Shown here piece by piece: positions 1 through 32,277 of a stretch of 32,277 bases of DNA. How positions within the stretch are numbered: position 1 is the stretch's first letter; the number at the start of each line of letters is the position of its first letter. The stretch lies in the NCBI GenBank assembly GCA_964454705.1, contig CAYVXU010000009.1, positions 1 to 32,277 of the forward strand, in the 5' to 3' direction. The notes under the pieces were generated by a model, which worked only from the letters and a program-made list of their open reading frames with translations, searched no databases and was not told where the DNA came from. The DNA is from an uncultured Candidatus Saccharibacteria bacterium (GTDB lineage: Bacteria; Patescibacteriota; Minisyncoccia; CAYVXU01). The position numbers were made by a program, and so were the translations under genes.

Positions 1-74
1 AATCAATTACTTTTATCCGCAGGAACTGTGAACAACGCGTTCAATTCCTACAACCAGTTATATCTTTTTTGCAA

Positions 75-1760
75 TTACTCACGAATACTGGTGAACTCAA
101 AGCGACCGATAATCTTCGGCACACCTCCTGCCATCCATCCGGCATACGCAAGCGAGAGGAGCAGAAACACAAGCACAGGAACCAGTGCGCCCATCTCATA
201 ATAGAGGTAGAGCGCGCCTGCGCCAAGCGCGCCGTATATAAGTGAGATAAATACAAATGCGATGCCGGGCAGCGAAGTGCCAAGCGCCTGGGGATCGTCA
301 GTATCGAAATTAGGGTATCGGGCACCGAGCCAGAGACTGAAAAAGGTAATAAGGGGTGCGGCGGTCCCCACAAGCAGGAGGTAAAGTGCGGCTCCGCCAA
401 TGGTCCAGGGAAGAATGTTCATATTGAGCAGAGCGGCGGTGAGCCCAAAGAAGAAAAAGACACCACAGAAGAAGAGTGTTTTTGCCCAGAAAAGCCCTGC
501 AAGCGGGATTGGCGCGCTTCCTATAATCCACGCGGATGAGCGTTCGGTGCTGAAGGAAGGGAATGCAAACCGCAGGGCAAGCGCACTTACAAAATAGACT
601 GCGACCAGAAGCTGAAGGGCGCTCAAGAGAGGCGGGAATTGCGCATCCGCCGCTCCCTGCCTTATCACCATGCGGGTGAGCACTCCGTTGAGCACAATCT
701 GGATAAGCCACAGCGAAAGAAGAAAACCAAGCCACCATATATTACGCGGATTCCGCACCATCACAAGAAATTCTTTTTCTCCTACCACCCCAATTTGATG
801 CCGGGAAAAATGGGGAAAACCAATTTCAACCGATTTTGAAGACCGCACATGCGCCCGGTGCGACCCTTCCTGCAGCCTTTGCCAGAGCGCAAGGTGCCAT
901 TGAGCCGAAATCATATATAACCCCGCAACGCCAAGGGTCACAAGAAGAAGTGCGCCCGCAAGCGCTCCCGCCACTGTATCCTCGCCTAGATGTACCGCAA
1001 GGAATATCCTTGCCGCAATATGTGAGGGGGTATAGGCAAAGTGATATGCTACTTCTTCTACCTGCGCAGTAACACGCTGGGTATCGATACGTATGAGCGC
1101 CTCTATTCCCGGAAATGCAAGGGAGTACCACGTAAAAAGCGATACCGCAATCCCGAGGACAAGCATAACCGCGCCAAACCATCGCCGGAGTCTCAATCTA
1201 CCTCGCCGTACCTGTGACACGAACACTAATATCTTTCCCGCGCCAATGAGCATGAACGCCACGCCGCATACCGTAGCTCCCACAAGCATGACAAGCGAGA
1301 TGAATGCGATTATACTTCCCGCCGCAGAGATTCCGAATACGCTCCGCATCGCGGCAAGGAGCGGTATCGCAATGAGCGCCAATGGCCACAGCGCTACCGC
1401 AAAGGTGCGCGTTGCCTGCAGCCACGGGAGCATGCGATGCCGGGGGGAGGCCATAATCCAAGTATCATGCGCTCGTACACTCATTGCGGTGCCGATGGTA
1501 ATAAGGCTCGAAAGAAAGACGAGATACCAGATAATAGCGAGGAAGAGTTCGTAGAGGAGAGCAGGTACTGCAAAATGGAAGTACTGGTACTCATCCTGCG
1601 CGAGGAAACGAAAGCCTGCCCGGAAAAAGAAATAGAGCCCCACTCCCACTGCGAGGCCAAGTACTCCAAATGCTCCTGCCACCGCAAGCCGCGCGCTGCG
1701 TTCATGGGTAAAGTAACGTATCGCGCGGTGTATGAATATCGCAAAAAGTTGGGAGATCAT
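75..1760 (-). CDS. Polytopic membrane protein, probable permease partner of the adjacent ABC ATPase
   Basis: 561-aa uninterrupted ORF with hydrophobic helices along its whole length. Its ATG (1758-1760) overlaps the TAA of the upstream ATPase gene (TAATG), implying translational coupling. Confidence 0.75.
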   Translation of the reverse strand: MISQLFAIFIHRAIRYFTHERSARLAVAGAFGVLGLAVGVGLYFFFRAGFRFLAQDEYQYFHFAVPALLYELFLAIIWYLVFLSSLITIGTAMSVRAHDTWIMASPRHRMLPWLQATRTFAVALWPLALIAIPLLAAMRSVFGISAAGSIIAFISLVMLVGATVCGVAFMLIGAGKILVFVSQVRRGRLRLRRWFGAVMLVLGIAVSLFTWYSLAFPGIEALIRIDTQRVTAQVEEVAYHFAYTPSHIAARIFLAVHLGEDTVAGALAGALLLVTLGVAGLYMISAQWHLALWQRLQEGSHRAHVRSSKSVEIGFPHFSRHQIGVVGEKEFLVMVRNPRNIWWLGFLLSLWLIQIVLNGVLTRMVIRQGAADAQFPPLLSALQLLVAVYFVSALALRFAFPSFSTERSSAWIIGSAPIPLAGLFWAKTLFFCGVFFFFGLTAALLNMNILPWTIGGAALYLLLVGTAAPLITFFSLWLGARYPNFDTDDPQALGTSLPGIAFVFISLIYGALGAGALYLYYEMGALVPVLVFLLLSLAYAGWMAGGVPKIIGRFEFTSIRE

Positions 1761-2485
1761 TACGAGCGAGTTAACGCAAGGTAAGCTTCATCGAGCGAGG
1801 CGTAACTCGGGAGATGTGCGGCGAGAAGAATTTCCGAAAGTGAGCCATGCGCCGTTAACCTCCCCTCGCGGAGAATGCCGATACGCGATGCAATTGCCTG
1901 GGCAACCGAGAGAGTGTGGATAGCGAGAAGAATTGTGCCCCCCTCCTTTGCGAATGACACGAACAGTTTCGAAGCAACTGCAGCGCTCGCAGGGTCAAGG
2001 CCCACCATCGGCTCGTCAATAAGAAGCAGTTTTGGTTGGTGGAGGAGTGCGGCGAGAATGGAAAATTTTTGACGGTTTCCCCGCGAGTAGTCATCGAAAT
2101 ACTGGTATGCCATGTCCTCAAGTCGGAAGAGGGCGAGCAACTCCGGAATACGCTTCGCGCTGGTCTTTCGCGGTATACCGTAAAGACTTCCTACCATCGA
2201 GAGAAATTCGAGCCCGGTCATTCCAGGCCAGATTACAGGGTCATCCGGGATATACCCCATTTTACTTTTTGCCCGTACCGGCTCTTCGGCGAGCGGCACG
2301 CGGTCTACCCGAATTGTACCTGTATGTGGATGCAGCAACCCCGCGATGCACTTTATGAGCGTTGTTTTTCCTGAACCATTCGGGCCGATAAGCGCAAATA
2401 TCTCCCCCGCCTTGAGGGAAAGCGAAACATTCTCCAGCGCCACCACCCCCCCAAATTTTTTAGTAAGCCCTTCTACGACGAGCAT
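1760..2485 (-). CDS. ABC transporter ATP-binding protein
   Basis: Walker A GPNGSGKTT, signature-like YSRGNRQK, Walker B LLLIDEP, H-loop AIHT. The first ATG is 2485 (MLVVEGLTKKF); the track start 2506 is a TTG inside the upstream repeat. Confidence 0.9.
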   Translation of the reverse strand: MLVVEGLTKKFGGVVALENVSLSLKAGEIFALIGPNGSGKTTLIKCIAGLLHPHTGTIRVDRVPLAEEPVRAKSKMGYIPDDPVIWPGMTGLEFLSMVGSLYGIPRKTSAKRIPELLALFRLEDMAYQYFDDYSRGNRQKFSILAALLHQPKLLLIDEPMVGLDPASAAVASKLFVSFAKEGGTILLAIHTLSVAQAIASRIGILREGRLTAHGSLSEILLAAHLPSYASLDEAYLALTRS

Positions 2486-2492
2486 AAAATAC

Positions 2493-2604
2493 AATTCAAA
2501 ATGCAAAAATCAAAAGTCAAAATTGTGGTAGCCGCTCCGCGGATATTTTAATACTTTTGCCTTTTGACTTGTACTTTTGCGTTTTGATTTTTGACTTTTG
2601 AGTT
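2493..2604. repeat. AT-rich imperfect palindrome, subfamily 1, copy 1
   Basis: The left end AATTCAAAATGCAAAAATCAAAAGTCAAAAT (2493-2523) is imperfectly inverted at the right end (TTTTGATTTTTGACTTTTGAG, 2582-2602). It is 29/31 identical to the left end of the copy at 5090 and starts 8 nt from the ATG at 2485. Confidence 0.8.
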
Positions 2605-2613
2605 TGAGGCGAA

Positions 2614-2680
2614 AGCTAAGTAGCTAATAAAGCTAGTAAGCTAATGAAGCTTCCTATAACCTATCACCTATAAGCTATAA
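2614..2680. repeat. Two short tandem arrays: an AGCT-core 8/9-bp unit x5, then a CCTATAA-like heptamer x4
   Basis: AGCT occurs at 2614, 2622, 2631, 2639, 2648 (spacing 8,9,8,9). CCTATAA CCTATCA CCTATAA GCTATAA occupies 2653-2680. Confidence 0.7.
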
Positions 2681-2692
2681 CCTCGTTGAAAA

Positions 2693-2878
2693 TTAGCTCG
2701 TGCATGTGCACTTTGCCTCGGCTTCATTGCATCCCGTGCATTTCGGCATGCAGTGTTCGCCGCCATGCGAGTGGTTTGGATTATGCTCTGCCGCCTCCTC
2801 ATCGCAGATATCGCATTTATATCCCTGTGCGGGCTTGCCGCATGCTGCGCAGTTTACCTCTGCCATACATTTACTCAT
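2693..2878 (-). CDS. Small Cys/His-rich putative metal-binding protein (metallothionein-like or zinc-ribbon-like)
   Basis: 61 aa with 10 Cys and 4 His: a CxxC-x8-CxxC knuckle pair, then HNPNHSHGGEHC-x3-C-x2-C-x6-CxC. It starts 12 nt after the SIMPL stop, so it is probably co-transcribed. Confidence 0.6.
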   Translation of the reverse strand: MSKCMAEVNCAACGKPAQGYKCDICDEEAAEHNPNHSHGGEHCMPKCTGCNEAEAKCTCTS

Positions 2879-2890
2879 TAAACTAATAAA

Positions 2891-3733
2891 TTATTGAATC
2901 TCATATTTAAGGGTCACGCTCACACGGATTTCCTGTGACCCGGGCTCAACAAACGGCGGCGGCGGAACACTCTTTGTATACTCTCCCCCTCCCCTGCCGA
3001 TTCCGTAATCATAGTAGGGAAGCCCGCCAAACGACTCCTCGATAGAGAGCAGTCGCCCCACTCCGAATCCGCCCGCGTTTGCAACTGCCTCTGCTTTTTC
3101 CTTTGCCTTCGCAATTGCCTCCTTCCGGGCTTCATTCTGCAGTCCGCTCGAGTCATCAACGGTAAAGGTAAGCTGCGAAACCGAGTTTGCTCCTTCTTTT
3201 ACCGCTCCGGTGAGCAGTTCTCCTACTTTTACCTTCTCAAAATTCTTCACCTTTACCTGCACGGTTTGCGAGACGGTGTAGCCGACAATATCAGGCGGGG
3301 GGCACCCGCCGCGTCCGGGAGGTGTATCGATGATTGATAGATCAGCCGTGGGTTCGCGTTGCGGATATACGATCGGCGGTGAGGTGCACGGATAGTGCTG
3401 ATATCGCGGCTCCACATTATATGCCTGGGTTTGCAGATCTTCCGCCGGTACCCCACGGTCTTTGACGAATTTGTTTATCCTATTTACCTTTTCGGTATTT
3501 TCGCCAAGAAGCTTGTTGATGTCCTTCCCTCCTTCGGTAATCACGCTAAATGAAAACCGTGCCACATCGGGCACCCAGACCTTTTTTCCCTCTCCCGTGA
3601 CAATGAAACTGCGGAACGATGAGGGTTGAATGGATTTTGAATACGACCGTACGAATGAGTGCACGGAAAGCGCGACTGCAAGGATCCCCACCACGAGCGC
3701 TCCTCCAAGCACATTTTTGAGAGTAGTGTGCAT
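2891..3733 (-). CDS. SIMPL (DUF541) domain secreted/periplasmic protein
   Basis: N-terminal signal anchor followed by the SIMPL layout (FIVTGEGKKVWVPDVARFSFSV ... EIRVSVTLKYEI). ATG 3733 is preferred over the GTG track start 3739. Confidence 0.8.
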   Translation of the reverse strand: MHTTLKNVLGGALVVGILAVALSVHSFVRSYSKSIQPSSFRSFIVTGEGKKVWVPDVARFSFSVITEGGKDINKLLGENTEKVNRINKFVKDRGVPAEDLQTQAYNVEPRYQHYPCTSPPIVYPQREPTADLSIIDTPPGRGGCPPPDIVGYTVSQTVQVKVKNFEKVKVGELLTGAVKEGANSVSQLTFTVDDSSGLQNEARKEAIAKAKEKAEAVANAGGFGVGRLLSIEESFGGLPYYDYGIGRGGGEYTKSVPPPPFVEPGSQEIRVSVTLKYEIQ

Positions 3734-3770
3734 ATACACTTATTTAGTGAATGAGATTATTTCTTTGTAT

Positions 3771-3799
3771 ATTATAGAATTTCTCTTTTGCACATGCAA
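3771..3799 (-). promoter_or_regulatory. Sigma70-like promoter for the SIMPL gene
   Basis: On the minus strand: TTGCAT (3794-3799), 17-nt spacer, TATAAT (3771-3776), about 38 nt upstream of ATG 3733. Confidence 0.7.
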
Positions 3800-3822
3800 C
3801 AAGCTCACCTTCTACCTTCGGT

Positions 3823-3952
3823 AATTTCAAATTTCAAAATCCAAATGTCAAATAAATGTGGAAAACCTCAATGTCCAATGACAAAAATCGAAGCTGCCTC
3901 TTTGGATTTTGGAAATTGGGGTTTTATTTGAAATTTGGATTTTGTCATTTGG
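3823..3952. repeat. AT-rich imperfect palindrome, subfamily 2, long copy
   Basis: About 130 bp folding around 3890-3904. Its ends match the reverse complement of the element at 31290-31378 (36/37 and 26/27 nt). Confidence 0.85.
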
Positions 3953-4025
3953 TTTTTTGAGTGTATGTAATATAGAACTGCCACGTACGTCTCCTACCAT
4001 AGCCAGGATGTATCACCTGTCACCC

Positions 4026-4045
4026 GCGCGATAAAAAGGTCGCGC
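4026..4045 (+). other. GC hairpin 24 nt upstream of the 4069 start codon
   Basis: GCGCGA-TAAAAAGG-TCGCGC followed by CTTATTCCCTTTATT. Function unknown (attenuator-like or operator-like). Confidence 0.35.
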
Positions 4046-4068
4046 CTTATTCCCTTTATTGAATATCT

Positions 4069-4596
4069 ATGCAAAAATTTGCACCCTACCTTGCAAGTGT
4101 TCTTGTGGTGAGTGCGTTTGCTGCTACGGTGGTGTTTGCGCAGACCGCAACTCCTACTCCAAGCCCTTCGCCCACACCTACCGTTTTTCCTTCTCTCGGC
4201 CCTACGCCGACTTCGACCCCTTCACCGTTCCCCACTCCTACTCCGAAACCGAAGAAGGGTGATATTACGGCGGCGAAGCGGACTTGTATCAAAGATGCTA
4301 TTGAAAAGCGGGATACTAAAATTGTGAACGCCTTCGATGCGCGCAATAGCGGGTTGCGCAACGCGCTGCTCAAGCGTAAGGATTTGTTGAAGGCGGCATG
4401 GGATAAGCCCACCCGCAATGAGATCCGCGCCGATCTTGACAAAGCCTGGAAAGAGTACGCCAAGATGAGAAAAGAGCTTCGGAAAAACTTTAGAAAAGAG
4501 CGGCTTGGCGCGTGGCAGGAGTATTTTCGGACCCGCACACGAACGTGCAGAGTGCCCGATACTACTCACAACCACGATGTAGATAATGACTTCTAG
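4069..4596 (+). CDS. Secreted protein with a PT-rich linker and a basic helical domain (hypothetical)
   Basis: Signal peptide MQKFAPYLASVLVVSAFAATVVFAQ, a TPTPSPSPTPT linker, then a Lys/Arg-rich helical region. A strong terminator follows the TAG. Confidence 0.7.
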   Translation: MQKFAPYLASVLVVSAFAATVVFAQTATPTPSPSPTPTVFPSLGPTPTSTPSPFPTPTPKPKKGDITAAKRTCIKDAIEKRDTKIVNAFDARNSGLRNALLKRKDLLKAAWDKPTRNEIRADLDKAWKEYAKMRKELRKNFRKERLGAWQEYFRTRTRTCRVPDTTHNHDVDNDF

Positions 4597-4597
4597 T

Positions 4598-4621
4598 AAA
4601 AAGCCCCTCACGGGGTTTTTT
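4598..4621. terminator. Bidirectional intrinsic terminator
   Basis: AAAAAG-CCCC-TCAC-GGGG-TTTTTT: a GC stem flanked by an A-run and a T-run. It lies between the convergent 4069 gene and the frame-corrected PspC gene (stop 4623-4625). Confidence 0.85.
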
Positions 4622-4744
4622 ACTATTGCTTGAGAATAATGAGAAGGCCAATAAGAATAATTACCCCGGGCCATATGAGATGCCACGGAAACATGAAATG
4701 CGGAAGGGTTTGGCTTGCGAGCGCGAAGGCACCTCCTGCAACAA

Positions 4745-5083
4745 TCAGCAGGCCAAAGATATTCTTCCCGCGCGAAAAAACTCTCTCGATTGCATATCCT
4801 TCGCGAATGAATGCGCTTTTTCTTTCATATTTTCTGCCATATGTCTTACCGAATCTGCAGGGTTCACTTCGCCGGGTGTGGTCATAAAGGGCTCCTCCGG
4901 AATGACGACAAGCGAGAGAAGGTACACAATAACCATAAACCCACTCGTCACAAAGAGGAGAATGAGGAATATAAACCGCACGAGCGCGGGATCTACATCA
5001 AAGTATTCTCCGAGACCCCCGGCGACCCCGCCGAGAATCCGGTTGGTACGCGAACGAAATAAGCGTTTTTGCATGTTGGACAT
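4745..5083 (-). CDS. PspC-domain membrane protein, apparently truncated by a -1 frame break (corrected model 4623..5083)
   Basis: RILGGVAGGLGEYFDVDPALVRFIFLIL matches the PspC domain consensus. The ORF stops at 4745, but the -1 frame continues from the A6 run (4775-4780) with two further TM helices to TAG 4623-4625. Confidence 0.8.
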   Translation of the reverse strand: MSNMQKRLFRSRTNRILGGVAGGLGEYFDVDPALVRFIFLILLFVTSGFMVIVYLLSLVVIPEEPFMTTPGEVNPADSVRHMAENMKEKAHSFAKDMQSREFFRAGRISLAC

Positions 5084-5089
5084 TATATT

Positions 5090-5208
5090 AATTCAAAATT
5101 CAAAAATCAAATGTCAAAATGAAAGATTAAAAATTGAAAAAGCAACGCTGCAGTATTTTTTTGGTTCTTTTTACATTTTACATTTTCATTTTGATTTTTG
5201 CATTTGAG
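5090..5208. repeat. AT-rich imperfect palindrome, subfamily 1, copy 2
   Basis: The ends (AATTCAAAATTCAAAAATCAAATGTCAAAAT ... TTTTGATTTTTGCATTTGAG) match the copy at 2493-2604. It fills the whole gap between the stop at 5209-5211 and ATG 5083. Confidence 0.8.
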
Positions 5209-6021
5209 TTAAAAAGAAACATATTCTGACAAACGGACAAATCTATACCCCTGGCTCGTGAGGTCGTCAAGAAGAAACGGTAGTACGTCGGCATCCAAAG
5301 TAGATTTATCCTGCGGGTGCGAGCCCAGATGCATAAGTATAATACCTCCCGGGCCCGCTCGCTTGCGAATGCGTTCACGGATGGTGTGAACGCTCTCCCC
5401 TCCTGATGTTCCTTTCCATCCAGCGGTATCCACGGTCCATCCGACCGCGATATACCCAAGCGACTCGATGAATGAGAGATCTTCGGGCTTGTACTCGCCG
5501 TATGGAAATCGAAAGTAAGGCGTGAGAGACCTTCCCAAGCGGGCAGCCTCATCCTCGGTTCTTTTTATTTCGCTCTGTTTTTTTTCTTCGGAGAGAGCGG
5601 GAAAGTGTGGATGCGAGTATGAGTGATTTCCCATGTCAGCAGGCACATATGCGAATATATCGCGCGTTTCAGCAGGAAATTTCTTTATGAAGTTGCCCGT
5701 GAGAAAGAACGTGCCAGGAATTCTGCGCGCGTGCAGTGTGGCTAAAATGGTTTTTACCCCCGCCGCATTTCCGCCGCCGTCAAAGGTGAGCGCAATCACA
5801 CGATCCTTGGTGGGGAGACGCGGGACATACCCTCTCACCAACTTTGGTGTGGACGCGGGAGAAGGAGAAACATCCATCGCAATACTTGGCAGAGGGGAAT
5901 CGATATTCGGCGATGCGCTCGGCTCGACAACAAATGAAATGCCACCGCGGTAGATGAAGTAGACGATTCCTGTGCCGACTATGGCGAGCAGTACAAAGAA
6001 AAACAAAAGAAAGCGGCTCAT
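5209..6021 (-). CDS. Polysaccharide deacetylase (CE4 / NodB homology domain), membrane-anchored
   Basis: Signal anchor, then LTFDGG, HSYSHP, RFPYGEY and IILMH motifs in the CE4 order. Confidence 0.9.
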   Translation of the reverse strand: MSRFLLFFFVLLAIVGTGIVYFIYRGGISFVVEPSASPNIDSPLPSIAMDVSPSPASTPKLVRGYVPRLPTKDRVIALTFDGGGNAAGVKTILATLHARRIPGTFFLTGNFIKKFPAETRDIFAYVPADMGNHSYSHPHFPALSEEKKQSEIKRTEDEAARLGRSLTPYFRFPYGEYKPEDLSFIESLGYIAVGWTVDTAGWKGTSGGESVHTIRERIRKRAGPGGIILMHLGSHPQDKSTLDADVLPFLLDDLTSQGYRFVRLSEYVSF

Positions 6022-6032
6022 TATAGAGGTCT

Positions 6033-6041
6033 ATAATACCA
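6033..6041 (-). promoter_or_regulatory. Extended -10 promoter for the deacetylase gene
   Basis: Minus strand TGGTATTAT, then 11 nt to ATG 6021. No Shine-Dalgarno sequence in between. Confidence 0.5.
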
Positions 6042-6082
6042 CATTCTCATACTCCCCGCCATCGTGACAAAACAATAAATTA

Positions 6083-6103
6083 ACTGCATGAAATACATGC
6101 AGT
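6083..6103. other. Perfect 8-bp-stem palindrome in a divergent intergenic region
   Basis: ACTGCATG-AAATA-CATGCAGT, between the deacetylase (-) and GlsB-type (+) genes. Possible operator. Confidence 0.35.
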
Positions 6104-6224
6104 ATCCCGGAAACAATGGAGTGCGCGAACCGTTATAAGAAAGACGATTGTAAAGCAACATTTGGCGTAAATTCGCGTCCTCATATATAAAGGTCGATTC
6201 TCGTTTTTATTGGTTAATTTGGTA

Positions 6225-6485
6225 ATGCTTATGGGTATTGTATTGTGGATTATTTTTGGCGCATTAGTGGGATGGATCGCGTCGTTAATTATGGAAACTG
6301 ACGCAGAGCAGGGACCGGTGCTTAACATTGTAGTAGGAGTCGTAGGGGCGCTCATTGGCGGATGGATAATGAGTCTCATCGGTCAAACAGGGATTATCGG
6401 TTTTAACATTTACAGTTTTCTTGTTGCCCTGCTCGGAGCGGTCGTACTCATCGGCATCGTAAGAGCACTCCGCACCACTACCTAG
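6225..6485 (+). CDS. GlsB/YeaQ/YmgE family (transglycosylase-associated) small membrane protein
   Basis: WIIFGALVGWIAS ... GVVGALIGGWIMSLIG is a Gly-rich TM pair typical of the family. The track start 6210 is TTG; the first ATGs are at 6225 and 6231. Confidence 0.85.
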   Translation: MLMGIVLWIIFGALVGWIASLIMETDAEQGPVLNIVVGVVGALIGGWIMSLIGQTGIIGFNIYSFLVALLGAVVLIGIVRALRTTT

Positions 6486-6535
6486 CGCCGCCCCTCTCAT
6501 GAGCGCATAACCCTGCGAAGCCATTTGCAGCAGTG

Positions 6536-6573
6536 AAAAAGGGAGCTATCAGCAGTTTGATAGTTCCCTTTGT
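6536..6573. terminator. Bidirectional intrinsic terminator
   Basis: 14-bp stem AAAGGGAGCTATCA / TGATAGTTCCCTTT (one G-T pair), loop GCAGTT, with an A-run on the left and a T-run on the right. It lies between convergent genes ending at 6485 and 6583. Confidence 0.8.
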
Positions 6574-6582
6574 GTTGGGCAA

Positions 6583-7355
6583 TTACTTCTTTGGTTTCTG
6601 GATGGGTGGAAGTTTTGGCGGGTGCTTCATAAGCGGCTTGCGGTGCATTTTCACACGCGCAAGCGCACCGCCCGGAATACCACTTCCTCCCTGGTCCCGC
6701 GGCACCGAACCCATCGGGCGCACCATCAACGCGCGCTCGACCACCTTTGTGGTGGACAGCTCACGGCGTCTCGCGAGCTCACTTTGCAGAAGCAGGTTTT
6801 TTGCCTTGACATCGGTAAGCTCCCTGCGGAGGCGCTCCACGTCTGCGCGCAGGCGGTCAGCTTCACGGCCCCTCTCGACAAGTGCAACTTCGAGCTCCGC
6901 GTGCGGCTTGCAGGAATCTTCTGCTCTTCTTCCTGCTGCGCCTCTCGGCGTGTGATATAGGCCTCCAGAAGCTCCACCACCTCCTTCGGTTCGAGCTGGA
7001 TGAGCACCTCGAGCGGGTTAACCTCTACTGTGGCTTCGCCAGGCTCTTTCTCTGTTTCCACCGAGGCAGCTTCCTCGTGTGCCTGCTTTTGCGCCCGCTC
7101 TCGCTCACCCTTTCTGAAGTCTCGATAACGTACGAGAACCTCTTCTACCGAAGCGTCAAAGAAGTCCTTTGGAACGAGTATCTGGTCCCGCCCGACTCGC
7201 GTGAGAATCCCGGCACGCACAAGTTCTGCCTGTACGGTTTTGACGGTTGCCTTAAGGAGGCCGTCCGGAACTGCAATGTGCTCCCCTGCTTTAATTACCT
7301 CATCTGGCTTCGCCAATTCGCGGAGAAACCGGATGTATTGTTCAGGAACGTGCAT
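6583..7355 (-). pseudogene. Coiled-coil protein gene split by an apparent -1 frame break (track ORFs 6726..7379 and 6583..6840)
   Basis: The frame from ATG 7355 reads plausibly to ...EAQQEEEQKIPASR and then turns into Ser/Cys/Trp-rich junk. The -1 frame, open from 7017, continues as HAELEVALVERGREADRLRADVERLRRELTDVKAKN... to TAA 6583. The SD GAGGAGGG precedes ATG 7355. Confidence 0.6.
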
Positions 7356-7391
7356 TCGGTGTTCCCTCCTCTTCTCCAATTGAGTGCAGGG

Positions 7392-7420
7392 ATTGTATCA
7401 AGTGAGATTTATTCTGTCAA
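7392..7420 (-). promoter_or_regulatory. Sigma70 consensus promoter for the coiled-coil gene
   Basis: Minus strand TTGACA (7415-7420), 17-nt spacer, TACAAT (7392-7397). This places the TSS near 7385, so the TTG track start 7379 is unlikely and ATG 7355 is preferred. Confidence 0.7.
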
Positions 7421-7437
7421 TACTTTTTGACAAATAA

Positions 7438-10374
7438 TCAGGGTAGAAGCGCAGGAAGTAAGGGGGTATTGAGATCAAATGAGAGAATACGATTCTGGTA
7501 GGAGTTTGGATCAGCAGAATTCAGTTGCCATCTATCGGTGACAATTCCTATGACATGGTTGTTGAATAGATTCGCATTATTCCGCCCGCTGTAAAGAGGT
7601 TTAATGGTCTGCGGCTGATAGAGATAGTGCAGGCCTCCAAGTGCCTGTTCCTCGCCTGGATCAACCCGCGCGGAGCGATACTCCCAACGCACTCCTATGC
7701 TGGACGAACGCCATATCCCTATTTTTCCATTCACTGTGGCAACAAGCACGAGATTGCCTTGAGAGTCGCCCCGATCGCCAATAAGCGCGCCCGGCCAACC
7801 CGGGGCAACGTTATTTGTATCTGCAATAAAATTTGGTCTCCACCCCGATGCCTCATCTGCTACATAGAATCCCTTACGCGCGTAGGCGCCATGCGGGGCG
7901 GATGCTCCCCACTCCGGATTTGCCCGGAAGTACGCAACCATAGTTCCTTCGTACCGCAAAAGATCAATGCCTAGACATCCGTCCCTGTTGTCATTGGGCG
8001 GAGGGGTAATGCGGTTTTCCGGAACGGTACAGAGCGTAGTGCGCGTCCACGATCTCCCCCGGTCAGACGAAACTGCGATATCGACATGGCGATAGAGGTG
8101 AGGAGAGGGTGACTCGCTATGAAAATTACGCCATACGGTAGTGAGGTAATAGAGCCGCCCGTCATCGCGCTGGCTGAACGCTCCGTAACTAGCCCCCACC
8201 CCCTCACAGCCCGCCTGTGTGGACGCATTGCAGTGCGCAGAAGTGTGTACACTCGGCACTTCATATGCTTGTTCCCAGCGCCCCGGCGTTGTTTCATAAT
8301 TATATCGCGCCGCCATTAGATGCGAGGGAAAGTCATTATTTAAAATGTAGAATCCTATATAGAGCGCGCTCTCGACGCGGCTCGAGAACCCCGCGAGGCG
8401 CTGGAGACAGATTTCGAGAGTGGATTTTCCCGGAAAGAGCTGGTTGCCAAGTTGCGAGTGATCATATTCTTCGAGTAATATCGCACTGCGTGCAAATATA
8501 TTCGCGGTACTTCCTATCCAGTGGCGAAGATTACTCCCGGTACGACAGCCTCCCTCGGCCCGATCAAGAATTATGTGGATATTCTCGTTGCGATCCGCGA
8601 GCAATAACGGTGTTCCGCCAGGCCCGATAACTACGGAGCCGAGTGATACTTCTTGCCATACAGAGGCTCCATATGGCTTAAAGTGAAGATCGTAGTAGGC
8701 ACGGGAAGGTATTGTAGATGGGCTCGGCACGAGAGAAAAGATACCCCGTGTGGTAGCTACCGATCGCGGAGACCCTTCGGCCCAGGTGAGAATTACTCCG
8801 TTTTCAAGCCGTGCCGGTGCCACCTCGGTAAAGGTAGCAGCGATAGACGGAGGCGCAACTACTCTAATGGAAACATTGGCAGACGCTTCTCCGAAAAGCC
8901 CTGTATCTTTGCGGTGCATTTGCCAGCGAAAATCATATGAAGTATCGGTGGTCACCACGGGCGCGGTAATATCAAATGAAAATGTCACGCCCACCCCGGG
9001 GTTTACGTTCGCAGGAAGTACTACCCGGCGTACTCCCCATGTCCGGATATCCTCGTTTGCATCGGCTGGAATTATTGACTTGAGTACATACGTAGCAGGA
9101 TCATCTACTGTCCATGATACAAGCCCCTCACACGCTCCATTGGGTCGGCAGTTTTTCATAGTAAGACTGACTCTGCGCATTTCTCCCGAGTTGATGGTAA
9201 TGGGCACGTTTTGGCTTACAAATGTACCCGCGTAAATAGTCGGGGAAGGAATAGGGGTAACCGTAGGTGTGGGTGAGAGACTTGGAGTAGGAGACGGCGA
9301 AGGGGTGGGAGGGGATACAGAGGAGGTATGGAATGAGTAAGATACACTCGCCCGTTGGTTTCCCGCAGCATCACGCGAAATAACCCTGAACGGGTAGAGT
9401 ATATTGGGACGCAGATTTGAAGTATTAATACTATGCGTGAGTGTTCGCTCGTTCACACGTGGCGTGAGACATCCGGTTGACGGGCACGGATTAAGAAATT
9501 CTGCCTGTGCGTCGGCAGGCTCGTTGGTCGTCCATTGGATACGGCCAGAGAATGCAGTGATATTGGTAACCGCAACACCAAAAATAGTAGGGGGAGTGGT
9601 ATCAGAAAGCGGAGTGGGAGTTGGGGTAGGGGAGGATATCGGCGTTGGAGAGGGGCTTGCCGCCGTGGAGGACGAAGGGTTTGGCGAAGGGGTAACCGTG
9701 GGGGAAGGACTTGCCTGCGGTGAGGAAGTCGGTGACGGTGACGGAGTGGGGGATGCGGGAGGAGTTGGCATCGGGAGCGATTCACTGGTTGCATAATAAT
9801 TAAATTCTGTTTCATTCACTACGGTGATGTCTTCGAATGAAAACCTATGGGCATGGAAAGTCGCGAGGTCTGGAATCCAGCTTTTTGAATCATAGAGAAC
9901 AAGGTAGACCCGCGCATCTCCCGCCCGTGCAATAAGTTGCGATTCTTCATAGGAGTCGAGCTCCTCACTTGAAGTAATATAGATATCCGAAAACCGGTTT
10001 CCATACGATTTAAAAACCTCTGCCGTGGGGACGTGGTGAGTTCTTCCCTTGGGGGTAAGATAATACACCTCCTCTTCATCTTCGGCTCGCAGCAGTGCCA
10101 CGCGCGGATGGCGGTTGAGCTCTTGCACTGAAACAGTGCGGATGTGAGAAAACTGGTATCCTTTTTCCCGAAATAGCTCGATAGTAGGAATCCAGTGCCT
10201 CCTGCCGTCGGGGAGAATCTCCCATACCCGCGTGTCTCCTTCTGCACGCACCAGTATTGATTCCGCACGCGCGCGAGCGGGCAATTGGCGCGGTACTACG
10301 TGCAGCACTATCACTGCCGCAACTAAACCCTCTAAAAAGATCGTGGGTAAATATCTAACATATGAATGGCGCAT
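7438..10374 (-). CDS. Large multidomain surface protein (N-terminal ~50-aa repeats, FN3-like, NBR1-FW-like Ig, sialidase/BNR-like C-terminal region)
   Basis: 978 aa with a signal anchor. It has three ~50-aa repeats, PT-rich linkers (about 9590-9760 and 9240-9330), an FN3-like segment (IFGVAVTNITAFSGRIQWTTNEP), the motif FRWQMHRKDTGLFGE, and one Asp-box (SSDRGRSW). Confidence 0.85.
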   Translation of the reverse strand: MRHSYVRYLPTIFLEGLVAAVIVLHVVPRQLPARARAESILVRAEGDTRVWEILPDGRRHWIPTIELFREKGYQFSHIRTVSVQELNRHPRVALLRAEDEEEVYYLTPKGRTHHVPTAEVFKSYGNRFSDIYITSSEELDSYEESQLIARAGDARVYLVLYDSKSWIPDLATFHAHRFSFEDITVVNETEFNYYATSESLPMPTPPASPTPSPSPTSSPQASPSPTVTPSPNPSSSTAASPSPTPISSPTPTPTPLSDTTPPTIFGVAVTNITAFSGRIQWTTNEPADAQAEFLNPCPSTGCLTPRVNERTLTHSINTSNLRPNILYPFRVISRDAAGNQRASVSYSFHTSSVSPPTPSPSPTPSLSPTPTVTPIPSPTIYAGTFVSQNVPITINSGEMRRVSLTMKNCRPNGACEGLVSWTVDDPATYVLKSIIPADANEDIRTWGVRRVVLPANVNPGVGVTFSFDITAPVVTTDTSYDFRWQMHRKDTGLFGEASANVSIRVVAPPSIAATFTEVAPARLENGVILTWAEGSPRSVATTRGIFSLVPSPSTIPSRAYYDLHFKPYGASVWQEVSLGSVVIGPGGTPLLLADRNENIHIILDRAEGGCRTGSNLRHWIGSTANIFARSAILLEEYDHSQLGNQLFPGKSTLEICLQRLAGFSSRVESALYIGFYILNNDFPSHLMAARYNYETTPGRWEQAYEVPSVHTSAHCNASTQAGCEGVGASYGAFSQRDDGRLYYLTTVWRNFHSESPSPHLYRHVDIAVSSDRGRSWTRTTLCTVPENRITPPPNDNRDGCLGIDLLRYEGTMVAYFRANPEWGASAPHGAYARKGFYVADEASGWRPNFIADTNNVAPGWPGALIGDRGDSQGNLVLVATVNGKIGIWRSSSIGVRWEYRSARVDPGEEQALGGLHYLYQPQTIKPLYSGRNNANLFNNHVIGIVTDRWQLNSADPNSYQNRILSFDLNTPLLPALLP

Positions 10375-10380
10375 AGAGTG

Positions 10381-10386
10381 ATTATA
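10381..10386 (-). promoter_or_regulatory. -10 box (TATAAT) 6 nt upstream of ATG 10374
   Basis: Perfect TATAAT on the minus strand, then CACTCT, then ATG. There is no SD and no clear -35. It sits just downstream of a terminator. Confidence 0.45.
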
Positions 10387-10395
10387 CCTTTTTTT

Positions 10396-10432
10396 GAAAA
10401 AGAAGAGGCGCAGTCTGTTGATAACTGCGCCT
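10396..10432 (-). terminator. Intrinsic terminator after the 10432 gene
   Basis: 8-bp perfect stem AGGCGCAG / CTGCGCCT (10406-10413, 10425-10432), followed on the minus strand by CTTCTTTTTC. The stem overlaps the stop codon at 10432-10434. Confidence 0.7.
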
Positions 10433-11117
10433 CACGCGGTAAGCTGTATCGCTGCAGCAGGGGGTGTACACTGCGCTTCTATTGCCTGGAATGTTTCGCG
10501 CACGATGGTAGCCGGATCTGTATTCCAGTTGAGATACACCACCACCGGAATCCGGAGCTGGCGTTTTTTTGCGATCCGGTAGATGCGCTCGCTAAAACGT
10601 CGAGCTGCCCGTTTGGTGCTTTTGATTTGCAACGGAATTTCTTGTCCGTTTGCCATGCGCACAAACGCATCACACTTTTCGTACTCTTCCATCGCAGTAG
10701 CACGGCGCATTCCCGCGTACCATGCAGGGAGTATAATCCCCTCCCTCTGGAGCACCTCGTCCTTAAATGCATGAAAGAACCGTTCTTCAACCAATCTTCC
10801 CTGATAGTAGTACGGGCAGTCCTGGCAAGCAAGAAGATGCCGGCCAAGAAACTCATCATCTCCCAGAACGAGGTAGTGTGATGCATCTGTGCCATCACCC
10901 GTGCAAGAAAGCGGTTAATGGCCCGCTGTGCCTCTAAGCAGGTAAGCGAAATATATCCTGCGCGGACGCGCTGGAGTCGGCGAACCTTAATGGTGCGTCG
11001 CTTTACCTTTCGAACTTTTCTCGCTTCCCGTACGAGCTGAAGTTCGAACTTCTCCACGTTATCTTCGTACTCCGAGAGGTCCTGCGGGCATTCACCCGCA
11101 AAAAGATTGATTCGCAC
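10432..11117 (-). pseudogene. Hypothetical protein gene split by an apparent -1 frame break (track ORFs 10479..11186 and 10432..10794); possible PD-(D/E)xK-like C-terminal half
   Basis: SD AGGAGGTG plus GTG 11117 opens VRINLFAGECPQDL...RFLARVMAQMHH. The -1 frame, which has no start codon of its own for 120 nt, continues as YLVLGDDEFLGRHLLACQDCPYYYQGRLVEERFF...CDAFVRMANGQEIPLQIKST... to TGA 10432. Confidence 0.6.
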
Positions 11118-11157
11118 ACTCTTACACCTCCTAGTTTTGGTTTTAAGGAACAGTACT

Positions 11158-11186
11158 ATCATACCATAACGAATAATAAAGTGCAA
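11158..11186 (-). promoter_or_regulatory. Sigma70-like promoter for the 11117 gene
   Basis: Minus strand TTGCAC (11181-11186), 17-nt spacer, TATGAT (11158-11163). This leaves a ~33-nt leader containing the SD. Confidence 0.65.
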
Positions 11187-11187
11187 T

Positions 11188-11253
11188 CCCGTTAGAGAAA
11201 AGCCGCCCCTAGCGGCTGCCGCCGTGCCTTCGGCGGGGCGGTTCTCTAACGGG
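11188..11253 (+). repeat. 66-nt GC-rich multi-hairpin palindromic element, copy 1
   Basis: Outer 12-bp stem CCCGTTAGAGAA / TTCTCTAACGGG encloses two hairpins (AGCCGC..GCGGCT and CCGCCG-TGCCTT-CGGCGG). It is 63/66 identical to the reverse complement of 22238-22303 and sits exactly between two divergent -35 boxes. Confidence 0.85.
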
Positions 11254-11258
11254 AAAAA

Positions 11259-11287
11259 TTGACTTCGCGAACATGCGTTGGTAGGAT
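11259..11287 (+). promoter_or_regulatory. Candidate promoter of the GT2 operon
   Basis: TTGACT (11259-11264), 17-nt spacer, TAGGAT (11282-11287). Confidence 0.45.
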
Positions 11288-11350
11288 ACGTTCTTAGGCA
11301 TATTTTAAAGCATAAATGTTCGGAGGGAAATTTCCGGGCATTTTTTATTC

Positions 11351-12688
11351 ATGCACCTCGCTCGCGACACCGCACCGAATTTTTCCGCTCTTTTCCTTCG
11401 CGCTCCCTTTTCTTTTATTACCCGCGTTCTTATACAGGGTGTGCTGGTACTCCTTGCGGGTATAATTCTCGTCCTCCTCGTTCTTTTTAAGTCAATCACC
11501 TCTCCTCAATTCGAAGCCGCACCTCTCCTTTTTTCCTACACATTTTTTGTGGTTCTCTTTCAGCTTTCCCGGCTTATTGCCGCCACACTCTACCCAAAAA
11601 CCCGCTCGGATATCTATGTCACTATCCCGGCAGGATACGAACCTTCGGTGTCGATTATTATTCCCTGCAAAAATGAAGAGATGGTGATTGCCGATACGGT
11701 TGCGCATGCTTTCGGTGTGGCATACCCGCAGGAGAAACTTGAAGTAATTGTTATTGACGACGGCAGTACCGATCACACGTATGAGCGCTTGCAGGAGCTT
11801 CACACGCAGTATCCGCGCCTGCGGGTAATTCGCTGGGGCGAAAACAGGGGCAAGCGTGCCGCAATGGCAGAGGGGTTCCGCCACGCCTCCGGCGAGATAG
11901 TAGTACAGCTCGATAGCGATAGCTATGTAGAGGCCCGGTCTTTTCGCAACCTCATCACTCCCTTTGCCCATGCGGAAATAGGAGCTCTCTGTGCGCATAC
12001 CCACCCTGCCAATATGGGTAAAAACATCATCACCAAAATGCAGGCGGCGTACTATTTTATGTCGTTTCGTATTCTTAAGGCCGCGGAGGCATCATTTCTT
12101 ACCGTACTGTGCTGCAGCGGATGCGCCGCGGCATACCGCAGGTCCGCCGTACTTCCTATCCTTGAGCACTGGGTGCACGAGACATTTCTTGGCCGGCCGG
12201 TTACGTGGGGCGATGACCGCGCGCTCACGAGCTGGGTATTGAAAAGCGGCTACCAAACGTTTTATACGGATCGGGTAGTCGCATACACCCTTGTTCCCAC
12301 CACTTTTTCCGGCCTTGTGCGCCAGCAAATTCGCTGGAAAAAATCATGGGTTGTAAACGCATTCCTCACCTCTGGTTTTCTCTTCCGTACCCGGCCGTTC
12401 GTGAGCGTCTTCTATTTTTTCCCGCTTATCTTTATCTCACTCGCAAGCCCCTTTATGGCTTTTTATTCAGTAATGTATCAGCCGCTTGTTACTGCCCGGC
12501 CGCCTCTTTTCTACCTTACCGGTATTTTTCTTATTAGCTCCCTTTTTATCGTGTACTACCGGATTGTGTCCCGGAATCGCTACTGGCTCTATCTCTATCT
12601 GTGGTTTTTCGCGTATCTTACGGTATTCACCTATTTGTTTTTCATTGCGATCGTCCGGTTACAAGATCGGCGATGGGGCACGCGCTAA
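11351..12688 (+). CDS. Processive family-2 glycosyltransferase of the HasA / NodC / chitin-synthase type
   Basis: IIIPCKNEE, VIVIDDGSTDHT, NRGKRAAMAEGF, LDSDSY, CSGCAAAYRR, WGDDRALT and QQIRWKKSW occur in the same order as in class I hyaluronan synthase and NodC (from memory). TM helices flank the catalytic domain. Confidence 0.9.
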   Translation: MHLARDTAPNFSALFLRAPFSFITRVLIQGVLVLLAGIILVLLVLFKSITSPQFEAAPLLFSYTFFVVLFQLSRLIAATLYPKTRSDIYVTIPAGYEPSVSIIIPCKNEEMVIADTVAHAFGVAYPQEKLEVIVIDDGSTDHTYERLQELHTQYPRLRVIRWGENRGKRAAMAEGFRHASGEIVVQLDSDSYVEARSFRNLITPFAHAEIGALCAHTHPANMGKNIITKMQAAYYFMSFRILKAAEASFLTVLCCSGCAAAYRRSAVLPILEHWVHETFLGRPVTWGDDRALTSWVLKSGYQTFYTDRVVAYTLVPTTFSGLVRQQIRWKKSWVVNAFLTSGFLFRTRPFVSVFYFFPLIFISLASPFMAFYSVMYQPLVTARPPLFYLTGIFLISSLFIVYYRIVSRNRYWLYLYLWFFAYLTVFTYLFFIAIVRLQDRRWGTR

Positions 12689-14256
12689 GTATGCTCACGC
12701 GACTCGCACGAAGAAATAAACAGGTATATAGCACGATACTTGTGGTGACGATCGCCGGCTTTGTGGGAGGAAGCGTATGGGTAAGAGAGACCTATCATGT
12801 GAGTACCGACGACCTGCGATTTGCAGCAAATTACGCGCAGTACGTGCAGTACGTATTTGCGATGCGCGGAGTCCGCATGAACTCCCACGTACGCGCAACC
12901 ACCGAAGATGAGGTAATGCTTCCTGCAACATCAGTTCCTGTGCTTTTGTACCACGGGGTAGTGGAATCTCACGACGGATCCAATGTAACGAGAAACCAGT
13001 TTGAAGCACACATGCGCACACTCGCGGGAGCCGGGTACGAGACGATCGGCATAGAAGAGTTTTATGATTTTGTGCGCGGTACACGAACGGTTCCGCAAAA
13101 ATCGTTTCTTCTTGCATTTGACGATAGCCGCAAAGACAGCTACTACCCTGTGGACCCGCTTCTCAAAGCGCTCGGCTTTCGAGCAGTGATGTTCACCATC
13201 ACCGGACGCTCATTGGGAAGTGAGCGGTTCCGCAGCGCCTTTCATCTTACCGCGCGCGAACTGGGCGTGATGCACCGCTCGGGCCGGTGGGATATTGAGT
13301 CGCACGGAAAGGACGACCACGAGCTTGAAACGGTGGAGTCGGATGGCTCCGCCGGGCACTTCCTCGCCAATGCCCGATGGCTCGCACATGAGCAGAGAAT
13401 GGAGACGCGCGATGAATATCGCGCGCGCATAGCAGATGATCTAGCCGCATCGAAACATGATATCGAACGTGCGTTGGGGAAAAAACTGATCGGGTTCGCG
13501 TTTCCATTCGGTGATTATGGGCAGAACGAGACAAATCTGCCGGGAGCGAAAGAAATACTCCTTGCAGAGCTGCGGAACGTATATCCTCTCGCGTTTTATC
13601 AATCATTCCTTCCCAATGAGCGGCGCAACTACCCGTATCGGAATTCCTTTATGGCAACCCGTATTGTCGTCCGTCCTGAATGGGATGAAAAAAAGCTCCT
13701 TGCGCTCATCGAGGCAAGCGGCGATAAAGCGCTTCCTTATGAAGACGCTATTGCCAACGATAACGGCTGGTACTCTCCGTGGGGCATTCAACGGGTGGAA
13801 AACGGCGCACTTACGATTGAAGCTGAACCAAGCGAAGCCGGCGCCTCTGCATTTCTCGATGGCACATACTTATGGCAACGCTACAGCGCCATCGCCGATA
13901 TCACCGCTCATCCTTCATCTACTGTTTCAATCGTTGCGCACGCGAATGAAACCGAACAACTCTCCTGCGTACTGCAGAGGCGCGCGATATCACTGCGGGT
14001 ACAGCGCGGTGCCGCTGAAGAAACACTCCTTACGTGGTATACTGACTTTGACATGCTGTATTCCACCCCAATTTCCCTGGGCATTTCCCTCGGGAAAAAC
14101 GGCGTAAAATGCCTTTGGGAGAACCATACCATGCTCCACCTGCACACGAGTGCAGGCATGCCTTCACAAGGAGGAGTGGGAGTAAAGGTATGGAGCGATA
14201 ATCCGCAAGCCCGGTCTCTCACGCTCGAACACATGCGCGTTGAAAGGGTTAAGTAA
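12673..14256 (+). CDS. Membrane-anchored polysaccharide deacetylase (CE4) with a C-terminal jelly-roll-like domain
   Basis: LAFDDSRKD, ESHGKDDH and FAFPFGDYG CE4 motifs, plus a ~200-aa beta-rich C-terminal domain. The start is ATG 12673 (16-nt overlap with the GT2 gene) or ATG 12691 (2 nt after its TAA); the track start 12601 is unlikely. Confidence 0.85.
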   Translation: MGHALSMLTRLARRNKQVYSTILVVTIAGFVGGSVWVRETYHVSTDDLRFAANYAQYVQYVFAMRGVRMNSHVRATTEDEVMLPATSVPVLLYHGVVESHDGSNVTRNQFEAHMRTLAGAGYETIGIEEFYDFVRGTRTVPQKSFLLAFDDSRKDSYYPVDPLLKALGFRAVMFTITGRSLGSERFRSAFHLTARELGVMHRSGRWDIESHGKDDHELETVESDGSAGHFLANARWLAHEQRMETRDEYRARIADDLAASKHDIERALGKKLIGFAFPFGDYGQNETNLPGAKEILLAELRNVYPLAFYQSFLPNERRNYPYRNSFMATRIVVRPEWDEKKLLALIEASGDKALPYEDAIANDNGWYSPWGIQRVENGALTIEAEPSEAGASAFLDGTYLWQRYSAIADITAHPSSTVSIVAHANETEQLSCVLQRRAISLRVQRGAAEETLLTWYTDFDMLYSTPISLGISLGKNGVKCLWENHTMLHLHTSAGMPSQGGVGVKVWSDNPQARSLTLEHMRVERVK

Positions 14257-15119
14257 TGTCTAAATTTTTTCTTATTCCTGTTTTTGCACTGGGTGCCGCC
14301 GTCGCGGCAGGGATACTTCAGTTTCAGGGCGAACCCCCGAGTGAGTTTTTTTCATCGCTTCGTGCGCGTTCGTATGTGCCGGCCTATACCCCTGTACTTC
14401 AGGATTCGTTTGATACTGCGTTATCTCTCGAAGAAACATCGCGCCCGGCGTTGAGCCGCAGTAACGTGTGGTGGGTGAACTCTGGAGCCATGCTTCGCGC
14501 CGAGAACGGCGTGGGCGCAACTGTGCACGGCGAACTTCCGGCAGATTCGAGGTGGCGAAGTATCTACCGCGCCACGAATGCAGTTGACACCGATGAGGGC
14601 GCGCACCCCCAAAATATCTTCCGCCTCGTTACCCGCAGTACCGCGAAAAATCTTCGCCAGGAACTCTACTTTTTAATAACACGTATACACGCGAGCGAAA
14701 GCCCGCGCAGAAATGCCTCGAACGGCGTGTTCCTTTTTAATCGCTACCGTAATGGTGACAACCTCTACTACACGGGGCTGCGAGTGGATGGCGGCGCAGT
14801 GATTAAACGAAAAAAGAACGGTGTGTATTCTATACTCGCGTATAAAAAGATTTTTTCAGGCTCGTACGAGCGGGAAAATAATCCTTCACTGCTGCCGTCC
14901 GGCACATGGCTGGGGATACGGAGCGAAGTCGAAAATACAGCCGATGGCTCTGTAGTTGTCCGACTTTTTTTTGATGAGCAACGTAACGGCAGGTGGAAAA
15001 AAGTCCTCGAGGTAGCGGATAAAGGCGAAGCGGCAATCCGTGAAGAAGGCTTTGCCGGCATCCGCACCGATTTTATGGATGCGGTGTTTGATGATTACAG
15101 ACTTTTTCTTGCCCACTGA
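14256..15119 (+). CDS. Secreted ConA/LamG-like beta-sandwich protein (hypothetical), third gene of the GT2 operon
   Basis: TAATG overlap with the upstream stop. Signal anchor and a beta-rich pattern ending in GFAGIRTDFMDAVFDDYRLF. Confidence 0.7.
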   Translation: MSKFFLIPVFALGAAVAAGILQFQGEPPSEFFSSLRARSYVPAYTPVLQDSFDTALSLEETSRPALSRSNVWWVNSGAMLRAENGVGATVHGELPADSRWRSIYRATNAVDTDEGAHPQNIFRLVTRSTAKNLRQELYFLITRIHASESPRRNASNGVFLFNRYRNGDNLYYTGLRVDGGAVIKRKKNGVYSILAYKKIFSGSYERENNPSLLPSGTWLGIRSEVENTADGSVVVRLFFDEQRNGRWKKVLEVADKGEAAIREEGFAGIRTDFMDAVFDDYRLFLAH

Positions 15120-15127
15120 CCGCACGT

Positions 15128-16882
15128 TTAGAAACGGCCGATGATGCTGTGCAGTATCTGCCATGCTTGTTCCGCCAGCACACCAACTGCGGCGCGCCAG
15201 CGCCGCAGCGGTGTTGATGATGTGTCTTGATGGGCTAAGCCCGATGTAACGCGAAATACTTTTTCACACTGCGCCCATTTTCCGTCCGGCCCCCACCCCG
15301 TTACCACCACTCTCGAGGGTTTATCACCTGCGTCTTTCACTATATTTCCCCATACGCCGGGATTTTCAAGCCCCGGACCGTCTCCCAAGAACGGGCCGCT
15401 GCTGCTTATCCGAACTGGTCCGTAATTGTTGTTATTAATCCAATCTGAAACAACTTTTATTACTGACCCACCACCAATTTCGGTTCTTACATTAAATGGT
15501 TTTCCTGTTTGAATCGCCCGATCCACAGTGATACCGCACCATAAATTTGGAGATTTTGACAGAGTAGATGCCGCCGTACCCGCAAGAGAAATCGTCTGGG
15601 CGCACCTCGCGGTTTTCCCATTCCCGTCCCGCACAGTGAGTACGAGACGCGAGGGCTTATCGCCTGCTCTCTTTTCTAGTCCGCTCCATATTCCCTCGGC
15701 AGGCAACGCAGACATATCACGCAATAAAGCGCCGTCTGATTTCCGAGGGAGAGTAAACTTGTGGCTGTTTTTCCAATCAGACTGTATGGACGGGTTGTGT
15801 GCCCCATATACCTTCCATCCAATATCAAATGGCTTACCCGGTTCCATTTTTGCAGGTCCGATAATGGCACATGAGAGTCCCGGAACTGCTGTAGGCGGTG
15901 TGATATACTGAGCGCTCTCGTCTACGGGAACGAGCCGGAACCGGAGATCAACGAATCCTTTCGGGAAAAACCCAATATTTACTCCGCGTAGGGGCATTGG
16001 CTTCCAATCATTACTCGTAGCACATGTTTGCGGCAAAGGAACTCCCGCGACAGTCGCACAAAGACTATATTCTACCCGATAGCCCTGTTTGCGTACCAGG
16101 ATAGTGTGTGTGGTAGGAAGCGGCACAAGATTGGTAAACCTCTTGCTATAAAAGGGGGGTGAGAGTGTGTGCTGTCGAAAACGGTATAATACTTCAGCAG
16201 ATGCCGGCAGCTCAAGTTTGCCGACTTTTTCGAGTGTCGTTACCTTAATACTTCCCTGCTCACCCGTATTGAGTGCGCCGGGTAATTCTGCACAGCGTAA
16301 CCCCCGCTCCGTAAAATTCATTGCATCGTTATCGTTCGCGAAATCAGCAATGTGCACTCCGATATCAGTCGCGATCGCAAGAACGGGTATGACGTTTGCT
16401 ACCTGTGAAGCCCAGTATCCCGCGTTCTGAAAGATAGCCCACTGTGATGGGGAGAGCCAGTTGTAGTTGAGTGCAATAACTGCATCCTTCCCGACTACTC
16501 CAATGGTTCCATTTGCATATTCAAAAACCACATACCCAGCCTGTTCTGTAACGTTTACTATCCCACTCGACCCACGTACTAATAATGCGATTCCCTCATC
16601 GATGATCTGCTGGCCTATTTCATTGAGAAAATAGTATTGCGATACCGAAGGATGGAATGACCCGGTCTTTCGGTGGTTCACGGTTGAGAGACCGACTGCC
16701 GCCGTGCCCGCAGGGCACTTTCCCCATGCGGTATCAGTCGGAGGAGGCAGTGAGGTATCAAAGCGCTTACCATCCTTTAGCCCTACCACCGTCGAATCGG
16801 GTTTATACAGTTTTGAGGTGAGAGGGCTGCATCGGATGATGGTGGCATTTTTATCGGTCGTTTCAAAGCGACGTATAAACAC
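15128..16882 (-). CDS. Cys-containing extracellular-type protein with tandem ~95-aa repeats; probably the downstream part of the 17394 gene
   Basis: 584 aa with no signal peptide of its own. The GTG track start lies 100 nt inside the upstream ORF. Repeats span aa 338-430 and 449-542 (GKPF..SDW..AGDKPSR.V.T..GK.A.C). Confidence 0.75.
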   Translation of the reverse strand: MFIRRFETTDKNATIIRCSPLTSKLYKPDSTVVGLKDGKRFDTSLPPPTDTAWGKCPAGTAAVGLSTVNHRKTGSFHPSVSQYYFLNEIGQQIIDEGIALLVRGSSGIVNVTEQAGYVVFEYANGTIGVVGKDAVIALNYNWLSPSQWAIFQNAGYWASQVANVIPVLAIATDIGVHIADFANDNDAMNFTERGLRCAELPGALNTGEQGSIKVTTLEKVGKLELPASAEVLYRFRQHTLSPPFYSKRFTNLVPLPTTHTILVRKQGYRVEYSLCATVAGVPLPQTCATSNDWKPMPLRGVNIGFFPKGFVDLRFRLVPVDESAQYITPPTAVPGLSCAIIGPAKMEPGKPFDIGWKVYGAHNPSIQSDWKNSHKFTLPRKSDGALLRDMSALPAEGIWSGLEKRAGDKPSRLVLTVRDGNGKTARCAQTISLAGTAASTLSKSPNLWCGITVDRAIQTGKPFNVRTEIGGGSVIKVVSDWINNNNYGPVRISSSGPFLGDGPGLENPGVWGNIVKDAGDKPSRVVVTGWGPDGKWAQCEKVFRVTSGLAHQDTSSTPLRRWRAAVGVLAEQAWQILHSIIGRF

Positions 16883-17394
16883 CCCGGTGAGTACGGTGTG
16901 CCGTACGGACAGCTGTTCAATCCATCACCGTATCCGTGTGCGACATTCCAGCAAAATTGCTGCTGCGGCACTACGACACTGCAACAGTGAATAAATCCCT
17001 TGGAGTGGTCTGCCGAGCAATAATAGCCCTTTGGCAGAGTATTGCTGCGATTTACGAGTTTCTCTGAATTCGCATGGTTTATTTCTTTCGTGATATCGTA
17101 ACCAGAAATAAGCCCTGCGACATCTGAACACTCAATGTGGCGGAGATTTTTGTTCTTGGTCGCATAATCAGTAACCCGTGCCGCCGTGACGGCATGCCCT
17201 GCCGGACAATTCCCCCATCCCCGAAGGTCTTGATAGTTTTCCCGCGGGCGGTATTGATACTCACCATCCGGAACCGCAACTTGTACGGTATGTGCTTCAG
17301 CACGAAACGATTGTGATAAAAAAAGAACCGCAAAAACTGCGATGCCAATAAGCCCCTTAACAATGCATACGGCGTATGGGCTCTCCTTTCGCAT
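16783..17394 (-). CDS. Secreted Cys-rich protein (hypothetical); probably the N-terminal part of a longer protein
   Basis: Signal peptide MRKESPYAVCIVKGLIGIAVFAVLFLSQSFRAEA. The WGNCPAG motif recurs as WGKCPAG in the downstream ORF. The tail after a G4 run (16882-16885) looks non-coding. Confidence 0.7.
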   Translation of the reverse strand: MRKESPYAVCIVKGLIGIAVFAVLFLSQSFRAEAHTVQVAVPDGEYQYRPRENYQDLRGWGNCPAGHAVTAARVTDYATKNKNLRHIECSDVAGLISGYDITKEINHANSEKLVNRSNTLPKGYYCSADHSKGFIHCCSVVVPQQQFCWNVAHGYGDGLNSCPYGTPYSPGCLYVALKRPIKMPPSSDAALSPQNCINPIRRW

Positions 17395-17400
17395 GTATTT

Positions 17401-17409
17401 ATGATAACA
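17401..17409 (-). promoter_or_regulatory. Extended -10 promoter with leaderless geometry
   Basis: Minus strand TGTTATCAT, then AAATAC (6 nt), then ATG 17394. No SD. Confidence 0.5.
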
Positions 17410-17558
17410 CGCCGTACAGCGCGTGCATAGCAGGGAGTGTGACCCAAAAGTTTATCTTTGGACGAACCGATGTTTTCTTGCTAACCTCGCCAACACGTCG
17501 GCTGCCTCCGTGTGTACGGGGCAGGGAACCAGATGTTATTGGATTTCAGAAGTTATAG

Positions 17559-17631
17559 CAGCCCCATGGGGATTCGAACCCCAGTTCCATGGCTGAGAAC
17601 CATGTGTCCTAGGCCTCTAGACGATGGGGCC
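17559..17631 (-). tRNA. tRNA-Glu (anticodon CUC)
   Basis: Cloverleaf: acceptor GGCCCCA / TGGGGCT (G1-U72 wobble), anticodon stem CATGG/CCATG with loop TTCTCAG, T-arm TGGGG-TTCGAAT-CCCCA. No CCA is encoded. Confidence 0.9.
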
Positions 17632-17678
17632 ATTTTGCAACTTATCTGTTATGATCCCCCAAACCTTACCATGATTTG

Positions 17679-18956
17679 TTAATTCTGCAAAGCGTGTGCA
17701 GAAGGAATTGCGTGCGCAGGATTTGAAAGCATATTGGTAAATGGAGTAAGATCAGTTTTTTCTTCAATTAACTTTATAAGAGCCCCCATTTCGGGGGTAC
17801 GGTTGATAAGCGTTGCTCCTACTAATGTTCCATGGTGGAGAAAGAGTTGGGCCGCAGAGTTCTTCGCGGGCTCGGTACGTAAAATAGCCGTGCGCCCCTC
17901 AAACTCCTCGGTATTTCCGATAAACACTACATTCATCGCGCACGCATGGCACGTATAAAATGGCACCATGGAGAATGGTGTGCGTTTACCCGCCATGTTC
18001 ATCCCCGCGGCTCTTCCCTGCATCTGCGCATGCACCCATGACCCCGAGTGGAAGTGTCCGTTGAGCACCGGATCGCGATACTGCGCGATATCCCCTGCCG
18101 CCCAGATATCCGAAACGTTTGTTTCAAAGTATTCGTTTACGAGCACTCCCCGTTCCGTCACTACACCCGCCTCGTGTATCCATCGAACCGGATACTCAAT
18201 TCCCACTCCAAGAAGTACCATATCCGCATTAATGCTAGTGCCGTCATTGAGGGTAATACCTTCCACCTCCTTCTCCCCCTTGAACGTCTGTACCGTCCGC
18301 CCCTTTATAATCGAAATCCCTTCCTTTGCCAAACTCCCCTCAATTAAATCCGAAGAGGCAGGGTCCAGAATCCGTTCCCAGAATCGCTCCCCGCGTATGA
18401 GGAGCGTTACCTCTACCCCGGCTTTGCGCAAAATTTCACACATTTCAAACCCTACAAATCCCGCCCCTATCACCACTGCGCGTTTTACCTTGGGAAGTCG
18501 CGTAATTATCGCCTTGGCATCATCAATAGTCTGCAAACGAAATATGCCATTCTTCTCTATCCCTTCTATGACGACTTTCTTCGGAACTCCTCCGGTTGCA
18601 ATAAGGAGCTTCCCATAGGTATAGCGGCTTCCGTCGTCGAGTACGATCGTCTTATGGCTGATATGGAGTTCCCCGGCCCGTCTGCCTGCACGCAACGTGA
18701 TATTACGCTCGTGATACCACTCTTCTTTTTTGAGCCACACATTCTCAAACGGAATTTCTCCTAAAAAGAAATACGGTTTGGAAAGCATGAGCCGGGAATA
18801 GAGCGGATAGGGCTCTGCCGAGATAATGGTAATCGCCGCAGCGGAGTCAATCCCGCGGATGGCTTCAGCTGCGGTCGTGCCCGCGATTCCTCCGCCGATA
18901 ACAAGATATGGTGAGAAGGTATTGTTAGGGATAGATTTGGTTTCCCTCTTCATCAT
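17679..18956 (-). CDS. FAD-dependent pyridine nucleotide-disulfide oxidoreductase (ferredoxin/rubredoxin-reductase-like)
   Basis: VIGGGIAGTTAA (FAD GxGxxG), VVIGAGFVGFE (NAD(P)H site), AAGDIA. The starts are ATG 18956/18953; the rest of the track ORF overlaps the ferredoxin gene in another frame. Confidence 0.85.
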   Translation of the reverse strand: MMKRETKSIPNNTFSPYLVIGGGIAGTTAAEAIRGIDSAAAITIISAEPYPLYSRLMLSKPYFFLGEIPFENVWLKKEEWYHERNITLRAGRRAGELHISHKTIVLDDGSRYTYGKLLIATGGVPKKVVIEGIEKNGIFRLQTIDDAKAIITRLPKVKRAVVIGAGFVGFEMCEILRKAGVEVTLLIRGERFWERILDPASSDLIEGSLAKEGISIIKGRTVQTFKGEKEVEGITLNDGTSINADMVLLGVGIEYPVRWIHEAGVVTERGVLVNEYFETNVSDIWAAGDIAQYRDPVLNGHFHSGSWVHAQMQGRAAGMNMAGKRTPFSMVPFYTCHACAMNVVFIGNTEEFEGRTAILRTEPAKNSAAQLFLHHGTLVGATLINRTPEMGALIKLIEEKTDLTPFTNMLSNPAHAIPSAHALQN

Positions 18957-19212
18957 AGAGAAATATCGCTTTGGTGGGGCATGACTGGGCGGCAAGGAGG
19001 AGCGTATCATCATCGATCGTGATGTCCTCAAGACTCTCCCGCTTTGCCGGCCCCGAATTGCGCACCCCGCCCTTTTGCTTAATAATCGCCTTGTTTTCGC
19101 CATCAAGCTCAAATACCCCCGCGGCAATCACCACACAGCTCGCAGCTCCAATGCATAAATCGCGATCTACTACAATCCGCGCTATTTTCTTTTTCTCCTT
19201 TTTTTCAGGCAT
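18925..19212 (-). CDS. Single-cluster ferredoxin
   Basis: DRDLCIGAASC ... SCPTKAI pattern of small [3Fe-4S]/[4Fe-4S] ferredoxins. Its 3' end overlaps the reductase start by about 30 nt. Confidence 0.8.
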   Translation of the reverse strand: MPEKKEKKKIARIVVDRDLCIGAASCVVIAAGVFELDGENKAIIKQKGGVRNSGPAKRESLEDITIDDDTLLLAAQSCPTKAIFLYDEEGNQIYP

Positions 19213-19221
19213 GTAATGCAG

Positions 19222-19304
19222 GAAATTTTCAATTTACAATTTCTAATTTTCAATTGAAAATTTGGATATTGAGAATTCATTGAAAATTGCAAATTGAGAA
19301 TTGG
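19222..19304. repeat. AT-rich nested palindrome (CAATT-word type)
   Basis: Perfect 14-bp palindrome TTTTCAATTGAAAA (19247-19260). AATTTTCAAT occurs at 19225 and 19245 and inverted at 19280. The direct repeat ATTGAGAATT occurs at 19268 and 19293. Confidence 0.75.
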
Positions 19305-19320
19305 TTTCGGCATTCCTATG

Positions 19321-21828
19321 CTACCGCATGTTCCGTGCATTGTCACGGCTGCGCGCAACCATCTTTTTTACAATGTCATTTACCGCAAGAAATGCGGTAT
19401 TGAGAATCAGAATCCATAGAATTTCACTCGTACGGAGCGGGGTAAATGAAAAGTACGATGCAAAAGGTTCCTGCAGGACTAAAAGCGTGAGGAGGAAGGC
19501 AACAAACGTCACGATGTGCATAACCATCGCCGGACGAGACTGAAAAAGCCATTTAGAGGTACGAATGGAGTAGAAAATCACGAGACCCGAAACTGTTGTT
19601 TGTAAGAACAGTGCAGTCCGGATTACATCGGGGCGAGCACCTCGGTAGAAGAGGTATACAATGAGGTTAAAGAGTGCAGCAACTATCCCAAGTGACATGA
19701 GAAGAAGCGCAAGTTCCCGTACGCCATAACGCGGCCTTTGCCGTACTTCACGCTCTTCTACCCGGTCAAATACTACCCCGAAAAGGGGGAGATCGGTAAG
19801 GAGGTTCGTGAGCAGAATCTGAATGGGTAAAAGCGGCAGGAATGTGATAAATATCGAGAGCACTCCCACCGAAAAACTGTTTCCAAAGTTGTCACTCATC
19901 GTATGCTTGAGGTATTTCAAGATATTGTAGAATGCAGCCCTGCCAAGCCGGATGCCGTCTACAATTACGTGCAGTCCCCGCTCGCGCATAATGAGATCTG
20001 CGACATCCTTTGAGGCGTCTACCGCCATGTCAACCGCGATCCCGACGTTCGCAATTTTGAGGACGGGAATATCGTTGATGCCTTCGCCAAGAAACCCCAC
20101 GAGATGCCGTTTTTGAAGGGCGCGTACGATTTTATACTTCATCTCCGGCCGCAAACGCGAGAACACGTGCCCGCGCTCTACCGTATCTGCAAATGCAGCT
20201 TCGGAAAGTGACGCAAGATCGTCTTCGGTGTATACCGGCTCATCTTCGCCGATTAATCCCGCCTCATGCGCCACTTTTCTCGCTACTTCCGGCCGGTCTC
20301 CCGTAAGCATTCTCACATCCACCCCAAGCGCTTCTGCGTCGCGGATCGCGGCGCGCGCAGTGGGCTTGAGCGCATCCCGAAAAGCCGCCATACCGAGGTA
20401 AGTAAAGTTGCCGGTTACATCTGCCGCACGCTCAAAAAAAGAGTACTGTACACCAGGAAGTTCGTGGTAGGACGCAGCAAGAATGCGCAGGCCTTCCTGG
20501 GAGTATGCGGTAATTCGATCGCGCAGCGCATTGGCTTCTTTCTTTGGCAAGGTGGCGCTCTGCAGGATGAGCTCGGGTGAGCCCATCAGCACGAAGTAGC
20601 GTTTCCTGCCTTTCTGCACGATTCCCTGTGAAACCCGCATATGGGGATCAAAGAGCCGCCGATCCACCAACAGTCCGCGCGCGGCGCCGCCCGCGCGCAC
20701 GCGGGGATGGTATGCACGCACCAGCGCTTCTTCAAAGTCAGAGAGATGCTTTTCGCCCATCCCCCACGAAAGCGAAAAAGCAAAATATACAAAAAGATCT
20801 TTGTGGGGCGAGTCAAAATGCTCAAGTGCAAGCGTATTCGTGGTGAGAGTACCGGTTTTATCCACGCATAATATATCAATAACCCCAAGGTCCTCGATTG
20901 CGGTGAGGCGTTTTACCAGCACATGTTTACGTACAAATACGTGAGTGTAGTATGCAAGAGCAGTAGCGGTAATGGGAGGAAGGAATTCTGGAATAATAGA
21001 GAGGCCAAGGATGAGCGTAAAAAGAAGCACCTCTGAAGGGGCAAGATCGGAAAATACGCTATGTGCCGCAAAAATAATCACCGCAAACCCTGCGACGAAC
21101 TTCGTGAGCTGCGCGGAGAATTGGTCGAGATTGCGCTGGTACGCACTTTGTTTCTGCGATGCAAATGCAAGATTCGCAATATGCGAAAAGCGCGTGCGCC
21201 CGGCGGTAAATACCGCGATTGCTTCTGCTTCGCCGTCAGAAATCACTGTTCCCGAGTAGAGCGGCTCGCGCTCGCCTTTCGGCACGATATCGGATTCTCC
21301 GGTAAGCAGGGATTCATCAACGTTGAGGTTCAATGCATGCAGCACAATACAGTCCGCAGGCACGCGCTCGCCTTTGGTGAGGTAGATTAAATCGCCGGGC
21401 ACGAGTGCATCAGCCGAGATAAGGCTCCGCTTTCCGCTCCGGATCACTTCAGTCTTTTTTTGCAGGTAGGGAGTGAGTGTCTCATAGAGCCGGATGTAGC
21501 GCACCTCTTCGATCGCCGAGATGAGGATCGAGAGGCAGAGAAACCCGAAGATGATAAGCGATTCGGTAACGTGTTCGCTTGAGACGAATGAAATAACCGC
21601 AGCACCCGCAAGAAGGAGGTTAAACCGGTTGAACGCCTGTTCCCGCGCGAACCGTCCGAACTGAAATCCTGATTGCGCCGCGATCGCGTTACGGCCATAG
21701 CGGACAATCCGTTCCCGTGCCTGCTCTTCAGTAAGCCCCCGTTCTCCCGTGAGCAGTTCCTTAAAAATCTGCCGTATACTCTCGTGTTCGTAATCGGTAA
21801 GCGCGGTGCGAAAAGTAAGTGTGCGCAT
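19321..21828 (-). CDS. Cation-transporting P-type ATPase (P2/P3-like)
   Basis: LTGESD, CVDKTGTLT, MLTGD and GEGINDIP motifs, with about 10 TM helices. The first ATG is 21828; the track start 21846 is TTG. Confidence 0.9.
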   Translation of the reverse strand: MRTLTFRTALTDYEHESIRQIFKELLTGERGLTEEQARERIVRYGRNAIAAQSGFQFGRFAREQAFNRFNLLLAGAAVISFVSSEHVTESLIIFGFLCLSILISAIEEVRYIRLYETLTPYLQKKTEVIRSGKRSLISADALVPGDLIYLTKGERVPADCIVLHALNLNVDESLLTGESDIVPKGEREPLYSGTVISDGEAEAIAVFTAGRTRFSHIANLAFASQKQSAYQRNLDQFSAQLTKFVAGFAVIIFAAHSVFSDLAPSEVLLFTLILGLSIIPEFLPPITATALAYYTHVFVRKHVLVKRLTAIEDLGVIDILCVDKTGTLTTNTLALEHFDSPHKDLFVYFAFSLSWGMGEKHLSDFEEALVRAYHPRVRAGGAARGLLVDRRLFDPHMRVSQGIVQKGRKRYFVLMGSPELILQSATLPKKEANALRDRITAYSQEGLRILAASYHELPGVQYSFFERAADVTGNFTYLGMAAFRDALKPTARAAIRDAEALGVDVRMLTGDRPEVARKVAHEAGLIGEDEPVYTEDDLASLSEAAFADTVERGHVFSRLRPEMKYKIVRALQKRHLVGFLGEGINDIPVLKIANVGIAVDMAVDASKDVADLIMRERGLHVIVDGIRLGRAAFYNILKYLKHTMSDNFGNSFSVGVLSIFITFLPLLPIQILLTNLLTDLPLFGVVFDRVEEREVRQRPRYGVRELALLLMSLGIVAALFNLIVYLFYRGARPDVIRTALFLQTTVSGLVIFYSIRTSKWLFQSRPAMVMHIVTFVAFLLTLLVLQEPFASYFSFTPLRTSEILWILILNTAFLAVNDIVKKMVARSRDNARNMR

Positions 21829-21836
21829 AACATTGT

Positions 21837-21845
21837 AGTATACCA
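21837..21845 (-). promoter_or_regulatory. Extended -10 promoter with leaderless geometry for the P-type ATPase
   Basis: Minus strand TGGTATACT, then 8 nt, then ATG 21828. No SD. Confidence 0.5.
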
Positions 21846-21870
21846 AAAAAAGCCCCTTTCGTGAGGCTTT
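21845..21870 (-). terminator. Intrinsic terminator after the glutaredoxin gene
   Basis: Minus strand AAAGCCTC-ACGAAA-GGGGCTTT followed by a run of 7 T. Confidence 0.75.
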
Positions 21871-21938
21871 CCCGTGGCATACTCAGTCACAAGATTCAGC
21901 GATAGCAGAAAGTTGTGATTGTGATAACGGTTGTTACT

Positions 21939-22199
21939 TCATGAAGCGGGAACAAATTCTCCCGCGATCTCGGCAAGCCGCTCCTGATCGTATCCGATAA
22001 TAATTTCTTCGCTACCATTGCGGTTGACCGCAATGACCGGCACTCCCATCTGGCCGGATTTGTGGATCATCTCCTCTGCCTTCGCAGGATCAGCCGCGAC
22101 ATTTACATCAGTAAAGGGCATGTGATGCTCTTTCATAAATTCTTTCGCCATGTGGCAGAATCCGCAGGAAGGCGTGGTGTAAATAGTAATGGTTGGCAT
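21939..22199 (-). CDS. Glutaredoxin-like (NrdH/Grx family) protein
   Basis: 86 aa with a thioredoxin fold, the active site CGFC and the GVPV cis-Pro motif. Confidence 0.85.
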   Translation of the reverse strand: MPTITIYTTPSCGFCHMAKEFMKEHHMPFTDVNVAADPAKAEEMIHKSGQMGVPVIAVNRNGSEEIIIGYDQERLAEIAGEFVPAS

Positions 22200-22207
22200 A
22201 AGAAATA

Positions 22208-22236
22208 ATACTACACAATTTTGTGGGTGGGTTCAA
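22208..22236 (-). promoter_or_regulatory. Sigma70-like promoter with leaderless geometry for the glutaredoxin gene
   Basis: Minus strand TTGAAC (22231-22236), 17-nt spacer, TAGTAT (22208-22213), then 8 nt to ATG 22199. No SD. Confidence 0.6.
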
Positions 22237-22237
22237 C

Positions 22238-22303
22238 CCCGTTAGAGAACCGCCCTGCCGAAGGCACGGCGGCAGCCGCTAGGAGCGGCTTTTCTCTCAC
22301 GGG
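22238..22303 (-). repeat. 66-nt GC-rich multi-hairpin palindromic element, copy 2 (inverted)
   Basis: Its reverse complement is 63/66 identical to 11188-11253. It contains the TGA stop (22297-22299) of the kinase gene and ends 1 nt from the -35 of the glutaredoxin promoter. Confidence 0.85.
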
Positions 22304-24105
22304 GCGAGCGGCAATGTAAATCGCATCACAGTTCCCTTACCCTCCTTTGACTCTGCGGTGATTGACCCGCCCATACGTTCAATAAGCTGCCTCACAATAA
22401 AGAGGCCTAGGCCCGTGCCGGATATTTTTCGCTCAATTGCGCCGGGCGCGCGATAAAACTTCTCGAATAATTTTTTCATCTCTTCTGGTTTTATGCCGAT
22501 ACCGGTATCTTCTATCTCGGTTATGAGACTTCTTCTTTGCGTGCGATGCCGGATCGACACCCTCCCTCCTTCTTTGTTGTACTTAATTGCATTGCCGATT
22601 AAATTCACCAGCACCTCCCGGAGACGGTCCTGGTCGGCAAGGATGCGCGGCACACCTTCTACTTTTTCGTACTGAATATGTACCTTCGATTTATCCGCAA
22701 GCGGGGCGAGCGACTGTATCACCTCCTCTACCGCTCGCGTTATCTGCAGTGGCGCAACCTTAAATTCAAGCCTGCCCGCCTGCGACCGGGCAATATTGAG
22801 AAGATCATCTACAAGCGATACCAGCTGTTCATTCGACTGCTGTACTCTCTGAAGAAAATGCCGCTGTTGTGCGGTGAGCGACCCCCCTTCGAGTAAGAGG
22901 GAAATAAAACCCTTTATTGCGGTAACCGGCGTCCGAAGTTCGTGCGCGGCAACGAATGCAAATTCATCTTTGAGTTCAATGAGTTCTTGTACGCTTCGCG
23001 CCATCGAATTAAATGCAATGCCAAGCGCTTCGAGTTCGTCGCCGCTTTGGATATTGATAGGATGGTCAAACTTTCCCTCCGCTACGTGCGCAGTTTCAAA
23101 CTCCAGCTGCTGGATGGGGCGTACCACATGCCTCCCCAGGCGTATGGCAAGCAAAAGAGAAAGCGCGAGCACCGCAATTCCAATCACGGCGAATTGGCCT
23201 GAAAGGGTGCGGACAATGGCCTCTGCTTCTTCCACTGGCCATTCCACTACCAGCGCGGCGTTGAGAAGCGGCGAGCACTCGGTACTGCCGATTACGATAC
23301 CGCGGTCTTCACTTTCATAGCGGCCCTGGTACGGGCGGCATGCAAACGCTTCTCCTTCTGCGCGATATCCCGAAAAAGGAAACCCCGCAGGGCGGCCCAC
23401 GCGTGAGGGATCGAGCGAATGGGCAACGATGGTCCCGCGCTGATCCACGGCATACATATATCCCGTCTCCTGAAGCTGGGGTCCTTTTTCGATGATAGAA
23501 AGAATTTCTTTAAGAGAGATATACCCGACAAATGCCCCGATATATTGTTCTTCGGCGTTCGTGACCGGAGCGGCAACTTCGAGCGCGGGGCCGTCAAGGG
23601 TAAAAATGGTATTGCCGTGCGCGCGCGCGCCCGCAAGCGCCTTTGCCACCAGCGGATCCTCGCGCCAGTCGAAGAAGATACGCGGCTCTGCAGCGGGGTC
23701 AAAGCGGTCAATACGCGCGGTCTCGCGCCCAAGATGGTTTACGTAACGCAGGGAAATAAATGCCTTGTTTTTGAGGATTGCCTGGATGAGCTCCTGCACC
23801 TCGCGCCGTTCAATATCCTGCCTTCCTTTAATAGGCACCTGGACCTCAAGGGCACCCACCACCTCTTCGAGATGCCGCGCAATTTCGGCGCTGCGGAGCC
23901 GTATGAGCTGCTGCTCAAGCACGTCAACATTTCTGCGGTTCGTCCGGTTAATGATAGTAATGCCGCTTACCCCTACTATCACGAACGGCAAAACTACCGC
24001 AAAGAAAAACGTGCGGATGAAGCGGTTGCGCAGTTTTCTCTTAGGCCTTGTGCCTAGCTTATTGGGCGCGGATAGGGGCGCCGGTTGTGTAGAAGTCGCG
24101 CTCAC
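22297..24105 (-). CDS. Sensor histidine kinase (periplasmic Cache-like domain, HAMP, HisKA, HATPase_c)
   Basis: Two TM segments flank a ~270-aa extracytoplasmic domain. HAMP region, H-box AAHELRTPVTAIKG, N-box NLIGNAIKYN, G-boxes DTGIGI and GTGLGL. The start is GTG. Confidence 0.9.
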   Translation of the reverse strand: MSATSTQPAPLSAPNKLGTRPKRKLRNRFIRTFFFAVVLPFVIVGVSGITIINRTNRRNVDVLEQQLIRLRSAEIARHLEEVVGALEVQVPIKGRQDIERREVQELIQAILKNKAFISLRYVNHLGRETARIDRFDPAAEPRIFFDWREDPLVAKALAGARAHGNTIFTLDGPALEVAAPVTNAEEQYIGAFVGYISLKEILSIIEKGPQLQETGYMYAVDQRGTIVAHSLDPSRVGRPAGFPFSGYRAEGEAFACRPYQGRYESEDRGIVIGSTECSPLLNAALVVEWPVEEAEAIVRTLSGQFAVIGIAVLALSLLLAIRLGRHVVRPIQQLEFETAHVAEGKFDHPINIQSGDELEALGIAFNSMARSVQELIELKDEFAFVAAHELRTPVTAIKGFISLLLEGGSLTAQQRHFLQRVQQSNEQLVSLVDDLLNIARSQAGRLEFKVAPLQITRAVEEVIQSLAPLADKSKVHIQYEKVEGVPRILADQDRLREVLVNLIGNAIKYNKEGGRVSIRHRTQRRSLITEIEDTGIGIKPEEMKKLFEKFYRAPGAIERKISGTGLGLFIVRQLIERMGGSITAESKEGKGTVMRFTLPLAP

Positions 24106-26773
24106 GCGGGCTTACGGTAAAAATTTGCTGCCATACGCGTCCGGAGGCGACAAATTGCGAGGGGGTGAGATCGAGCCAGTGTTTGACGGCTACCCCGCGA
24201 CGTTCGTCAATCTCCTCCAATTCATATACCTTTTTATCTCCTGCGGCGCGGTAGAGATCCGACGTGCGGAAACGATTCGCGTCTGCCGCTGAAACCGTTT
24301 TTACATTCTCCCATTTGAGATGCCGATAAAGCCGGAATACTGCCGGGTTAAAGATATGCCGCCGATAGGTACCCTTGATAATATATACGCGGTGGTCACC
24401 AATTGCGCGGATGATATCGCCGTTTTTGAGCTTTTCGTAGGCAGTGATTCCTTCCTGCGGCGCCGGGGTCGCCGGCGGTGTGTCGGAGGGAGGTTCGGCC
24501 GCGATTGCAACACTTGCCGTCACCAGCGCAAAGCGCGTGAGGTGGTCAACGCGCACAATCACTACGTTCTTTTCTTTATCGAGCGTGAAGTCGTTTACCT
24601 TTATCCATGTATCCGTTGCCTCATCGTAGTAGCTCGGAATAAGCTCCTCTTCGCTCACTCCTTTTTTCTTGAGGTCCTCATCAGAGTACGGCAGGTGGAT
24701 CTCTGCCTTTTGCTGCAGCTGGGTAATAACCTTTCCTGTACTGTCTTTAATAGTAATATCGTACACGGTGGTCACTACGCTTGCCCCTGCTACTGACGGC
24801 GCTTCAATCGTAGGAGCCATAGAAACCTCCACGGTGCCGGAGGAAGCCGCACCTTGCGGAGGAAGTGCTATTTTCGCGCCATCGGCGGTTTGCGTAATAA
24901 CCTGCTCCTGCGCAGATTTCGTTGCACTCACCGCATCGGGCAGCGATTCACCTTGGCGGCTAAGTATAAGCGCTACAGACTGGGGGGAAGTATCTCCCAC
25001 GTTGATTTTTGTTCCATACGCGCGATAGGGCGCATCAAGATACACTTTTTCTGCCCCGATGTGCCAGCGCTCGCCTTTGCGCAGCATGAGCGTGAATGCG
25101 CCATCCCCGCTTGCGCGTGTTTGCGCAGAGCCGCCTTTCTCTGACCATACCCAGATAAGCGCATCTACCGCAGTCCCGTTCGACAGCTTTGCGGTTCCCC
25201 TTACCTCTGCTGTATTGGCTGCTTCCTGCGTGCCAAAGGCAAGGTTGATATCAGTACGCGCGCCACCAGTGAGTTCCACTTTCACCTCTAGGGGGTTTAT
25301 ATAACCGCTCTCAAGAGAGAGGAAGCCGCGTACGTAGTACACTCCGCCTTTGAGACGAAACTCCGCCCACCCATCTGAATTTGTTTTTGCAAATTGAATA
25401 TCGCGCGGCGTAATACCCTCCCGCTCTTCCGCAAGACTTGTTGCCGCCACTACAATTCCCGCGCCGCCGAGAGCAGCCCCTTTGGAGTCGCGCGCGAATA
25501 CACGAAGCTGTGCATTACGCGCCTCCTCGCGGGTAATCGTGAAGGTCGCATCACGCGTCTCGCTTTCATCGGTAAAGGCAAACGATACCTTCTTCGCAAT
25601 ATTGTCCCATTTCCATGTCGCGGCAGCTTCATTGAGCGGATGTATTCCTACCTCCCACTCGCCCGGCCCTACGGTAAGCGAGTACCCCCCATTGCCATCT
25701 ACTTTCGTGCTTATCCATTGCTGGCTTCCGCGTGAGTACGCGCCCACCTCTGCATCGGTAATTGCCGCACCGTCAGAAAACACGACGCGGCCGGTGATTA
25801 CTTTTTTCCCGGCACGAAATGCCAAGGTAATATCTTTTGTCTCGCTTCCGCCTAATGTAACTGTCTGTGGCTGCGGGCGAAATAGATTTTTCGCTCCCGC
25901 GGGCGGATACGCCTCTACGATATAGGTATCCGCGCTCAATGCGAGCGTAAATGCTCCCGCTGCGTCTGAAACAGCATTGCCAAAGGCGCGGTAGTCGCTT
26001 GAGCGCGCATATATATAGGCTCCTGCAAGCGCCGCACCCTCTGCGTCTTTCACCGTGCCCTTCAGAGTTGCAGAAGGCCGTGGAGTAGCGAGAGGTGAAG
26101 AAGTAGGCACAAATGTTGGTGTGGGGAACGCGCTCGGCGTGGGATACACACCCGGAGTCGCCGTGGGACTCGCGGTAGAAACGGTCGTCGGGGTAGGGAA
26201 GGCGCTTGCTATGGGAGAGACGCTCGAAGTCGGCGACGGACTGGGGGAGGGAAACGGAGAAACAGAGGACAGTTGTGAAGGAGTAATGCTATCGGATGTG
26301 TATTCAGCTTCCATTTTGTTGGTGGCGAGATCCCGGATATCTTTTATCACGAGCCGGTATGAAAGCGTAGAACCTACCACCGAAGTGTTATAAACCGTCA
26401 TTCCTGCCGGGTATTTCTCGATAGTCACCTCATCAATTTTAAGCCCATCGTTTGCACGCTTGAGATAGATATTCGCGTTCGTCAGCGTTGACTGATCTAC
26501 CATCTCGGAAAACGCCACATCCATTTTTATACGGCCGTCTCCGGTGAGGAATATACTAAAGTGGGTGACCACCGGAAATGAACCATCGGCAGTAGGTGAC
26601 GGGCTTGGAGAGGGATAGGGCGAGGGAGACGGATAGGGCGAAGGCGTATATACAGGAGAATACGAGGGAAGTGGGTACGTCCCGATGTGTGTTTCGGCAA
26701 GCGCATACGAGAGTACAAAAAGAAATACCGGCACCGCCAGTATAAAGTAGAGCTGCAAGCGATGAATGCGCAT
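24059..26773 (-). CDS. Large surface protein with PT-rich linkers, CarboxypepD_reg-like repeats and C-terminal ~50-aa repeats
   Basis: Signal peptide from ATG 26773 (MRIHRLQLYFILAVPVFLFVLSYALA). Several LKGTVKDAEGAALAGAYIY-type beta-sandwich modules. The last 121 aa resemble the N-terminal repeats of the 10374 protein. Confidence 0.85.
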   Translation of the reverse strand: MRIHRLQLYFILAVPVFLFVLSYALAETHIGTYPLPSYSPVYTPSPYPSPSPYPSPSPSPTADGSFPVVTHFSIFLTGDGRIKMDVAFSEMVDQSTLTNANIYLKRANDGLKIDEVTIEKYPAGMTVYNTSVVGSTLSYRLVIKDIRDLATNKMEAEYTSDSITPSQLSSVSPFPSPSPSPTSSVSPIASAFPTPTTVSTASPTATPGVYPTPSAFPTPTFVPTSSPLATPRPSATLKGTVKDAEGAALAGAYIYARSSDYRAFGNAVSDAAGAFTLALSADTYIVEAYPPAGAKNLFRPQPQTVTLGGSETKDITLAFRAGKKVITGRVVFSDGAAITDAEVGAYSRGSQQWISTKVDGNGGYSLTVGPGEWEVGIHPLNEAAATWKWDNIAKKVSFAFTDESETRDATFTITREEARNAQLRVFARDSKGAALGGAGIVVAATSLAEEREGITPRDIQFAKTNSDGWAEFRLKGGVYYVRGFLSLESGYINPLEVKVELTGGARTDINLAFGTQEAANTAEVRGTAKLSNGTAVDALIWVWSEKGGSAQTRASGDGAFTLMLRKGERWHIGAEKVYLDAPYRAYGTKINVGDTSPQSVALILSRQGESLPDAVSATKSAQEQVITQTADGAKIALPPQGAASSGTVEVSMAPTIEAPSVAGASVVTTVYDITIKDSTGKVITQLQQKAEIHLPYSDEDLKKKGVSEEELIPSYYDEATDTWIKVNDFTLDKEKNVVIVRVDHLTRFALVTASVAIAAEPPSDTPPATPAPQEGITAYEKLKNGDIIRAIGDHRVYIIKGTYRRHIFNPAVFRLYRHLKWENVKTVSAADANRFRTSDLYRAAGDKKVYELEEIDERRGVAVKHWLDLTPSQFVASGRVWQQIFTVSPRERDFYTTGAPIRAQ

Positions 26774-26804
26774 AGATGGTAGCACTATATAATAATGTAT
26801 GTAT

Positions 26805-26813
26805 ATTATACCA
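26805..26813 (-). promoter_or_regulatory. Extended -10 promoter for the 26773 gene
   Basis: Minus strand TGGTATAAT (perfect extended -10), 31 nt upstream of ATG 26773. It lies inside the N-terminal extension of the track ORF. Confidence 0.6.
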
Positions 26814-26864
26814 CATGCGATCATCAATTAATATTTTTCCTGTGGATATACAGGAGAAAAGGAA

Positions 26865-26894
26865 AGAGCGCCTGAAGTATGGTTCAGACGCTCT
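26865..26894 (-). terminator. Terminator-like hairpin after the 26901 gene
   Basis: 12-bp stem AGAGCGCCTGAA / TTCAGACGCTCT (one mismatch), loop GTATGG, followed on the minus strand by TTTCCTTTTCTCC. Confidence 0.55.
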
Positions 26895-26900
26895 CGATGG

Positions 26901-27344
26901 TCAGTGGATCGATTCGATGGTGGAGAGGTACATGCCCGTCGCGTGATCCAACCGGTTGTGATAACGGAAGGTGTACGCAGGCATTTGCTCTACCGTAACA
27001 GTCACCCGCTTTGGCCACCAGCCTCCATCTTCACGGAGGTGGCAGAGCTCGCACACGCTCCGTATTCTCTGATTGCGATAGTGGGCTGCAGACGTAGCAG
27101 GGGGTGAGACATACGTGATCATCGCCTCGATATGCACCGTCCGCACAAGCCTCTCTTCCGGGTGAGTGTGCGCTTTCTTGCGCTCGATAACCGGGTGTAC
27201 CTCCACGTCGGCGCTCACAAACCTGAAGCGGCTCTCCAACACTTTCGCAAGCGCCTCGCGCGTCATCTCGAGCGGAAGCATGACTGCGTTCTTTGGCAGT
27301 ATGTGCTTCTGGATGCCTCCCTGCCGTTCTGTGTACTTTCCCAT
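26901..27344 (-). CDS. Hypothetical protein (147 aa)
   Basis: Clean ORF. The SD GGAGGAA lies 5 nt upstream of the second ATG (27344). I recognised no domain. Confidence 0.6.
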   Translation of the reverse strand: MGKYTERQGGIQKHILPKNAVMLPLEMTREALAKVLESRFRFVSADVEVHPVIERKKAHTHPEERLVRTVHIEAMITYVSPPATSAAHYRNQRIRSVCELCHLREDGGWWPKRVTVTVEQMPAYTFRYHNRLDHATGMYLSTIESIH

Positions 27345-27448
27345 CATTTCCTCCGCGCTGGTGTAAGCTGCTTCCCGGCAGCGATCTAAGGATTATATGT
27401 GTAACCCTTACATCGCTACCAAGAAGTAATACGAGAACAACGAGTGAA

Positions 27449-27479
27449 GAGGGGCTTATGCATATTTGCAAAGCCCCTC
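27449..27479 (-). terminator. Terminator-like hairpin after the 27502 gene
   Basis: 9-bp perfect stem GAGGGGCTT / AAGCCCCTC with a 13-nt loop. The trailing U-tract is weak. Confidence 0.45.
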
Positions 27480-27501
27480 CTAGAAGATGGCGAGTTGCCT
27501 C

Positions 27502-27780
27502 TTACTTTCCCGATACCTGCGACATTGCTGATCGAACGTGCCGGCACACTGTATCCAACGCATCCCTTACCCCCATATCCTGTTTGGAAAGATCATGGCC
27601 GATGAGTCGCAGCAACTCGTAGTCGACTCTCCTCTGCTTAAGCGCAGTGAGGAAAGTGTCAACTGCCTCTGCCCGAATCTTGCGCTGGTAAATCAGCGAA
27701 AAAATCGGCACAAGTACTGGCACCAGTTCGGGAGGACAGCCATCAACGGGAATCATCTTCTGTGCGCATGCGCTCGCCAT
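27502..27780 (-). CDS. Hypothetical small protein (92 aa)
   Basis: A strong SD (AAGGAGGTGA) lies 4-5 nt upstream of ATG 27780. I recognised no domain. Confidence 0.6.
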   Translation of the reverse strand: MASACAQKMIPVDGCPPELVPVLVPIFSLIYQRKIRAEAVDTFLTALKQRRVDYELLRLIGHDLSKQDMGVRDALDTVCRHVRSAMSQVSGK

Positions 27781-27875
27781 TTTTCACCTCCTTTCTGCTG
27801 TAAAGGTACTCCGGCTATACACGAGTCTACTCTACTTTCCCGGGCCCCGCAAGGGTGGACAAGTCCGAAATTTGC

Positions 27876-29189
27876 TTACGGTTCAAGCCGCTTCACGCCG
27901 CGGTAGAGCAGGCTTGCTTCACGGATGTTTTCGAGTCCTAAGAGCCGCATGAGCATGCGGTTTGGCCCCATGCCATAGCCGCCGTGCGGCGGACAGCCGT
28001 AGCGGAAAAAGTTGAGATAAAATTGGATTGAATCTTGATTCACTCCCTTCTCCTTTGCCTGCGCGAGAAGCACTTCATAGCGATGCTCACGCTGGGCGCC
28101 CGTAGTGACCTCAAGTCCGCCCCACAAAAGATCAAAGCTCTTGGTAAGGGTGAGGTTCTTTTCATCACGCATGTGGTAGAACGGCCGCACGGTAGCGGGG
28201 TAGTCGGTGATGAATACAAACTCATGGTGCGCGGACTCCTGTATGTGGTCACAAATCTTCTTCTCTTCTTCCGGTGAGAGATCCCCTTCCCGCTCACTCT
28301 GCACTCCCATGCCCGTGAGTATCTCCTTTGCTTCCTGCATCGTGAGCTTCGGGAAGGGAAGCGCAGGCACAGTTATCTCTCTCCCGAACACCCTCTGTAT
28401 CTCTCCGCCATATACCTCTTTTACCTTTTCCACCGCATGCGCGATGAGTTTTTCCTCTTCCTCTATGACGTCATGATGCGATTGAATATATGAAATTTCC
28501 GCGTCGTAGCCGGTAAACTCCGTGGCGTGGCGCGCGGTAAATGAAGGTTCAGCCCGGAACACGGGCCCCACTTCAAAGACCTTTTCAAAACCAGCCGCCA
28601 TCGCCATCTGCTTATAAAACTGGGGTGATTGCGCGAGATACGCCTTGCGCTCAAAATATTTTACCTCAAAGACATCTGCGCCCGATTCGCTCGCCGTGGC
28701 AATCAACTTTGGCGAGTGAATTTCGAGGTAGTTATTGCGAAGCCAGTACTCCCTGCACGCGGCTTCAAAGAGTGTCCACACCTTAAAGACAAGGAGGTGC
28801 TTTGGTTTGCGTAGATCAATCCAGCGCCAGTCAAGCCGCTTCTGAAGCTCCGCCTCTTCACTCCCTTTATCCACCACAGGGATGGGAAGTTCCGGCTCTG
28901 CGTGGGAAAGTACGGTGATATGCTCCACGGCAATCTCAATCCCGCCCGGCGCCTGCGCCTCCTCCTTTGCAAGCCCTTCGATGTGTACGACCGATTCAAG
29001 GCTCAGCGACTGTGCGATAGTCATTGCCTCTGCGCGCGCTTTCGTGACCACCACCTGAATGGTGCCGGAGATATCGCGAATAATGAGAAACTTTATGCTC
29101 CCCTGATCGCGGATTGCGTGCACAAAGCCGGCGATTACTACACGCTCCTCTGCTTTCTCTTTTACCTCACGAATAAAAATTCGTTTCAT
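27876..29189 (-). CDS. aspS: Aspartyl-tRNA synthetase, archaeal/eukaryal-type (class IIb, ~437 aa)
   Basis: N-terminal OB anticodon-binding domain, LAQSPQFYKQ, motif 2 GPVFRAE, motif 3 GYGMGPNRMLM, and the C-terminal RLEP ending typical of short AspRS. Confidence 0.9.
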   Translation of the reverse strand: MKRIFIREVKEKAEERVVIAGFVHAIRDQGSIKFLIIRDISGTIQVVVTKARAEAMTIAQSLSLESVVHIEGLAKEEAQAPGGIEIAVEHITVLSHAEPELPIPVVDKGSEEAELQKRLDWRWIDLRKPKHLLVFKVWTLFEAACREYWLRNNYLEIHSPKLIATASESGADVFEVKYFERKAYLAQSPQFYKQMAMAAGFEKVFEVGPVFRAEPSFTARHATEFTGYDAEISYIQSHHDVIEEEEKLIAHAVEKVKEVYGGEIQRVFGREITVPALPFPKLTMQEAKEILTGMGVQSEREGDLSPEEEKKICDHIQESAHHEFVFITDYPATVRPFYHMRDEKNLTLTKSFDLLWGGLEVTTGAQREHRYEVLLAQAKEKGVNQDSIQFYLNFFRYGCPPHGGYGMGPNRMLMRLLGLENIREASLLYRGVKRLEP

Positions 29190-29253
29190 AGTGTCCGGCT
29201 AAAGAAGTGTTTTCTCTCCTATTGTTGCAGTGAATCAAATTCTGCGCAAGATT

Positions 29254-29294
29254 AAAAAATGGAAAAGGCGCACAAACCCGTAGGTCGTGCGCCT
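29254..29294 (-). terminator. Intrinsic terminator after the 29311 gene
   Basis: 8-bp perfect stem AGGCGCAC / GTGCGCCT (29266-29273, 29287-29294), followed on the minus strand by TTTTCCATTTTTT. Confidence 0.75.
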
Positions 29295-29310
29295 CATTTG
29301 TTTGAAAACG

Positions 29311-29667
29311 TTACTGTGGTTTGACCGTGCCTCCGCTCGTGTGAGCGTTGCCGCACTTTTGACAAGGACCGGGACCGTTCATATTGTATGTCATCCGATC
29401 GAAGTGGTCGATGCGGGAGCCGTCCGGCATCTCCCAGTACCAGCAGTTTGGGTCACATTCGGTCACGAAATTGATGTGCGTGCCGTCTCGTCGAGCCAAG
29501 GTGACTTCGCTCGGAATGAATCGTGCTCCTCTGCTCAAGTCCTCCGCATCACTGCGAGGAAATGAATGGCCGCAGTCATCATCTCCACCCCTTCTTCCTC
29601 CGAGCGCATTAGCGAGAAAGCCGAATATGGCAAGCTCGCTCATGTGTGAGTATCGTTCGTTGCCCAT
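29311..29667 (-). CDS. Hypothetical small Cys-containing protein (118 aa)
   Basis: The SD AAAGGAGAG lies 5 nt upstream of ATG 29667. It has a hydrophobic N-terminus (ELAIFGFLANALGG) and motifs CDPNCWYW and CQKC in the C-terminal half. The track start 29730 is unlikely. Confidence 0.6.
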   Translation of the reverse strand: MGNERYSHMSELAIFGFLANALGGRRGGDDDCGHSFPRSDAEDLSRGARFIPSEVTLARRDGTHINFVTECDPNCWYWEMPDGSRIDHFDRMTYNMNGPGPCQKCGNAHTSGGTVKPQ

Positions 29668-30271
29668 AGTTTCTCTCCTTTCCCCTACTCCATTGCCCTC
29701 GCTGCTGGGTAACGCGGTAGGCGTCCACAATGAATACGAGTGACGCTAGTTGCTGGAGAAAAAGCCACGGATAACTCTGAATCCACATGAGCCATCCACA
29801 GCTTACATGCATAAGCACATACCATAGATACCCGCTTGCACGTTCCTTCGCAAGAAGATACGTCCCCACGAGAAATCCGAGCACAAGCCCGATCTCAAGC
29901 CACTGATTTGGGGTGGTTAGCCCGCCGAAATCATAGAGGCTGTATGCGAAGCCTGCCGGGATACAGACGAGCGCAAGCCGGTCGAGCCAGCGCGGCGGAT
30001 TAGCGGTAGTGCCGCGCAGCGCGGTAACAAGCCCAAGCAGCATTGCGGGGGCACCGCTCGCCTCTACAGAAGCCGCAATCCAGTCGCGCCAGCTCACAAA
30101 GATGATTACCCACGGCGGAAGGCCGCAAAGGTATACTGCCCACGAGGCAATACGCCACCTTCGCGCAGCCGCCGCGTATCCGCGATTCCGCGCATGCTCT
30201 GAAAATGAAAGAAAGATCTTATTGAGGAGGTAAAATCCTCCTCCAAGCCACTGCAGTACTTCGTGCTGCAA
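29609..30271 (-). CDS. Polytopic membrane protein (weak resemblance to PnuC-type transporters)
   Basis: 220 aa with about 6-7 TM helices. TTG start preceded by the SD AGAGGTGA. The LLAKE...GWLMW pattern is reminiscent of PnuC, but the functional call is low-confidence. Confidence 0.65.
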   Translation of the reverse strand: MQHEVLQWLGGGFYLLNKIFLSFSEHARNRGYAAAARRWRIASWAVYLCGLPPWVIIFVSWRDWIAASVEASGAPAMLLGLVTALRGTTANPPRWLDRLALVCIPAGFAYSLYDFGGLTTPNQWLEIGLVLGFLVGTYLLAKERASGYLWYVLMHVSCGWLMWIQSYPWLFLQQLASLVFIVDAYRVTQQRGQWSRGKERNYGQRTILTHERACHIRLSR

Positions 30272-30318
30272 GGGTCACCTCTTCTTAGTTTGTTAAGGTT
30301 CTTTAATCAAGTGAGTAT

Positions 30319-30347
30319 ATATTAGAACAAAGTTTTATTTATGTCAA
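30319..30347 (-). promoter_or_regulatory. Sigma70 consensus promoter for the 30271 gene
   Basis: Minus strand TTGACA (30342-30347), 17-nt spacer, TAATAT (30319-30324). Confidence 0.7.
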
Positions 30348-30500
30348 ATCGTACCGCCGTTGTGTTTTCAAAGATCTAACGTGTTACTAACCCGATGATA
30401 TGTGCCAATAAAGCTCTTGCCAAATAGTGCGATATACAATACACTGTTGGTTGCTCGGAGAAGCCCTTCCACCAGGAGATTGGACGCGGGGGTCAGTGCA

Positions 30501-30523
30501 CGGATTTTGCAAAGCAAAATCCG
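30501..30523 (-). other. Perfect 10-bp hairpin downstream of tRNA-Leu
   Basis: CGGATTTTGC-AAA-GCAAAATCCG with no U-tract. Possibly a processing or termination signal. Confidence 0.4.
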
Positions 30524-30558
30524 CTCCTCTTTCCTAATCCTGAAAATGTCTCTACTTG

Positions 30559-30643
30559 TGCGCAGGGGGGGATTCGAACCCCCACGGCCTTGCGGCCACC
30601 AGCCCCTCAAGCTGGCGTGTCTACCGGGTTTCACCACCCGCGC
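30559..30643 (-). tRNA. tRNA-Leu (anticodon GAG)
   Basis: 85 nt. Acceptor GCGCGGG / CCCTGCGC, anticodon stem CCAGC/GCTGG with loop TTGAGGG, a long variable arm (GGCCGCAAGGCC) and the T-loop GGTTCGAATCC. No CCA is encoded. Confidence 0.9.
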
Positions 30644-30657
30644 GTAATGTAATACCT

Positions 30658-30686
30658 ACTATACCCAAAGCTTTCTCAATTTTCAA
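30658..30686 (-). promoter_or_regulatory. Sigma70-like promoter for tRNA-Leu
   Basis: Minus strand TTGAAA (30681-30686), 17-nt spacer, TATAGT (30658-30663), 14 nt upstream of the tRNA 5' end. Confidence 0.65.
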
Positions 30687-30709
30687 TCTTTTTTACAACC
30701 CAACCTGAA

Positions 30710-30745
30710 TTAAACATTAAAACGCGATCGCATTGTAATGTTTAA
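30710..30745 (-). terminator. Second hairpin downstream of rplS
   Basis: 10-bp perfect stem TTAAACATTA / TAATGTTTAA with a 16-nt loop. Confidence 0.4.
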
Positions 30746-30760
30746 AGTAATTTATGTAAT

Positions 30761-30789
30761 GAATAATCCAGCTTTGTGCTGGATTATTC
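30761..30789 (-). terminator. Hairpin overlapping the rplS stop codon
   Basis: 12-bp perfect stem GAATAATCCAGC / GCTGGATTATTC, loop TTTGT, followed on the minus strand by an A/U-rich tract. Confidence 0.55.
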
Positions 30790-31269
30790 CTCTTTCTTCT
30801 CTTCTGGCGCCTCTTCTTTCGGTTCTTTCTGCTCGGTTTCTGCTTCTTGCGGTAACGCTTCAGCTGCGGGTTCAGTTTCAGACGTGACTTCTTCTTTGGG
30901 CTCTTCGTAGACGATCGCCTCGAATTGTCTCGCCTTCATGCGGGCCTTCTTGCCGCGAAGACCTCGCAGATAATACAGTTTTGCCCGGCGCACCTTCGCG
31001 CGGCGCATGATCTCAATTTTCTCGATATTCGGAGAGTGTAAGGGAAAAACCCGCTCCACACCCACGTTAAAAGAGATCTTGCGGACCATGATGGTTCCGC
31101 TCAATCCCCTTCCATGCTTATGCGCGATTACCACACCTTCAAAGATCTGGCTCCGAGTTTTATCACCCTCCTTAATCTTCTGATGTACGCGAACCGTATC
31201 CCCCGGTTTGACATCGGGGAGTTTTCGCGTGGCGTGTTTCTCGGTAAATTGTGTGAGCACGTTTGACAT
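30784..31269 (-). CDS. rplS: 50S ribosomal protein L19 with an acidic C-terminal extension
   Basis: [33 protein letters not shown] is the L19 core. The first ATG is 31269; the track start 31311 is a TTG inside the upstream repeat. Confidence 0.95.
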
Positions 31270-31272
31270 GTA

Positions 31273-31290
31273 TACGATAGTGCTATCGTA
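31273..31290. promoter_or_regulatory. 18-bp palindrome 3 nt upstream of the rplS ATG
   Basis: TACGATAG-TG-CTATCGTA (8+8 perfect arms). No SD lies between it and the ATG. Confidence 0.4.
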
Positions 31291-31378
31291 AATCCAAATG
31301 ACCAAATCCAAATTTCAAATTATCGGACATTGAGATTTTGACATTTATTTAACATTTGGATTTTGAAATTTGAAATTC
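31290..31378. repeat. AT-rich imperfect palindrome, subfamily 2, short copy
   Basis: Its reverse complement aligns with 3823-3952 apart from a ~45-nt central deletion. It lies between the RluA-family stop (31386) and the rplS start. Confidence 0.85.
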
Positions 31379-31385
31379 TTGAAAG

Positions 31386-32135
31386 TTAGGCAATGGTAGC
31401 AGGATTTGCCTGATTTCGCAAGTATGCAAGCGCCTTTTGGAAATCATCCGGAAGCGGCGCCTCAAACTCATAGAGCATCCCGGACGGATACTCAAAGGAG
31501 AGTGAGGCTGCATGCAGCATCTGCCGTGTTACTCCCGGAAGATGCGCTTGGCGTTTAAACTTGTACTTCTCATCGCCCACTACCGGGTGACCGATGGATG
31601 CGAGATGCACCCGTATCTGATGCGTGCGCCCGCTTTTAGGAAATACCTCAAGGAGAGTATACTCCGCCTCGCCATCAGACGAGGCTAACGCAAACCGCTC
31701 TTTTACTTTATATTCCGTAACCGCGGTTTTGCGTTTGACCTCTGTATCGGACCGCAGTACTTTCGTTTTTCCCTCTTCCTTTATAAGCGCCGTATCAATA
31801 ACTCCTTTTTCCTGCCGCACCGCACCATACACAAGCGCAAGGTACTTTTTGTGTACCGTCCGCCCCTGAAATGCCGATTTCAGATAGGTAAATGCCTTAC
31901 GCGTCTTCGCAATTACCATTACTCCCGAAGTATCTTTATCAAGCCGGTGTACAATCCCCGGCCGCGTCGTGTCTTCACCTACTTCTTTTATGTGAGGATA
32001 GTTCTCAAGAAGCCAGTCCACAAGCGTTGGCTCATGCGAAGAGGGAGTTGGATGCACCAACAACCCGGATGGCTTGTCTATGATCAGAAAGTTATTACGT
32101 TCATACAGTATTCGAGGATTTTGAGGTGTATGCAT
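31386..32135 (-). CDS. RluA-family pseudouridine synthase
   Basis: HRLDKDTSGVMVIAK catalytic motif and HQIRVHLA. The first ATG is 32135; the track start 32177 is a TTG inside the repeat. Confidence 0.9.
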   Translation of the reverse strand: MHTPQNPRILYERNNFLIIDKPSGLLVHPTPSSHEPTLVDWLLENYPHIKEVGEDTTRPGIVHRLDKDTSGVMVIAKTRKAFTYLKSAFQGRTVHKKYLALVYGAVRQEKGVIDTALIKEEGKTKVLRSDTEVKRKTAVTEYKVKERFALASSDGEAEYTLLEVFPKSGRTHQIRVHLASIGHPVVGDEKYKFKRQAHLPGVTRQMLHAASLSFEYPSGMLYEFEAPLPDDFQKALAYLRNQANPATIA

Positions 32136-32141
32136 GAATCT

Positions 32142-32277
32142 AGAAATTCCAAATCCCAAGCACCAAATTCCAAACAATAATAAAATCCAAATTACCTAAA
32201 TCTCAAACATTTAGACATTTTGGTCATTGGAGATTGAGATTTGCTTGGTATTTGGGATTTGGATTTTGGAATTTCCA
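32142..32277. repeat. AT-rich imperfect palindrome related to subfamily 2 (reaches the window edge)
   Basis: GAAATTCC (32143-32150) pairs with GGAATTTC (32268-32275), and AAATCTCAA pairs with TTGAGATTT near the centre. It shares words with 31290-31378 and starts 7 nt from ATG 32135. Confidence 0.7.

What the first reader, a model, noticed from the sequence alone, without database searches (positions are those of the whole stretch)
2493..2604. MITE-like AT-rich palindrome, subfamily 1 (second copy at 5090-5208)
Two elements of ~112 and ~119 bp at unrelated loci share near-identical ends. Left ends are 29/31 identical (AATTCAAAAT[G/T]CAAAAATCAAA[A/T]GTCAAAAT). Right ends read TTTTGATTTTTG..TTTGAG. 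The right end is an inverted copy of the left end, while the ~60-bp cores differ. Conserved terminal inverted repeats around a variable core are the architecture of miniature mobile elements, not of ordinary terminators. Both copies begin 7-8 nt from an ATG that lacks an SD. Copy 2 occupies the complete intercistronic space, so it must either be part of the mRNA or carry the signals for the downstream gene.
Basis: seen in the sequence. Interest (0 to 1): 0.65.

Follow-up and report, generated by a model that had tools for sequence, protein, structure and literature searches.

The report
Gene-less hairpin repeats between genes
The two AT-rich palindromes are real copies of a many-copy selfish hairpin repeat that fills the short gaps between genes in an uncultured groundwater bacterium, and they look like stripped-down versions of a longer element that carries a small four-helix-bundle gene known from ribosomal-RNA intervening sequences.

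Summary
Elements at 2493-2605 and 5090-5208 share 29/31 left-end bases; dinucleotide shuffles reach 24 at most. Both have inverted arms around unrelated cores.

The arms are arrays of 7-nt words, CAAAANN on one side and NNTTTTG on the other. Period-7 autocorrelation is 0.62-0.77.

In the source metagenome, 29-44 contigs match the arms. Summed depth is 340-455 on the arms against 11.8 in the flanks, with sharp ends at 2492/2493 and 2598-2601. Four more palindromes of the same build lie in the window.

The same arms occur in other metagenomes, for example filling the S14-S8 and L29-S17 spacers of a ribosomal-protein operon. Relatives about 92% identical lack those inserts.

Longer elements of about 450-490 bp in other candidate-phyla-radiation (CPR) bacteria have the same two ends around a PF05635 gene (four-helix bundle, '23S rRNA intervening-sequence protein'). 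Both window copies align to both ends of these. Copy 1 keeps the first 13 codons with ATG changed to ACG.

So 'MITE-like' holds for architecture and copy number. No target-site duplication and no transposase partner were found. The closest known relative is the rRNA intervening sequence (IVS), not an IS-derived MITE.

RNA behaviour is inferred.

The parts
2493..2605 (-). Copy 1, whole element (about 113 bp). In element sense it reads on the minus strand, the same direction as the flanking genes.
   Evidence: Homology with other copies in the sample starts at 2492/2493 and ends at 2598-2601. The alignment to long element L138 starts at about 2605.
2553..2605 (-). Copy 1, 5' arm in element sense. 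About seven NNTTTTG words on the plus strand, read as CAAAANN on the minus strand. Homologous to the 5' end of PF05635-bearing elements, including their first 13 codons. The start codon is degenerate (ACG at 2582-2580).
   Evidence: about 80% identity over 62 nt to L138, score 65 against a maximum of 47 in 200 seven-mer-block shuffles; 4 other contigs in the sample read A at 2581, which gives ATG on the minus strand. Period 7.
2524..2552 (.). Copy 1 core. Not shared with copy 2. Holds a 4-bp GC mini-hairpin, CCGC-TCC-GCGG.
   Evidence: Depth over the core is only about 3 times the flank at 80% likeness.
2493..2523 (-). Copy 1, 3' arm in element sense. Four CAAAANN words on the plus strand. On the minus strand it reads ...TTTTGATTTTTGCATTTTGAATT, then 7 nt, then the ATG of the ABC ATPase gene.
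   Evidence: Exact 31-nt unitigs at depth 27-50 against 11.8. Its 22 nt are identical to the arm in the L108 S14-S8 spacer.
5090..5208 (+). Copy 2, whole element (119 bp). Fills the spacer between the stop of the deacetylase gene (5209-5211) and the ATG of pspC (5083-5081). It aligns better in plus orientation to long element L088.
   Evidence: The 5' half scores 65 and the 3' half 52, against block-shuffle maxima of 58 and 39. The first 23 nt from 5088 are identical to the L088 left end.
5090..5135 (+). Copy 2 left arm (CAAAANN words). Highly repeated in the sample.
   Evidence: summed depth about 420 against 11.5 in the flank. Left boundaries at 5087-5090.
5165..5208 (+). Copy 2 right arm (NNTTTTG words, ending TTTGAGTT). 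Less repeated than the left arm.
   Evidence: depth about 55 against 11.5. Period 7.
1760..2485 (-). ABC transporter ATPase gene. Its ATG lies 7 nt from copy 1 and has no SD.
   Evidence: PF00005, E 7.6e-31.
4745..5083 (-). PspC-domain gene. Its ATG lies 6 nt from copy 2 and has no SD.
   Evidence: PF04024, E 1.2e-21.
5209..6021 (-). Polysaccharide deacetylase gene. Its stop codon abuts copy 2.
   Evidence: PF01522, E 1e-23.
3814..3964 (.). Same class of heptamer-word palindrome, with a different word (CCAAAT/TCAAAT). Lies between divergent genes.
   Evidence: I9; z -4.5 and -5.3.
19223..19304 (.). Same class; word CAATTT / AAATTG.
   Evidence: (I17).
31290..31386 (.). Same class. Related to the 3814 element (arms 86-94% complementary across the two loci).
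   Evidence: (I3, I6).
32143..32275 (.). Same class; word CCAAAT. Lies 6-7 nt from the minus-strand ATG at 32136 and runs to the end of the window.
   Evidence: I2; z -4.7.

Best explanation
The two copies are gene-less members (about 113 and 119 bp) of a multi-copy family of AT-rich hairpin elements. Their arms are inverted arrays of 7-nt words (CAAAANN ... NNTTTTG, consensus ends AATTCAAAA...TTTTGAATT).

They are internally deleted derivatives of elements of about 450-490 bp found in other candidate-phyla-radiation (CPR) bacteria. [quoted passage not shown] The conserved N-terminus of that protein, MQNYNSKFKS, is itself encoded by the CAAAA words.

The elements insert into, and nearly fill, the short spacers between genes of compact genomes.

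Inferred, not shown:
- Here they are co-transcribed with the flanking minus-strand genes.
- The RNA folds back on itself, so the roughly 110-nt insert loops out and the upstream stop and downstream SD-less start stay close.
- By analogy with rRNA intervening sequences, the long AU-rich stem is a likely RNase III substrate.

How the DNA moves is unknown.
For: Real repeat:
- 29/31 end identity against at most 24 in shuffles.
- 41-44 contigs of the source metagenome match 2440-2660 at 80% or more. Summed depth is 340 on the left arm and 455 on the right arm, against 11.8 in the flanks.
- Exact 31-36-nt arm unitigs have depth 27-80.
- Copy 2's left arm reaches about 420 against 11.5.
- Boundaries are sharp at 2492/2493 and 2598-2601, with different flanks beyond them.

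Class:
- Six palindromes with period-7 arms lie in the window.

Family outside this genome:
- 30 of 130 exact arm-pattern hits in metagenome contigs have the partner arm. In viral contigs 0 of 38 do.

Insertion:
- In locus L108 the family fills the S14-S8 and L29-S17 spacers of a ribosomal-protein operon.
- Contigs of relatives about 92% identical read TGG TGA T ATG at S14-S8. They also lack the L29-S17 and S8-L6 inserts.

Long form:
- L062 and L088 carry a PF05635 gene between the same arms (Pfam E 8.8e-19).
- Independent CPR loci L131, L138 and L140 show the same layout: stop, CAAAA words, ATG of the 4HB gene, then TTTTG words. In L138 and L140 the words run to 6 and 0 nt from the next ATG (L138 ends TTTTGAATT, L140 TTTTAAATT); in L131 a further ~35 nt of other sequence precedes the ATG.

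Deletion-derivative relation:
- Both halves of each window copy align to the two ends of the long forms, above all 7-mer-block shuffles.
- A contig in the window's own sample equals the L088 element with the ORF body (384 nt) replaced by 13 nt.

Precedent:
- The Coxiella 23S IVS has a PF05635-type ORF (S23p), tandem GACAGAT heptamers and a 28-bp terminal stem cut by RNase III (PMC4990558).
- PF05635 genes of Nostoc, Anabaena, Chlorohelix, Treponema and Bernardetia are also flanked by heptamer arrays.
Against: - No target-site duplication flanks either window copy. One probable empty site in L108 shows only a 2-nt ambiguity.
- No PF05635 gene is in the window. No contig of the source sample matches an ORF body at 80% nt or more. 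A long form in this genome is therefore unproven.
- The arms are low-complexity, which inflates similarity. Margins over block shuffles are modest for some halves (65 against 58).
- Presence/absence was shown only in another organism. The window's lineage has no close relative; the best ABC ATPase hit is 60% identical.
- Summed contig depth may include other organisms.
- RNA folds on the mRNA strand are only moderately better than shuffles (-24.6 kcal/mol, z -2.45; -20.5 kcal/mol, z -1.83).
- No RNA data exist.
Confidence: 0.6

Rival explanations
1. A host regulatory element. [quoted passage not shown] That factor would control the SD-less genes that follow, as proposed for TAACTGA heptamer repeats in Beggiatoaceae.
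For: - In the window, five of six elements end 6-20 nt from an SD-less ATG.
- The pentamer CAAAA/TTTTG is kept while the 2-nt spacer varies.
- The family's GAATT end sits about 6-7 nt from the ATG in several foreign loci.
- TAACTGA repeats likewise sit just upstream of RBS-less starts (PMC4679880).
Against: - Of 30 family members elsewhere, 6 lie between convergent gene ends.
- Close relatives of L108 do without the elements in an essential ribosomal operon. Their empty junctions are already SD-less (TGATATG at S14-S8; TAATATTATG from the probable L24-L5 joint).
- Downstream genes are functionally unrelated.
- Exaptation of individual copies cannot be excluded.
Confidence: 0.15
2. A classical IS-derived MITE, mobilised in trans by a DDE or other transposase that recognises the AATTCAAAA ends.
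For: It has terminal inverted repeats, small size, many copies, an AT-rich intergenic location and presence/absence among relatives.
Against: - No target-site duplication at either copy.
- Every longer element found with these ends carries only a 4HB gene of about 124 aa and no transposase.
- The arms are long word arrays rather than a short defined TIR.
Confidence: 0.12
3. An extended intrinsic (bidirectional) terminator or mRNA-stabilising hairpin that evolved in place.
For: - Copy 1's core has a small GC hairpin followed by T-rich sequence, scored as terminator-like on the plus strand.
- In every element the A-rich arm precedes the T-rich arm on both strands.
- Some family members lie between convergent genes.
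Against: - The terminator-like hit is on the strand opposite to the flanking genes. Terminator-like hits in the region are no more frequent than in shuffles (4 against 4.3).
- Ordinary GC-rich terminators exist elsewhere in the window.
- Near-identical arms at many loci and empty sites in relatives point to dispersal.
- One element lies between divergent starts.
Confidence: 0.08
4. A chance resemblance between low-complexity AT-rich spacers.
For: Word arrays make partial matches easy. Seven-mer-block shuffles reach alignment scores of 39-58.
Against: - 29/31 identity against at most 24 in shuffles.
- Exact 31-36-mers occur at several times the flank depth.
- Homology boundaries are sharp.
- The viral control gave 0 of 38 palindromic hits.
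Confidence: 0.02

Closest known systems
Bacterial rRNA intervening sequences (IVS) with an S23p / PF05635 ORF, e.g. Coxiella burnetii and Leptospira 23S rRNA (PMC4990558; short ORF-less IVS and 23S_rRNA_IVP ORFs are also reported in CPR rRNA genes, PMC11270868)
   Same: - A selfish hairpin insert whose terminal inverted repeats form a long stem.
- Tandem heptameric repeats in the arm next to the ORF start, varying in number between strains.
- The loop holds a PF05635 four-helix-bundle ORF, or nothing in short forms.
- The insert is tolerated because the transcript folds it out.
   Different: - Here the elements lie between protein-coding genes, not in rRNA helices.
- The window copies have lost the ORF.
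- They are present in many copies per genome.
- RNase III cleavage is not shown.
Bacterial MITEs and MITE-like intergenic repeats (Correia/NEMIS, ERIC/IRU, RUP, BOX; review PMC3184786)
   Same: Elements of about 100-150 bp, non-coding, with terminal inverted repeats. They are multi-copy, intergenic and co-transcribed, and fold as RNA hairpins. They arise as internal-deletion derivatives of a longer element with the same ends.
   Different: No target-site duplication. The longer partner encodes a 4HB protein rather than a transposase. The arms are arrays of 7-nt words.
REPINs (REP doublets forming hairpins, mobilised by RAYT; PMC3116915)
   Same: Two conserved inverted arms around a less conserved spacer. 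Many copies. Confined to extragenic space.
   Different: REP arms are short, GC-rich and individually palindromic. A RAYT gene defines the system, and none could be looked for here.
Heptamer direct-repeat arrays: TAACTGA repeats of Beggiatoaceae, cyanobacteria and Bacteroidetes (PMC4679880); cyanobacterial STRR heptamers (own knowledge)
   Same: Seven-nt word arrays in intergenic DNA, often within a few nt of start codons that lack an RBS. Strain differences come in 7-nt steps. Distribution is patchy across phyla.
   Different: Those are described as direct arrays without a partner arm, core or ORF-bearing long form. Here the arrays are paired in inverted orientation.

Membership tests
MITE (IS-derived miniature inverted-repeat transposable element) | Small (under about 500 bp) and non-coding | tested here: met
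   About 113 and 119 bp. No ORF of 50 aa or more lies within them.
MITE (IS-derived miniature inverted-repeat transposable element) | Terminal inverted repeats | tested here: met
   83% complementarity over 30 nt (copy 1) and 74% over 38 nt (copy 2). Ends read AATTCAAAA...TTTTGA(G/A)TT.
MITE (IS-derived miniature inverted-repeat transposable element) | Many dispersed copies in the genome | tested here: inconclusive
   Two copies in the window. 29-44 contigs in the source metagenome carry the arms, and exact arm unitigs reach 2-7 times the flank depth.
MITE (IS-derived miniature inverted-repeat transposable element) | Target-site duplication flanking each copy | tested here: not met
   Copy 1 flanks are ...AAAATAC | element | TGAGGCG. 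Copy 2 flanks are ...ATTATATT | element | AAAAAGA. No direct repeat is present. The L108 L24-L5 joint has only a 2-nt ambiguity.
MITE (IS-derived miniature inverted-repeat transposable element) | A longer autonomous element with the same ends that encodes a transposase | tested here: not met
   Longer elements with both ends were found (L062, L088, L131, L138, L140). They encode only a PF05635 protein of about 124 aa.
MITE (IS-derived miniature inverted-repeat transposable element) | Presence/absence at orthologous sites (evidence of movement) | tested here: inconclusive
   Met for family members in L108, where relatives lack the S14-S8 and L29-S17 inserts. Not testable for the window, which has no relative closer than 60% aa.
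rRNA intervening sequence (IVS) with S23p/PF05635 | Inserted in an rRNA gene helix | tested here: not met
   Both copies lie between protein-coding genes. No rRNA is in the window.
rRNA intervening sequence (IVS) with S23p/PF05635 | Terminal inverted repeats that form a long stem enclosing the rest | tested here: met
rRNA intervening sequence (IVS) with S23p/PF05635 | Tandem heptameric repeats in the arm upstream of the ORF (Coxiella) | tested here: met
   Period-7 arms. Compare GACAGAT repeats in PMC4990558.
rRNA intervening sequence (IVS) with S23p/PF05635 | PF05635 ORF in the loop | tested here: not met
   Absent from the window copies. Copy 1 keeps only a remnant of the first 13 codons. 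The ORF is present in long relatives.
rRNA intervening sequence (IVS) with S23p/PF05635 | Excised from the transcript by RNase III | not testable with these tools
   No RNA runs hold the window.
REPIN / RAYT system | Arms are REP sequences (short, GC-rich, each an imperfect palindrome) | tested here: not met
   The arms are AT-rich word arrays with no self-complementarity.
REPIN / RAYT system | A RAYT (IS200/IS605-like TnpA) gene in the genome, flanked by the repeats | not testable with these tools
None is in the window (one search covers only part of the genes).
TAACTGA-type heptamer direct repeats | Direct arrays of one heptamer immediately upstream of RBS-less start codons | tested here: inconclusive
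   Word arrays abut SD-less ATGs at 6-7 nt. However, the words vary, the arrays are paired as inverted arms, and other members lie at gene ends.

The most novel reading that the evidence does not exclude
PF05635 four-helix-bundle ('23S rRNA intervening-sequence', Avd-like) genes are the cargo, and possibly the mobility or maintenance factor, of a cross-phylum class of hairpin elements. The arms of these elements are inverted arrays of 7-nt words.

On this reading:
- rRNA intervening sequences, cyanobacterial heptamer repeats and these CPR palindromes are all manifestations of that class.
- The window's elements are its gene-less miniatures.
- The miniatures have colonised stop-to-start junctions, even inside ribosomal-protein operons.
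- They are tolerated because the transcript folds the insert out.
Probability: 0.3. Interest if true: 0.8.

Novelty: new variant of a known kind. Interest (0 to 1): 0.6.

Why it matters
CPR/Patescibacteria genomes are small and are usually described as poor in mobile DNA. Here a hairpin repeat family appears to occupy many of the few intergenic spacers. In a related case it occupies nearly every junction of a ribosomal-protein operon. That bears on how SD-less, tightly coupled genes stay expressed after a 110-nt insertion.

The link to PF05635 genes offers a testable origin for rRNA intervening sequences. It may also explain why heptamer arrays recur next to 'four helix bundle protein' genes in cyanobacteria, Chloroflexota, spirochaetes and Coxiella. 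None of the six literature searches run here found a description of this link outside rRNA.

On the practical side, these repeats break short-read assemblies. Logan contigs end inside the arms. The repeats also create false ORF starts.

Tried and rejected
Contigs of the source run were laid on the elements instead.
- Orthologous loci of the window. The genome-contig scan with the SIMPL protein gave only relatives at 49% aa or less, without such elements. The ABC ATPase has no relative above 60%.
- The PspC protein is not on record by exact sequence.
- RNA evidence. No RNA run holds the window.
- Rfam. Only two tRNAs were found in the window.
- Promoter reading. TTGAnn words recur every 7 nt and give -35-like hexamers, but no acceptable -10 lies at the right distance from the ATGs. 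The one scanner hit (TTGATT-17-TATAAT, 5110-5082) overlaps the ATG itself. Promoter-like hits are not enriched (5 against 4.3 in shuffles).
- Leaderless-promoter geometry (TGAATT as a -10) was rejected because it lacks the A at position 2.
- Search for a transposase between distant arm pairs. L127, L011 and L020 hold only separate elements next to pilin, mur-like or tRNA genes.
- Long form in the window's own sample. No contig matches the L088 ORF body at 80% nt or more.
- Phage carriage. 36 viral contigs match the arm pattern, but none has a partner arm.

Full report
**Observation**

- The left ends 2493-2523 and 5090-5120 agree at 29 of 31 positions (family D1). I pooled the window's other AT-rich palindromes and shuffled the pool 300 times, keeping dinucleotides. 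The best 31-mer match averaged 18.7 and never exceeded 24.
- Each element has inverted arms: 83% complementary over 30 nt in copy 1 and 74% over 38 nt in copy 2.
- The cores are unrelated.
- All flanking genes are on the minus strand. The ATG of an ABC ATPase gene (2485-2483) lies 7 nt from copy 1. The ATG of a PspC-domain gene (5083-5081) lies 6 nt from copy 2. Copy 2 also touches the stop codon of a polysaccharide deacetylase gene at 5209-5211.
- Neither ATG has a Shine-Dalgarno motif, although other genes in the window do.

**Anatomy**

The arms are not plain inverted repeats. They are arrays of 7-nt words.
- Copy 1 reads AATT CAAAATG CAAAAAT CAAAAGT CAAAATT on the left. On the right it has about seven NNTTTTG words.
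- Lag-7 autocorrelation is 0.62-0.77 in the four arms. At most 1 of 500 shuffles reaches the observed value.
- The pentamer is kept while the two spacer bases vary. Simple slippage would not give that pattern.
- Because of the periodicity, the hairpin can pair in several registers.
- On the mRNA (minus) strand the predicted folds are -24.6 kcal/mol (z -2.45) and -20.5 kcal/mol (z -1.83). That is only moderately better than shuffles.

**A class within the window**

Four more palindromes have the same build with other words: 3814-3964, 19223-19304, 31290-31386 and 32143-32275. In all six, the C/A-rich arm comes first on either strand. Other intergenic regions in the window carry ordinary GC-rich hairpins.

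**Copy number and boundaries**

I therefore laid the contigs of the two public groundwater runs that hold the window on the elements.
- At 80% likeness, 41-44 contigs match 2440-2660. Summed depth rises from 11.8 in the flanks to about 340 on the left arm and about 455 on the right arm. Over the core it is about 36.
- At 97% likeness, exact unitigs of 31-36 nt cover the arms at depth 27-80. The window's own contig breaks inside the repeat.
- Homology ends sharply at 2492/2493 and at 2598-2601. Several different sequences lie beyond those points.
- Three other contigs span nearly the whole of copy 1, core included, at about 88-92% identity.
- Copy 2's left arm reaches about 420 against 11.5 and its right arm about 55. 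Its core is single-copy.
- Summed depth may include other organisms. Still, most of the matching contigs have depths of 5-23, like the window's own.

**The family outside this genome**

- The window is a contig of a CPR/Patescibacteria MAG. The same DNA is in GCA_005239765.1.
- Its closest relatives are distant: 49% aa for the SIMPL protein and 60% for the ABC ATPase. Orthologous sites could not be compared.
- Of the 130 matches, 30 have the complementary arm within 160 nt.
- As a control, the same pattern in viral contigs gave 38 matches, none with a partner arm.

**Evidence of insertion**

Locus L108 comes from a hot-spring metagenome and has GC 0.35. It is a ribosomal-protein operon (L16 to S5).
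- Almost every stop-to-start spacer there is 61-161 nt long, and most are word palindromes.
- The S14-S8 and L29-S17 spacers hold two copies of the present family. The two copies are about 95% alike, core included. Twenty-two nt of their arm are identical to the reverse complement of window 2496-2517.
- Other spacers in L108 use TTAGCT/AGCTAA or GTCAAAT words.
- I laid contigs from other hot-spring runs on L108. A relative about 92% identical in the genes reads ...TGG TGA T ATG... at S14-S8. It also lacks the L29-S17 and S8-L6 inserts. These three joints are supported by sides of 97-255 nt.
- A further joint removes exactly 103 nt at L24-L5 and leaves TAA TATT ATG. It rests on short sides and is only probable.
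- So the elements are gained or lost between close relatives.
- The empty junctions are already SD-less. This explains why filled junctions show an SD-less ATG a few bases beyond the element.

**Positional rule**

Among the 30 palindromic members elsewhere, at least 9 fill a co-directional stop-to-start spacer. Six lie between convergent gene ends and one lies between divergent starts. The elements fill short spacers of any kind. Closeness to a start codon is a by-product.

**The long form**

- In L062 and L088 the same left and right arms enclose a gene of 123-124 aa. Pfam assigns it to PF05635, '23S rRNA-intervening sequence protein' (E 8.8e-19).
- The L088 protein has more than 1500 homologues. 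The named ones come from CPR bacteria.
- Their N-terminus, MQNYNSKFKSDL, is almost invariant. It is encoded by CAAAA-type words.
- Three loci fetched through the protein, not through the DNA pattern (L131, L138, L140), share one layout: the upstream stop, 14-21 nt of CAAAA words, the ATG of the 4HB gene, its stop, then 45-83 nt that begin with TTTTG words before the ATG of the next gene. In L138 the words end TTTTGAATT, 6 nt from that ATG. In L140 they end TTTTAAATT and abut it. In L131 the words end ...TTTTGATT and about 35 nt of other sequence follow.

**The window copies as deletion derivatives**

- Copy 1, read on the minus strand, aligns to the first 63 nt of the L138 element at about 80% identity. 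The score is 65, against a maximum of 47 in 200 seven-mer-block shuffles.
- That stretch includes the first 13 codons, with ACG in place of ATG at 2582-2580. Four other contigs in the sample read ATG there.
- Its other arm aligns to the L138 3' end.
- Copy 2, read on the plus strand, aligns to both ends of L088 (scores 65 and 52; shuffle maxima 58 and 39).
- In the window's own sample, one contig equals the L088 element with the 384-nt ORF body replaced by 13 nt.
- No contig there matches an ORF body at 80% nt or more, and the window holds no PF05635 gene. A long form in this genome is not shown.

**Generality and precedent**

- The Coxiella 23S rRNA intervening sequence carries a PF05635-type ORF (S23p). 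It has three or four tandem GACAGAT heptamers before the start codon, varying in number between strains. A 28-bp stem of terminal inverted repeats is cut by RNase III (PMC4990558).
- 23S_rRNA_IVP ORFs and short ORF-less inserts are reported in CPR rRNA genes (PMC11270868).
- I took five PF05635 genes from plasmids of cultured bacteria without regard to their flanks: Nostoc punctiforme, Anabaena cylindrica, Chlorohelix, Treponema saccharophilum and Bernardetia. All are flanked by short-word arrays (heptamers in most), each with its own word, and in three or four cases the arrays are inverted. So are further PF05635 genes in L111 and L055.
- The six literature searches run here found no description of this association outside rRNA.

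**How it most likely works**

Shown:
- A dispersed repeat with conserved word-array arms.
- Homology of both ends to PF05635-bearing elements.
- Presence/absence in relatives of another carrier.

Inferred:
- The window copies are transcribed with the flanking genes. Copy 2 leaves no room for separate signals, and promoter-like and terminator-like hits are not enriched.
- The RNA folds back, so the insert is looped out.
- A ribosome terminating at the stop codon would melt the base of the stem and expose the start 6-7 nt beyond it. That would keep coupled translation working.
- By analogy with IVS, RNase III may cut the stem.

The mechanism of DNA movement is unknown. No target-site duplication and no transposase were found.

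**Rivals**

- A host regulatory array, like the TAACTGA repeats (PMC4679880), cannot be excluded for individual copies. It does not explain the convergent-end copies or the empty sites.
- A transposase-driven MITE lacks its two defining supports.
- A terminator reading fails on strand and on enrichment.
- Chance is excluded.

**Verdict**

'MITE-like' is partly supported. I file the elements as a new variant of a known kind: gene-less, intergenic relatives of IVS-type hairpin elements. Confidence in the main explanation is 0.6. The main gaps are the missing whole-genome scan and the absence of any RNA data.

Noticed in passing
window 2606-2690: Next to copy 1 lie two more word arrays: AGCTAA-type words at about 2614-2650 and TATAACC-type words at about 2655-2685. 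They are also multi-copy in the source sample (depth 33-100 against 11.8 at 80% likeness; about 36 at 97%). TTAGCT/AGCTAA palindromes fill the L14-L24 and L5-S14 spacers of L108.
   Followed up: partly
window 11188-11253 and 22238-22303: A 66-nt GC-rich repeat is present twice in inverted orientation, 95% complementary (I1). It is a different repeat family from the AT-rich palindromes.
   Followed up: no
L108 (reverse strand), S8-L6 spacer, locus positions about 1384-1552: A 161-nt GC-rich structured insert lies between S8 and L6. In a relative about 92% identical it is replaced by 12 nt. A second, unrelated kind of insert uses the same type of junction.
   Followed up: partly
L146-L150 (plasmids of Anabaena cylindrica PCC 7122, Nostoc punctiforme PCC 73102, Bernardetia, Chlorohelix, Treponema saccharophilum): Annotated 'four helix bundle protein' (PF05635) genes are flanked by arrays of heptamer words. 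Examples are GTCGGAG/TCCGACC in Nostoc, GGATGAA/TTCATAA in Chlorohelix and CTCTCCG in Treponema. The Anabaena gene sits between cas2 and cas1.
   Followed up: partly
L030, L046, L063 (same locus in three metagenomes): TTTTGAATT word arrays alternate with GC-rich hairpins (TTGCGCCTGATGGCGCAA). The number of 7-nt words differs between the three assemblies, so the arrays change in 7-nt steps.
   Followed up: no
L020 650-2200: A cluster of tRNA genes has family-type palindromes in three of the spacers between them.
   Followed up: no
window 4626-5207 (+) and 1760-2506 (-): ORF callers read into the elements. The 193-aa plus-strand ORF and the TTG-extended start at 2506 are artefacts of the word arrays.
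   Followed up: partly
window 4745-5083: The exact PspC product is not on record. I did not verify this.
   Followed up: no

Follow-up and report, generated by a model that had tools for sequence, protein, structure and literature searches.

Gene-less AT-rich palindromes in a Candidatus Saccharibacteria contig, probable miniatures of a hairpin cassette of the rRNA intervening sequence type

Genes and repeats of the contig

The window analysed here is an entire stretch of 32,277 nucleotides (contig CAYVXU010000009.1 of assembly GCA_964454705.1) from an uncultured Candidatus Saccharibacteria bacterium; its relevant features are collected in Table 1. In its left part a SIMPL/DUF541 gene and an unannotated ORF are oriented divergently, with an AT-rich palindrome, the long copy, between them. 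At the right end, the co-directional genes rluA (249 aa from the ATG at 32135 on record) and rplS are separated by a spacer that is filled by a second, shorter copy. The flanking genes are as given in the preliminary description, where the unannotated ORF was called a secreted protein; it has no Pfam match. A third repeat lies directly upstream of the rluA start (32135), and the contig terminates 2 nt beyond this repeat. No rRNA was found in the window, and the copies adjoin protein-coding genes, so they are not insertions in 23S rRNA of the kind that defines the intervening sequences (IVSs).

Table 1. Repeat copies and neighbouring genes in the window (profile A1, arm profile of the repeat family; full-length positions are those of the 456-position profile)
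Feature	Position	Strand	Evidence and remarks
Distant relative, 'subfamily 1'	2493..2604		Profile A1, E 7e-5, filters off; inverted repeat found
SIMPL/DUF541 gene, left neighbour of long copy	2891..3739	-	Pfam PF04402, E 2e-43
Long gene-less copy	3823..3956		Profile A1, E 3e-21 (+), 7e-20 (-)
Long copy, 5' arm	3824..3878	+	Full-length positions 2-55; nhmmer, full-length profile
Long copy, 3' arm	3891..3953	+	Full-length positions 392-453; nhmmer, full-length profile
Unannotated 175-aa ORF, right neighbour of long copy	4069..4596	+	ORF list
Distant relative, 'subfamily 1'	5090..5205		Profile A1, E 4e-5, filters off
Ribosomal protein L19 (rplS)	30784..31264	-	Pfam PF01245, E 4e-44; start ~26 nt from short copy
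Short gene-less copy, inverted relative to long copy	31290..31378		Pairwise alignment; profile A1, E 6e-15 (31290-31377)
RluA-family pseudouridine synthase (rluA)	31386..32135	-	Pfam PF00849; stop 8 nt from short copy
Third, more divergent family member, CCAAAT-type words	32143..32275		Profile A1, E 2e-12, both strands (32145-32274)

Reading of both loci and pairwise alignment revealed that the long copy is homologous to the reverse complement of the short one. At one end, AATTTCAAATTTCAAAATCCAAATGT[C/T]AAATAAATGT is identical at 36 of 37 nt, and at the other ATTTGAAATTTGGATTT[T/G]GTCATTTGG at 26 of 27 nt; on the left side the similarity extends further, through ...CTCAATGTCC. The short copy lacks about 41-45 central nt of the long one. 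The alignment thereby reproduces the homology, the inversion and the deletion of about 45 nt that had been proposed earlier. A degenerate pattern of 26 nt, written for all four arms, matches exactly those 4 sites in the window, with 0.00 matches expected from shuffled sequences. A shorter pattern of 17 nt was dropped as too noisy, its matches being abundant in viral contigs.

The long copy is an imperfect palindrome of 7-8-nt words, CAAAnnn followed by nnnTTTG. It is predicted to fold on either strand into a single long hairpin (-40.9 and -38.0 kcal/mol, z -4.1 and -5.6), with 29-nt arms that are 90% complementary inside a stem of ~50 bp; terminal inverted repeats forming a long stem, one trait of IVS-type elements, are thus present. 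The third repeat folds similarly (-42.2 and -48.4 kcal/mol, z -5.1 and -5.9). The folding of the short copy is no better than that of shuffled sequences (z about -1 to -1.4), which counts against the cassette origin proposed below. The A/T tracts of the long copy, suspected earlier of being phased and causing DNA curvature, repeat every 7-8 nt rather than every 10-11 nt, and spectral power at 10.5 nt is 0.08 of the maximum; for the other copies, the crude spectra computed over whole elements are noisy. Bending by phased tracts was accordingly rejected.

The window sequence is present in just two DNA runs, both from one groundwater sample. The flanks of the copies are unique and have single-copy depth (12-16x) in both runs, whereas the arms alone rise to 76-154x summed depth, the latter value being that of the third repeat (154x against a baseline of 16x). 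The arms also form the ends or branch points of about eight other contigs of the source metagenome with depths of 11-22x, which represent further copies of similar depth. Repeat collapse, repeat duplication or chimeric joining during assembly would leave a contig ending 2 nt beyond a repeat copy, as this one does, and Logan contigs that break at the arms. Nevertheless, independent contigs from the two runs cover 3830-4477 and 31288-32172 with zero differences from the window, and the long copy is distinguished from the short one by substitutions and a 45-nt indel. Together with the unique flanks, these data exclude the assembly duplication raised as a caveat in the preliminary description and make an assembly artefact behind the two loci extremely unlikely.

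A cross-phylum family and its full-length form

The 26-nt arm pattern matches more than 117 contigs of metagenome-assembled genomes (MAGs) among the matches listed, with at most 0.8 expected by chance in 596 Gb, and has no match in 2.9 million viral contigs (IMG/VR), so that no carriage by phages was seen. The matched MAGs are labelled as Patescibacteria/CPR groups, Thermodesulfobacteriota/Desulfobacteraceae, Syntrophaceae, Omnitrophota, Nitrospirae, Chloroflexi, Ignavibacteria, Actinomycetota and others, and copies are present in genomes of 50-59% GC. Matches in other genomes were used to build the arm profile A1, and the family was defined by this profile together with a profile of 456 positions ('full') as heptamer-armed hairpin cassettes of the protein family PF05635. 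A total of 165 distinct elements was found in 819 kb. Of the 118 sequences searched, namely the window plus 117 loci, 36 carry at least two. The arms are AT-rich arrays of 7-nt words, 50-60 nt long. A consensus of ~110 nt is conserved with ~80% sequence identity and unchanged word order across phyla, including a recurrent asymmetry, CAAAATCC in one arm versus GAGCTTTG in the other. In other MAGs arm arrays are translated in frame within genes for MetRS, TsaD, a GT2 enzyme and a Mur ligase. No description of this dispersed family was found in the searchable literature, where the topics PF05635/TIGR02436, S23p and MITE/Patescibacteria led only to papers on rRNA IVSs.

The dispersed palindromic family postulated from the two loci is therefore real, with several members in the window itself. 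It is far larger than the genome-specific group implied by the name 'subfamily 2': it crosses phyla, includes the repeat at 32145-32274 and distantly takes in 'subfamily 1', the latter characterised by CAAAAnn words. In one related metagenome locus (L179, 4095-4448), a distant PF05635 gene was observed between arms of the 'subfamily 1' word type.

The full-length element of the family has 456 nt and consists of the family arms around a gene for a PF05635 protein of ~115 aa (23S-rRNA-intervening-sequence protein, S23p), as in loci L122, L179 and L224. The assignment is supported by E values of 1e-13 to 1e-16, and the protein is a four-helix bundle (PDB 2RLD). The arm profile matched directly upstream of the gene in 76 of 80 metagenome loci of this protein clade and downstream of it in 64, with matches on either side together in 60; the ATG is part of the final word of the 5' arm. 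Where both flanking ORFs are known, 35 of 37 full-length cassettes are located between co-directional genes, on the strand of their own ORF; in the other two the right neighbour is convergent, and none is opposite in strand to co-directional neighbours. The cassettes begin a median of 10 nt past the upstream ORF and end 34 nt ahead of the next one. None of 19 sampled full-length cassettes is located in rRNA. No transposase gene was found between arms in ~1 Mb of loci, the longer relative encoding only the PF05635 protein. Target-site duplication was not detected at 47 full-length elements, where the longest word shared by the flanks averaged 4.45 nt versus 4.32 +/- 0.13 nt for mismatched flanks used as controls; a duplication of 1-2 nt could have escaped notice, as the element ends are placed only to within a few nt. 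To our knowledge, no recombinase activity is associated with PF05635. Taken together, the last two points mean that mobility of the family is deduced from its distribution rather than from a mechanism.

Both window copies align to the two ends of this element alone and are therefore ORF-deleted derivatives of it. The 5' arm of the long copy begins exactly at the consensus terminus of the family; positions ~56-391, comprising the PF05635 ORF, are missing, and ~12 nt are left between the arms. The short copy retains positions 2-55 (31376-31323, minus strand) and, of the other end, only 425-455 (31321-31291, minus strand). The ends of the copies thus coincide with both termini of the full-length profile. 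The earlier view that the short copy had lost internal sequence is confirmed; the long copy is not the full-length form either, being itself a deletion derivative of the ~456-nt element. A tblastn search of the 32-kb contig with PF05635 returned no homologue, which weighs against a cassette origin, and no close ORF-bearing copy was seen in the source metagenome at 80% or higher nucleotide identity, a level at which the PF05635 part of the close relative L289 is not covered.

Gene-less hairpins of the family are likewise found mostly between co-directional genes (53 copies, with 5 between convergent and 2 between divergent genes), both neighbouring genes being no more than 30 nt away in 25 of 45. 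Two measures of polarity gave no orientation bias (25:28 and 21:16), the power of this comparison being limited by the near-symmetric arms. At the rluA-rplS locus, the two genes overlap by 4-11 nt in four relatives, with neither spacer nor hairpin, whereas in the window they are separated by 120 nt filled by the element; the spacer is therefore an insertion relative to these four. RluA identity to these relatives is only 50-56%, which counts against the cassette origin, and no exact matches to window proteins were found, so that the comparison of empty sites involves no contig of the same species.

Signals, RNA structure and alternative origins

Searches for known signals were negative at both loci. 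A sigma-70 scan predicted no promoter inside either copy, the arms containing TTGACA or TTGTCA included, with counts at the level of shuffled sequences; the suggestion of promoter activity in these arms was thus not supported. Rfam searches of the window and 35 related loci gave only tRNAs at gathering score, and the sub-threshold matches, to plant and animal miRNA hairpins with E of 0.1 or above, were regarded as spurious. Nor do the arms, AT-rich and 50-60 nt long, resemble the short G+C-rich palindromes with a conserved GTAG that characterise REP/REPIN sequences.

Most copies fit exactly into the gap from one gene's stop to the next gene's start, often at 30 nt or less from both, and the long copy and the third repeat have genuine long stems. 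These features might indicate hairpins selected by the host for operon tuning rather than selfish elements, acting as factor-independent or bidirectional terminators, attenuators or determinants of mRNA processing and stability. Intercistronic hairpins such as REP/BIME of E. coli, the RNase III sites of phage T7 and Correia elements of Neisseria are known to affect the fate of mRNA. However, the terminator scan found no terminator-like site at either locus, with neither a G+C-rich stem nor a T-tract, and the long copy, as already pointed out in the preliminary description, lies between divergent genes and has nothing there to terminate. Gene-less copies, besides their lack of orientation bias, have no preferred RNA strand (sense versus antisense folding energy 22:23, p 0.38). 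The 5' and 3' arms of an element pair no better with each other than with arms of other elements (-33.5 vs -33.5 kcal/mol), a result which also counts against the cassette origin, and RNAalifold gave no consensus structure across elements, register slips defeating a consensus fold. The stem is therefore not kept by compensatory change, which weakens any purely RNA-structural role. Sequence identity of ~80% across phyla exceeds what a structural signal would need, the identical arm type encloses a gene in the full-length form, and four relatives dispense with a hairpin between rluA and rplS. A regulatory origin of the family is consequently considered unlikely.

Descent from a DNA transposon, with the copies being classical, non-autonomous MITEs mobilised in trans by a transposase whose gene lies elsewhere in the genome, would account for small, ORF-less and multiple elements with terminal inverted repeats, inserted in either orientation, and for both window copies being internal-deletion forms of something longer. 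The earlier term 'MITE-like' is appropriate for this form; it does not extend to mechanism, in view of the missing target-site duplication and transposase. The longer element encodes a four-helix-bundle protein devoid of a transposase domain, and what would be its terminal repeats are word arrays running over the whole arm rather than short defined ends, making this origin rather improbable. Still less credible is convergence, that is, independent slippage of 7-nt units in AT-rich spacers with neither common descent nor mobility. It fits arms composed of short words, register slips that prevent a consensus fold, arms pairing equally well with their own and foreign partners, and the variation of heptamer copy number among Coxiella strains (PMC4990558). 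It is at odds with a word order and arm asymmetry conserved over ~110 nt between phyla, with the near identity of the window copies, with a 26-nt pattern expected less than once by chance and absent from viral contigs, with copies in genomes of 50-59% GC, and with termini shared with the ORF-bearing element.

Proposed origin and relation to known elements

The architecture of the full-length element is that of the ORF-bearing 23S rRNA IVS, placed between ordinary protein-coding genes. The IVS of Coxiella burnetii, which RNase III excises, has a 28-bp stem of terminal inverted repeats, a loop with an S23p ORF, and heptameric repeats in tandem ahead of the ATG (PMC4990558). The IVSs of C. burnetii, Leptospira, Brucella and Xanthomonas (PMC4990558) share with the family the long terminal-inverted-repeat stem, the PF05635 (S23p) ORF of ~115-125 aa in the loop, the heptameric repeats in the arm just ahead of the ATG, and a sporadic, apparently horizontal distribution involving no transposase; reduced ORF-less forms, like the window copies, also occur among them in rRNA. 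The differences are that IVSs occupy helix 25 or 45 of 23S rRNA while the window copies, like every one of the 19 full-length relatives sampled, occupy spacers of protein genes, that the family has many copies per genome, and that its words are of the CAAATGn type as opposed to GACAGAT in the Coxiella IVS. The window copies moreover carry no ORF, and RNase III excision, demonstrated for rRNA IVSs, would apply to them by analogy. The two palindromes are thus probably ORF-less miniatures of a small selfish hairpin cassette of the IVS type, resembling MITEs in form only.

Other families of bacterial repeats share some of these features. Bacterial MITEs (Correia/NEMIS of Neisseria, ERIC, RUP) are likewise numerous, small, ORF-less palindromic or inverted-repeat elements, intergenic in either orientation and arising by internal deletion of a longer element, and RNase III cleaves Correia hairpins when these are co-transcribed. 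MITEs differ from the present family in target-site duplication, in the transposase of the longer relative and in being confined to one genus, whereas the family spans many phyla at ~80% identity. Rickettsia palindromic elements (RPE) are palindromic repeats of ~100-150 nt, found both between genes and in frame within genes, as the family is in the four genes named above; no transposase and no ORF-bearing full-length form of RPE are known. Their sequence is unrelated, and their hosts are only Rickettsia. The REP/BIME and REPIN/RAYT systems also consist of extragenic palindromes that occur in high copy at the ends of genes, and a small dedicated protein, a Y1 (HUH) transposase, probably acts on the REP hairpins. 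REPs are 20-40 nt long, G+C-rich, marked by GTAG and species-specific, unlike the long AT-rich word arrays described here, whose only associated protein is a four-helix bundle.

On the cassette origin, the copies would spread as DNA, whether or not they are transcribed, since the long copy occupies a divergent, probably untranscribed spacer and gene-less copies have no orientation bias; they would persist where they are harmless. In a co-transcribed copy, for example in the rluA-rplS spacer, the stem of ~30-55 bp would be a substrate for RNase III, by analogy with the Coxiella IVS (PMC4990558), and cleavage would cut the polycistronic mRNA between cistrons. The PF05635 protein is the only candidate partner in mobility, no transposase being involved as far as could be seen. 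Tentatively, a pentamer of this S23p/Avd-like protein may be the sequence-specific partner of the 7-nt word arrays, the two together forming transposase-free mobile hairpin cassettes across bacterial phyla; rRNA IVSs would then be copies that landed in rRNA, and the window hairpins non-autonomous satellites moved or maintained in trans. Conservation of the words despite absent covariation between arms is consistent with such a partnership, as is the existence of a distant PF05635 clade with arms of another word type.

The origin, mobility and purpose of the 23S rRNA IVS and the function of S23p (PF05635) have been questions since the 1990s, and both are still called unclear in PMC4990558. The present data suggest rRNA IVSs as a possible special case within a much larger population of cassettes and gene-less miniatures that occupies the gaps between cistrons in ordinary operons of many uncultured phyla. 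The family offers hundreds of natural insertion sites and arm variants along with a concrete pair of protein and DNA or RNA. In annotation its members could pass for terminators, promoters or small RNAs. Ancestrally overlapping gene pairs, rluA-rplS for instance, are separated by them, and metagenome assemblies break at them, the present contig itself ending in one.

Palindromes of the window and their relatives

The window contains six AT-rich palindromes of one style (at 2493, 3823, 5090, 19226, 31290 and 32143), which are strings of roughly 7-nt words, of the form CAAAnnn on the 5' side and nnnTTTG on the 3' side. In the preliminary description those at 3823 (the long copy) and 31290 (the inverted short copy) were grouped as 'subfamily 2' of a dispersed, MITE-like repeat, and those with CAAAAnn words, at 2493 and 5090, as 'subfamily 1'. 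Global alignment of 3823-3952 with the reverse complement of 31290-31378 recovered the two shared ends reported there (36/37 and 26/27 identical) and the central segment, about 41-45 bases, present solely in the long copy; the left-end similarity extends further, through ...CTCAATGTCC. The degenerate 26-mer CAAATKWCMAAATCCAAATKTYAAAT, fitting all four arms, has four matches in the window and none in 100 shuffles. On either strand the long copy folds into a convincing hairpin (-40.9 and -38.0 kcal/mol, z -4.1 and -5.6); folding of the short copy against shuffles gave no convincing hairpin (z about -1). The neighbouring genes are as described: the long copy lies between a SIMPL gene (minus strand) and a divergent, unannotated ORF (plus strand), the supposed secreted protein, for which no Pfam match was found, and the short copy between minus-strand genes for an RluA-type synthase and L19. 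The window also carries a G+C-rich inverted pair of 66 nt (11188-11253 / 22238-22303), 95% complementary, 11 kb apart and unrelated to the AT-rich hairpins.

In a 596-Gb genome collection the 26-mer matches at least 117 contigs, the chance expectation being at most 0.8 hits even at 25% GC, and it is absent from 2.9 million viral contigs. Among the matches listed, the hosts are MAGs or single-cell genomes throughout, local GC ranges from 29% to 59%, and the labels comprise numerous Patescibacteria/CPR groups, Thermodesulfobacteriota/Desulfobacteraceae, Syntrophaceae, Omnitrophota, Nitrospirae, Chloroflexi/Anaerolineales, Ignavibacteria, Actinomycetota, Stahlbacteria, Clostridia and Gammaproteobacteria. 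A complementary GT-rich arm follows within 260 nt downstream of about 75 of the 121 26-mer matches listed, with the upstream control nearly nil. Alignment of 34 copies gave a consensus of about 110 nt, nAAnTTCAAATGTCAAAATCCAAATGTCAAATnAATGTCAAAATCCAAAATnCAAAA - loop - TTTTGnnATTTGnnnTTTGGATTTnATTTGACATTTGAGCTTTGnnATTTGnnATT, and the short copy shares 82% identity over 90 nt with one from a groundwater deltaproteobacterial MAG. The arm profile derived from this alignment detected 165 distinct elements in 819 kb; the search covered 118 sequences, namely 117 loci plus the window, of which 36 contain at least two. The proposed dispersed repeat family is borne out by members across many phyla. Rfam scans of the window and of 35 related loci matched these elements to no family.

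MAGs from Desulfobacteraceae, and some from elsewhere, have these arms around a conserved non-coding core (loci L158, L160, L207, L219, L146, L206, L228, L131 and L132; for example, L160 860-1200), the whole being nested in a repeated unit some 400 nt long that starts ...TTAATCCCTTAAACCATCCCGCAGTAGCGGG...GTGTTAGATAGTGATTTGTGATGCCCTATGGAATAAAGTT. Several such units per genome stand behind unrelated genes, some with additional small GC-rich hairpins nested in the loop, and the unit has no Rfam match.

Window elements and their matches to the arm profile and the full-length profile
Feature	Position	Strand	Match
Long copy	3823-3956		Arm profile, E 3e-21
Long copy, 5' part	3824-3878		Full-length profile positions 2-55
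Long copy, 3' part	3891-3953		Full-length profile positions 392-453
Short copy	31290-31377		Arm profile, E 6e-15
Short copy, 5' part	31376-31323	-	Full-length profile positions 2-55
Short copy, 3' part	31321-31291	-	Full-length profile positions 425-455
Third copy	32145-32274		Arm profile, E 2e-12
'Subfamily 1' copies	2494-2604 and 5092-5204		Arm profile, E about 5e-5, filters off
Palindrome at 19226	19230-19300		Arm profile, marginal only

The gene-bearing form and its derivatives

In three loci from other genomes (L122, L179 and L224) the arms stand 320-470 nt apart with an ORF of about 115-125 aa between them, and the proteins are 62-69% identical in pairwise comparison. The two scanned against Pfam, those of L224 and L122, belong to PF05635, '23S rRNA-intervening sequence protein' (E 3e-13 and 9e-17), and among solved structures 2RLD is the nearest. 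Searching metagenome contigs with the three proteins revealed 80 loci with homologues 62-77% identical; arm-profile matches adjoin the ORF upstream in 76 of these and downstream in 64, with 60 having both. The complete elements, 47 distinct ones of 431-485 nt, have a consensus of 456 positions that starts with AAT, ends with ATT and has the ATG of the ORF in the 7-nt word that closes the 5' arm.

Against this full-length profile, both window copies start at the exact consensus terminus and have no ORF, and the short copy also lacks about 33 nt of the inner 3' arm. Their membership of the family and their derivation by loss of the ORF are highly probable. The description of a long and an internally deleted copy holds for the pair, but the long copy is not full-length, the true length being about 456 nt.

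Where two flanking ORFs are known, 35 of 37 full-length elements lie between co-directional genes that share the strand of the element's ORF; the remaining two have a convergent right neighbour, and none is on the strand opposite to co-directional neighbours. They lie a median of 10 nt after the upstream ORF and 34 nt before the next, and none of 19 sampled is located in an rRNA gene. This co-orientation and tight spacing indicate that the gene-bearing form acts as a promoterless intercistronic cassette riding on host operon transcription.

A second, distant PF05635 gene of L179 (4095-4448, minus strand; 30% identical to the main clade) is surrounded by arms of the CAAAAnn/TTTTGnn type, that of 'subfamily 1' in the window, which suggests that each arm subfamily may have its own protein clade. 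On the PspC side of a 'subfamily 1' copy in the window (5083-5140, minus strand), a candidate promoter was noted by eye, TTGATT (from the arm) - 17 nt - TATAAT; it ends 7 nt before an ATG and resembles the promoter of a leaderless mRNA.

Gene-less copies and the rluA-rplS spacer

With genes called simply as longest ORFs, 53 gene-less hairpins lie between co-directional, five between convergent and two between divergent neighbours, which makes the position of the long copy unusual for the family. The hairpins fill their spacers: median gaps to the upstream and downstream ORFs are 12 and 16 nt, and neither ORF is more than 30 nt away in 25 of 45 cases. They face with or against transcription at random (25:28 when scored by the pattern arm, 21:16 with the full-length profile), and sense and antisense RNAs fold equally well (22:23, p 0.38).

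No close relative of the window's genome has been recorded; RluA identity reaches 56% at best. Four relatives were examined (P0002, P0009, P0019 and P0008; 50-56% identical), and in every one rluA adjoins rplS with an overlap of 4-11 nt; the 6.7-kb locus of the nearest relative contains no family members. The window's 120-nt spacer, filled by the 88-nt element plus an 18-bp palindrome, is therefore derived, and an ancestrally overlapping pair has been uncoupled. The near-perfect palindrome, ACGATAGCACTATCGT (31270-31289), separates the short copy from the L19 start codon and is part of neither the element consensus nor the gene. In one relative (L322 1-1314), an FtsH gene with Intein_splicing and faint LAGLIDADG_3 hits precedes rluA, and a LAGLIDADG-type ORF follows rplS.

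The window sequence is present in two DNA runs of the same groundwater metagenome. Independent contigs cover 3830-4477 and 31288-32172 with zero differences and the flanks of the copies have a depth of 12-16x, which rules out an assembly artefact for both. The arms reach a summed 76-154x, and numerous other contigs of these runs stop or branch at arm edges. About eight further contigs (11-22x) carry arms of the same type, one being a third 'subfamily 2' variant with a different centre again; the sample thus holds more family members, several at the depth of the window's genome. The contig itself ends 2 nt past the copy at 32143-32275, because repeats stop the assembler. For the RluA protein, the longest contig on record measures 32,277 bp, so that the window apparently covers the contig in full.

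Possible mode of spread and relation to known elements

The MITE-like label fits the form of the elements but not two defining features: no target-site duplication was found around full-length elements (shared flank word 4.45 vs 4.32 +/- 0.13 nt), the flanks being merely A/T-rich, and no transposase was found between the arms in the loci examined. A terminator scan found none inside either window copy, in agreement with the statement that the long copy is no terminator. The suggested promoter activity of the arms found no counterpart, as a promoter scan gave no sigma-70-like site within either copy. Nor is in-phase bending expected of the long copy, whose A/T tracts have a period of 7-8 nt and little spectral power at 10.5 nt, contrary to the proposed curvature from phased A-tracts.

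The family conserves words and word order, not particular base pairs. Arm-to-arm covariation is absent, a 5' arm pairing equally well with its own or any other element's 3' arm (own vs foreign, -33.5 vs -33.5 kcal/mol in the full-length and -25.9 vs -27.1 in the gene-less set), and RNAalifold gave no consensus structure. An asymmetry recurs in the 34-copy alignment, CAAAATCC in one arm standing opposite GAGCTTTG in the other. Such conservation is consistent with a protein recognising the words, or with slippage or conversion homogenising them, and less so with a precisely folded RNA.

The window pair are local gene-less members of a widespread family of IVS-type (intervening sequence) hairpin cassettes, and the preliminary description was essentially right about a real feature. 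That these are gene-less copies of a selfish cassette is, as a whole, a probable reading. The copies would be selfish insertions that survive in spacers tolerating them. Gene-less ones would spread without dependence on transcription, since either orientation occurs and the long copy occupies a divergent spacer. The sole candidate for moving the cassettes is the PF05635 pentamer. Co-transcribed stems of 30-55 bp might be cut by RNase III, like rRNA IVSs, parting the cistrons, a step for which we see an even chance.

The closest described system is the ORF-bearing 23S rRNA IVS. The Coxiella example, termed a 'selfish genetic element', measures 428 nt: its terminal inverted repeats pair into a 28-bp stem, the loop contains an S23p ORF, and right before the ATG stand two or three tandem heptameric repeats (GACAGAT), their number strain-dependent; the IVS is excised by RNase III (PMC4990558). 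PF05635 ORFs also occur within rRNA insertions of CPR bacteria (PMC11270868). The two systems share architecture, protein family and heptameric arms, whereas the hairpin cassettes reside in protein-coding operons, in many copies, in many phyla with conserved arm sequence, and have abundant gene-less miniatures. The literature has so far described the family solely in its rRNA-borne form, and no paper on a dispersed, non-rRNA family was found.

Seven of 48 'arm-only' matches lie deep within long ORFs and are translated in frame as low-complexity peptides, such as ...QNPNVKIQMSNKNKNPN... and ...KIQISKSKFQIKSKIQIF... (L152 5426-5451, L198, L235, L165, L176, L164 and L139). From their appearance we take the host proteins to be methionyl-tRNA synthetase, a GT2 glycosyltransferase, TsaD, a FemAB-like protein, a Mur ligase, a T9SS-type protein and UvrA. 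These in-frame arms recall the Rickettsia palindromic elements.

Follow-up and report, generated by a model that had tools for sequence, protein, structure and literature searches.

The two 66-nt inverted repeats of the window (the whole 32,277-nt stretch of DNA analysed here) are probably non-autonomous, MITE-like copies of a family of very small, GIY-YIG-encoding DNA transposons in Patescibacteria. They are short and non-coding, possess terminal inverted repeats, and share these ends with a longer coding element; moreover, a filled and an empty site are available for the same subclass of elements in a PNPase gene. Overall, this leaves the first-pass annotation partly supported. Of its two alternatives, the REP/Correia-like miniature element is favored by the existence of a family, the terminal inverted repeats, the target duplications, the filled/empty pair, and the coding relatives. 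The shared cis-regulatory or insulator module finds no support, as family members occur in all contexts and orientations, many of them in frame within ORFs, and the 11.2-22.3 kb block between the copies is ordinary in composition.

Copy 1 (subclass A) is located at positions 11188-11253 of the plus strand (covariance model 71 bits, E = 7e-20) and copy 2 at 22238-22303 of the minus strand (69.5 bits). In a repeat search of the window, they appear as inverted arms of 66 nt that are 95% complementary and 10984 nt apart. Pairwise alignment confirms the annotated 63/66 identity and shows that similarity ends abruptly at both borders. Each copy folds into a 12-13-bp outer stem around two GC hairpins, as annotated, and folding adds a 13th terminal pair. 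In copy 1, the left arm CCCGTTAGAGAA (11188-11199) pairs with the right arm TTCTCTAACGGG (11242-11253), and the 13th pair, T11187/A11254, extends the structure to 11187-11254; its counterpart in copy 2 is C22237/G22304. The copy 2 arm on the plus-strand side, CCCGTTAGAGAA (22238-22249), adjoins the glutaredoxin gene, and the arm at 22292-22303 contains a T-to-G change (minus strand CCCGTGAGAGAA). Between the arms of copy 1, inner hairpin 1 (AGCCGC/GCGGCT; 11201-11217, plus strand) is formed by a helix that covaries across subclass A, and inner hairpin 2 (11218-11242, plus strand) differs in stem sequence in other family members with its complementarity kept.

The fold energies of the copies range from -45.8 to -49.6 kcal/mol (z = -5.2 to -6.0 relative to dinucleotide shuffles), and none of 200 shuffles is as stable. 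The 12-mer CCCGTNAGAGAA occurs five times in the window with at most one mismatch, compared with 0.43 expected, and four of these five occurrences are arms of the two copies. According to the ORF list, no ORF is contained inside either copy. The annotation had proposed searches with a covariance model and against Rfam. The former, run with filters off, recovers only copies 1 and 2 and no third copy in the window; in the latter (Rfam 15), only two tRNAs reach the gathering score in the window and the element matches no known RNA family. A permissive Rfam scan around copy 1 (E up to 10) likewise returns nothing relevant.

Beyond the window, the ends CCCGTTAGAGAA...TTCTCTAACGGG delimit more than 119 elements, 55-83 nt in length, among the matches listed from genome MAGs, where about one match to the arm pattern is expected by chance according to our own arithmetic. 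The hosts are MAGs of Patescibacteria, Omnitrophota, Elusimicrobia, Planctomycetota, Nitrospirota, and others. The 12-nt arm does not differ between these phyla, the interior is variable in sequence, and the 12-mers are nearly always arranged as convergent pairs with a spacing of 55-83 nt. In other genomes, most of the elements are solitary. The annotation had held that many further copies would reduce the repeat to a generic REP-like sequence; such copies exist, yet the family they form is not a generic REP. Phage carriage was rejected, as 2.9 million viral contigs contain no match to the short pattern and a single match to the long one.

The family is delimited by 13-bp terminal inverted repeats of the form Y-CCCGTTAGAG...CTCTAACGGG-R, whose 13th pair is complementary in 114 of 121 unique elements and covaries between C-G and T-A. 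A perfect 4-bp target duplication with the consensus TNNA flanks 78 of these 121 elements, compared with 11.6 +/- 3.1 (maximum 22) in 2000 permutations preserving target composition. Two other parses, a 6-bp duplication GTNNAC and a 2-bp duplication with 14-bp ends, were replaced by the combination of 4 bp and a 13th pair; pairs such as ATGAAC|GTGAAA and the PNPase flanks G-CTTG-A|T-CTTG-A fit only this combination. Elements that are read through by long ORFs have a length divisible by three in 17 of 18 cases, compared with 42 of 103 among the others (p = 1.5e-5). Within subclass A, inner hairpin 1 shows covariation at pair 16-34 (UA 18, CG 10, UG 4) and at pair 20-30 (CG 15, UA 14). The annotation had noted that the three substitutions between the window copies are not compensatory, which holds, but covariation does exist family-wide in the inner hairpins. 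As the interior forms two covarying hairpins in the window's subclass, a strand comprising the whole element folds into a three-way junction.

Arrival by insertion is evident from the PNPase gene of a Wolfebacteria genome, which contains exactly 24 extra codons (66 + 2 + 4 nt; locus L070) compared with seven homologues. The closest of these, at 76% identity, represents the empty site (L242) and has a single CTTGA, whereas CTTGA is present on both sides of the element in the filled site. This filled/empty pair involves the window's own subclass and an element elsewhere, not the window loci. In the window, the flanks of copy 1 (GCAA and AAAA) match in two of four bases and those of copy 2 (CTCG and TTGA) in one of four, so that an intact duplication is missing from both copies. 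Inversion of the segment between them was rejected as the cause, since the flanks mismatch in that arrangement too. For orthologs of the window copies, no empty site was found; the glutaredoxin gene is not on record and the nearest kinase homologue is 41% identical. The fetched loci contain no empty sites, only shared or duplicated insertions. A Memo-like protein was discarded as a second filled/empty case because its sole insertion-free homologue is too distant (33% identity) and leaves no clean gap.

The link to a nuclease comes from longer elements with the same ends. Among elements of 275-305 bp, 92 of 122 carry a GIY-YIG ORF (E = 1e-14 to 1e-41). Full-length members of ~275-290 bp consist of a single ORF from arm to arm that encodes a ~90-aa single-domain GIY-YIG nuclease, matching Pfam PF01541 above the gathering score. 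The arms form the first codons (MNPVR) and the last codons (SLTG) of this ORF, the stop is the duplicated TGA/TAA, and the catalytic-motif residues are conserved across 88 ORFs. Coding elements also keep the 13th pair (86 of 88) and display a perfect duplication in 34 of 88 cases (11 +/- 2.2 expected). The tetramers flanking a minority of elements are not direct repeats but reverse complements of each other. In 23 of 120 loci, a contig carries both short and coding elements; L189, for example, has four short elements and one coding element.

Because these coding relatives possess the same ends, the window copies can be understood as MITE-like derivatives. The window itself contains no GIY-YIG ORF; consequently, its copies are either fossils or rely on a nuclease gene located elsewhere in the genome. 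Different terminal repeats enclose related GIY-YIG ORFs, which indicates that nuclease and repeat form pairs. The best sequence matches of the ORFs are UPF0213-type proteins (PDB 1ZG2, E = 5e-6; B. subtilis yazA), and in NCBIfam they only reach sub-threshold matches to group I intron endonucleases.

The closest known system is that of the Ssn nucleases with their NTS/dRS3/SRM hairpin repeats. In vitro, these enzymes cut ssDNA exclusively, immediately upstream of the hairpin; the NTS-ssnA-NTS unit was likened by the authors to an insertion sequence, with no duplications or transposition reported, and Ssn-related motifs are abundant in Rickettsia, among other genomes (Chenal et al, 2025, Nat Commun, PMC11893778). 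Common to both systems is a single-domain GIY-YIG protein of ~90-95 aa whose gene is bracketed by inverted-repeat DNA, a feature that applies here at the level of the family and has no instance in the window. Further, the same repeat is scattered in many genomic copies, and nuclease and repeat occur as matched pairs of differing specificity. In contrast to the Ssn flanks, each of which forms its own hairpin of 20-50 nt, the ends described here pair across the whole element (13 bp), and the 4-bp target duplications, the filled/empty site, and the in-frame insertions have no reported Ssn counterpart. The hosts differ as well, with Patescibacteria, Omnitrophota, Elusimicrobia, and similar phyla on our side and mainly Pseudomonadati on the other. 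The ORFs match UPF0213-type proteins best and, in Pfam, PF01541 only; they may belong to the Ssn clade cd10448. The published SRM consensus HGTCWYN(0-2)YYVSBRHN(0-5)WNVSBRGN(0-2)RNCYNB has no match on either strand of the window. The Ssn discovery in 2025 left open the mobility of units composed of a hairpin repeat, a small GIY-YIG gene, and a second hairpin repeat. What is new here is evidence for transposition at the sequence level, namely duplications, a precise filled/empty site, frame-preserving insertions, and short derivatives beside coding copies, and the extension of the phenomenon to Patescibacteria, Omnitrophota, Elusimicrobia, Planctomycetota, and Nitrospirota.

From the architecture of the coding elements, we infer that the nuclease may act as their transposase. 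It would recognize the folded single-stranded ends and cut the stem at its base, in the manner of the related Ssn nucleases, thereby mobilizing its own gene and, in trans, the short derivatives. That ~90-aa single-domain GIY-YIG nucleases are genuine transposases, defining a previously unclassified kind of prokaryotic DNA transposon, is a serious though still tentative possibility. Elements of this kind would move via a folded single-strand intermediate and duplicate a 4-bp TNNA target. Their construction would also avoid harm to the host: the ORF would start on the host's ATG and end on the duplicated TGA, the host gene would receive a rebuilt ATG or GTG from the element, and short derivatives would restore -35 boxes and prepilin G-F-T codons and stay in frame inside genes. 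The repeats of the window would then be derivatives of this class in Patescibacteria. If this holds, the autonomous units of ~275-290 bp would be the smallest self-mobilizing DNA elements known, and they would constitute a new catalytic class of prokaryotic transposons made up of matched pairs of a very small nuclease and a DNA hairpin. Such a class would also account for GC-rich palindromes that lack annotation and for odd in-frame insertions, both of which hamper gene calling in MAGs of uncultured phyla.

It is unlikely, by comparison, that another, unseen transposase (e.g. a DDE enzyme with a 4-bp staggered cut) moves the elements and that the GIY-YIG gene is a passenger or a homing endonuclease. 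Terminal inverted repeats combined with a short duplication are the classical DDE signature, and GIY-YIG enzymes are known as homing endonucleases but are not known as transposases. However, the ORF fills the whole element, with the arms as its terminal codons and the duplicated TGA/TAA as its stop, and 75% of the elements of that size carry it. Differing nuclease lineages accompany differing terminal repeats, and no DDE, Y1, serine, or tyrosine recombinase family recurs among the clustered ORFs of 119 loci, where the recurrent neighbors are type IV pilus genes, housekeeping genes, and small GIY-YIG genes. Hairpin-specific cutting of ssDNA by the same protein architecture has a published precedent in the Ssn system (PMC11893778).

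The proximity of the window copies to promoters had suggested a regulatory module. Copy 1 lies 5 nt from the promoter-like sequence TTGACT-17-TAGGAT of the GT2 operon (11259-11287, plus strand), which was called by the promoter scan and is host sequence outside the element. Copy 2 lies 1 nt from TTGAAC (22231-22236, minus strand), a possible weak -35 box of the glutaredoxin gene. The junctions read GGG-AAAAA-TTGACT for copy 1 and GGG-G-TTGAAC (minus strand) for copy 2. The annotation, which had placed a -35 box at the end of either element, was thus right about the distances to -35-like hexamers, but a promoter is called for copy 1 only; at copy 2 the scan calls none, and the site scores 8/12 by direct reading. 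Neither copy contains an outward-facing -35 or -10 of its own in the promoter scans.

Promoter adjacency is nevertheless real family-wide in a subset of elements and not an accident of the window. A full sigma-70-like site begins exactly one base past the 13th terminal base at 17 of 239 element ends, compared with 0.36 per other offset. A -35-like hexamer at this offset is followed by a correctly spaced -10 in 21% of cases versus 3.7% elsewhere, an enrichment that is somewhat overstated because part of the control is coding sequence, where -10-like hexamers are scarcer than in intergenic DNA. The hexamer at the ends is the duplicated target (TTGA/TTTA/TTCA plus C) and belongs to host DNA, not to the element. 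This is most simply read as insertion into -35 boxes, which the duplication then restores; the preferred target, TTGA, matches a -35 box and thereby accounts for the adjacency. The TTGAAC beside copy 2 sits where the duplicated target of the family (G|TTGA|C type) normally lies; copy 1 is atypical in that its hexamer is 5 nt away. Most likely, the closeness of the window repeats to promoters reflects insertion sites and not a regulatory role. It would follow from the TNNA target together with the survival of harmless insertions, an insertion at a signal being harmless because the duplication restores the interrupted signal. The same reasoning would apply to relatives inserted at start codons and at prepilin leader codons.

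We therefore consider it quite unlikely that the repeats are protein-binding or structural DNA that conditions the GT2 operon and glutaredoxin promoters as a cis-regulatory or insulator module. Such a module would agree with the position of both window copies 1-5 nt from -35-like hexamers, with the single fixed offset of the promoter-like sites, and with the excess of divergent, promoter-containing contexts over convergent ones (8 vs 3) in subclass A. Yet promoter-like sites accompany only ~7% of the ends, the hexamer is part of the duplicated target, and the copy 1 spacing is not the typical one. Moreover, the elements have no outward -35/-10, many copies lie within ORFs, at start codons, or between convergent genes, and the PNPase pair documents arrival by insertion. 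This removes a tempting regulatory story from the window: the repeats are best regarded as mobile DNA, and their contact with promoters and with the kinase stop as a consequence of where such elements land and survive.

The contact with the kinase gene is a direct one. The histidine kinase ORF (22297-24105, minus strand) terminates within copy 2, which supplies its TGA stop (22297-22299, minus strand), as annotated. The stop codon owes its existence to the T-to-G substitution in the arm; if the T of the family consensus stood in place of G, the ORF would continue as PLEKSRS* by direct reading. Copy 2 thus has two local side effects, as it provides the kinase stop codon and abuts the -35-like hexamer of the glutaredoxin gene.

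The position of copy 2 at the 3' end of the kinase mRNA, in sense orientation, also bears on a possible role in RNA, for example as a structured RNA, a transcript-end stabilizer, or a terminator in the manner of REP hairpins, conserved for that function. The very stable fold (-46 to -50 kcal/mol, z about -6), the covarying hairpins, and a terminator-like hairpin with a T-rich tail flagged inside each copy are compatible with such a role, which we nonetheless judge very unlikely. The terminator scan flags only inner hairpin 1 followed by TTTCTCT, which in copy 2 does not lie on the strand of the local genes, and neither strand has a T run downstream of the whole element. Tandem copies of subclass A display no orientation preference (sense 6, antisense 6, besides 8 divergent and 3 convergent), Rfam yields no match even at E up to 10, and duplications, in-frame insertions, and a coding partner are properties of DNA-level elements. 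A secondary, exapted effect of the element on mRNA stability may exist.

That the inverted pair acts as a unit, either as inversion sites for the 11-kb segment or as the two termini of a composite transposon with the polysaccharide, ATPase, and glutaredoxin genes as its cargo, is extremely improbable. In favor of a unit, the copies are 95% identical, inverted, and 11 kb apart, and in another MAG (L101) the flanks of an inverted pair form inverted repeats as well. Against it, direct reading shows no duplication at the outer or the post-inversion flanks, the GC content and skew of the block do not differ from those of its surroundings (genomic island and composite transposon were rejected), and the block contains housekeeping-type genes and a tRNA gene. 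A single further assembly stretch was read for this locus (3.8 kb, kinase-copy 2-glutaredoxin-ATPase start), and it is arranged identically around copy 2; elements in other genomes are mostly solitary.

Several other repeat systems resemble the mobile family favored here. REP/BIME (REPIN)-RAYT systems and IS200/IS605 with its palindrome-associated derivatives likewise spread short hairpin-forming palindromes through a genome and have a small single-gene partner flanked by the same repeats. IS200/IS605 and RAYT proteins recognize folded ssDNA, a mode that would also apply to the present family. However, their partner is a Y1 HUH transposase and they leave no target duplication, whereas the partner here is a GIY-YIG nuclease and duplications are present; REP sequences are, in addition, species-specific, unlike the arm conserved across phyla. 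An assignment to REP/BIME with RAYT was rejected on these grounds, that is, a GIY-YIG gene, duplications, and no Y1 transposase among the annotated recurrent neighbor families. Correia-type MITEs share the non-coding character, the terminal inverted repeats, the target duplication, and the location near or in promoters and at gene ends, where they can donate or disrupt signals. The elements described here are far smaller (55-83 nt), have covarying inner hairpins, and possess a ~280-bp GIY-YIG element as coding relative instead of a DDE insertion sequence. Rickettsia palindromic elements, compared by description, are 100-150 bp long and confined to Rickettsiales.

Integron attC sites are similar as imperfect palindromes of 55-140 nt with a variable center that act as folded ssDNA and have ends containing GTTAG.../...CTAAC. 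They were rejected because their polarity is opposite (attC 5'-RYYYAAC...GTTRRRY-3'; element 5'-GTTAGAG...CTCTAAC-3' on both strands), the copies are solitary and not in arrays, and no integrase is found among the neighbors. A literature search with 11-mers yields only unrelated primer matches, and searches for MITEs in CPR, GIY-YIG transposons, and Rickettsia palindromic elements with GIY-YIG return nothing specific except the Ssn paper (PMC11893778). As to the host, the aspartyl-tRNA synthetase gene has its best named matches in Minisyncoccia, Patescibacteria, and Sungbacteria, at 70-74% identity.

The two copies of the 66-nt GC-rich element in the window, copy 1 (11188-11253, plus strand) and copy 2 (22238-22303, minus strand), are real and well above chance, and our analysis supports their assignment to the MITE-like derivatives of a family of GIY-YIG (Ssn-like) hairpin transposons with a wide distribution among uncultured phyla. 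A repeat search recovered the copies as inverted arms with 95% complementarity and a spacing of 10984 nt. The pairing reported in the first-pass annotation is genuine: alignment with flanks gave the same 63/66 identity, with similarity ending sharply at both borders. The outer stem and two GC hairpins described there are predicted for both strands of both copies (-45.8 to -49.6 kcal/mol; z -5.2 to -6.0; 0/200 shuffles equally stable). The predicted stem extends one pair beyond the 66 nt, by T11187-A11254 for copy 1 and by C22237-G22304 for copy 2. The 12-nt arm occurs five times in the window at up to one mismatch (0.43 expected), four times as an arm of the copies. A covariance model of subclass A, the interior type of these copies, found no third copy in the window with filters off, and Rfam gave no match to the element at gathering score and none around copy 1 at E up to 10.

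The window element belongs to a very large family. The pattern CCCGTNAGAGAA-N(30-60)-TTCTCTNACGGG, scanned across one genome per GTDB species, matched at least 119 stretches, compared to ~1 expected by chance according to our arithmetic. Among the matches listed, all records with short elements are MAGs, mostly Patescibacteria; other hosts are Omnitrophota, Elusimicrobia, Planctomycetota/Pirellulales, Nitrospirota, Nitrospinota, Myxococcota, and Aminicenantes, as well as bins labelled Bdellovibrionales and Gammaproteobacteria and one labelled archaeal. Elements are essentially absent from viral contigs. The 122 elements among these matches measure 55-83 nt, and in the loci listed the arm 12-mer is found almost exclusively in convergent pairs at element spacing. 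Our model does not explain why this arm is identical across phyla.

The interiors of the matches listed sort into three groups: subclass A, subclass B, and many unrelated ones. Subclass A, to which the window copies belong (32 listed examples and a few more in reverse orientation), runs from one arm through an A, the hairpin AGYCGCC/GGYGRCT, and GAA to a second hairpin, free in sequence, and the other arm; subclass B (~58 nt) repeats the arm a third time inside. Hairpin 1 of subclass A covaries (pair 16-34: UA 18, CG 10, UG 4; pair 20-30: CG 15, UA 14), and the stem of hairpin 2 differs in almost every genome with complementarity kept. At column 20, covariation is with two partners that exclude each other, suggesting alternative folds or simply a split into two clades. 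Within a single MAG, copies hardly differ (loci L048, L056, L101). In L101, the inverted subclass A copies at 1769-1837 and 4982-5050 lie 3.2 kb apart, and a further 63-78 nt of flank is also inverted-repeated at 94-96% identity, so that the pair forms part of a larger inverted duplication or perhaps of an invertible segment. The identical 82-nt elements of L026 (1730-1811 and 3388-3469), 1658 bp apart with identical flanks, are a tandem segmental duplication, not two insertions.

Several features point to transposition, and the miniature mobile element proposed as one option in the first-pass annotation is borne out, in more specific form, by terminal repeats, duplications, and a filled/empty site. 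A short direct repeat lies in the flanks of the elements listed. Their terminal repeats extend to 13 bp, with a variable outermost pair that is complementary in 114/121 unique elements listed (C-G 96, T-A 14, G-C 2, A-T 2). A perfect 4-bp duplication is present in 78 of these 121, as opposed to 11.6 +/- 3.1 (maximum 22) in permutations that preserve the marked compositional bias of the target (TNNA by consensus, frequently G-TNNA-C). Ends of 13 bp plus a 4-bp duplication form the parse that fits all cases, and a perfect duplication is missing in about a third of the short elements and in a larger share of the coding ones described below. Some elements have reverse-complementary flanking tetramers instead (TTTA/TGAA, TTCA/TAAA, CTCG/CGAG). 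Moreover, length is divisible by three in 17/18 read-through elements (ORF open over 150 nt or more to either side) versus 42/103 others (p = 1.5e-5). Depending on the frame, their translations read PVRE...FSNG or PLE...SLTG; since different frames are translated, conservation acts at the DNA level.

A filled site of subclass A lies in the PNPase gene of a Wolfebacteria MAG (L070). Alignment of this PNPase to solved structures breaks exactly at the element, and seven Patescibacteria homologues reveal a single clean 24-residue insertion, LDPLEKSRPEAAEAVPAAGRSLTG. The closest homologue (L242, 76% protein identity) provides the empty site with a single GCTTGAC, compared to GCTTGA-[66 nt]-TCTTGAT in the filled one, and the 72 extra bases equal 66 + 2 + 4. 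At the sequence level, the elements behave as transposons. Another in-frame element, of 57 nt, is found in the Memo-like gene of two Pirellulales MAGs (L047 6031-6087 and L032 6083-6139), whose proteins are 77% identical; its arms are unchanged and its interior has diverged (PVRENSSENSRDKVKFSNG versus PVRENSQENVRDKDKFSNG).

Clustering of all ORFs from the 119 loci yielded no recurrent conventional transposase; it yielded a small cluster of ~90-100-aa GIY-YIG proteins (PF01541). Locus L071 carries two such ORFs (4151-4446 and 7248-7543) inside the same arms and a duplicated hexamer, reading ATGAAT/CCCGTTAGACC...GGTCTAACGGG/ATGAAA. A metagenome scan with CCCGTTAGA-N(257-287)-TCTAACGGG returned at least 120 loci, and a GIY-YIG ORF is present in 92/122 elements of 275-305 bp (mode 275-279) among the matches listed. 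These ORFs score E 1e-14 to 1e-41 with a four-sequence HMM, and representatives exceed the Pfam gathering score. Of 88 unique coding elements, 86 have a complementary 13th pair and 34 a perfect duplication (11 +/- 2.2 expected); conserved positions in their ORFs include the GIY, YTG, Arg, and Glu motifs.

The ORF fills the coding element. Many copies, including both in L071 and many of L121-L240, start at the ATG of the left duplication and read the arm as MNPVR; the C-terminus ...RFLSLTG is encoded by the right arm, and the stop is the TGA/TAA of the duplicated TGAA/TAAA. The host start codon is rebuilt from the 13th-pair base and the TG of the duplication, so that the right junction is ATG or GTG in 53/88 elements. 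The flank pairs ATGAAT/ATGAAA (9), ATGAAT/ATGAAG (5), and ATGAAC/GTGAAA (4) are exactly those predicted by a 4-bp duplication and a T-A or C-G terminal pair at the target A-TGAA-A. Reuse of the host ATG, the duplicated TGA, and the rebuilt ATG/GTG create an ATGA-type overlap suggestive of translational coupling; some coding elements also carry GGAGG just before the right arm. Short elements, subclass A-like ones included, share a contig with coding elements in 23/120 loci (e.g., L126, L154, L189). In L010, L073, and L110, the terminal repeats around related GIY-YIG ORFs are of quite another sequence, with a duplication of the same type in L010 (GGTCAA/C...G/TCAAG), which suggests that nuclease and repeat come as matched pairs. 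The same coding element occupies orthologous sites in L130/L147 and L171/L232 with flanks only 72-79% identical; thus, some insertions are old and vertically inherited, fitting tolerance or domestication. In L019 (138-506), the 5' part of a tRNA-like sequence occurs twice with a GIY-YIG ORF in between, which suggests that a tRNA gene was either the insertion target or duplicated.

Terminal repeats, duplication, insertion, frame preservation, association with a nuclease gene, and covariation of terminal pair and inner hairpins are direct observations. In the mechanism we propose, the nuclease would recognise the folded single strand, cut at the stem base, and move its own gene as well as short derivatives in trans. 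Selection on intrastrand pairing predicts covariation of the variable terminal pair and the interior hairpins, and a protein that recognises the ends as duplex would not require it. Action at the RNA level is unlikely to be the primary function: subclass A elements show no preferred orientation with respect to transcription (tandem: 6 sense, 6 antisense; divergent: 8; convergent: 3). The element falls outside several known kinds of DNA element: REP/RAYT and IS200/IS605 also use hairpin single-stranded DNA, but do so with Y1 transposases and without duplications; classical MITEs have DDE partners, and attC sites have the opposite polarity to the window element.

The closest described system is the Ssn family, reported in 2025, of single-domain GIY-YIG proteins (~94 aa, CDD cd10448), which in vitro bind a hairpin repeat and cut only ssDNA, just upstream of the hairpin (Chenal et al, 2025; PMC11893778). 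These repeats, named NTS/dRS3 in Neisseria and "SRM" in general, flank ssn genes and also occur in hundreds of copies per genome; NTS-ssnA-NTS was noted to resemble an insertion sequence, and domestication was suggested (PMC11893778). The architecture is common to the present family, but here the ends pair across the whole element, and duplications and a filled/empty site are evident; the earlier study reports neither target duplications nor transposition and does not mention Patescibacteria (PMC11893778). No stretch of the window fits the SRM consensus as published. We call the putative nuclease Ssn-like and not an Ssn member, because the coding ORFs find their best matches, in solved structures and in plasmid records, in UPF0213-type proteins (1ZG2, E 5e-6; B. 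subtilis yazA). Among the papers searched, we found none on bacterial GIY-YIG elements with terminal repeats and duplications. This kind of system has been known since 2025, and the present family is a variant of it; the transposition evidence and the fit to reading frames, -35 boxes, and start and stop codons seem to be undescribed. In the Elusimicrobia MAG JAHJSU01 (L051 1694-2332, L053 3144-3212, L088 7616-7678), a different hairpin repeat, GTCCGCCTTAGGCGGAC, is nested inside short elements; in addition, tandem copies of it precede another GIY-YIG gene, a layout closer to that published for NTS-ssnA.

The first-pass annotation had linked both copies to -35 boxes and considered a shared regulatory or insulator module. 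The promoter link has a family-wide basis: of 239 ends read in the outward direction, 17 have a sigma-70-like site (-35 and -10 spaced by 16-18 nt, score 9/12 or more) that begins exactly one base past the 13th base, compared to 0.36 per other offset. A -10 match follows a -35-like hexamer there in 21% versus 3.7% elsewhere (odds ratio 6.8, p = 7e-8), an enrichment somewhat overstated as the control includes coding DNA. The cause, however, is different. The hexamer consists of the target TTGA, TTTA, or TTCA followed by C, hence of duplicated target and not element sequence, and the regulatory reading is not supported. Copy 2 has the typical arrangement (G-TTGAAC), and copy 1 is atypical, with TTGACT 5 nt off.

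Other favoured sites are ATGAA at start codons and the G-F-T codons (GGN TTY AC) of type IV prepilin leaders (L006, L021, L039, L049, L059, L072, L102); pilus genes are the most recurrent neighbours in the 119 loci. At least six insertions lie directly before LIELL, and as the ORF resumes with FTLIELL past the element, extra residues would fall in the cleaved leader. Between the arm CCCGTTAGAGAA and the prepilin codons CCTGATTGAGCT, 8/12 positions agree. Because the duplication restores the interrupted signal (-35, start codon, or G-F-T), such insertions are likely tolerated; the favoured sites may reflect target preference, survival of harmless insertions, or both.

The gene context in the first-pass annotation holds. 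Copy 1 lies between a divergent gene of no known function and the GT2 glycosyltransferase/polysaccharide deacetylase operon, and copy 2 between the minus-strand genes for a Cache-HAMP histidine kinase and glutaredoxin. Copy 2 does supply the kinase stop: the TGA at 22299-22297 (minus strand) arises solely from a G in this copy in place of the T of the family consensus (CCCGTGAGAG versus CCCGTTAGAG), and the consensus T would extend the kinase by 7 residues, ending PLEKSRS*. The window derives from a Patescibacteria genome. The kinase gene lies on contig SBBJ01000053.1 of GCA_005239765.1 at NCBI, and the best named relatives of the aspartyl-tRNA synthetase gene are Minisyncoccia, Patescibacteria, and Sungbacteria (70-74% identity). 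The window holds no GIY-YIG ORF, and neither copy retains an intact duplication (GCAA versus AAAA at copy 1, CTCG versus TTGA at copy 2), in contrast to the mere 3/66 differences between them; inversion between the copies would not restore a duplication either. The 11.2-22.3 kb block is of ordinary composition, and we see no evidence of the pair acting as one unit. A second repeat family in the window comprises six AT-rich intergenic palindromes of 7-8-nt units (CAAAAT/TCAAAAN) at 2493-2604, 3814-3964, 5090-5205, 19226-19304, 31290-31386, and 32143-32275, each forming a long imperfect hairpin (z -1.2 to -3.3), which could be terminators or another miniature element.
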